From positions 1 to 33,922 of the forward strand of contig JAPPOW010000214.1 of the NCBI GenBank assembly GCA_028817775.1: 33,922 nt of DNA, given 5' to 3'. This DNA is from Candidatus Melainabacteria bacterium (GTDB taxonomy: Bacteria > Cyanobacteriota > Vampirovibrionia > LMEP-6097). The notes under the pieces are model-generated. The model saw only the letters and a program-made list of their open reading frames with translations, made no database searches and had not been told where the DNA came from. A program made the position numbers and the translations under genes. Below, piece after piece: positions 1 through 33,922 of this stretch. Numbering within the stretch: the stretch's first letter is position 1; each line of letters starts with the position of its first letter.

Positions 1-165
1 ATCTTGGGATAATCATGTATTACATGTCTTGGTAAATAATTATAACCCTTATTAGGCCCGTAATAGCTGAAGTTTTTCTATATAGTCAATACCTTAAGGA
101 AAACTAATATTGACAGTTAATATAAGTCGCAGAAAATTAGGTGAGTTCCACTAAAATTTGGAAGC

Positions 166-1266
166 TTATTTTTCTAAGCCCTCAGTAAGGCATTCAGAGC
201 CCTTTGGGGTTACCACTACATCATCTTCGATGCGGACACCAATTTTCTTGGATTTAATATAGATACCTGGCTCCACAGTAGTCACCATGCCAACAACATA
301 CTTAGTGGTTTTCTTGTCGACACCGACATCATGTACGTCCATCCCTAGTGAGTGACCGGTACCGTGCATATAAAATTGTTTGAGTTCTTCTGGGTCGTTT
401 TTGTCCTTCATATAACCAAGGTCGACTAAACCTTCAGCTATCACATTGCAGGCAGCATCATGACTTTCTTGGAAACTTGCTCCTGGTTTAATGGTGGCAA
501 TCGCTGCTTGCTGGGCAGCTATAACCAGATCATAGATATCTTGTTGAGCTTGAGACATTTTGCCACTTGCATGATGCACTCGAGTAATGTCACTAGCGTA
601 GTATTGATACTCACAACCAGCATCAATCAAAATCAAGTCATTTTTGTCGATTTTTTTCTTGTTCTCTATATAGTGCAAGGTGCAAGCGTTAATTCCTGAA
701 GCAACGATTGCTGGATAAGCGCAGCCACTGGCTCCCTGTGATCTGAAAACCTGATAGAGAGCAGCTTCCACTTCATACTCATAAATTCCAGGGGTGATTA
801 ATTCAGCAGCTACCCTGTGTGCTTGTACCGCAATTGCAGCCGACTTGCGCATCACTTCAGTTTCAGCCTTGGATTTAATGCTGCGCATGCTATGCACCAA
901 TTCTTCTAGTTCTTTGGCGTCTTGAATTTCTTTGTAGTCATGAATATCATAACTAGCATCAGCATTGAAATTTTCTTTGGCTCCCTCAAGTCCTTCTCGA
1001 TACCCGTCCCAAAGTTCATGCTTAGGATCATAAGGTTCAACATAGAGTGAGTATGGGTTGTCAGCTTGTGGGTCCAGTACACATATGGCATTAGGCTCGG
1101 TGAAGCCTGTGAGGTAATAAAAATTACTATCTACTCTAAATGGATAATGAACATCATTGGAGAAATTCTTGAGTTGTCCGCTCTTGAATACTGCTCTACC
1201 ACCGGTTTCCTTGAGATAGTCAAGGACTTTGGTACGGCGGGATTTAAACTCTTCTTTTGTGATCAT
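166..1266 (-). CDS. pepP: Xaa-Pro aminopeptidase (M24B)
   Basis: N-terminal 'YPFRVDSNFYYLTGF' AMP_N motif. Metal ligands in IDAG, ASDITR, HSLGMDVHD, TVEPG and RIEDD. Overlaps the upstream gene by 4 bp. Confidence 0.93.
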   Translation of the reverse strand: MITKEEFKSRRTKVLDYLKETGGRAVFKSGQLKNFSNDVHYPFRVDSNFYYLTGFTEPNAICVLDPQADNPYSLYVEPYDPKHELWDGYREGLEGAKENFNADASYDIHDYKEIQDAKELEELVHSMRSIKSKAETEVMRKSAAIAVQAHRVAAELITPGIYEYEVEAALYQVFRSQGASGCAYPAIVASGINACTLHYIENKKKIDKNDLILIDAGCEYQYYASDITRVHHASGKMSQAQQDIYDLVIAAQQAAIATIKPGASFQESHDAACNVIAEGLVDLGYMKDKNDPEELKQFYMHGTGHSLGMDVHDVGVDKKTTKYVVGMVTTVEPGIYIKSKKIGVRIEDDVVVTPKGSECLTEGLEK

Positions 1267-2501
1267 GCAACTGCGTTAAATGCTTGCTCCAAATCATTCT
1301 CTAGGTCTTCAACATTTTCAATACCGACAGAGATCCTTACTAGATTATCATTGATTCCAAGTTCTAACCTGCGCTCACGCGGCACGGCAGCGTGAGTCAT
1401 ACTGGCTGGATGTCCAATTAAACTTTCCACTCCACCAAGTGATTCAGCCAGCTGGAAGATATTAGTCGAGCTTACTAATTTTTTGACAGTGTCAAAATCA
1501 CCATCAAACTCAAATGAGAGCATACCGTTGTAAGCTGACATCTGTTTCTTATAAAGTGCATGCTGAGCATTGGACTCTAGTACTGGGCAGTGAACTGCTT
1601 TGACCTTAGGATGGGCTTCAAGCCAGTTGGCGATGGTGACACAGTTACTATGATGCTGGCGCATACGTACTGCTAGAGTCTTCATACCTTTCATCAAGAT
1701 CCAACAATCAAATGGTCCAGCTAGATTACCAGTGGCATTCTGGTTGTACTTAAAGGTCTCGGCTAAGTTTTCATCTTTGACAACTATAGCGCCAATCAAA
1801 ACATCAGAGTGACCACCAAGATATTTGGTACCTGAGTGCACTACTATATCAACCCCTAGATCAAGCGGGCGCTGCAAGAATGGAGTTGCAAAAGTATTAT
1901 CAAAGCCAACTAAGATCTTCTCGTCATCCTTACGACCAGCATTGACTTTATTGACTTCAGCAACAATTGCTTCAATGTCGCACAGCCTCATCAATGGATT
2001 AGTTGGTGACTCCAGCCAAACTAACCTAGTACTGTCTTTGATGGCTCCAGTGATATTGTTGATCTCGCGAGCATCAACAAAGTCATAACTTAAACCGATA
2101 GGACTCATGATTTCATTGAACAAGCGATGAGCGCCACCATAAAGATCCGAAGAAGAAATGATATGATCGCCTGGTTTAAAGATTTGCATCACGGCATGAA
2201 TCGCAGCAATCCCAGAAGGGTAGATACCAGCATAAATTCCGTTCTCGAGTGAAGCGAGTACATCGGCACAAGCAGTGCGAGTTGGGTTACCGGTGCGTGA
2301 GTAACAGTAACCCTTGTTGTCATCAATGCCAGCTTGAGTATAAGTAGAAGTTTGATAGATAGGAAAGATAGTTGAGCCAGTTGCAGGATCAGGTGCTTGC
2401 CCAACTAAAATAGAACGAGTTTCAAAACCCCAAGTTTTTTCAAGTTTCTTTTGGGCTTCATTAAGTTCAACCCGAGTACTGTGGTCTGCGCGGCCTTTCA
2501 T
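1263..2501 (-). CDS. Cystathionine gamma-synthase/gamma-lyase family PLP enzyme (probable start MKGRADH at 2501)
   Basis: PIYQTSTY, YSRTGNPT, WLESPTNP, DNTFATP, HSGTKYLGGHSD (PLP lysine) and AESLGGVESLI motifs. The ORF extension to 2588 runs into the inverted repeat. Confidence 0.92.
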   Translation of the reverse strand: MKGRADHSTRVELNEAQKKLEKTWGFETRSILVGQAPDPATGSTIFPIYQTSTYTQAGIDDNKGYCYSRTGNPTRTACADVLASLENGIYAGIYPSGIAAIHAVMQIFKPGDHIISSSDLYGGAHRLFNEIMSPIGLSYDFVDAREINNITGAIKDSTRLVWLESPTNPLMRLCDIEAIVAEVNKVNAGRKDDEKILVGFDNTFATPFLQRPLDLGVDIVVHSGTKYLGGHSDVLIGAIVVKDENLAETFKYNQNATGNLAGPFDCWILMKGMKTLAVRMRQHHSNCVTIANWLEAHPKVKAVHCPVLESNAQHALYKKQMSAYNGMLSFEFDGDFDTVKKLVSSTNIFQLAESLGGVESLIGHPASMTHAAVPRERRLELGINDNLVRISVGIENVEDLENDLEQAFNAVA

Positions 2502-2525
2502 AGAAATATGAATATAACACGTAAG

Positions 2526-2653
2526 CCAAAGCGGGGCCGCGTCTCCCCATTTCACTTTTCCAGATAACATCGCATCGCACACGGCCACCAGTCCGGAAGG
2601 AACGCCGGATGTTATCTGGAAAAGTGAAATGGGGAGATGCGGCCCCGCTTTGG
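2526..2653. mobile_element. MITE-like long inverted repeat (46-bp arms, 1 mismatch, 36-nt spacer)
   Basis: 2526-2571 is the reverse complement of 2608-2653 at all but one position. GC-rich, between divergent genes. Confidence 0.75.
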
Positions 2654-2668
2654 GGGCATATTTTATAT

Positions 2669-4177
2669 ATGCTCCTCAAGCAAGCGATAGCATTCGTTGA
2701 TCAGCACGCGGCGATCATCATATTACTCGGTCCAGTAGTTCTGCTGGTCTTGGTGGCCTTACACGATATTTTTCAAACTAGGCATACTATCAAGCGTAAC
2801 TATCCGGTTGTTGGCTTTTTGCGTTACTTCCTTGAAGTTATTGGTCCAGAGCTCAGGCAATACCTATTCCATGATGAGCGTTCAGACCGGCCGTTGCCAC
2901 GCTACCTACGTACCTGGGTTTATGCTCACTCCAAACAACAACTCGCTACCGTTGCCTTTGGTACTAAGAAGGATCTTGATAAACCAGGTACTATGCTGAT
3001 GCGTCATAGTCATTTCCCGGTCAATCCTAAGAACGGTGAAGCCGATAAAGACCACAAGGTTTTGATCGGCGCCAAACGCCGCTACCCTTATGAAGCTTCG
3101 ATGTTCAATATCTCAGGTATGTCCTATGGGGCACTTGGCAAAAATGCAGTCAAGGCTTTGGGCAATGGTGCCAAACTTGCAGAGTGTTTTATCAACACTG
3201 GTGAAGGTGGAGTTTCCAAATACCACTACAAGTCAGGGGCAGATTTGGTGGTTCAAATTGGTACGGCTAAATTTGGAATGCGTGATAGTGAAGGTGATTT
3301 TGATGAAAGTAAATTTTTGGAACTTGCACGTAATGCACAAGTGAAAATGTTTGAAGTCAAAATTTCGCAAGGAGCAAAACCTGGTAAGGGTGGAGTTCTT
3401 CCAAAAGAAAAAATTACTCCCGAGATTGCCAAGGCTCGTGGATTGGAGCAGGTTGATAAAGATGTCATCTCGCCACCCCGCCATAAAGAATGGGAAGATG
3501 AGGAAGGTATGCTTCGCTGGATAGAGCAACTACAGAACAAGGGTGGTAAACCTGTTGGACTTAAGTTCTGTCTTGGACGCAAAGGTTTTATGCGTCGTTT
3601 GATTGATGCAATCAACAAGACTGGGGTGATGCCAGACTTCCTTGCAGTTGATGGGGCTGAAGGTGCCACTGGCGCAGCACCACAAGCACATACTGATTAC
3701 CTTGGTTATCCACTTAAAGACGCACTCATGTATGTAGACAACATGCTTAGAGAAGCAGGAATGCGTGAAGAAATCAAAATCATAGCTTCTGGGAAAATTA
3801 TTACTGGTGCTGATCTGGCGATCATGGTTGCACTAGGTGCTGACCTTTGCCAAGGTGCGCGTGGCTTTATGCTCAGTATCGGTTGTATTCATGCACTCAA
3901 GTGCAATACCAATCACTGTCCAGCAGGGATTGCTACTCACAATCCTTGGCTAGAGCGTGGTTTAGTGATGCACGAAAAGGTACCTCGTGTTGCAAATTAT
4001 CATCACGCAGTGATTCATGAGTTCAATGGCGTTATGCATGCTTGTGGCAAGACCAGTCCCCAAGAATTCAAGAGAAGTGATGTGATGAAAGTAGTAGACT
4101 TCCATAAGATTGTCACCATGAATGAGTTGGTGCCGCAACCACCACTCAAGGCATGTCATCAAGGAGGTGAAGGTTAG
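2669..4177 (+). CDS. FMN-binding glutamate synthase family protein (YerD-like, N-terminal membrane anchor; probable start 2669)
   Basis: GMSYGALG, NTGEGG, EVKISQGAKPGKGG, PVGLK and VDGAEG motifs, plus the CX5CX4C [3Fe-4S] motif CIHALKCNTNHC. Confidence 0.9.
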   Translation: MLLKQAIAFVDQHAAIIILLGPVVLLVLVALHDIFQTRHTIKRNYPVVGFLRYFLEVIGPELRQYLFHDERSDRPLPRYLRTWVYAHSKQQLATVAFGTKKDLDKPGTMLMRHSHFPVNPKNGEADKDHKVLIGAKRRYPYEASMFNISGMSYGALGKNAVKALGNGAKLAECFINTGEGGVSKYHYKSGADLVVQIGTAKFGMRDSEGDFDESKFLELARNAQVKMFEVKISQGAKPGKGGVLPKEKITPEIAKARGLEQVDKDVISPPRHKEWEDEEGMLRWIEQLQNKGGKPVGLKFCLGRKGFMRRLIDAINKTGVMPDFLAVDGAEGATGAAPQAHTDYLGYPLKDALMYVDNMLREAGMREEIKIIASGKIITGADLAIMVALGADLCQGARGFMLSIGCIHALKCNTNHCPAGIATHNPWLERGLVMHEKVPRVANYHHAVIHEFNGVMHACGKTSPQEFKRSDVMKVVDFHKIVTMNELVPQPPLKACHQGGEG

Positions 4178-4235
4178 ATTTGTTACGAGAGCTTCAAGAG
4201 CATAACGCAGCTATTGGAGCTGTCGTGACAAATCT
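4176..4235. repeat. Short MITE-like element, family C (internally deleted copy)
   Basis: Imperfect terminal IR agatttgttacga/tcgtgacaaatct. Its ends match 4891-5037 in inverted orientation. Confidence 0.7.
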
Positions 4236-4240
4236 CTAGT

Positions 4241-4597
4241 ATGCTAAGATTTATTTCCACCATGTTTAGATTTTTCAGTTTCTTATTCGGGATTGCAGCG
4301 GGTTTTACACTTGCTCTTGTGGTCCTACCTATTCCTGGCAAAACTTTTTTCAACAGAATGTCTAAGCTGCCCCCAAGCGCCAAGGACCTAATTGATCACA
4401 GTATCAGTGTTGGTATATCTTTCTTTAGACTTGCGTTTGTGGCAGGTAAGGAATTTAATCATAGATTCTCGGATATCATGCGTGATACCAAGGCTAAGAT
4501 TGATGAACTCAACGATAAGTATTCTGATGAACTTAACAAGTTTAAAGCCAAACGCAATGGCAATCCGGAGAGTAGTAAAGAAGAAGTGAGTGTGTAA
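4241..4597 (+). CDS. YtxH-like single-TM protein with charged helical tail (start may be 4262)
   Basis: FLFGIAAGFTLALVVLP N-terminal TM segment followed by a K/E/D-rich helix. Confidence 0.6.
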   Translation: MLRFISTMFRFFSFLFGIAAGFTLALVVLPIPGKTFFNRMSKLPPSAKDLIDHSISVGISFFRLAFVAGKEFNHRFSDIMRDTKAKIDELNDKYSDELNKFKAKRNGNPESSKEEVSV

Positions 4598-4891
4598 ATG
4601 GAAGCAGAAACGACCAGCATTATTGACATAGTATTTGTATCGAGCTTAGCTCTTCTGACCTTGGCTACGATTATATTTCTGGTCTTCTTTGTGCCAGTAT
4701 TGGTGCAACTCGCTAAAGTGCTTGAATCCCTCAAAGCATTAGTTGATATCGGCCGTGACTATGTTGAAGGCGTGCGTAACAAAATCAATAACGCCGGTCA
4801 TAATGTTGGTAAGTTGCTTGATTATGCTTCTGCACTTTCTTCTACTTTAGGCAAAGCTGCATTAGATTTAATCTTCTCGAGTAGAAAATAA
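4598..4891 (+). CDS. DUF948/YtxG-like single-TM amphipathic-helix protein
   Basis: Long N-terminal TM segment, then an amphipathic helix. Abuts the previous stop and lies next to YtxH-like genes. Confidence 0.55.
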   Translation: MEAETTSIIDIVFVSSLALLTLATIIFLVFFVPVLVQLAKVLESLKALVDIGRDYVEGVRNKINNAGHNVGKLLDYASALSSTLGKAALDLIFSSRK

Positions 4892-5037
4892 TTTGTCACG
4901 ATAGCTCCAATAGGGGGCTCCGTCCTTCTATTGAATTGTTACCTCTTCGTGACCCCTAAACCCTCATTGGCTACAGCCAACTTCGGGCACGTCCTGTGGA
5001 CTTCGCAAGCCTTGCTCTTGAAGCTCTCGTAACAAAT
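4891..5037. repeat. MITE-like element, family C
   Basis: Terminal IR atttgtcacga/tcgtaacaaat. 5013-5037 is the exact reverse complement of 4178-4202. Confidence 0.72.
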
Positions 5038-5116
5038 TTAATAATAGTTGGTGTACGGGTTAAATTCCCCTACTTGGCCTGTGTGTTTTCAGGTTTGATT
5101 TTGGTATAATTAAGTT

Positions 5117-5449
5117 ATGGATAATCGTGGTAATGATGAATTTGGAAAGTTTTTCTTTGGCCTGCTTTTTGGTCTAGCAGCGGGTTTCGTTGCAGGGATC
5201 TTGAGTGCAGATAGACCAGGAAGAGAAGTGCGTCGTGATATCGAAGTCAATTCTTCTGATTTCTTTGAAACTTTGAGAGACAGAGTTGAGGATATCAGAG
5301 ACCAAGCTGCAGATACCATTAGAGATTTCAAGGGTTTTACTGATGATAAGTTGAGAGCTTCAGCAGAAAGCATTCAAACTCAAGTGGAATCACTTGGAGA
5401 GCAATTGGACGAACTAACTAGAAAACAAGCAGCTAGCTCTAAGAACTAG
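5117..5449 (+). CDS. YtxH domain-containing protein
   Basis: KFFFGLLFGLAAGFVAGILSA-DRPGREVR fits the YtxH pattern (TM, then AP.SG.E.R-like), followed by a charged helix. Confidence 0.8.
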   Translation: MDNRGNDEFGKFFFGLLFGLAAGFVAGILSADRPGREVRRDIEVNSSDFFETLRDRVEDIRDQAADTIRDFKGFTDDKLRASAESIQTQVESLGEQLDELTRKQAASSKN

Positions 5450-5458
5450 CCCCGCATC

Positions 5459-6409
5459 GTGAAAGCTTTTTACAATAAACACAAAGCAACAATCATAATG
5501 TTGTCCCCATTAATCTTGGGCTTGATGTTTTTTGTATACAGTGGCATTTCTGGTTTGATGACGGTCAAGGATGCTGAGATCTTTGAGCAAACAGAAGAAG
5601 TTCCTTTGCAGATTGGTGACTTTGAGATTCAGGAGATTGATACTGAAAGCAATCAGGTTAAGTGGATTCTCAACGCGGTCAATAGTCAATCTGACCTGAG
5701 TCAAAATCAAGCTGAGGTTGATAAGCCTAAGCTGAGTTTTTATGATCCGGATTCTAATTTTGAAGATCTCAAGTTCATTATCACTGCTAAGCGAGCTTCC
5801 TTTGATAAGGCGGAGCAGGAAATCATCCTGCGTGACAATGTACAGCTTAATACCAGTGATAAGAAGTACAAGCTGCATGCTGGACACTTGAAGTTTAATG
5901 AAACTAGACCACATTTGGTGGTTTCTAAGAATTGGACACTCAATTCGACTGATGGTTTTCAGGTCAGTGGCAGCCATGGTTTGCTTGCTAAAGATTTTTC
6001 AACCATTGATAGTCAAGGCGGAGCTCAATTACGTAAAACTCAAGATGGTGAGCTTAATTTGCGTGCTAATAAAATTCATTTGGAAACAATTGGCGACAAT
6101 GCAATCAGGGCTGAGGAGTCTGCAGTCTTGCATATCGATGAGACTACTGACCTCAAGGCTGAAGAAATAATTATCAATGCTGATGGTTCAATTCTGGCTG
6201 AGCGCTTAGTCAATGCCAAAGCCACTAATATTGATTGTTTCTCTGATCACTTGGAGATTGAGGTTGATGCTGATAAAAAACCAGTACAGGCGATATTTAC
6301 TCAGAACCCTTTTTTGATTCAGGGTGATAATACTATCTATGCTGATAAAATAATTTATGATTTTGAGACAGGCAAGGCGTCGGTAATAGGTAACGTACAT
6401 TCTGATTAG
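5459..6409 (+). CDS. lptC: LptC-like LPS export periplasmic protein with extra LptA/OstA-like beta-jellyroll region
   Basis: N-terminal TM segment, then KWILNA, PKLSFY, ITAKRASFD and IILRDNVQL LptC patterns. C-terminal QGDNTIYADKIIYD is LptA-like. Confidence 0.7.
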   Translation: MKAFYNKHKATIIMLSPLILGLMFFVYSGISGLMTVKDAEIFEQTEEVPLQIGDFEIQEIDTESNQVKWILNAVNSQSDLSQNQAEVDKPKLSFYDPDSNFEDLKFIITAKRASFDKAEQEIILRDNVQLNTSDKKYKLHAGHLKFNETRPHLVVSKNWTLNSTDGFQVSGSHGLLAKDFSTIDSQGGAQLRKTQDGELNLRANKIHLETIGDNAIRAEESAVLHIDETTDLKAEEIIINADGSILAERLVNAKATNIDCFSDHLEIEVDADKKPVQAIFTQNPFLIQGDNTIYADKIIYDFETGKASVIGNVHSD

Positions 6410-6415
6410 CTCTCG

Positions 6416-6506
6416 GTCATTGCGAGGAGTGCCACGACGAAGTAATCCAGTGGACAAGTCATGTCCGTGCATTAGATTGCTTCGTCACTTCGTTTCTCGC
6501 AATGAC
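6416..6506. repeat. REP/RPE-like palindromic doublet, family B (GTCATTGCGAG...CTCGCAATGAC)
   Basis: Two inverted hairpin units with inner AATC/GATT ends. Further copies at 15292 and 30570. Confidence 0.85.
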
Positions 6507-6521
6507 GTATAATAGTTTGAA

Positions 6522-7481
6522 GTGCTTAGCAGACTTAGTATTTTGATTTTGTTTTTATGCTACTTGCCAGCGCAAGCAGTTCCTGCCGGCATGGACAAAT
6601 TCAAAATCATCTCAGCAGATAAGCTTGATTATGAAGATGGCAATTCAACCTTAATTGGTAATGTCAAAATTGCGATTGGTGATTTTACTCTTGCAGCACC
6701 CAAGGTTTTGATTGATTCAGACGCCAATGGTGAACCGAGCTATGCTCATTTCTTAGACCAGGCAACTCTTGATTCTGAGAAAATTAGTATTGAAGCCCAG
6801 ACTATGGATATTGATGTGGCGAAGTCTTTGCTTAAGTGTTTTGCAGCAGCAGATGGCACTATTACCACAACTCTGTTTACTGCAAAACAAGCTAATTTAT
6901 ACTCTGAGTATCAAGAAATTGATTTAGTGACAGGCTTTGCCAAGGCCTCAGCTAAAGAGGGTGCCAAGATCAAATATATCAGCGAGGACTTAAGTGTTGA
7001 GTCAATTAATATGGAGCTTGAATTGAAAGATCTGCGTGAAGTGAAGTTTGTTAATTTCCTGGAAGAGGTTTCTGCAATTGGTGATGATATGAGGCTAGAG
7101 TCACGTGATTTGCTTTACTTTCCTGATCAAGAATTAATCAAAGCCAATGATGATGTTAAGCTACTCCTGTTAAACGGAGAGCAAGCAAGTTATTTATTTG
7201 CTGATGCTGCTATCTATGAGGAGCAAAGTCAATTGGTGACAGCGCTCTCGCGTAGCCTAGAGCCAGGGGCTGAAATTCATAGTGCAGGCATGTTTGGTAA
7301 AGCTAGACAGATCCAAGCCCAGCTTATCAATGGCAATCAATTGGAGTCCGCAGTTTTGACTGGTGAAGCTTATGCTCAGTATCTAGATAAATCAGTCTTG
7401 GGGCACGAGATTTTGTTTGACGCTGGCAAGCAAGAGCTGAAGACCTTAGTAGGTAGACCGAGGACAAGGTTGTTGAAATAA
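6522..7481 (+). CDS. lptA: Secreted LptA/OstA-like multi-jellyroll protein
   Basis: Signal peptide (...LPAQA|V) and IISADKLDY...LIGNVKI OstA pattern. Repeated beta-strand patterns. Directly downstream of the lptC-like gene. Confidence 0.6.
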   Translation: MLSRLSILILFLCYLPAQAVPAGMDKFKIISADKLDYEDGNSTLIGNVKIAIGDFTLAAPKVLIDSDANGEPSYAHFLDQATLDSEKISIEAQTMDIDVAKSLLKCFAAADGTITTTLFTAKQANLYSEYQEIDLVTGFAKASAKEGAKIKYISEDLSVESINMELELKDLREVKFVNFLEEVSAIGDDMRLESRDLLYFPDQELIKANDDVKLLLLNGEQASYLFADAAIYEEQSQLVTALSRSLEPGAEIHSAGMFGKARQIQAQLINGNQLESAVLTGEAYAQYLDKSVLGHEILFDAGKQELKTLVGRPRTRLLK

Positions 7482-7482
7482 A

Positions 7483-7511
7483 AAATACCGAGCCTAAATG
7501 GCTCGGTATTT
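7483..7511. terminator. Bidirectional intrinsic terminator
   Basis: aaataccgagcc-taaat-ggctcggtattt is a perfect 12-bp stem between convergent genes. Confidence 0.8.
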
Positions 7512-7534
7512 AAGTTTGTTTCTCGTCACTGCAA

Positions 7535-7762
7535 TTAAACAGCTTGCCTTGCATGTAATGCTTTGACAGCTCTTGATCTAGGCTTATTGTCCAGACCAAG
7601 GAAGCAACGTCCCATTTCTACCAATGTGCTTCGGAGTGTTTTTTCTTCTGCACCTGTAGTAGGACTATGACGAGTAACAGTTGAGGCACCGGTTCTGTGA
7701 TTAGACACAGAGCTTTGTCTCAACCCCATTGTTCGAGACTCCGGGTGGAGTCTTGTACTCAT
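7535..7762 (-). CDS. Small hypothetical protein (Ser/Thr/Arg-rich)
   Basis: Fills the gap between the terminator and panC. TATAAT lies 7 nt upstream of the ATG. Confidence 0.55.
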   Translation of the reverse strand: MSTRLHPESRTMGLRQSSVSNHRTGASTVTRHSPTTGAEEKTLRSTLVEMGRCFLGLDNKPRSRAVKALHARQAV

Positions 7763-7785
7763 GTCATTAATTATAGCCAGTTTCC

Positions 7786-8565
7786 CTATGAAAAATCAAG
7801 GGCAATATTATCAATTAATCTGGTCTTGCCCAGTTTCCCTGCAAAAAACAATCTGCCCCAGTGAACTTCAAGGTATTCAGTTTTGATTTTGTTTTGACTT
7901 AAATTAGATATAGCTGCTTCTATGCTCAGTTTTTTATTGGCGATGGCCTGCAAATTAGTGTAGATTGCTGCTGCTTGCTTGCGTTCAGGCTCACTAAGAT
8001 ATTGATTGCGTGAACTCATAGCTAGTCCACTCTCTTCACGCATGATTGGAGCTCTAATAATCTTGACCGGAATATCTAAGTGCTTAATCATTTCTTCGAT
8101 AATGATTAATTGTTGAAAATCCTTCTCACCCAAAATTGCATATTGCGGCTGCACTGCATCAAACAAAGCTTTGACCACAGTACAAACACCATCAAAGTGT
8201 CCCGGGCGACTGAGACCACAAAGCTTATTAGCTAATTCTGAATCAGCTGGGATATTCACTGGTTCACTGGGATAAATATCTTGGTAATTTGGTGCCCAAA
8301 CATAGTCAGCTAGCCCTTCAAGTAATTCAAGATCAGTTTCTAAAGTTCTAGGGTACTGATCAAAATCTTCTCCCTTACCAAACTGAAGTGGGTTGACGTA
8401 GATGCTCACCATGACTTTATCAGCATAGTTGCGTGCCAACTTTACTAAGCTCAAATGACCTTCATGAAGAGCACCCATAGTAGGAACCAGACCTAGCCCC
8501 TGAGCCAGGCTAGTCTTTTTGAGTAGGGAGGAAAGTTCCTCTCTAGTTTTGATTAGTTCAACCAT
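7786..8565 (-). CDS. panC: Pantoate--beta-alanine ligase
   Basis: VPTMGALHEGH, YVNPLQF, SRPGHFDGV, GEKDFQQ, GLAMSSRN and TRLIDN motifs. Confidence 0.96.
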   Translation of the reverse strand: MVELIKTREELSSLLKKTSLAQGLGLVPTMGALHEGHLSLVKLARNYADKVMVSIYVNPLQFGKGEDFDQYPRTLETDLELLEGLADYVWAPNYQDIYPSEPVNIPADSELANKLCGLSRPGHFDGVCTVVKALFDAVQPQYAILGEKDFQQLIIIEEMIKHLDIPVKIIRAPIMREESGLAMSSRNQYLSEPERKQAAAIYTNLQAIANKKLSIEAAISNLSQNKIKTEYLEVHWGRLFFAGKLGKTRLIDNIALDFS

Positions 8566-9647
8566 TAGTCGCGAGTATAAGTTTTGGGCAAACGTAAATT
8601 GAGTGAGGAAACAATCTCGTAACTAATTGTACCAGCGGCTTCAGCCCAAGCACTCACTGGTAGATCTTCACTCAACAGCTCAACCACATCACCAACTTGA
8701 ATATCATTATCACCAATATCAAACATCATCTGGTCCATGGTGATCAAACCTACTTGTTTAATCTCATGTCCTTTGCAGCGAGCAGTGATTTTGTTGGAGA
8801 GTACTCGTTGCACGCCATCAGCGTAACCCAGTGGTAGAGTAGCAATACGGGTATCTCGCTCAGCAGTCCAAGTACGCTTGTAGCTGACGCTTTCACCCTT
8901 GTTGATATTTTTGGTAAAACTAATTCTAGCTTTAAGTGACATCAATGGTTTGAGTTCTGGGTTCTCTAAACCATAGAGTTCGATGCCACAGCGGACATAG
9001 TCGGCTTCAATATCTGGTACTAACTTGGCTGCTTGGCTTGAACCTGGATGCTGCGGGTATTTCAAACCACTAATAAATGTTCTAAATTGTTGATACTGGT
9101 AAATTGAGTAGTCGAGGTCAGCGACATCAACAAAATGAGTGAACAAAGATTGAATTTCTAGATGTTCAAGCTTCTCAAGCTCAAACAAATCATCTCTAGT
9201 ATCGTAACGAAAGCCAATTCGATTCATACCAGTATCAAACTTAAGATGAATCTTGGCTTCTTTGCTGAGCTCTCCAGCTAGCTCGTTGAGTTTGCGTGCT
9301 GTGTCCAAATCGACAATAGTAAGCTCAATATCATTCTCAAGTGCTTGCTCCAAAGCCCACTCTGGACTGAGTCCTAGGACAATGATTCGCTTCTTGCTGG
9401 CAGCTCTAAGCTGCAAGGCTTCATCAACACTGGCAACCCCATAGCCGTGAACAAAGTCGTAAGTATCCAAGACTTTAGAAAGAATAGTTGCTCCATGACC
9501 GTAAGCGTCTGCTTTAAGTACCGGAATCAGTGGCTTGTTGAACCATGAATAAATCTGTTTGAGATTGTACTCAAGATTATCAAGATTGATTTCAAGCCAA
9601 GCATCACGCCTGTACGCTTGTTTCTCTATGGGTCTCAGTTGAACCAT
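8565..9647 (-). CDS. alr: Alanine racemase
   Basis: VLKADAYGHG (PLP lysine), HLKFDTGMNRIG, GYADG, ITMDQ and GTISYEI motifs. Confidence 0.96.
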   Translation of the reverse strand: MVQLRPIEKQAYRRDAWLEINLDNLEYNLKQIYSWFNKPLIPVLKADAYGHGATILSKVLDTYDFVHGYGVASVDEALQLRAASKKRIIVLGLSPEWALEQALENDIELTIVDLDTARKLNELAGELSKEAKIHLKFDTGMNRIGFRYDTRDDLFELEKLEHLEIQSLFTHFVDVADLDYSIYQYQQFRTFISGLKYPQHPGSSQAAKLVPDIEADYVRCGIELYGLENPELKPLMSLKARISFTKNINKGESVSYKRTWTAERDTRIATLPLGYADGVQRVLSNKITARCKGHEIKQVGLITMDQMMFDIGDNDIQVGDVVELLSEDLPVSAWAEAAGTISYEIVSSLNLRLPKTYTRD

Positions 9648-10305
9648 TTTTCTCTCCTAGTACTTCTTTAAGTTCAGCCTCTCCAAACTCAGGCCATAAA
9701 GTATCAACAAAAGCTAATCTAGAATTAGCAGCTTGCCAGAGTAAATAATTACTCAATCTAGCATCGCCGCCAGTGCGCAAAATTATTTCTGGGTCTGGCA
9801 TGCCAGCTGTATACAAAAAATCGGAAAATTTTTCTGGGCTCAGTGCTTCAATTTCTTGAGTGCTGAGACTAGCTTTGATCCGTTTGAGTGCAGTACTCAA
9901 TTCATCGATTGAACCGTAATTGAGGGCGATTTGTAATTTGAGTCCGGTATTGTCTTTGGTTTTCTCTGCTAGTTTTAACAAAGGCTGCTCAATACCAATA
10001 TCAGCAAAGGCATGAATATCACCAAGAAAGCTAACTCGTACATTCTCGCGATCTAAATTATCAAGCTCACGTACAGCCACTTCACCAAGTAAGCGAAATA
10101 GGAACTCAAGCTCAGCTTGGTCGCGGCGCCAATTCTCAGTAGAGAATGCATAAGTAGTTAAGTACTCGATGCCATGCTGCGGGCAAAGCCTAACTAGATT
10201 CTTGAGAGCTTCTACTCCGCGACGGTGCCCCTCAATAGACGGCAAGCCACGTTGTTTTGCCCAACGTCGATTGCCATCCATGATTACTGCAAGGTGTTTT
10301 ACCAC
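9604..10305 (-). CDS. uppS: Undecaprenyl diphosphate synthase
   Basis: HLAVIMDGNRRWA, YAFSTENWRR, ALNYG and RTGGDARLSNYLLWQ motifs. Confidence 0.96.
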   Translation of the reverse strand: MVKHLAVIMDGNRRWAKQRGLPSIEGHRRGVEALKNLVRLCPQHGIEYLTTYAFSTENWRRDQAELEFLFRLLGEVAVRELDNLDRENVRVSFLGDIHAFADIGIEQPLLKLAEKTKDNTGLKLQIALNYGSIDELSTALKRIKASLSTQEIEALSPEKFSDFLYTAGMPDPEIILRTGGDARLSNYLLWQAANSRLAFVDTLWPEFGEAELKEVLGEKNGSTETHRETSVQA

Positions 10306-10360
10306 ACTCCCATTATAGCAAGGGCTCAGCCTCGGGGTGTGTAAGCGCTTAGAGGCCCTC

Positions 10361-10451
10361 TGTCATCCTGAGAAGCCGCAGGCGACGTAGGGATGCCAGT
10401 GTTACCTATTTGATAGGGAGATCCTGACGCCCTAAAGGGCTCAGGATGACA
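10361..10451. repeat. REP/RPE-like palindromic doublet, family A (TGTCATCCTGAG...CTCAGGATGACA)
   Basis: 12-bp terminal IR with an inner hairpin in each arm. Copies at 14360 and 25665, half copy at 20903. Confidence 0.88.
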
Positions 10452-10488
10452 AGAAATTTATCAAGTCCTCTAAACTTTTTACAGATCC

Positions 10489-11349
10489 TCAGCCTCGTTT
10501 ATCGATGACTGTGATTTCGTCAGCAGAACTTTCGCTAAAACGATAGTTAAGTGGTGGAATTCGCTCTCCGTCTGCATTCATTGGCACTCGTTTGTAATAA
10601 CGTACGTCAAGCTTGGTGCTATCGCCAATCTCAATTTCATTATGATCTAGTGGTCCTAAGTAAACTTTGAAGCTGGCTTCATTTGAGAGTACATCACTCA
10701 GTGGTAGTTTGATTCTATCTTTGGCAGCACTAGTCTTCTGTGGTAGAGCAATAGTTTTGAATTCCTCACCAAAGACTGATTTACCTTCGATATGATCAAT
10801 AGTAAACAAACGCTTGTTGTAGTAAAGATCAAATTCTAAGAAATTAGAAGTGATCACGTCTTCAAAATTTTGACTTGGATCAGCGGTACTGACTTGAATT
10901 TCAACGTAGCCAGGTGCCATAGTGACTCCAGAGATATGTTCAAACTCACTATCATCAGGATCTGGCTCATCATCTATATCCTTGTCATCAATATTGAGTA
11001 CAGTTTTGATGAAGTCGATAGTAGCCTTGGCTGTTTCGACTATCTCCTTGATCTGCTTATAAAGCTTCTCCAGATCACGAATGCGATGCAAGATACTGCG
11101 TGCGATAAAAGCTTGCCGCTCGATTTCTTCAAACTCAGCTCGGCTGATTCTGACATAAGTATCTCGTTTGCCTTTGACTAATTTTCTTTGAGCAGGCTCA
11201 TAGCCTAGCTCTTCTGCAGTCTGCTTGTTAACTGATTTGATAGTTTTGGCACTGACTGCTGAGATATGACCAAAACTAAAGCAGAGAGCTAGTAGCAAAG
11301 CCAATAGCCTTCTAGAGCCCACTTTCAGTGGACTAGGGTTCTTATTCAT
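10489..11349 (-). CDS. Secreted hypothetical protein (helical region, acidic linker, possible cohesin-like beta-sandwich)
   Basis: Sec signal (RRLLALLLALCFSFGHISAVSA|K), AAGGAG SD, DDKDIDDEPDPDD linker and a beta-rich C-terminus. Confidence 0.7.
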   Translation of the reverse strand: MNKNPSPLKVGSRRLLALLLALCFSFGHISAVSAKTIKSVNKQTAEELGYEPAQRKLVKGKRDTYVRISRAEFEEIERQAFIARSILHRIRDLEKLYKQIKEIVETAKATIDFIKTVLNIDDKDIDDEPDPDDSEFEHISGVTMAPGYVEIQVSTADPSQNFEDVITSNFLEFDLYYNKRLFTIDHIEGKSVFGEEFKTIALPQKTSAAKDRIKLPLSDVLSNEASFKVYLGPLDHNEIEIGDSTKLDVRYYKRVPMNADGERIPPLNYRFSESSADEITVIDKRG

Positions 11350-11359
11350 TATTCTCTCC

Positions 11360-11533
11360 TTAGAGTAGTTTGAAGTCTAGTTTACAATCACCGTCTTCGT
11401 TGTTTTCGAGTTCACGATCCATTCTGCGAACATTCCAATAAATGCGACCGAAGAATGCAGCAATAAGTAATAAAACTACAAGGCGTAGCGGCTCTTTGAT
11501 AAGAATAGTCCAACTGTCAATTAGTTCTTGCAT
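11360..11533 (-). CDS. Small single-TM protein (57 aa, start MQELID)
   Basis: One hydrophobic helix. Start overlaps the end of the 11517..11762 ORF. Confidence 0.55.
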   Translation of the reverse strand: MQELIDSWTILIKEPLRLVVLLLIAAFFGRIYWNVRRMDRELENNEDGDCKLDFKLL

Positions 11534-11762
11534 ATCTTTCCCTATCCAATTTTCGCATCTGCCTATAACCATGTTGAAGCAGATGATCACCCATCAGCAT
11601 AACACAGAAGCTTAGCAAAGTCTCTATTCTAAGTAGATACATGTGATTGTGCTGACCAAGTAGTACGCTCAATAATTCCAAACCAAATGGAGTAGCTAGT
11701 ATGATGCCTAGAGTTCTAAATGCTTCAGCTCGATATTTAACTGAGTTCTCGTAAACGACCAT
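11517..11762 (-). CDS. Small two-TM membrane protein
   Basis: Two hydrophobic segments. CATAAT lies 6 nt upstream of the ATG. Confidence 0.55.
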   Translation of the reverse strand: MVVYENSVKYRAEAFRTLGIILATPFGLELLSVLLGQHNHMYLLRIETLLSFCVMLMGDHLLQHGYRQMRKLDRERYARTN

Positions 11763-11796
11763 AGAGAAATTATGACTAAAAGAAAGCTGAAATGAA

Positions 11797-12150
11797 AGGG
11801 GTCAAAAAACCTCTGGGATTTTTTTGAAAAGCTTTTTGTTTGCAATGGTTTTTGTGAAAAACAATACCAGATTGAATTAAGAGAAGATATTTAAGGGGGT
11901 CATTTGACCTCTGAGAATGACAGTGACCAGCAAAAAAGCAACTCATGCTTTTTGTGCTTAGTCCCCACTCCTGATAGTCAGGCAACTTCGTTGCCTATCG
12001 CTGGACCTAACTCCATTAGCTTAATTCAAGGGTTTGCCAAACAGCGAGAAGGGTCATTTGTCCTCTGGAATACCTAGTCCAAAGAACTGATCACCTGATG
12101 CTACGCATCCGTTCTTCGCTCCGGTTCAGCCCTTGAAGCAAGCTTCAGGG
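11797..12150. repeat. Structured intergenic region with three GGGTCA-N5-CCTCTG motifs and multiple hairpins
   Basis: Motif cores start at 11799, 11897 and 12051. Hairpins at 11929-11958, 11980-11996, 12097-12109 and 12130-12150. Confidence 0.6.
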
Positions 12151-12274
12151 CATGCACCTATACTCAGAATAAGCCAAAATCATGAGCTCAAAGCTCTAAA
12201 AATAGCTAAATGACTGACTTTTCAGGCTCTTTATAAGTGGAATTTATATATTGGAACCCTAATAAGGAGAAGCA

Positions 12275-14041
12275 ATGGCCGTAAGTTTCATAGGTCTGAA
12301 TAGTTCGTTTGACTCTGGAGCGCTGATCAATCAATTGATCACACTCGAGGTTCAAAGTCGTATCAGTCCATTGCAACAAAAAATCACTGAATTAAATCGA
12401 GAAGATTCATTTCTTTCTGCAATTGCTAATGATGTAACTAGTCTCAAGGGTACTGTTGACCACAAAAATATTTCTCGTGGTGACACTGAACTTGCTTCCA
12501 AATCAGTTACTACTACCAACAACGCAGACTCGGCAGGAACCGAAAACTATTACGCTGAGATTACTGCAACTGACGATGCAGTGGTACAAAATTTTGATTT
12601 GACTGTAGACCAGTTGGCGACTAGCTCATCGCGTAAATCTACTGCAAGAGTAGATAATGGTGTCACAGGTGCTTCTGCGATGAGTGCAGCAAACCTCAAA
12701 GGTGTTACTTCGCTTACTACTGGTACGGTGACTATCGATGGTGAGACTCAGACCTCTGCACTCACTGATAGTAGTACTATCAATGATGTTCTAACTTTTT
12801 TACAGACTTTTGCCGCGGTTAGTACAGCGACCATGGATGCTGAAGGACGGATTGCTATTACTGGTACTGCTGGAAGTATTGGAAACTCTGGTGACACTAG
12901 TAATTTGATCTCAGCACTTGGTTTGAACAACGCAGTGCTCTCTGGTGGTTCAGCAACTGGTTTACAGAAGCTTACAGCAGCTAAGTCTTCGACTACGCTA
13001 AATGCTTTGCCAACTCCAATTACAGGTACCACACTAACGATTAATGGTACCGATGTGACTTATGATCCAGCTACTGACAGCATCACCACTTTAGTTGATG
13101 AAATTAATAGTACTTCAGCGACTGGGGTCAATGCTTCTTACGATGATATTAATGGTGAGCTGATCCTCACCAATAAGGATACCGGTGCACTATCAATTAC
13201 AGTTAGCTCGAATGGTAACGCTGATACGGTTCTAAATATTGCAGCAGCCGGTGCTGAAACACTTGGTAATAATGCTGAGTTTACAATTTCTACTCTCAAT
13301 GGTGGTGCGACTTTGGTCAACAACGATAATACTGTAACAGGTTTGATTGAAGGCTTGACTTTTGAATTGAAGAATACAACTCCAACTGGTCCTTCTGTGC
13401 CCGTCAATGTTGCTATTGCAGAGGATGTCGATAGTATTGTAACTAAGATCACAACTATCATTGATCAGGTTAATGACATGATACAAGATCTTGAGGCGCA
13501 GGATGATAGTTTCAGTCGGCAAATGATTCGCCGTCTTAAGAACACAATGGGTACTGCTTACAGTGGGCTTAGTAATGATTATGCTTCTTTGATTGAGATC
13601 GGTATTACTAGTGATGTCGGTACTGATACTAGTAGTGGCTTCCAGGGCTATACTCTTGATCGTGATACTTTTGAAACAGCTTTCCTTGATGATAGGGCAG
13701 ATTTCTTGAAAATTCTTTATGGTACTAGCATTGTTACTGACCCGGATGCAGAGATCACAGCACTCTCAGACGGTTCAGAAGGTGTGATCACACTCTTGCA
13801 GCGAGCGCTGGATGAATACGTTGATCCAGACGTACCAACCAATGGTTTGATTAATCAAATCCAAGATTCAATTTCAACTCAGATTGATACTGCTAACGAT
13901 AGGATAGAGAGAGCTCAACAAAGTATCGATGCGCTTGAAGATAGATTAACCAGACAGTTTTCACAGCTTGATATTATTAACGCTCAATTTCAACAGCAGC
14001 AGCAAGCGATTCAAAGTACCTTTGGTGGTGGGACAGCCTAA
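12275..14041 (+). CDS. fliD: Flagellar filament cap protein FliD (HAP2)
   Basis: N-terminus MAVSFIGLNSSFDSGALINQL; LTVDQLA; GVNASYD...LILTNKDTG; NTVTGLIEGLTFELK; C-terminus EDRLTRQFSQLD. AAGGAG SD. Confidence 0.92.
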   Translation: MAVSFIGLNSSFDSGALINQLITLEVQSRISPLQQKITELNREDSFLSAIANDVTSLKGTVDHKNISRGDTELASKSVTTTNNADSAGTENYYAEITATDDAVVQNFDLTVDQLATSSSRKSTARVDNGVTGASAMSAANLKGVTSLTTGTVTIDGETQTSALTDSSTINDVLTFLQTFAAVSTATMDAEGRIAITGTAGSIGNSGDTSNLISALGLNNAVLSGGSATGLQKLTAAKSSTTLNALPTPITGTTLTINGTDVTYDPATDSITTLVDEINSTSATGVNASYDDINGELILTNKDTGALSITVSSNGNADTVLNIAAAGAETLGNNAEFTISTLNGGATLVNNDNTVTGLIEGLTFELKNTTPTGPSVPVNVAIAEDVDSIVTKITTIIDQVNDMIQDLEAQDDSFSRQMIRRLKNTMGTAYSGLSNDYASLIEIGITSDVGTDTSSGFQGYTLDRDTFETAFLDDRADFLKILYGTSIVTDPDAEITALSDGSEGVITLLQRALDEYVDPDVPTNGLINQIQDSISTQIDTANDRIERAQQSIDALEDRLTRQFSQLDIINAQFQQQQQAIQSTFGGGTA

Positions 14042-14358
14042 TGAACGAAAAGTTTGAAACTATTGGTCAAGGTCTGGATCGGATACAGGTTATTGATGCC
14101 GAGATTAGCGAATTGCTTGAGGCGCAGGAATACGGCAAGATTGTGGAAATGATGCCGAAGCGCATGAGTGTGATCTGCCAGATGACTCAAATTCGAGAAG
14201 CTGATGGCATCACTGAGGAAGAGCAGAAGCGGCTTGATAAGATCTTCTCAGGTGCGCATAGTATTCAGCAGAAAATTACCGAGAAAAAAGACAATATCTC
14301 TGGCCGTCTGAAAAAACACAAAACTATCAAAAGTCAGAATAAGCGACTTCGTTATTAG
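14041..14358 (+). CDS. Probable FliT-like FliD chaperone
   Basis: 105-aa all-helical protein translationally coupled to fliD, ending in a basic ...RLRY tail. Assignment rests mostly on position and size. Confidence 0.55.
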   Translation: MNEKFETIGQGLDRIQVIDAEISELLEAQEYGKIVEMMPKRMSVICQMTQIREADGITEEEQKRLDKIFSGAHSIQQKITEKKDNISGRLKKHKTIKSQNKRLRY

Positions 14359-14359
14359 T

Positions 14360-14453
14360 TGTCATCCTGAGGAACGCCATAGGCGTGACGTCAGGATCTA
14401 GTTAGCAAGTTAGTAACGATGAGATCCTGACGCCTTACAGGCTCAGGATGACA
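14360..14453. repeat. REP/RPE-like doublet, family A
   Basis: tgtcatcctgag...ctcaggatgaca, starting just after the stop codon. Confidence 0.88.
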
Positions 14454-14473
14454 GATAGGTTAGAATAGTATTT

Positions 14474-15289
14474 ATGCAGTTAATAGATACTCACGCGCAT
14501 ATTTGTTTTGATTCCTATGATGAAGATAGGCAGGAAATGATGGCTCGTGCTTATGATTCTGGGGTTTTTAAGTTATTGCATCCTTGTTGTAATCTTGATG
14601 AGATTCCGGCTCTACTTGGCTATACTAAGGAATATGACGGTGATGGCAAGATCGATCTTTATACTGCAATGGGTTTGCATCCCACCGAGATTGAGAAGTG
14701 GGATGAAAACTCCGCTGCCAGGATTGCTGAATACTTAGATCAAGAATTAGCTAAGCCTGATCACAAGGTTAGAGCAGTGGGGGAGACTGGGCTTGATTAC
14801 TATCATTGTAAGGATGAGGAGTCACAAGCCAGGCAGCGAGGGATCTTCCGTGAGCAAATTGCGCTGGCTAAGAAATATCAATTGCCTTTGATAGTGCATA
14901 CGCGTGATGCTTGGCAGGATACTCTGCAAATTCTAAAAGAAGAGTATCCAGAGGATAGGAACGCGCATCATGGCACTATTCATTGTTATACCGGAAATTA
15001 TGAATTTGCTTCTGAAGTTATTGAGCATGGTTTCTATATTTCATGGTCTGGTATTGTTACTTACAAGAAAAATGATGAGTTTAGAGAGATTGCCGCTAAG
15101 ATCCCCCTAGACAGGGTTTTGGTGGAGACTGATTGTCCGTTCTTGGCACCGCAAGCTCAGCGCGGTAAGCGTAATGAACCAAGTTTTGTGAACTATGTAG
15201 CAGAGACTTTGGCTGAATGCTACAAGATTAGTAAGGAAGAGCTGGCGGGTATTAGTACTGAGAATGCGACTCGTTTGTTTAAGCTTTAA
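14474..15289 (+). CDS. tatD: TatD family hydrolase
   Basis: IDTHAH, GLHP, AVGETGLDYY, IVHTRDA, IHCYTG, ETDCPFLAP and RGKRNEP motifs. Confidence 0.95.
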   Translation: MQLIDTHAHICFDSYDEDRQEMMARAYDSGVFKLLHPCCNLDEIPALLGYTKEYDGDGKIDLYTAMGLHPTEIEKWDENSAARIAEYLDQELAKPDHKVRAVGETGLDYYHCKDEESQARQRGIFREQIALAKKYQLPLIVHTRDAWQDTLQILKEEYPEDRNAHHGTIHCYTGNYEFASEVIEHGFYISWSGIVTYKKNDEFREIAAKIPLDRVLVETDCPFLAPQAQRGKRNEPSFVNYVAETLAECYKISKEELAGISTENATRLFKL

Positions 15290-16223
15290 CTGTCATTGCG
15301 ACCGCGAGCCAAAGGCGTGGCGGGAAGCAATCCAATGCACTAGCCATGTCTTTGCATTGGATTGCTTCGTCACTCTGTTCCTCGCAATGACCTTAGTCTT
15401 CAGTCCGGTGCTGGCTGAACCATCAAATGATGATCTGCGTGATCTATTACTTACAGGCAATGTCGAAGCAGTAGTCCAAACTGTAGAAGCGGATAGAGCG
15501 ATCAATTGGTCTAAGGATAAGCTCAAGATCAATCCGCTTGCTTCTGAGTATTATGCCATCGCATTAATCGTTCTTGGTGACATCGATAAAGCTAAGTATT
15601 TCATCGATAAAGCTAGAGACTTTCATCCTAAATCTCAAGCACTGAGAGACTGTGCTAAGCAATTGGATTTTTTTGCACAGCATTTTATAAATAAGGATCT
15701 CAAGTTTACTAAGCAAGAAAAATTGCATATCAAGCTTTATGATTTATTGCATCTATATTTGGCAGAAGAGCCTCAATCCAAACAAGCTACTAAGTTAAAA
15801 CAAAAAATTCTCAAAGAAGTAGAGAAGCTAGATGGGGCGCTGCCATATTTTATGACCAAGCTTGACTATCTCTCTGAACTTAATGATCCAAGTTTGGTTG
15901 ATCAAATATCTAAGCAAGCCTTTGATACTATTGCAGCCAAGCGCAAGATTTTATTCCCTAAGACTTTGGATTTCTATGAACTGGCTTCTGCTTACAAGGC
16001 TCTAGCCAGGCTTAGTATTCAAGCTGGAGACAAGGCTAAAGCCACTCAGTATATTAAACTTGCGCGCAGTAATATTTTTAAGATGAAAGCTTTGTGGCTG
16101 GAAGAGGATACGCGTCACTACCGTAAGATCTTAAAGATGGAACAACGAGTGACAAGCTTTGGTTATGTCCTACCACAGTGGTTGATTCTATTACGTGAAG
16201 AGTATGATGCTTACTTGAATTAA
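15264..16223 (+). CDS. Exported TPR-like helical protein (start uncertain; N-terminus overlaps a family B repeat)
   Basis: TPR-like patterns (YYAIALIVLGDIDKAKYFIDKA, LARLSIQAGDKAKATQYIKLA). Hydrophobic stretch ending VLA|EP. Confidence 0.7.
   Translation: MRLVCLSFNCHCDREPKAWREAIQCTSHVFALDCFVTLFLAMTLVFSPVLAEPSNDDLRDLLLTGNVEAVVQTVEADRAINWSKDKLKINPLASEYYAIALIVLGDIDKAKYFIDKARDFHPKSQALRDCAKQLDFFAQHFINKDLKFTKQEKLHIKLYDLLHLYLAEEPQSKQATKLKQKILKEVEKLDGALPYFMTKLDYLSELNDPSLVDQISKQAFDTIAAKRKILFPKTLDFYELASAYKALARLSIQAGDKAKATQYIKLARSNIFKMKALWLEEDTRHYRKILKMEQRVTSFGYVLPQWLILLREEYDAYLN
15292..15391. repeat. REP/RPE-like doublet, family B
   Basis: gtcattgcga...gcaatccaatgca / tgcattggattgc...tcgcaatgac. Confidence 0.85.
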
Positions 16224-16942
16224 ACAGCTGCAGCGACTGGTATTGCTGCTTTTGTGACGAGCGTGTTGCTTGCTGGCATCGTAGTTGGACTTTCTGCCAG
16301 AACTCTATCTATGCCTCTTTCGATTGCTGTAACGGCTTTGCGTACCAGGGAAGAGAAAGTGGTGTTGCTATTCAGGTGAGGTCCAAGTGCATCATTGAGT
16401 ACGGCAGTAAAGAAGTCCTGGTTGTCGTTTAAGATCGAGCTTGCGATTTGCCCAAAGGCAGGTGCTTTGTCTCCAGAGAAGATGACTTTTGCTACTTGAA
16501 CTAGGGTACCCAGTATTTTATTAACACTGAGTTTGAAACAATTGCCCCAAAGTGCTTTGTTCAAAGCATCTTGCGAAACATAGACTTCTCCAGTTTGAGA
16601 ATTTGTAATCGGTCCAACGCCAGCAAAACCTTCATTACCAAAACTTAAAGATCTAGCCAGTGCATCTTCTTCTGCAGTGAGCCCTAACTCTGCTGCAATT
16701 GCTTCATTTGTTTTGGCACCATTGACTGCGTAATCAAAAACCTTGCTGAATAGATCTGAATCTGAATTAGATACTACCAGTTGGATAATTTTTTGGTTGA
16801 GTCTAGCTAGATCAATACTAGTCTGGGGAACTTGTGCCAGATTGGTACTTGCTGGCATCACCACATTGGCTGTGGTCTGAGGTGCCAGACTTGTATTGGT
16901 CTGCATCACTGGGCTTTGTTGATTGACCCTTGCTACTTGCAT
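16220..16942 (-). CDS. Hypothetical protein with Q/T/S/P-rich N-terminus
   Basis: 240-aa ORF filling the gap. TACAAT lies 6 nt upstream of the ATG. No family recognised. Confidence 0.75.
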   Translation of the reverse strand: MQVARVNQQSPVMQTNTSLAPQTTANVVMPASTNLAQVPQTSIDLARLNQKIIQLVVSNSDSDLFSKVFDYAVNGAKTNEAIAAELGLTAEEDALARSLSFGNEGFAGVGPITNSQTGEVYVSQDALNKALWGNCFKLSVNKILGTLVQVAKVIFSGDKAPAFGQIASSILNDNQDFFTAVLNDALGPHLNSNTTFSSLVRKAVTAIERGIDRVLAESPTTMPASNTLVTKAAIPVAAAV

Positions 16943-16978
16943 AGTTGAATTGTATCACGGGTTGATTGGTGAAAACCC

Positions 16979-17878
16979 CTAAGTCACCAAGCTTCTCAAA
17001 CACTCTTCAATCCTAGGGTGAGTAAATTTATAGCCAGCATCCTCAAGAACTTTGGGTTTAACCTTGGCACTAGCTAATAACAAAGCATCAGCCATCTCTC
17101 CAAAAATAATTTTGGCAAGGAAGCTTGGCATTGGAGCTAAAGCAGGCCTACCCAAGACTCGAGCTAGACTGCTAGTAAAAATAGAATTGGTCACTGGATG
17201 AGGACTAGTGAAGTTGACCGGTCCTTTAATCTTAGAATTGTTCATTATAAAGTAGAGCCCGTAGATCAGATCTTCAATACTAATCCAGCTCATGATTTGT
17301 TTGCCGCTGCCGATATCACCGCCCATGCCAAAACTAAATGGCAAAACTAATTTGGCTAGCGCGCCGCCCTCTTTGCTCAATACAATGCCGATACGCGGAT
17401 GCACTACTCTGATCCCAGCTTCTCGAGCTGGGTCTGCAGCAGCCTCCCAAGCTTTGCAAGTATCAGAAATAAATAAACCCTCTACTGGAAAGCTATGTTC
17501 GTAAAGAGTTTCAAAGGGACGATCAGCGTAGTAACCAATAGCAGAAGCTGAAATAAATAAATTGGGTTTAGCTTTGAGTTTAGCTAGAGTACTTGCTAGT
17601 AAGTGAGTAGACTTAGTTCTACTTTCTAGGATGCGAGTTTTTTGTGCTGTGGTCCAACGGCGGTCAGCGATATTCTCGCCAGCTAGATGCACTACCACAT
17701 CAAAACCCTCCAGCTCACTAGTGTCAAGCACAGCTTCATCAGGTTGCCAAAAAATTTTCCTGGGACCTAATTTAGATTCTGATCTTACTAATGAATAAAC
17801 TTCATGTCCTTGATACTCAAGGTAGCTAGCTAGATTTTTGCCAACAAGTCCAGTTGAGCCTGAGATAAGGACCTTCAT
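16979..17878 (-). CDS. TIGR01777 family NAD-dependent epimerase/oxidoreductase (YfcH-like)
   Basis: ISGSTGLVG, VVHLAGENIA.RRWT, SASAIGYY, RIGIVL...GGAL and MSWI..ED motifs. Confidence 0.92.
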   Translation of the reverse strand: MKVLISGSTGLVGKNLASYLEYQGHEVYSLVRSESKLGPRKIFWQPDEAVLDTSELEGFDVVVHLAGENIADRRWTTAQKTRILESRTKSTHLLASTLAKLKAKPNLFISASAIGYYADRPFETLYEHSFPVEGLFISDTCKAWEAAADPAREAGIRVVHPRIGIVLSKEGGALAKLVLPFSFGMGGDIGSGKQIMSWISIEDLIYGLYFIMNNSKIKGPVNFTSPHPVTNSIFTSSLARVLGRPALAPMPSFLAKIIFGEMADALLLASAKVKPKVLEDAGYKFTHPRIEECLRSLVT

Positions 17879-17974
17879 TATTTGATTCTACTATGTAGAT
17901 AGCGAGCAGTTCATAATTGTTTAATATTGGCATGGTGGATTGAGCTTGGCAGGTGCGCTATTATGTTGCGAAGG

Positions 17975-18535
17975 ATGAAAATAAGACCCCTACTCCTTCC
18001 ATCTTTATTACTAGGCATGCTTGCTGGTTGTTCTGAGCAAGTAGAGCCACCAGAATTGCCTGCTAGAGCTCAGCCGGTTCTAGAAGCCAGTGATGATACT
18101 TGCGTGCAAATTCACCAAGCTGATGATGAAGCGAGTAGAGCAGAAGCTCCAGTTCCAGATCAGTGTGTTGAGATTCCTGAAGAGGAAGCAAGTCGGGTGG
18201 AAGAAATTGAACAAGAACCTGATCTTAGTAAATTGTCCTGGGATGAACGAGTTGAAAGAATTAATGACAGAGCAATTTTTACTAAGAAGACTATTGTTAC
18301 TCTAAGACAACTTGTTATGACTCGTGAGATTAATGAAGAAAGATACGGACCAACTGCTGAACTAATGATTAAGCTGGCTGAAGGTTTTCTGCAAAGAAAT
18401 AACAGACCTGACTGGATAGAGCTTTTTGAAAGTCGAGTCCAAAAGCTTAGAGAAACTTCTGAAGAGATTTTGAAACGAGAGGCTGAGAAAGCTGCACCAC
18501 CTCCAGTTAACGACGACGGTTCAGTGACATTTTAA
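17975..18535 (+). CDS. Hypothetical lipoprotein
   Basis: MKIRPLLLPSLLLGMLAG|C lipobox, an acidic Pro-rich linker and a helical C-terminal domain. Confidence 0.75.
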   Translation: MKIRPLLLPSLLLGMLAGCSEQVEPPELPARAQPVLEASDDTCVQIHQADDEASRAEAPVPDQCVEIPEEEASRVEEIEQEPDLSKLSWDERVERINDRAIFTKKTIVTLRQLVMTREINEERYGPTAELMIKLAEGFLQRNNRPDWIELFESRVQKLRETSEEILKREAEKAAPPPVNDDGSVTF

Positions 18536-18610
18536 TTTTTGGTTTGGGTGATTTCGTTCATATAGACTTCTTAGATCAAGAGGCTTATCTTATGCTAGAA
18601 TTATGCCCTA

Positions 18611-19702
18611 ATGGGTCTTGACCTAAATCTTAAAGATGTTGCTGGAGCTGCAATTGCTTCGCTGGCTAATAGTGTGCCAGTGGTTTCTACTGCTGCAGAA
18701 TTCTTGAGTAGATTGGATGACACAAGAGACCGAAACCAAGTCGTCGATAGATTACATAGAGTAGAAACGGAGATGGATGCCTTGCTCAATGGTTGCCATG
18801 AAGATCAAATGGATCGAGGTGCTTTGGTGAATAGAATGCGTCAGATGCTAGAAACTCAGCAACGCCACAATGCAATAGTTTGTGGAGGTTTGATTAGTGA
18901 CACCACTCACTATGAAACTATGCGTAAGCATCCAGACATGTTTGGTGAACCCTTAACAATGGATTCTCAAACTGAATATGATCCAGACAATGTTCACTTG
19001 ATGATTCAAGATCCAGATGGTAATCCGATGATGTTGAAGATGCCAGTGTTTTCATTTTTTCAATTGATCTTTGAGAAAACTAATAGAACTGAAACCAAAA
19101 CTCTTAATGGTGATGGAGTTGTTTCTAAACCAGTAATGCTTGAGATTGAAGATATTGAACCAGGTACTGCTCTATTCATCTGTACTCAAGAGAAAGCTAA
19201 TGATCCACAGGTGCGAAAATTAATTGATGGACTCAAAGATACTTATGGTATCAATGTTGTATTCCCAGAGCAATTGATTCCTCCTGGCTTTTTTAGGTAT
19301 GAAGCTTATGACAAGATTGCACACTTGCTACACGAAAAACAGTTGAGACCGTTTTTGATTGCAGACGGAGATATTCAAACTCATGAAGAGTATCGAATTG
19401 TTAGTCAAATGCAGCAGTTATTCCAAGGATATGGTGTTATGCCTGTTGTTCATCATGACGATATTGGAAAAGATATAGATGGGATTGGTGATTATAACGG
19501 TAATGTCACGTGGAACACCGCAGCAGCTTATACAGTAGATCGTAAAATGACACCTGAAAAAATTCGTATCTTTGCTTCAGCGATTCTTGGTATTCGTCCT
19601 TATGAATTAGAGAGAATGGAGAAACGAGGTATTACTGACTTTAAACCATATATGCAGGGTGTTGATAATCTTAGAGAGGAGCCTCCTGAGTCGAAGCTTT
19701 GA
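18611..19702 (+). CDS. Hypothetical protein with divergent C-terminal TIR-like domain
   Basis: LFICTQEKANDPQVRKLIDGLKDTYGINVVFPEQLIPPG resembles the TIR betaA-alphaA-betaB-BB loop. Later HEEYRIV...GVMPVV. Confidence 0.55.
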   Translation: MGLDLNLKDVAGAAIASLANSVPVVSTAAEFLSRLDDTRDRNQVVDRLHRVETEMDALLNGCHEDQMDRGALVNRMRQMLETQQRHNAIVCGGLISDTTHYETMRKHPDMFGEPLTMDSQTEYDPDNVHLMIQDPDGNPMMLKMPVFSFFQLIFEKTNRTETKTLNGDGVVSKPVMLEIEDIEPGTALFICTQEKANDPQVRKLIDGLKDTYGINVVFPEQLIPPGFFRYEAYDKIAHLLHEKQLRPFLIADGDIQTHEEYRIVSQMQQLFQGYGVMPVVHHDDIGKDIDGIGDYNGNVTWNTAAAYTVDRKMTPEKIRIFASAILGIRPYELERMEKRGITDFKPYMQGVDNLREEPPESKL

Positions 19703-19867
19703 TCTTATTGGCATTTAGAAACTAGTGTTTGACTTTGCGTTCCGATCCCGTGCGGCGCCACTCTGAAGGCGCCGCTTTACTGGTACCCGCACACAGTTAG
19801 CTGGCTCCGCCAGCTATAATCGTTCTAGACTCCCGCACGAAGCATAAGGGCTTCGATCTCGATAGAA

Positions 19868-19944
19868 TGGTCGGGGTGGCAGGATTTGAACCTACGACCT
19901 CTTCGTCCCAAGCGAAGCGCTCTACCAAGCTGAGCCACACCCCG
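19868..19944 (-). tRNA. tRNA-Pro (anticodon UGG), encoded CCA
   Basis: cggggtgtggctcagcttggtagagcgcttcgctTGGgacgaagaggtcgtaggttcaaatcctgccaccccgacca folds into a full cloverleaf. Confidence 0.96.
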
Positions 19945-20032
19945 GCCGACCTTGCCTTTTCGCGCTTCGAAAGCGAAGCATCTTCTTGTGTCGTCGCACT
20001 GACGTGCTCCTACCAAGCTGAGCCACACCCCG
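19945..20032 (-). pseudogene. Degenerate tRNA-Pro copy immediately upstream of the intact tRNA
   Basis: 20010-20032 is identical to 19922-19944 (23 bp). A collapsed anticodon stem gcttcg-cttt-cgaagc and aggtcg remain. No T arm. Confidence 0.65.
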
Positions 20033-20139
20033 ATTAGACAGTGTCTTGGGAATCCCGAAAAGGCTCTGTAATTATACTAAAGAGCCTGTGAAATATAGCA
20101 ATTTTTAGAATTTAATCGATTTCCTGAGCGTATTACTGA

Positions 20140-20592
20140 TTAGAAAAATCTTTCTACTTGAGTCGGTGGGGTATTAGTCATCGCGTAAGCACCAGCATTA
20201 GCCCATGCCTCTTGTGCTGCTAGCACAGTTTCTTGAGCTCGTAATTGTCCCATGGCAAATGATTGTTGTAAGAAAGCATTGGCAATCCCACCAAGGAAGC
20301 CACCGCCACCACTCGAGCTTCTACCACCATAAAGTCCAGCTGCACCAGGTACTCCAAAACCAAAGCCACCGATACCACCGAGTCCGGCAGTACCAAAACC
20401 ACCAGCTCCGCCGAAGCCTCCAATACCTCCAAAACCAGGTGAACCAAAACCACCGATGCCACCAAAGCCACCGCCGAATCCACCAATACCTTGGTTACCA
20501 ACGAAACTTGGGCCACGAAAACCACCAAAGCCTCCTAGGCCAGCGCCTGCAAAGCTTGATGCAAAACTTGGATTAAATGATGAATTAAACAT
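20140..20592 (-). CDS. Gly/Phe-rich low-complexity protein (GGFG repeats) with helical C-terminus
   Basis: About 90 aa of GGFGG/GGIGG repeats. Starts 7 nt after the birA stop. Confidence 0.75.
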   Translation of the reverse strand: MFNSSFNPSFASSFAGAGLGGFGGFRGPSFVGNQGIGGFGGGFGGIGGFGSPGFGGIGGFGGAGGFGTAGLGGIGGFGFGVPGAAGLYGGRSSSGGGGFLGGIANAFLQQSFAMGQLRAQETVLAAQEAWANAGAYAMTNTPPTQVERFF

Positions 20593-20599
20593 CTCTGGG

Positions 20600-21133
20600 C
20601 TAATTAGAACAAGCCAGCTTTAAGAACTGGTTAAGAAACTCTTCTTCACCAAAGTCCTTGCTGCTGATTTCTTCAAGTGAAATTGGAGGGGCTTTGGGTG
20701 CTTCCACTAATGATTCTTTGATTTGCCTAGGCATTGCTTTGAGATTTAAACCAATTCCAATCAATAAATGTTCTTTATATATCTCAACTAAAATCCCAGC
20801 AAGTTTGCAGTCATTGTAGTAGATATCATTGATCGGTTTGATATAGTAATCGGCTGGATACAGCTGCTTGAGAGTGTTTAGAGCTTGCTCTGCAAAGCCT
20901 TGTGTCATCCTGAGCGCTTCTTGCGCGTCAGGATCTCCTTGCTGCAACTCAGTGATGATAGTTGTATATAAACCAGCCCTGGGAGGAGAAGCCCAAGACT
21001 TACCATACTGCCCGCGACCAGCACTTTGTTCTTCGGTGATGATACAAGTAGGTAGCTCTAAATCACCCTTGTCTATCAAGCGTTTGGCTTCATTTTGACT
21101 TGAGTCAAGAATTTGATATCGCAAGAACTGCAC
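20600..21133 (-). CDS. birA: Biotin--[acetyl-CoA carboxylase] ligase (catalytic domain only)
   Basis: SSQ, EEQSAGRGQYGKSWASP, IKPINDI, KLAGILVE and IGIGLN motifs. No HTH or C-terminal SH3-like domain. Confidence 0.88.
   Translation of the reverse strand: MQFLRYQILDSSQNEAKRLIDKGDLELPTCIITEEQSAGRGQYGKSWASPPRAGLYTTIITELQQGDPDAQEALRMTQGFAEQALNTLKQLYPADYYIKPINDIYYNDCKLAGILVEIYKEHLLIGIGLNLKAMPRQIKESLVEAPKAPPISLEEISSKDFGEEEFLNQFLKLACSN
20903..20938. repeat. Single family A REP unit inserted in frame in birA
   Basis: Minus strand ggagatcctgacgcgcaagaagcgctcaggatgaca is 36 bp and encodes GDPDAQEALRMT. It matches the right arm of the intergenic copies. Confidence 0.85.
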
Positions 21134-21157
21134 CTCATGATTCTAGCTCAATTGGAC

Positions 21158-21184
21158 TAAAGTTTCTTGCCTAATTACCGATAG
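21158..21184 (+). promoter_or_regulatory. Sigma28 (FliA/SigD)-type promoter
   Basis: TAAAGTTT-N11-ACCGATAG versus consensus TAAAGTTT-N11-GCCGATAA. Ends 43 nt upstream of the ATG at 21228. Confidence 0.7.
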
Positions 21185-21227
21185 ATCTAATTGAGCAGAA
21201 AACTACACAAGCTCACAAGGAAGCACA

Positions 21228-21869
21228 ATGTCAAAAAGATTTATGGTAATAGCACTTGCTATTGCTCTGGGATTTTTAAATTTCAGCGCAACTGAAGTGG
21301 AAGCAAAGAAAAAACGCAAGAAATTAGGTTTTGAAATTCAGGATTGTACCCGCATTAAGGGGCAGCCAGATATTTATATTTGTCTCAAGGGTGAGGCTGG
21401 TGATGGGACTTTGAGCCAACGTAAGCTTAATTCAGTTAGTTCTAAAACAGTTACTCTCATTGATCGATACAAAGCTAGGGCTGCAAAAAAGAAATCTGGG
21501 GCTAGAAAGTTTTTGGAGAACGATCCATGTGTGATAGATCCAATGTCTCCTGAATGTACGGGAGAAACAGAGTCAGATCCGTGTGCTATAGATCCAATGT
21601 CTCCTGAATGTACGGGAGAAACAGAGTCAGATCCGTGTGCTATAGATCCAATGTCTCCTGAATGTACGGGAGAAACAGAGTCAGATCCGTGTGCTATAGA
21701 TCCAATGTCTCCGGAGTGTACCGGAGAGACTAGTGATCCTTGTACGATAGACCCAATGTCTCCTGAATGTACCGGGGAAACAGAATCATCAGATCCATGT
21801 ACAGTAGATCCAAGTTCACAAGCTTGCACGGACTATATGTGCACAATGGACCCAAGTACTTGCATTTAA
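21228..21869 (+). CDS. Secreted protein with basic N-domain and acidic Cys-containing tandem repeats
   Basis: Sec signal (...TEVEA|K), AAGGA SD and C-terminal DPCAIDPMSPECTGETES repeats. Confidence 0.85.
   Translation: MSKRFMVIALAIALGFLNFSATEVEAKKKRKKLGFEIQDCTRIKGQPDIYICLKGEAGDGTLSQRKLNSVSSKTVTLIDRYKARAAKKKSGARKFLENDPCVIDPMSPECTGETESDPCAIDPMSPECTGETESDPCAIDPMSPECTGETESDPCAIDPMSPECTGETSDPCTIDPMSPECTGETESSDPCTVDPSSQACTDYMCTMDPSTCI
21522..21866 (+). repeat. Coding tandem repeat, ~54-bp unit (5 full and 2 degenerate copies)
   Basis: gatccgtgtgctatagatccaatgtctcctgaatgtacgggagaaacagagtca units, with units 2 and 3 identical. Confidence 0.95.
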
Positions 21870-24373
21870 TTATTGGATTCAGAAATAGTTTCAGCTTTCA
21901 CAGCAATTTTTTTAGCTAAGCTGTGAGGGTTCAGTTTAACTGTCATTCTTGCAGAGCCATCTGCAATTTCTTCATCAGGACCAAGCGAGCCCTCCTCAAA
22001 GATAGGCTCTAAGCCTGTTGCTAACCTGCCAACAGCCATTATTGAATAGTTGGGGGCTTCAAAAATATATTTGAGATTTGGTGGCATTAAGTTTAATCTG
22101 ATCCTATATCTTGGCGCATCTCCTTCAGCTTTGGCAATTTTGTCTACCTGGATCATACGTCCCTCATTGGTGATGAATGATTTATTCTGCAACCAATCAC
22201 CAAAAGTAAACTCAATATCTTCAGAGCCCGTGTGTTGACTGACAGCATCACCCAGTGCAATTAAGAAGCGCATTAGATTTCCTTGGGTAGTACTCTCTTG
22301 AGCAGTACCAGAATACATTGCTTTGGTTACATCGTATTGTAAGGATGGATTATTGTTTAGAAAGTCTATGACTTCCTGATCAACTCTAAATCTGTCTGAA
22401 CTAGGGTTCTTGAACTTAAATGGATGTCCTGGCGCTGGAGTGGCTTTGGCAGTTGGTTTAGGACTTGGCTCTATAATAGGACTAGAGTGCAAAGTTTCCT
22501 CCGTTTTTGTTCTACCAGTTTGACTTTGTGCGGTATTGACCGGATCTTGTGCTGCTTCTGCAATAGGTTTAGCTTCGTCTTGATCACCTGTAAGAAGCGG
22601 TGTGACCATATTTGCAGCTATCATTAGTGGCACTGAGATTAATGCTACTCCAGCTAGATGGATTGGTCTTAGTCCTGAAGCTTGTGTTTCTTGATCACCT
22701 AGACCGTGGGTGATAATTTGATTTGGGATTTGTAGAGCGTGTAATCTTGGTGCAGCCAGTGTTGATTCTTGCTGATCTCGATTCTCTAAGACGTGTTGAG
22801 AAACTAGACGCCATCTTTTGGACTTGGTCTCGCCTCGAGTAAAGCTATCCAGAAATCCTTCTATCCATTGTGATTGATCTTCATCACCCGACTCTGGCAA
22901 ATGTTCTTGGAGTGCCAATTCGATAGCTTTGTGATCTCTACGCTCCAACTCAAGAGCTAGCTTATGAGCGATATAGGTTAGATTGACACTAATCTCTTTG
23001 GCGGTACCACGATTGAGCAGTGGTTGTAAGTCCTTGTGTTCATTGAGGAAACGATAGAGTGATTCTACTTCTGTGGTGCTTATAGAACTATCGCTTGATT
23101 CTTTTTGTTTAGCACCATCGAGTAGCTTCCTTAGAATGGGTAGAATACTGTCTGCTTCAACTGAATTTTCATCGAGCAGTATATTCATCGCGGCATGAAC
23201 GCTCTGACTAATATGCCCAAGGAGTTGGTCGACAAAATATTTTTGTACATGAGGAATTTGCTCGCCTGTAAGTCCACGCTTGGTCATTTCAGCCAAACCA
23301 GGTTCTGCTTCTTCGGTAGCCTCAGTTATAAGGAAGCTAAAGGTTTTACTAACACTGCCACCCAAGAATACACCGCGTGCTGTTCTTGTGGAGCCTGGCT
23401 TTTTGCTTTCTTGTGCAAGTACTTCACTTGCAAGATGTACTAGGCTCTGTTCTGGTGATACACCCCTATTGAGAAGCAATTGATCGGTTACAGTAGTTAC
23501 GGACTCATGTAGTCCACCCTGAATCTCGTCTTTTGTAGTGAGCTTGATTGGTTCATCATCAGGTCCATCTTCTGATGAAGATTCAGCTTGAAAGTCCAAT
23601 ACTATTTGACCGAGACCAGCTGAACCAGAATCTGTTCCTGCAGCTTGCCCTAGTTCGTCTATACTTGGTGCAAACTCTATTGCGTTACCTTTAGGATCTA
23701 CGGCGATAAATAAAGCTTGACCTTGATGCTCTATATCAAGAAGCTCAGAAACTATAAAGTCTGTTACGTCAACGAACTGGGCAATTTCTATAGTTTCACC
23801 GCTTGGTTTTTGCTTGATAGTGGCAAAGGCACCAACTAAGCTAACTGGTAATTTAATTTTGGCTGGAGGTTCCCCTTCGAGATCATCATTGATTATGATT
23901 TGAAAACCTTTGTCGTTTTGAGCAAGGATTTCGTTTATTGGACCAAGGGCAGATTCTACTTCAGAGAAATCCATTTCGACATTGCCGCTATGTAAGTCAA
24001 CTAGGGTTGCTGATGATACTGGTTCAAGCGCTTGGGCTGCTGGCTCTGGGGTTATATCGAGACCTGCCATTTCTTCAGCTAGTCCAACCAAGGCTCTAGC
24101 TTTGACTTGTGGATGTGTGCCATTTGCTTGGTCAATCTGTATGTCCCTGAAGCGATGCATTGCCTCCCGAGAAAATCCCACGGCATCATCTAATCCCATG
24201 TCTCTTGCCATGAGCATTAAAATTCTTGCTGCATCAAAGGGTTCACTACTCTCTTCCGTTGTATAAGGAGCAGCAGCAATTCTCATCCACTCTGCATATT
24301 CACCATTGGGTTTAGTCAGCTGACTATCGCCGCGTTTCGGAGCTTGTGGCTGAATTGATTCACTCGATACCAT
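21866..24373 (-). CDS. Large acidic orphan protein with one internal TM segment
   Basis: 835-aa ORF. TM LAGVALISVPLMIAANMV about two-thirds of the way along, then a Pro/Thr linker and a C-terminal domain. Confidence 0.8.
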   Translation of the reverse strand: MVSSESIQPQAPKRGDSQLTKPNGEYAEWMRIAAAPYTTEESSEPFDAARILMLMARDMGLDDAVGFSREAMHRFRDIQIDQANGTHPQVKARALVGLAEEMAGLDITPEPAAQALEPVSSATLVDLHSGNVEMDFSEVESALGPINEILAQNDKGFQIIINDDLEGEPPAKIKLPVSLVGAFATIKQKPSGETIEIAQFVDVTDFIVSELLDIEHQGQALFIAVDPKGNAIEFAPSIDELGQAAGTDSGSAGLGQIVLDFQAESSSEDGPDDEPIKLTTKDEIQGGLHESVTTVTDQLLLNRGVSPEQSLVHLASEVLAQESKKPGSTRTARGVFLGGSVSKTFSFLITEATEEAEPGLAEMTKRGLTGEQIPHVQKYFVDQLLGHISQSVHAAMNILLDENSVEADSILPILRKLLDGAKQKESSDSSISTTEVESLYRFLNEHKDLQPLLNRGTAKEISVNLTYIAHKLALELERRDHKAIELALQEHLPESGDEDQSQWIEGFLDSFTRGETKSKRWRLVSQHVLENRDQQESTLAAPRLHALQIPNQIITHGLGDQETQASGLRPIHLAGVALISVPLMIAANMVTPLLTGDQDEAKPIAEAAQDPVNTAQSQTGRTKTEETLHSSPIIEPSPKPTAKATPAPGHPFKFKNPSSDRFRVDQEVIDFLNNNPSLQYDVTKAMYSGTAQESTTQGNLMRFLIALGDAVSQHTGSEDIEFTFGDWLQNKSFITNEGRMIQVDKIAKAEGDAPRYRIRLNLMPPNLKYIFEAPNYSIMAVGRLATGLEPIFEEGSLGPDEEIADGSARMTVKLNPHSLAKKIAVKAETISESNN

Positions 24374-24511
24374 AATTTAGTGGAAGGTAAAGTAATACCT
24401 TGACCTTGTTTCTACTTATATTTTAGCAATTGTAAAGCTCTAATCAAGGCATCTTATCTTTTCTTCGTTTTTACTTGCCGATACCCCGAATTAATGCCAT
24501 AAATAGTAGTT

Positions 24512-25663
24512 ATGGCACTAAATTTCGACTTAGATGAAACCCAACAAGGTTTACAAAATATGGCAAGAGACTTTGCCGAGAATGAAATAAAACCTCAAGC
24601 CGAGGAGCATGATCGTGATGCAAAATTTCCGATGGAGATTGCAAAGAAGGCCCACGAACTTGGTTTGATGAATCCTGGCTTCCCTGAATATTGTGGCGGA
24701 CTTGGACTTGGTATCAAAGAAGAAGTAATTATTGCTGAAGCGATGGGAGCTGCTTGTACTGGAATTTCAACAGCGCTTGGTGCCAATATGCTCGCTGCTG
24801 CACCTTTGCTTGCTGTTGATGATGAGGGAATTAACAAACGTTTCCTAGCACCGATGATGGAAGAAGTGCTATTCGCTTCTTATGGTGTCACAGAGCCAGG
24901 TTGTGGCTCTGATGTTGCTGGTGTTAAAACTACAGCTAAGAAAGTTGGTAACGATTATGTCATCAACGGAACTAAGCAATGGATCACTGGTGCAAAATAT
25001 GCTAACTGGTTCTATGTACTAAGTTCTACTGATGCAGCAGCAGGTCACAAAGGACTAACTTGTTTTGTGATTCCCGCAGATAGTGAAGGTATTACCGTGC
25101 AGAAGAAAGAAGACATGATGGGCCAGCGTGCAAGTTCAACTCACGCTATTAGTTTTGATGATGTCAAAGTTTCTGAAGAGAACCGCTTAGGCGCTGAGGG
25201 AGAGGGATTCAAGATTTCTATGAAAGCCTTCGATAAGACTAGACCTGGGGTGGCGGCTGGTGCTTGCGGTATCATCCGCGCGGCCATGGAATACTCAAAA
25301 CAATATGCAATGGAGCGTACTAGTTTTGGAATGCCGATTGCGATGCACCAAGCAGTAAGTTTTATGGTTGCTGAGATGGCAATGAAATATGAAGCAGCGA
25401 TGTTGCTTACTTATAAATCAGCTTGGATGATTGATAATGGTACTCGCAACACCAAGTATGCTTCTTTTGCCAAGGGCTTTGCAGCGGATGCGGCGATGGA
25501 ATCAGCTACTAATGCCGTGCAAGTTTATGGTGGTTATGGTTATTCACGTGAATATCCAGTCGAGAAATTGATGCGTGATGCAAAAATATATCAAATTTAT
25601 GAGGGTACTTCTCAGATTCAACGTTTGATTATTGCTAAGGAATTGTTCTTAAGAAACGCTTGA
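24512..25663 (+). CDS. Acyl-CoA dehydrogenase (medium-chain-like)
   Basis: YGVTEPGCGSDVAG, NGTKQWIT, MGQRAS, GGYGYSREYPVEKLMRDAKIYQIYEGTSQIQR motifs. Confidence 0.95.
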   Translation: MALNFDLDETQQGLQNMARDFAENEIKPQAEEHDRDAKFPMEIAKKAHELGLMNPGFPEYCGGLGLGIKEEVIIAEAMGAACTGISTALGANMLAAAPLLAVDDEGINKRFLAPMMEEVLFASYGVTEPGCGSDVAGVKTTAKKVGNDYVINGTKQWITGAKYANWFYVLSSTDAAAGHKGLTCFVIPADSEGITVQKKEDMMGQRASSTHAISFDDVKVSEENRLGAEGEGFKISMKAFDKTRPGVAAGACGIIRAAMEYSKQYAMERTSFGMPIAMHQAVSFMVAEMAMKYEAAMLLTYKSAWMIDNGTRNTKYASFAKGFAADAAMESATNAVQVYGGYGYSREYPVEKLMRDAKIYQIYEGTSQIQRLIIAKELFLRNA

Positions 25664-25664
25664 T

Positions 25665-25751
25665 TGTCATCCTGAGGGAACGGAGTGACCGTAAGGATCC
25701 CATTGGTATTATGGGAGATCCTAACGTCGCCTGCGGCTCCTCAGGATGACA
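25665..25751. repeat. REP/RPE-like doublet, family A
   Basis: tgtcatcctgag...ctcaggatgaca, starting just after the stop codon. Confidence 0.88.
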
Positions 25752-25767
25752 TGCTAAAGTAATTCCC

Positions 25768-26841
25768 GTGCAAAGCCTAATAGGATTAAACCTGAATGAG
25801 CTTGAGAGCCTAGTGCAGGAGCTAGGTCTGGAGAAGTTTCGTGCCAAACAAATCTATAAGTGGATCTACTCTAAATCCTGCCGTGATTTTGATGAGATGA
25901 CTGATCTTTCTACCAAGGCTCGTGATTTGCTCAAAGAAAAATCTAGTATCGGTTCACTTAAATTAGTCACTAGAGAAATTAGTTCTGATGGTACTGAGAA
26001 GTTTTTGTTTGAAACTTCTCAAGGTGAGAAAATTGAATCAGTACTAATGTACTTTGAGAATGTAAATTACTCAGAGGATGAGGGTGGCAATACTCCCCCA
26101 GGTAGATATAGTGCTTGTATTAGCTCACAAGTTGGTTGTGCGGTGGCTTGTCCGTTTTGTGCAACTGGTACCCTTGGTTTCAAACGTAACTTAAGTGCTT
26201 CTGAAATTATTGAGCAAGTTTTGTTTATGCAAAATCTTAGTGAGAAACGTATTGCCAATATTGTTTATATGGGGCAAGGAGAGCCGCTTAATAACTATGA
26301 TTCAGTGCTTAAGTCAATTAAACGAATTCGTGAGGATGTAGGTATTGGAGTGCGTCATATCACCGTCTCAACTAGTGGCGTGATTCCAAAAATTGAAGCA
26401 CTGGCTACTGAAGATCTGCAAATTACACTGGCACTATCTTTGCATGACTCAACTGACCAAGGTCGGGATTACTTAGTACCAATTAATTCTAAGTGGCCTG
26501 TATTTGAAGTGATTGATTCACTTAAGGATTATGTGCGTAAGACCAAGCGTCGGGTTACTATTGAGTATGTGATGCTTGATGGGGTTAATGATAGTCTCGA
26601 CAAGGCTAAGATTTTAGGTGAACTAATCAAAGATCTACATTGCAATGTCAATCTCATTCCTTATAACTCGACTGATGTTGATGATCCATTCAAGCGTTCT
26701 AATAGCAAACGAGTGGAAGAATTCTCCAAGGTCTTGAAACAGCATTGCAAAGGTAAGACTATTACTGTTCGTAAGGAACGCGGCCATGATATCAAGGCTG
26801 CTTGTGGGCAGTTGGCGAACTCTGTGGGTTCTAAAACTTAA
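25768..26841 (+). CDS. rlmN: 23S rRNA (A2503-C2)/tRNA methyltransferase RlmN
   Basis: CISSQVGCAVACPFCATG radical-SAM motif, MGQGEP, LSLH, NLIPYN and AACGQL. Confidence 0.96.
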   Translation: MQSLIGLNLNELESLVQELGLEKFRAKQIYKWIYSKSCRDFDEMTDLSTKARDLLKEKSSIGSLKLVTREISSDGTEKFLFETSQGEKIESVLMYFENVNYSEDEGGNTPPGRYSACISSQVGCAVACPFCATGTLGFKRNLSASEIIEQVLFMQNLSEKRIANIVYMGQGEPLNNYDSVLKSIKRIREDVGIGVRHITVSTSGVIPKIEALATEDLQITLALSLHDSTDQGRDYLVPINSKWPVFEVIDSLKDYVRKTKRRVTIEYVMLDGVNDSLDKAKILGELIKDLHCNVNLIPYNSTDVDDPFKRSNSKRVEEFSKVLKQHCKGKTITVRKERGHDIKAACGQLANSVGSKT

Positions 26842-26855
26842 ATTTCTGTCATAGC

Positions 26856-26977
26856 TTATGGTCACTACGTTCCCTGCATATGGCACTACGTGCCTGCTAA
26901 ATGCTCCGCTGAAGAATACAGGCGAAGCCCTACTGCAGGAGCGTAAGCTCCATATGCAGGGAACGTAGTGACCATAA
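26856..26977. mobile_element. MITE-like inverted repeat (28-bp perfect arms, 66-nt spacer)
   Basis: 26856-26883 is the exact reverse complement of 26950-26977. Confidence 0.75.
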
Positions 26978-27003
26978 AGCCATATCAAAGTTATAATAAA
27001 AAT

Positions 27004-29172
27004 ATGGCTAAAGCACCATCAGCTTTACAAGATTATGCTGCAAAGATCCAGCAAATATTCCGCAGGCAGGAATTTAAATACTTTAGCTATGCGCTAGCAG
27101 CATTTATTATGCTTAGTGCTTCGGCACTTTACTATCTTGAGACTAGTGACTATTTTAAGTACCCGCAGCTGAGTGAGGATAGATACCAACAAGTCGAACA
27201 AGAGCTTGATCGTTTGATCCAAAAATCAAGAACTGAACCACGAGAAGCTATTCGTTCACTTGAAACTTTTGTTTCTTTACCAAAGAAACTAGCTAATCGT
27301 AGAGCCTTTGTTCTAGCGAGACTTTATCAAGACATTAATGAACCAGCGCTTGCTATGCTTCATGCTTATGAATTGGATCGTGATTATTTGACCAAGTATA
27401 GCTTGGGCTTGCGTACTAGGATTGCAGAAAAAATTGGACTTGAAGGAATCGTAGTCAAGGACTTGGATTACTTATCTAAGAAATTTCCCAAGGAAGCAAG
27501 GTTTCTTTACCGGTTGGCAAAATCTTACTCAAGACAAAGTAGATTGCTAGAAGCGCGCAAAGCATTTAACCAAGTGCAAGAATTATTTCCGAATACTGAG
27601 TTTTCACTTGGTGCTGATTACTATCTAGCCAATATGACTAAAGATAGATCTGAGAAATTTACTCGTCTCAAAAATTATCTACGCAAAAGTCCGGAAGGAA
27701 GTCTTGCTTATTTAATTTCTGATCAGGTAGCAAGTTTAGAAGCAGAAGAGCGAGCAGAGTTTGATGACTTGAGCAACCAAGTTGCACTTAGTTATTACAA
27801 TCGTGAGGACTACGATAATGCAATTAAACATTTTAATACTGAATTGGATAGTCCTGATCTTTACTTAGATGCTTATGCTCGTACTCTAGCTAAACTTAAG
27901 CGCAAAGCTGAGGCTCGTCGCTTGATAGTTGATACTTTGCCGCAGATGAAAGAAAGTCACAAAGCCTCTCACCTAGTGGAATTGCTTTGCTCACTATCTC
28001 CTAAATGGCAAGCAATTCAGAATCTGACAGTATTGAAGAATAAAGTACCGCTTATCAAGGACAAGATCTTGTGGGAGCTGGCACTTAGAACTAAGACCAA
28101 GGCAGATTACCAAGCAGTCTATACTCAGTTCCCCAATAGTTACTATGCAGCTGAATCTATGTCACGTGTGTTTTGGAAAGAATATAAACGCCAGAACTAT
28201 CACAAGGCAGTAGAAATTTTCCGTAAGCATTGGAAGAGCTATCCAAATACCAACTCGCATCCTTTTGTGGCATTTTGGGCAGCACGCGCCTATGAGAAAC
28301 TGAATCAAACAAAGGACGCCAAAGCAACTTTGGAAAATTTGGTGATTGAGCATCCACGTGATTACTATGGCTACCGAGCTGAGCAAATTTTGCGTGATGA
28401 TAAAGATTGGTACAAGATGCCAAGCCCCAACAAATTTGTTTCTCTTCCTGACTGGGATTGGCCTGAGGTCTACACAGATGAAGAGATTGCAAAACAATAT
28501 GGCAAAGATTTGTTGGAGTTAAGCAAAATCGGACAGTTTGAATTTTTGTTAGAGAATGAGAAACAAGAAGGTTGGGATTACGACAAGAATTTGAAGATGT
28601 GGCTTTATGCTATGGCAGGTGATTACCTCAAAGCAATTAGCACCGCTTATTTCTCGATGCCAAAAAATTCAGCAGTTGACTATCACGAGATCAAATTTCA
28701 ATATGCGTTCCCGATGCCTTACGCTGGACTTGTTGCTGATGAAGTAAGTAAGAACCTTAAGGTTGATCCATTGCTTGCCCATTCATTAATCAAACAAGAA
28801 TCTCGTTACCAAAAAGACATAGTAAGTAAAGTTGGTGCTATCGGCTTGATGCAATTGATGCCATACACGGCACGCTCCCTAGCTCGTGGGCTTGAAATGA
28901 GACCACCGACTTCCAAGGATTTGATGCAGCCGGAGATTAATATAAAACTCGGTGTCAATTATATGGAAGATGTCTTTCAGACTTTTGATAATAATATGAT
29001 CCATGCAATTGCTTCTTATAATGCTGGTCCAGTGGCTATTAAAAACTGGCGTAAACGTTTTGGAAATCTAGACCCAGATGAGTTTATTGAGAATATTCCA
29101 TATGATGAGACCAAAACTTATGTTAAACATGTTCTAAATAACTTTTGGATTTATAAACAGTTATACAGCTAA
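27004..29172 (+). CDS. slt: Membrane-anchored TPR-containing Slt-family lytic transglycosylase (probable start 27004)
   Basis: IKQESRY, GAIGLMQLMP, ASYNAGP and IPYDETKTYV motifs. N-terminal TM segment and TPR-like helices. Confidence 0.92.
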   Translation: MAKAPSALQDYAAKIQQIFRRQEFKYFSYALAAFIMLSASALYYLETSDYFKYPQLSEDRYQQVEQELDRLIQKSRTEPREAIRSLETFVSLPKKLANRRAFVLARLYQDINEPALAMLHAYELDRDYLTKYSLGLRTRIAEKIGLEGIVVKDLDYLSKKFPKEARFLYRLAKSYSRQSRLLEARKAFNQVQELFPNTEFSLGADYYLANMTKDRSEKFTRLKNYLRKSPEGSLAYLISDQVASLEAEERAEFDDLSNQVALSYYNREDYDNAIKHFNTELDSPDLYLDAYARTLAKLKRKAEARRLIVDTLPQMKESHKASHLVELLCSLSPKWQAIQNLTVLKNKVPLIKDKILWELALRTKTKADYQAVYTQFPNSYYAAESMSRVFWKEYKRQNYHKAVEIFRKHWKSYPNTNSHPFVAFWAARAYEKLNQTKDAKATLENLVIEHPRDYYGYRAEQILRDDKDWYKMPSPNKFVSLPDWDWPEVYTDEEIAKQYGKDLLELSKIGQFEFLLENEKQEGWDYDKNLKMWLYAMAGDYLKAISTAYFSMPKNSAVDYHEIKFQYAFPMPYAGLVADEVSKNLKVDPLLAHSLIKQESRYQKDIVSKVGAIGLMQLMPYTARSLARGLEMRPPTSKDLMQPEINIKLGVNYMEDVFQTFDNNMIHAIASYNAGPVAIKNWRKRFGNLDPDEFIENIPYDETKTYVKHVLNNFWIYKQLYS

Positions 29173-29174
29173 TA

Positions 29175-29256
29175 CGCTCTAACGCTCTAGGGCTGTAGCG
29201 CTGTAACGGCTTTGCCGAGAACCGCTAGAGCGCTACAGCATTACAGCGTTACAGCG
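29175..29256. repeat. Inverted array of 8-bp short tandem repeats
   Basis: cgctctaa cgctctag ggctgtag cgctgtaa, then ctagagcg ctacagca ttacagcg ttacagcg in the opposite orientation. Confidence 0.85.
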
Positions 29257-29286
29257 AAAACTGGGCATAAAGTTAATGTACTCTAG

Positions 29287-29940
29287 ATGGACTCCTTAAC
29301 TAATCTACTTCCAGATCTTGAGCCAAGCTTGCAAATTGTAGGCTTGCTTTTTTTACTTAGTTTTTTGCCAGTGATGGTTGTGACAATGACGCCATTTTTG
29401 CGTATTGTCTTAGTACTATCTTTATTGCGTCAAGCACTAGGTACTCAAAACGCACCACCAACTATGGTACTTGTTGGTTTGAGTTTGATTTTGACCGGCT
29501 ATATATTAGGTCCAGAGATTTCACAAATCAATCAGCGTGCTTTGATTCCGCTTGCTAATAATCAGATTCAACTGACCACTGCACTGGATAGAACTTATGA
29601 TGAATTATCAGGTCATATGCTGCGCAATGTAGATGTTAAAGATCTTAAGTTCTTCTATAAACTGAGTAGAGAACCCTTTCCGACCAAGGTTGAGGATGTA
29701 GCAGCAAGAGAGCTGGGTACTGCTTACCTATTAGGAGAATTGCGAAGGGCGTTTCAGATAGGTTTCTTGGTCTTCATACCATTTTTGGTGATCGATTTGA
29801 TTGTCGCCAATATTCTACTTGCACTGGGGATGATTATGCTATCCCCGACTATTGTTTCGTTGCCGTTTAAGATTATGATCTTTGTTGCCATTGATGGTTG
29901 GGATCTAATTGTCAAAGGACTTGCTCAAAGTTTCAATTAA
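29287..29940 (+). CDS. fliP: T3SS/flagellar export gate protein FliP/SctR
   Basis: LLRQALGTQNAPP, ELRRAFQIGF...PFLVIDL and LPFK...DGW motifs. No N-terminal signal peptide. Confidence 0.92.
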   Translation: MDSLTNLLPDLEPSLQIVGLLFLLSFLPVMVVTMTPFLRIVLVLSLLRQALGTQNAPPTMVLVGLSLILTGYILGPEISQINQRALIPLANNQIQLTTALDRTYDELSGHMLRNVDVKDLKFFYKLSREPFPTKVEDVAARELGTAYLLGELRRAFQIGFLVFIPFLVIDLIVANILLALGMIMLSPTIVSLPFKIMIFVAIDGWDLIVKGLAQSFN

Positions 29941-29950
29941 GATTTAAGTA

Positions 29951-30742
29951 ATGGACTGGATGCCACAAGCAATTAGGGAGGGAATATTCACGATATTGTT
30001 CATATCGGGTCCTCTAGTCGTGCTTGCTGCAGGACTAGGTTTGACTATTGGTGTGATTCAAGCTGCAACCCAGGTCCAAGAGCAAACTCTAGGTTCTGCT
30101 GTCAAGATTATTGGTTTATTTCTTGCATTAATAATTTTTGGTTTCTATATGTTTCAGTATATGAGTAATTATGATTCTCAAACCCTGGAGCGAGCATTTA
30201 AGTTGGTGCCGACTCTTGGTACCAAAGCGATGCCTCGGCGTAACTTCCTGGATGTACCCAATGGTGAAGTTGAAGAGCCGATTCATACAGCTGAGTTGAA
30301 TGAAGCTGAGCCACATGAAAGCCATGGTGGTCATCACAAAGCTGGTGCACTTGATGAACCAGATCATGTCACTAAAAATGAGAACTTGAAACCAGTTGCA
30401 ATTAAACCGCCGCAGTCAGCTCTTAGACCTAATAAAGATATTGAAGCAATCAAGAAACAAGACTTGACTATCAAGCATGCTGATCATCATCATAGCCAGC
30501 CAAAAGTGCAGAAGCCTAGAGCTGAATCAATTCGACCAGCGGCTAAGCCAAAGACTAATACCCAGCAACCGTCATTGCGAGCGCAGCAAAGCAATCCAGT
30601 TACAAGCAGTCCAAAACCATCAACTGGATTGCCACGTCGCGTTGCTCCTCGCAATGACGAGGGTCCAAAGAAACCACCAAAACGTTTACGCCGTTCTAGT
30701 GTCAGCGATAGGCTCAATAAACTCAAGGGGCTAGGACGCTAA
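29951..30742 (+). CDS. fliQ: Export gate protein FliQ/SctS with long disordered C-terminal extension
   Basis: IQAATQVQEQTL motif in the first ~90 aa, then ~175 aa rich in H/P/K/E/R. Confidence 0.85.
   Translation: MDWMPQAIREGIFTILFISGPLVVLAAGLGLTIGVIQAATQVQEQTLGSAVKIIGLFLALIIFGFYMFQYMSNYDSQTLERAFKLVPTLGTKAMPRRNFLDVPNGEVEEPIHTAELNEAEPHESHGGHHKAGALDEPDHVTKNENLKPVAIKPPQSALRPNKDIEAIKKQDLTIKHADHHHSQPKVQKPRAESIRPAAKPKTNTQQPSLRAQQSNPVTSSPKPSTGLPRRVAPRNDEGPKKPPKRLRRSSVSDRLNKLKGLGR
30570..30659. repeat. Family B REP/RPE-like doublet inside the fliQ reading frame
   Basis: cgtcattgcgag...ctcgcaatgacg is 90 bp with no stop in the fliQ frame. Confidence 0.88.
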
Positions 30743-31515
30743 TGGATTTATTCACTGATCTATTTCGCCAAAATTTGTTTGCCCAGATTGGTACTACTGT
30801 AGTGGCTTTGGGTTTTGTCTTGGTACGAGTACTAGCATTTATGCACTTTGCACCAATTTTCTCTCACAAGAGTGTGCCCTCGCATGTGCGTATTGGTTTT
30901 GCAATCTTCTTGACTAGTATGCTTGCTCCCAAAGCATTTGAGGCAGCGATTCCTGATGATGGTTTTTCTATCCTCTATGTCTTGTTTGCAAATTTTGCAC
31001 TTGGTTTCATTATTGGTTTCACCACTAATATTTTATTTACTACTGTCGTTGCTGGTGGTGAGATGATGGACGCAGCAATGGGTTTCTCCTCAGGGCAAAT
31101 GTTTGATCCAAGTCTTGGCGGGCAGACTACAATACTGGGTAGGTTTATGGGGATCTTGACCATTGTGGTTTTCTTCCAGATTGGTGGTCCTGAAGCATTG
31201 ATTCAGGGACTCTATAATAGCTTTGATACTTTCACTTTGTTTGATCCTAATATGACGATCAATGTTGCCAAGATTATTCATTTGGTTGGTGACATTATTA
31301 GAATGGGTTTTGTTCTTGTAAGTCCGGTGGTCTTGACAATCTTAGTTAATGATCTGGTCTTGGGCCTATTGTCGCGCGCTTCTCCACAGATCAATGCTTT
31401 CCAGATTTCATTCACGATTAAACCAATGGTAGGGGTTCTCATTTTGTTGATGATTTTGCCTTTATTCTTTACTGCTGTAGCCAACTTTTTGTCTTCTGGT
31501 TCAAGGCTTTACTAG
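30742..31515 (+). CDS. fliR: Export gate protein FliR/SctT
   Basis: RVLAFMHFAPIF, GGEMMDAAMGFS...FDP and LGLLSRASPQINAF...FTIK motifs. Coupled to the fliQ stop (TAATG). Confidence 0.92.
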   Translation: MDLFTDLFRQNLFAQIGTTVVALGFVLVRVLAFMHFAPIFSHKSVPSHVRIGFAIFLTSMLAPKAFEAAIPDDGFSILYVLFANFALGFIIGFTTNILFTTVVAGGEMMDAAMGFSSGQMFDPSLGGQTTILGRFMGILTIVVFFQIGGPEALIQGLYNSFDTFTLFDPNMTINVAKIIHLVGDIIRMGFVLVSPVVLTILVNDLVLGLLSRASPQINAFQISFTIKPMVGVLILLMILPLFFTAVANFLSSGSRLY

Positions 31516-31545
31516 TTCTTAACCTAAAAACAATAAACTTAATAC

Positions 31546-32445
31546 ATGCAAAGGAAGGGACTCCTATTTTTAATTTCTGTATTATTACTGAGCTTTTTAA
31601 GTTTTACTAAGGCTCAGGCGCAGTATATTACACAGAACAATCAAATGGCCATCTTATTAGTAGGTTTGACTGCTGATGAGCTAGCCAATCACGAACTTAA
31701 ATTGCTCAAGGGCAAGAAGATTATTGAAGTACCTTATACACTTAATTGGCGCAACACCCTCCAGAACACTCAAGCTGACGAAGTATTGCTTCGTCAGAAC
31801 TCTGGCTTCGTTGGACTTTATACACCAGGTGGTAGCTTAGTTAGACCAGTAGATATTGAGGCTGGCAATCCTTATTCTGAGCAGAATCCAGCTCCACCTG
31901 AAACTGTTCAAGCTCCACATCAAGCAGAATTTTCACAGATAGGTTATTCTACTGGTGGTCGTATCGATCCTTACCAACCACAAGCTTATGCTTATGAACC
32001 AAAGGACAACTCTAAACTAGCTGCAGGCTATGGTTATAATCCTCAAGTTGAACAACCAAAAGTTTTTAAGAAAAGCTCATGGGTTGATCTATTAAATTTT
32101 GTACCAATTGACGCTGTCACTCCTCTCAACTATCCAGGTACCTTTGATCAAACAGGTATCGGTACAGCTTATACACTTGGCGCCCTCCCCCACATTGGAG
32201 GTGCAGTAGCACAGTGGCGTAGAGCTAAATCAGAGAAGGAGAACTTTGATTACTATCAACAACAACAGCCACCTACCCACTCGGCTTTGCCACCAACTTA
32301 CCATCCTTATAACTCGACTGACCCGTCAAACCCAGTCAGTAACGATCCCAATTTAATTCGTTATCAAGAAATGCCACAAGCCTTTGTGCGTGAGTATCCT
32401 GCTTTCGGTACTACTAGTCCTGGTGGTTACTACAATAACCCTTAG
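31546..32445 (+). CDS. Secreted hypothetical protein, Pro/Tyr/Gln-rich
   Basis: Sec signal (...TKAQA|Q) and low-complexity P/Y/Q segments. Confidence 0.75.
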   Translation: MQRKGLLFLISVLLLSFLSFTKAQAQYITQNNQMAILLVGLTADELANHELKLLKGKKIIEVPYTLNWRNTLQNTQADEVLLRQNSGFVGLYTPGGSLVRPVDIEAGNPYSEQNPAPPETVQAPHQAEFSQIGYSTGGRIDPYQPQAYAYEPKDNSKLAAGYGYNPQVEQPKVFKKSSWVDLLNFVPIDAVTPLNYPGTFDQTGIGTAYTLGALPHIGGAVAQWRRAKSEKENFDYYQQQQPPTHSALPPTYHPYNSTDPSNPVSNDPNLIRYQEMPQAFVREYPAFGTTSPGGYYNNP

Positions 32446-32576
32446 AACCTGTCTTGAAAATCCAATAACTGCGTTTGCGAGGTCTCATTTATGCGTAATA
32501 AACTTCGGGTAAACTCAGAAAATCAACGATTTTCTTCGCTCGCAAGCCTTGTTCTTGAACTTTCAAGACAGGTTCT
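32444..32576. mobile_element. MITE-like element related to family C (16-bp perfect terminal IR)
   Basis: agaacctgtcttgaaa/tttcaagacaggttct. Internal tccaataactgcgtt, aacttcggg and tcgcaagccttgttcttgaa blocks are shared with the 4176 and/or 4891 copies. Confidence 0.72.
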
Positions 32577-33010
32577 TAATCTAAACCTCTAATAAATAAT
32601 GAATCAATATCATGTGCTCTGCCAATAGCTTTATCTACTAACGCTGCTGCAAAGCGGTAAATTGGAGATTCAGGCCTGCTTGTTACAAGGTGTATTGGTC
32701 TAGCAGCTTTAAGAGGTCTGAGCAAGACTTTGGCTTTGCGCAGGTGACCATCTTTGGCTACTATTTCAGAGTTTACGGTGTATCTTGCACCAGCAAGTTC
32801 TAGTTCTGTTGTTGAAGTGGCTGATCTTTTTAGTCCATGTTCTAGAGGGTCTATGCTTATCTCTGGTATATGGAAATCACATTCAGCAGGCAGTTTGCCT
32901 TCGATACTAAGTGCAAATTGATCCATCGCTACAAGCAGCTCAGTTTTCTCTGGGCATGAACTTGAATGAGCCTCTGTAGTTGAGATTGGACTTGTAGCTA
33001 GTAGAGTCAT
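32576..33010 (-). CDS. Hypothetical protein with Ser/Thr-rich N-terminus
   Basis: 144-aa ORF coupled to rnhA by a 4-bp overlap. Confidence 0.65.
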   Translation of the reverse strand: MTLLATSPISTTEAHSSSCPEKTELLVAMDQFALSIEGKLPAECDFHIPEISIDPLEHGLKRSATSTTELELAGARYTVNSEIVAKDGHLRKAKVLLRPLKAARPIHLVTSRPESPIYRFAAALVDKAIGRAHDIDSLFIRGLD

Positions 33011-33396
33011 AGTGCAAGATTAGCTAATTGATCAGCACGCTGGTTAAACTCCCTGCGTACATGAGTGAAGCTAATTTTATCAAATTCTTTGATTAATTCC
33101 TGCACCTTGAGAAAAATAACTTTAATATCTGGGTTCTTAACCCGATACTCACCATTGAGTTGTTTAACCATCAGCTCACTGTCAGCTTTGACTAGCACTT
33201 CTTGGTAACCTAATTCTTGAGCTTTGCGCAGCCCTTCAAGTAAGGCTGTGTATTCAGCAATATTGTTAGTAGCCTGTCCAATACTTTCTGAGATCCAGGC
33301 TACTTCTTTCTCATCAACAACTAGAGACGCGCCGATAGAAGCTGGTCCTGGATTGCCTTTAGAAGCACCATCTGTAAAAATTATTACCGAGCTCAT
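33007..33396 (-). CDS. rnhA: Ribonuclease HI (RNase HI-like family)
   Basis: FTDGASKGNPGP, TNNIAEY, DSELMVKQ and HVRREFNQRADQLAN motifs. Confidence 0.93.
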   Translation of the reverse strand: MSSVIIFTDGASKGNPGPASIGASLVVDEKEVAWISESIGQATNNIAEYTALLEGLRKAQELGYQEVLVKADSELMVKQLNGEYRVKNPDIKVIFLKVQELIKEFDKISFTHVRREFNQRADQLANLAL

Positions 33397-33922
33397 ACGC
33401 CAGCTTTAGCCAAATCCAAATCAGCCAATGAATCAAGTACTAAATCAAACAAAGTTTCGATATCAGCGATATTTTCTTCTGGTCTGGTGACACCAGAGAG
33501 AACCAAAATAGTTTTAGCATCTGCTTCTTTAGCAATTGCTAAATCATGTGGTGAATCAGTAACCATCAAGGTCTTACCTGGCTCTACCCCAAGTTTAGAG
33601 CAAAGCTCTTGGTAACCAGCAGCAGTCTTGATTTCACCACCCTTATTTGCTTTGATCAAATCTTTGATACCAAATTTCTCAAGACAAGTAGCAGAATTAG
33701 CTTCACTGTCTGAAGTGTAGACAGCAAGCTTTATTCCAGAAGCAGCGAGCTCTTTGATCTTCTCAATTACACCAGGAAAACTTTCAGCCAGTTCCGCGAT
33801 ACTCAAATCTTGGTTTGTTTGTTCGATCGCTCTATCGATAGTCTCAAATGCTGCCGCCCATTTGTAATTGGGTTCAGTTTCATTAATCGTAATAAACAAA
33901 GCAGTCGCTAATGCTAAGCGTA
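33393..33922 (-). CDS. HAD family hydrolase (5' truncated by the window edge)
   Basis: FPGV, LAVYTSD, K...Y and MVTDSPHD (motif IV-like). The frame stays open to the window end. Confidence 0.8.
   Translation of the reverse strand, partial: RLALATALFITINETEPNYKWAAAFETIDRAIEQTNQDLSIAELAESFPGVIEKIKELAASGIKLAVYTSDSEANSATCLEKFGIKDLIKANKGGEIKTAAGYQELCSKLGVEPGKTLMVTDSPHDLAIAKEADAKTILVLSGVTRPEENIADIETLFDLVLDSLADLDLAKAGV

Follow-up and report, generated by a model that had tools for sequence, protein, structure and literature searches.

The fliP, fliQ and fliR genes described here probably encode the membrane gate of a basal-body-and-rod apparatus that does not rotate and is paralogous to the flagellum of the same lineage; we argue this from gene sequence and gene content. 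We refer to the window-type set as A and to the set of the ordinary flagellum as B. The A apparatus is read as non-rotating because it comprises no rotor, stator or filament, and it is probably used for protein export. It is conserved across Vampirovibrionia (Melainabacteria), standing alongside B in the motile families. The window (the whole stretch of DNA analysed, 33,922 nucleotides) belongs to a Caenarcaniphilales (Melainabacteria) MAG, G000 (240 contigs, 89% complete, contamination 1.95%). Genes were called on MAGs by a simple ORF rule; families are denoted f1, f2 and so on, G000 falling in f1.

The window locus and its gate proteins

The locus contains the following features:
26968..29172, + strand: slt, 734 aa from a GTG start; TPR-rich N-terminal region and C-terminal SLT lytic transglycosylase domain
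29287..29940, + strand: fliP, A type; export-gate subunit of 217 aa without an N-terminal extension; Pfam FliP 3.2e-67
29951..30742, + strand: fliQ, whole ORF, 263 aa
29951..30220, + strand: fliQ core, residues 1-90; two-helix hairpin of the gate; Bac_export_3 2e-18 over residues 7-74
30221..30742, + strand: fliQ tail, residues 91-263 plus stop; Pro/Lys-rich, low complexity, net charge +13
30742..31515, + strand: fliR, A type; export-gate subunit of 257 aa; Pfam Bac_export_1 1.8e-53
31546..32445, + strand: orphan, 299 aa; hydrophobic N-terminus resembling a signal peptide

A first-pass annotation, made from the sequence of this DNA, had placed a lytic transglycosylase gene before fliPQR and a secreted orphan after it, and both ORFs were found there; its report of no fliO upstream and no flhB downstream holds within the window (ORF translations and Pfam). 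It had begun slt at the first internal ATG, at 27004. The fliQ stop overlaps the fliR start.

The slt product contains a Pfam SLT domain (1.6e-28) and TPR repeats. Its best NCBIfam model, BB0259_flg_lyt (NF047373; cut-off 234), is matched at only 170 bits and over residues 550-733 only; the general Slt model NF008631 gives 112.6 bits (cut-off 536), and the TPR plus SLT layout resembles general Slt. The gene lies 5' of A-type fliP in G000 and in three of the four other f1 loci (L179, L180 and L182), and is missing from that position in f1 locus L181 and f2 locus L183. The small SLT of the rod operons in f8 and f3 matches a gene on G000 contig C12 (37% identity, E 8e-35) better than it matches the window slt (33% identity, catalytic domain only), and its ortholog maps to C12. 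The window enzyme is probably the general Slt70-like protein, and its membership of the A system is uncertain. The orphan matched no Pfam or NCBIfam family. Homologs (34-58% identity, 40 invariant alignment columns) lie 3' of A-type fliR in all five f1 and f2 loci examined; they follow fliR immediately in L179, L180 and L182, and one or two ORFs later in L181 and L183. The A loci of other families have none. An Atlas structure search gave no usable match for the orphan, whose own model had a pLDDT of 0.47 and whose highest feature score was 0.83.

Window FliP scores 225 against the flagellar equivalog TIGR01103 (cut-off 217.45) and 180.8 against SctR, TIGR01102 (cut-off 208.6). FliQ scores 60.8 against TIGR01402 (cut-off 88.9) and 51 against SctS (cut-off 76.5), and FliR 163.1 against TIGR01400 (cut-off 168.6) and 147 against SctT (cut-off 163), so that every Sct score of the window proteins is below its cut-off and below the flagellar score. 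The B FliP, FliQ and FliR of G000 score 263, 92.3 and 137.4 against the flagellar equivalogs.

The motifs quoted in the first-pass annotation (MTPFLR, PPTMVL, VANILLALGMIMLSP, LRQALGTQ, LAQSF and QEQTLGSAVK) are all present in the translations, and its description of window FliP as SctR-like in motif and without an N-terminal extension was borne out in a comparison of 19 A, 14 B, 19 flagellar and 5 SctR sequences. Flagellar FliP carries PPNQ, A FliP has PPxx without the Q, and SctR has P[PS]N[ML]; A FliP reads VANILLALGMxMLSPT, SctR VSxILLALGMMMMSP and flagellar FliP VASVLMxMGMMMLxPV. The median number of residues ahead of the FliP core is 24 in A, 15 in SctR, 60 in B and 74 in flagellar proteins. 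A short FliP is nevertheless not a trait of injectisomes only, since that of Bacillus has 221 aa.

B and flagellar FliQ carry TF[IV]PK where window FliQ has GSAVK; the loss of the proline that had been pointed out in window FliQ is real there but does not extend to the whole A clade, in which 8 of 19 FliQ proteins retain it. The full 263-aa length of FliQ, a core of 88 aa followed by a 173-aa Pro-rich tail without a further membrane helix, had gone unnoticed. All 19 A-type FliQ proteins carry such a tail, 46-203 aa long, and it has no counterpart in 39 proteins of B, flagellar and SctS type, each 84-122 aa long. In six pairs the FliQ core has pN 0.05-0.17 against pS 0.62-0.76, and constraint on the tail is weaker (pN 0.12-0.58). 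Flagellated and A-only pairs alike are under purifying selection (pN 0.04-0.26 against pS 0.62-0.83).

The A set in the genome and across the class

G000 carries two sets of FliP/Q/R, FlhA, FlhB, FliF, FliE, FliH, FliI and FlgB/C scattered over many contigs (one of the two FliF copies is split at contig ends), including the second fliPQR that the first-pass annotation had proposed looking for; A and B are 40% identical in FliP, 38% in FliQ and 27% in FliR. The description of the window gate as stand-alone must be dropped, as the rest of the A apparatus lies on other contigs: flhB (C41), flhA (C75), fliI (C152), fliE-fliF-x124-fliH (C94), flgBC (C199), rod genes (C185), the SctQ-like gene (C44) and fliJ/flgE-like genes (C180).

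In f3 the A operon reads FlgFG-FlgFG-FlgB-FlgC-SLT-FliE-FliF-x317-FliH-FlhA-FliI-FliJ-x256-FlgE-like, and f8 has the same order from FlgFG through FliH; the operons of f3, f6 and f8 carry FlgB, FlgC, FliE, FliF, FliH, FlhA and FliI. Outside f1, fliO and a SpoA gene stand directly 5' of A fliP. Over the two-domain C-terminal half of the SpoA protein the SctQ model scores 52-71 bits; SctQ is the best match in f8 and G000, and in f3 and f6 it ranks second, after FliN. The protein has no FliM domain. Gene content shows the A parts to be FliF, FliE, FlgB, FlgC, two or three FlgF/G/E-like proteins, a small lytic transglycosylase, FliH, FliI, FliJ, FlhA, FlhB, FliO, FliP, the long-tailed FliQ, FliR, a single SpoA protein that resembles SctQ, and a small product encoded between FliF and FliH. 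No secretin was found in or beside the A loci (secretins occur elsewhere in A-only genomes), and the system has no outer-membrane component linked to it.

Across 201 genomes, each at least 85% complete, at least two FliP copies occur in 66 of the 67 FliG_C-bearing genomes; exactly one occurs in 75 of the 76 genomes of f6, f7 and f8, where FliG_C is found in 0/76; and the 58 genomes of f4 and f9 have neither FliP nor FliG_C. The single copy was of A type in all seven genomes checked, the other 68 being only counted; it comes with the long-tailed FliQ and a locus architecture common to every family, and FlhA, FliF, FliI, FlhB, FlgC and FliE of A-only genomes are each nearer one G000 paralog. In A-only genomes flagellin and FlgL were found in 0/7, FlgI in 0/5, and the MotB plug and FlgD each in 0/4, with no Flg_bbr_C protein longer than 326 aa. 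Neither of two f7 genomes matched the rod-type family PF06429, so the rod is either not universal or too diverged there.

It is unlikely that A is a second flagellar basal body that shares the hook, filament, rotor and stator of B and was later left alone in some families. The many flagellins (5-20 Flagellin_N matches) and the 6-9 rod/hook proteins of motile genomes would suit such an arrangement, as would FliE, FlgB, FlgC, FliO, FliJ and a FliK-like gene in A; yet known dual flagellar systems duplicate FliG, MotB, FlgD and FlgE, and in G000 FliG_C, the MotB plug, FlgD and full-length FlgE (499 aa) each occur once. In A there is only a small protein with, at most, a weak FliG-like motif, and the single gate persists in families devoid of FliG_C. 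Polar plus lateral systems do place two paralogous export and basal-body sets in one genome, but here there is a single copy each of the rotor, stator, hook-cap and full-length hook genes, and the A set survives alone without filament genes.

We regard as improbable that A is the remainder of a single flagellar system decaying in non-motile lineages, although A-only genomes are small (1.6-2.5 Mb) and partial sets have been read as reduction or loss in the available text of Di Rienzi 2013 (PMC3787301) and Soo 2014 (PMC4040986). In motile genomes A comes on top of a full complement of B genes and is therefore no subset of them; the one-copy state is kept throughout three families save for one genome; and the ORFs are intact, A-only fliP showing strong purifying selection (pN 0.04-0.09 against pS 0.68-0.78). 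Quite improbable, too, is that A is required in motile species for the assembly or regulation of the B flagellum, for instance as exporter of its early components, and has an unrelated leftover role in non-motile species. The co-occurrence of A and B in all but one of the FliG-bearing genomes, and the failure to see B alone anywhere in the class-wide count, speak for it; however, B has its own full export apparatus (a canonical fliPQR-flhB-flhA operon in f3), and A is retained where nothing remains to assemble. In motile species A could still help to build the flagellum.

Placement among type III export systems

In concatenated FliPQR trees (IQ-TREE, PMSF) A forms a clade with support of 97-98 and Sct one of 100, and the flagellar references and B lie together on one side (99-100). 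The references include Bacillus, Acetoanaerobium, Arthrobacter and Thermomicrobium, and the trees were built without Spirochaetes, Thermotogae, Campylobacterota, Chlamydiae or Myxococcales systems. FliP alone gives the same picture. In the FlhA tree the A clade (100) stands apart from B (99) and SctV (100); under the better model A branches on the flagellar side of the split from SctV, with a further sequence as its sister, and FastTree places it beside SctV weakly (77). The FliPQR trees place the window gate type in a clade of its own, outside both the injectisome clade and the sampled flagellar clade that holds B. Monophyly of A with B was rejected weakly (AU test, p-AU 0.029 and 0.047), so A may yet be a fast-evolving duplicate of B that arose within the lineage.

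The first-pass annotation had named, as the outcome that would tell against it, a gate nested among ordinary flagellar proteins and the only one in a genome with a complete motility apparatus; the gate is instead not nested among the sampled ordinary flagellar gates, a second gate is present, and A is kept in flagellin-less genomes. That the gate was independently repurposed, as the annotation had suggested as a possibility, is a fair reading. A is not an injectisome: it lies outside the Sct clade (100) and keeps FliE, FlgB and FlgC.

Descent of the gate from within the non-flagellar T3SS lineage (SctRST) is very improbable: the SctR-like motifs, short FliP N-terminus, SctQ-like SpoA protein and FastTree position of FlhA lean that way, but four trees keep A out of the Sct clade with support of 100, which contradicts such an identity, the Sct equivalog scores fall short as given above, and FliE, FlgB, FlgC and a full-length FliF are present with no secretin in the loci. 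Contamination of a 240-contig, incomplete MAG by the gate of another organism is scarcely credible, given the low contamination estimate and contradicted as it is by the recurrence of both paralogs in 22 of 25 f1 genomes (including assemblies of 10-20 contigs) and in one-contig genomes of other families.

We envisage that A would assemble an MS ring with an export gate, and a rod across the peptidoglycan, the rod possibly capped by a short FlgE-like piece, and, with no rotor, stator or filament, would not turn. Less surely, FliHIJ and the proton-motive force would drive protein export, with four disordered FliQ tails hanging at the cytoplasmic mouth of the gate.

Known systems and implications

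The ordinary flagellar gate FliPQR-FlhB-FlhA (Salmonella, Bacillus) comprises the same families in the same fliP-fliQ-fliR order, and A further shares FliO, FliE, FlgB/C, FliF and FliHIJ with ordinary flagella, its FliP passing the flagellar cut-off. It differs in its separate clade outside all gates sampled, in the FliQ tail, in a FliP without N-terminal extension and PPNQ, and in not being tied to flagellin, FliG, Mot, FlgD or FlgI. A resembles injectisomes in its SctQ-like protein, in the SctR-like motifs of its FliP and in having a lytic transglycosylase encoded in the operon, for which IpgF of the Shigella locus is a parallel; it differs in position, in keeping FliE, FlgB, FlgC, a long FliF and FliO, and in loci without needle, SctD or secretin genes (SctD and SctF lay outside the profile search).

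The A operons of f3, f6 and f8 hold the parts by which Abby and Rocha 2012 (PMC3459982), in the text available, recognise a flagellum (T3SS core plus FlgB, FlgC and FliE), and the A-only genomes searched lack the motility parts (FliG, MotB plug, FlgD, FlgL, flagellin) by which they would count as flagellated. Non-flagellar T3SS are likewise described there as flagellum-derived and without motility genes; they include the secretin-less form of Myxococcales (PMC3459982). Buchnera aphidicola has flagellar basal bodies that lack a filament (PMC8109811), and non-flagellated Lysobacter enzymogenes has an FT3SS-like system (PMC7688988); like A, on the available accounts, both retain a basal body with its flagellar type III export machinery but no filament, and an export role has been proposed for each. 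Each is described as the remnant of an only flagellar system, whereas A appears to be a separate, older paralog with sequence signatures of its own that also occurs in cells with a complete flagellum.

Partial sets of this kind are already in print (PMC3787301; PMC4040986; Utami 2018, PMC5877343; bioRxiv 10.64898/2026.04.24.720558), treated in the available text as an incomplete flagellum or genome reduction. Di Rienzi (PMC3787301) read the partial flagellar genes of MEL.A1 as ongoing genome decay and reported 13 shared genes in ACD20, with flgG, flgG, flgC, fliF, fliH, flhA, fliI and flgE on one scaffold and also fliP, fliQ, fliR and flhB; as listed there, these match the A operons. The preprint (bioRxiv 10.64898/2026.04.24.720558) describes retained genes as 'postulated to be involved in extracellular secretion'. 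The published 'partial flagellar gene sets' of Gastranaerophilales/Melainabacteria are, on the available text, almost certainly A genes; that text of the four publications does not treat A as a distinct paralogous system, although Soo Fig. S7 and Di Rienzi Supplementary file 1 may bear on this. Many members appear to keep the A gate even after flagellum loss.

To our knowledge only one lineage documents the passage from flagellum to injectisome, and a single intermediate has been proposed, from the Myxococcales. The A system would, if the reading is true, be a second independent flagellum-derived machine, in which rotor, stator and filament were lost, a SctQ-like protein and SctR-like gate motifs gained and the rod kept, and exaptation would become testable by comparison. 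It is possible, though in our judgement not likely, that A is a third ancient type III lineage, a basal body independently made into a non-rotating, rod-keeping export or injection device that branched near the departure of the injectisome and delivers proteins from gut or predatory Melainabacteria to hosts, prey or neighbours. Published surveys score Melainabacteria motility by flagellar gene counts, and these mix two machines, because every gate-bearing member carries the A set. Gastranaerophilales inhabit the human gut, and a conserved export device in them would be a candidate route of interaction with the host or with fellow microbes.

Two export gates in one genome

The observation of an export gate in the window is confirmed here and extended to the system it belongs to: its gene content and distribution, the selection acting on it and its separate place in the phylogeny. 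We refer to the window-type fliP-fliQ-fliR gate and its apparatus as A, and to the ordinary flagellar paralogous set as B. The genes concerned are the following.

26968-29172, + strand: slt, Pfam SLT with TPR repeats; first ATG at 27004
29287-29940, + strand: fliP, Pfam FliP; 217 aa
29951-30742, + strand: fliQ, Pfam Bac_export_3; 263 aa
30742-31515, + strand: fliR, Pfam Bac_export_1; 257 aa, its start overlapping the fliQ stop
31546-32445, + strand: orphan gene; 299 aa

NCBIfam scores of the window proteins against flagellar and injectisome (Sct) models (cut-offs in brackets)
FliP: flagellar 225 (217.45); Sct 180.8 (208.6)
FliQ: flagellar 60.8 (88.9); Sct 51 (76.5)
FliR: flagellar 163.1 (168.6); Sct 147 (163)

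All motifs quoted in the first-pass annotation are present in the window translations. FliQ has three times its normal length: a core of 88 residues is followed by a Pro/Lys-rich tail of 173 residues that contains no further hydrophobic helix. The orphan protein matched no Pfam or NCBIfam family and gave no usable Atlas match. Between 26700 and 32700, predicted promoters and terminators did not exceed chance (13 versus 12.8 and 6 versus 4.6 in shuffles), and none fell in the slt-fliP gap. A 129-aa RNase H / RVT_3-like gene lies at 33007-33396 on the minus strand, and its homologs occur near the orphan gene in two relatives (G012 and G007).

The best 120 homologs of the window FliP are all A-type Melainabacteria (62-100% identity), with no outgroups among them. 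In genome_contigs, the nearest 12 FliP loci (75-88% identity) bear the titles Melainabacteria, Caenarcanales or 'Cyanobacteri-' in seven cases, (Gamma)proteobacteria in four and 'bacterium' in one; the four proteobacterial records (L067, L068, L071 and L072), which carry A-type fliP, are probably mislabelled MAGs. The FliP of Candidatus Caenarcanum bioreactoricola in this collection matches at 54%. On these matches the source is a member of Caenarcaniphilales, an order of non-photosynthetic relatives of cyanobacteria.

The gate had been described as stand-alone, which is wrong: the window's own genome, a MAG of 2.0 Mb in 240 contigs (89% complete, 1.95% contamination), holds a second gate, and A genes lie on other contigs. 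The second fliP-fliQ is on contig C170 (an N-terminally extended FliP of 283 aa and a FliQ of 91 aa) and the second fliR-flhB on C93; FlhA occurs twice (C75, and a partial copy on C145), as do FlhB (C93 and C41), FliF, FliE, FliH, the FlgB-FlgC pair and the T3SS ATPase. FliG_C, the MotB plug, FlgD and full-length FlgE are single-copy, and six flagellins, FlgK and FlgL are also present. A and B are 40% identical in FliP, 38% in FliQ and 27% in FliR, and B FliP scores clearly flagellar (263 versus 169 for SctR). The canonical B operon of family f3 (fliPQR-flhB-flhA) is broken up in the window's family, f1 (C170 and C93; L161 and L162), where B fliP-fliQ lies between a GT9 glycosyltransferase/fur and purA, with fliR-flhB elsewhere.

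Distribution and selection across the class

FliP types were counted in the window's genome and 40 relatives. Both occur in 22 of the 25 f1 genomes, a recurrence that rules out the second gate as a mixed-bin artefact; the three f1 genomes in which a single copy turned up are 63-92% complete. Both sets are conserved and of long standing, and loci taken at 30 places in relatives show two fixed architectures. That of A, present in every family, is fliP (213-265 aa), long-tailed fliQ (136-293 aa) and fliR, preceded outside f1 by a SpoA-domain gene (about 390-480 aa) and fliO; the slt-rlmN-acad neighbourhood is confined to f1 (the window and three of four other f1 loci) and the orphan gene to f1 and f2. 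That of B is fliP (241-292 aa) and fliQ (88-95 aa), followed in f3 by fliR-flhB-flhA.

FliG_C and fliP among 201 genomes of the class, each at least 85% complete
f1, f2, f3, f5, f10 and f11 (67 genomes): FliG_C in 67 of 67; at least two fliP copies in 66
f6, f7 and f8 (76 genomes): FliG_C in 0 of 76; exactly one fliP in 75
f4 and f9 (58 genomes): no FliG_C; no fliP

The single gate was of A type in all seven f6, f7 and f8 genomes examined (long-tailed FliQ, A-like identities). In these A-only genomes we found no flagellin (0/7) and, in smaller samples, no FlgI (0/5), MotB plug (0/4) or FlgD (0/4); FliF, full-length FlhA, FlhB, the ATPase and the SpoA protein are kept in 7/7, one of each. Short rod-type proteins number two in f6 and four in f8, and neither f7 genome searched contained a PF06429 rod-type protein. 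In f7, FliF is longer, at 629-679 aa (L228:9740-11629 and G036:C56), a Pfam scan of the G030 copy (f7) gave no YscJ_FliF_C match, and four f7 loci scanned had no homolog of x, the protein encoded between FliF and FliH; in that family the A system may have undergone further reduction or divergence. In G026 (f3), which has 20 Flagellin_N matches overall, 16 flagellin genes stand in tandem (C2:156379-175852).

Selection was gauged in six pairs, three of them within f1, two in f6 and one in f8. For fliP, the fliQ core and fliR, pN is 0.04-0.26 and pS, which is saturated, 0.62-0.83; constraint on the FliQ tail is weaker (pN 0.12-0.58). In lineages without a flagellum the A genes show no decay.

Phylogenetic position of A

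Annotated plasmid records supplied five injectisome references (Yersinia enterocolitica, Shigella sonnei, Pantoea, Sinorhizobium fredii and Burkholderia savannae) and flagellar references (Thermomicrobium, Arthrobacter, Azospirillum, Bacillus and Acetoanaerobium), to which 18 named genome_contigs loci were added. The FliP tree (57 rows; IQ-TREE, PMSF mixture, quick search, SH-aLRT) groups SctR at 100 and the flagellar references with B at 99, with A in between. The concatenated alignment of 622 columns (FliP, FliQ core, FliR; 45 and 47 rows) gives a three-way split into Sct (100), A (97-98) and flagellar references plus B (99-100), B lying near Terrabacteria-type flagella; the FliPQR sampling is without Spirochaetes, Thermotogae, Campylobacterota, Chlamydiae and Myxococcales.

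For FlhA, a FastTree phylogeny with 149 unnamed representatives recovers A (100), SctV (100) and, within the flagellar mass, B (99), and A adjoins SctV weakly, at 77. In the mixture-model tree of 46 rows, SctV separates from the rest at 100; A (100) pairs with a single unnamed sequence (96), and B and the remaining flagellar FlhA form a group that excludes A (81-90). Constraining A and B to one clade cost 26 and 23 log-likelihood units (p-AU 0.029 and 0.047), a weak rejection of that grouping. Among 1.8 billion representatives, and leaving self matches aside, FlhA identity reaches 44% in the top match and 33-42% in the others; a single 406-aa fragment stands higher, at 54%. Because these trees separate A from both the sampled flagella and Sct, the sequences place it as a distinct deep lineage, neither injectisomal nor ordinary-flagellar within the sampled taxa. 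The earlier reading, of a gate that was repurposed and is in part injectisome-like, holds for the most part. The ordinary Firmicute FliP of Bacillus velezensis (L337:3030-3695) is only 221 aa, and a short FliP lacking a long N-terminal extension is thus not in itself an injectisome trait.

Composition and reading of the A system

The fullest A operon (L231, f3; sizes in aa) runs x336, two FlgF/G-like proteins (232 and 235), FlgB (117), FlgC (148), SLT (193), FliE (112), FliF (539), x317, FliH (224), FlhA (702), FliI (449), FliJ (159), x256 (a weak FliK match, 1e-3) and an FlgE/F/G-like protein (276). The f8 operon keeps this order from the rod genes through FliH, and that of f6 reads FliE-FliF-x338-FliH-FlhA. 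The A SpoA protein lacks a FliM domain, and its two-SpoA half scores 52-71 bits with the SctQ model, which is below cut-off; SctQ is its top model in f8 and the window's genome, and second to FliN in f3 and f6. The x proteins encoded between FliF and FliH (317-398 aa in f3, f6 and f10; 124-131 aa in f1 and f8) have one conserved helical motif in common. A Pfam FliG_M match (6.3e-5) and an hhalign alignment to B FliG (probability 65%, E 6e-5, 62 columns) link x weakly to FliG; an AlphaFold model from five sequences (pLDDT 72, pTM 0.45) gave no PDB match at E <= 0.001 in Foldseek.

An extra gene lies between A-type fliQ and fliR in f3 (L155:4973-6100 of G026, 375 aa) and f6 (L160:6095-6463 of G029, 122 aa), both with weak PF13629 T2SS-T3SS_pil_N matches (E about 1e-3), and the gene numbers given for ACD20 by Di Rienzi (2013) also skip one gene there. 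Separate ORFs of about 490-516 aa in f6 and f3 have matches restricted to the C-terminal, cytoplasmic half of FlhA (PF00771 positions about 308-656): G029:C6:10760-11788, G035:C15:12305-13324, G040:C8:59709-60731 (about 6 kb from A-type fliPQR) and G026:C7:59407-60495. A third FlhB-like stretch, G020:C2:89901-90907, with one TGA and four TAA within the match, is probably a pseudogene.

Genes of the window's genome were assigned to A by identity to the single-copy f8 genes.

Assignment to A in the window's genome (contig; identity to f8; comparison with B)
FlhA: C75; 64-66%; the C75 copy to relatives' B copies, 37-39%
FliF: C94; 37-38%; the C94 copy to relatives' B copies, 20-24%
FliI: C152; 63%; B paralog 49%
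FlhB: C41; 52%; B paralog 33%
FlgC: C199; 49%; B paralog 33%
FliE: C94; 46%; B paralog 27%
Two rod genes: C185; 33% and 42%
SpoA gene: C44; 34%; B paralog 30% (short stretch)
fliJ and flgE-like: C180; 35% and 37-40%
Small SLT: C12; 37%

Since the small SLT maps to C12, the large Slt of the window is probably not the A system's own transglycosylase. The match of the flgE-like gene (C180:7584-8470) to its f8 homolog is broken into two pieces separated by 2 nt, the result of either a frameshift or a fault in the assembly.

The 13 flagellar genes that Di Rienzi (2013; PMC3787301) gives as common to all four first genomes match the A operons; in the same article the absence of the filament, cap, junction proteins and L/P rings from MEL.A1 is interpreted as reduction still under way. 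'Only a subset' is noted in six of nine Gastranaerophilales (Soo 2014; PMC4040986), and partial sets are mentioned by Utami (2018; PMC5877343). A 2026 preprint (bioRxiv 10.64898/2026.04.24.720558) gives a full flagellar set for about 25% of Gastranaerophilales and a 'postulated' secretion role for the flhB, fliI and flgG retained in the remainder. The available text of the Vampirovibrio genome paper mentions only a flagellum, and the accessible literature, supplementary figures aside, yielded no description of two paralogous systems in Melainabacteria. Analogues of A are found in Buchnera (PMC8109811) and Lysobacter (PMC7688988); for exaptation, the model of Abby and Rocha (2012; PMC3459982) is followed. 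We infer that A would be a non-rotating basal body with a rod, serving export.
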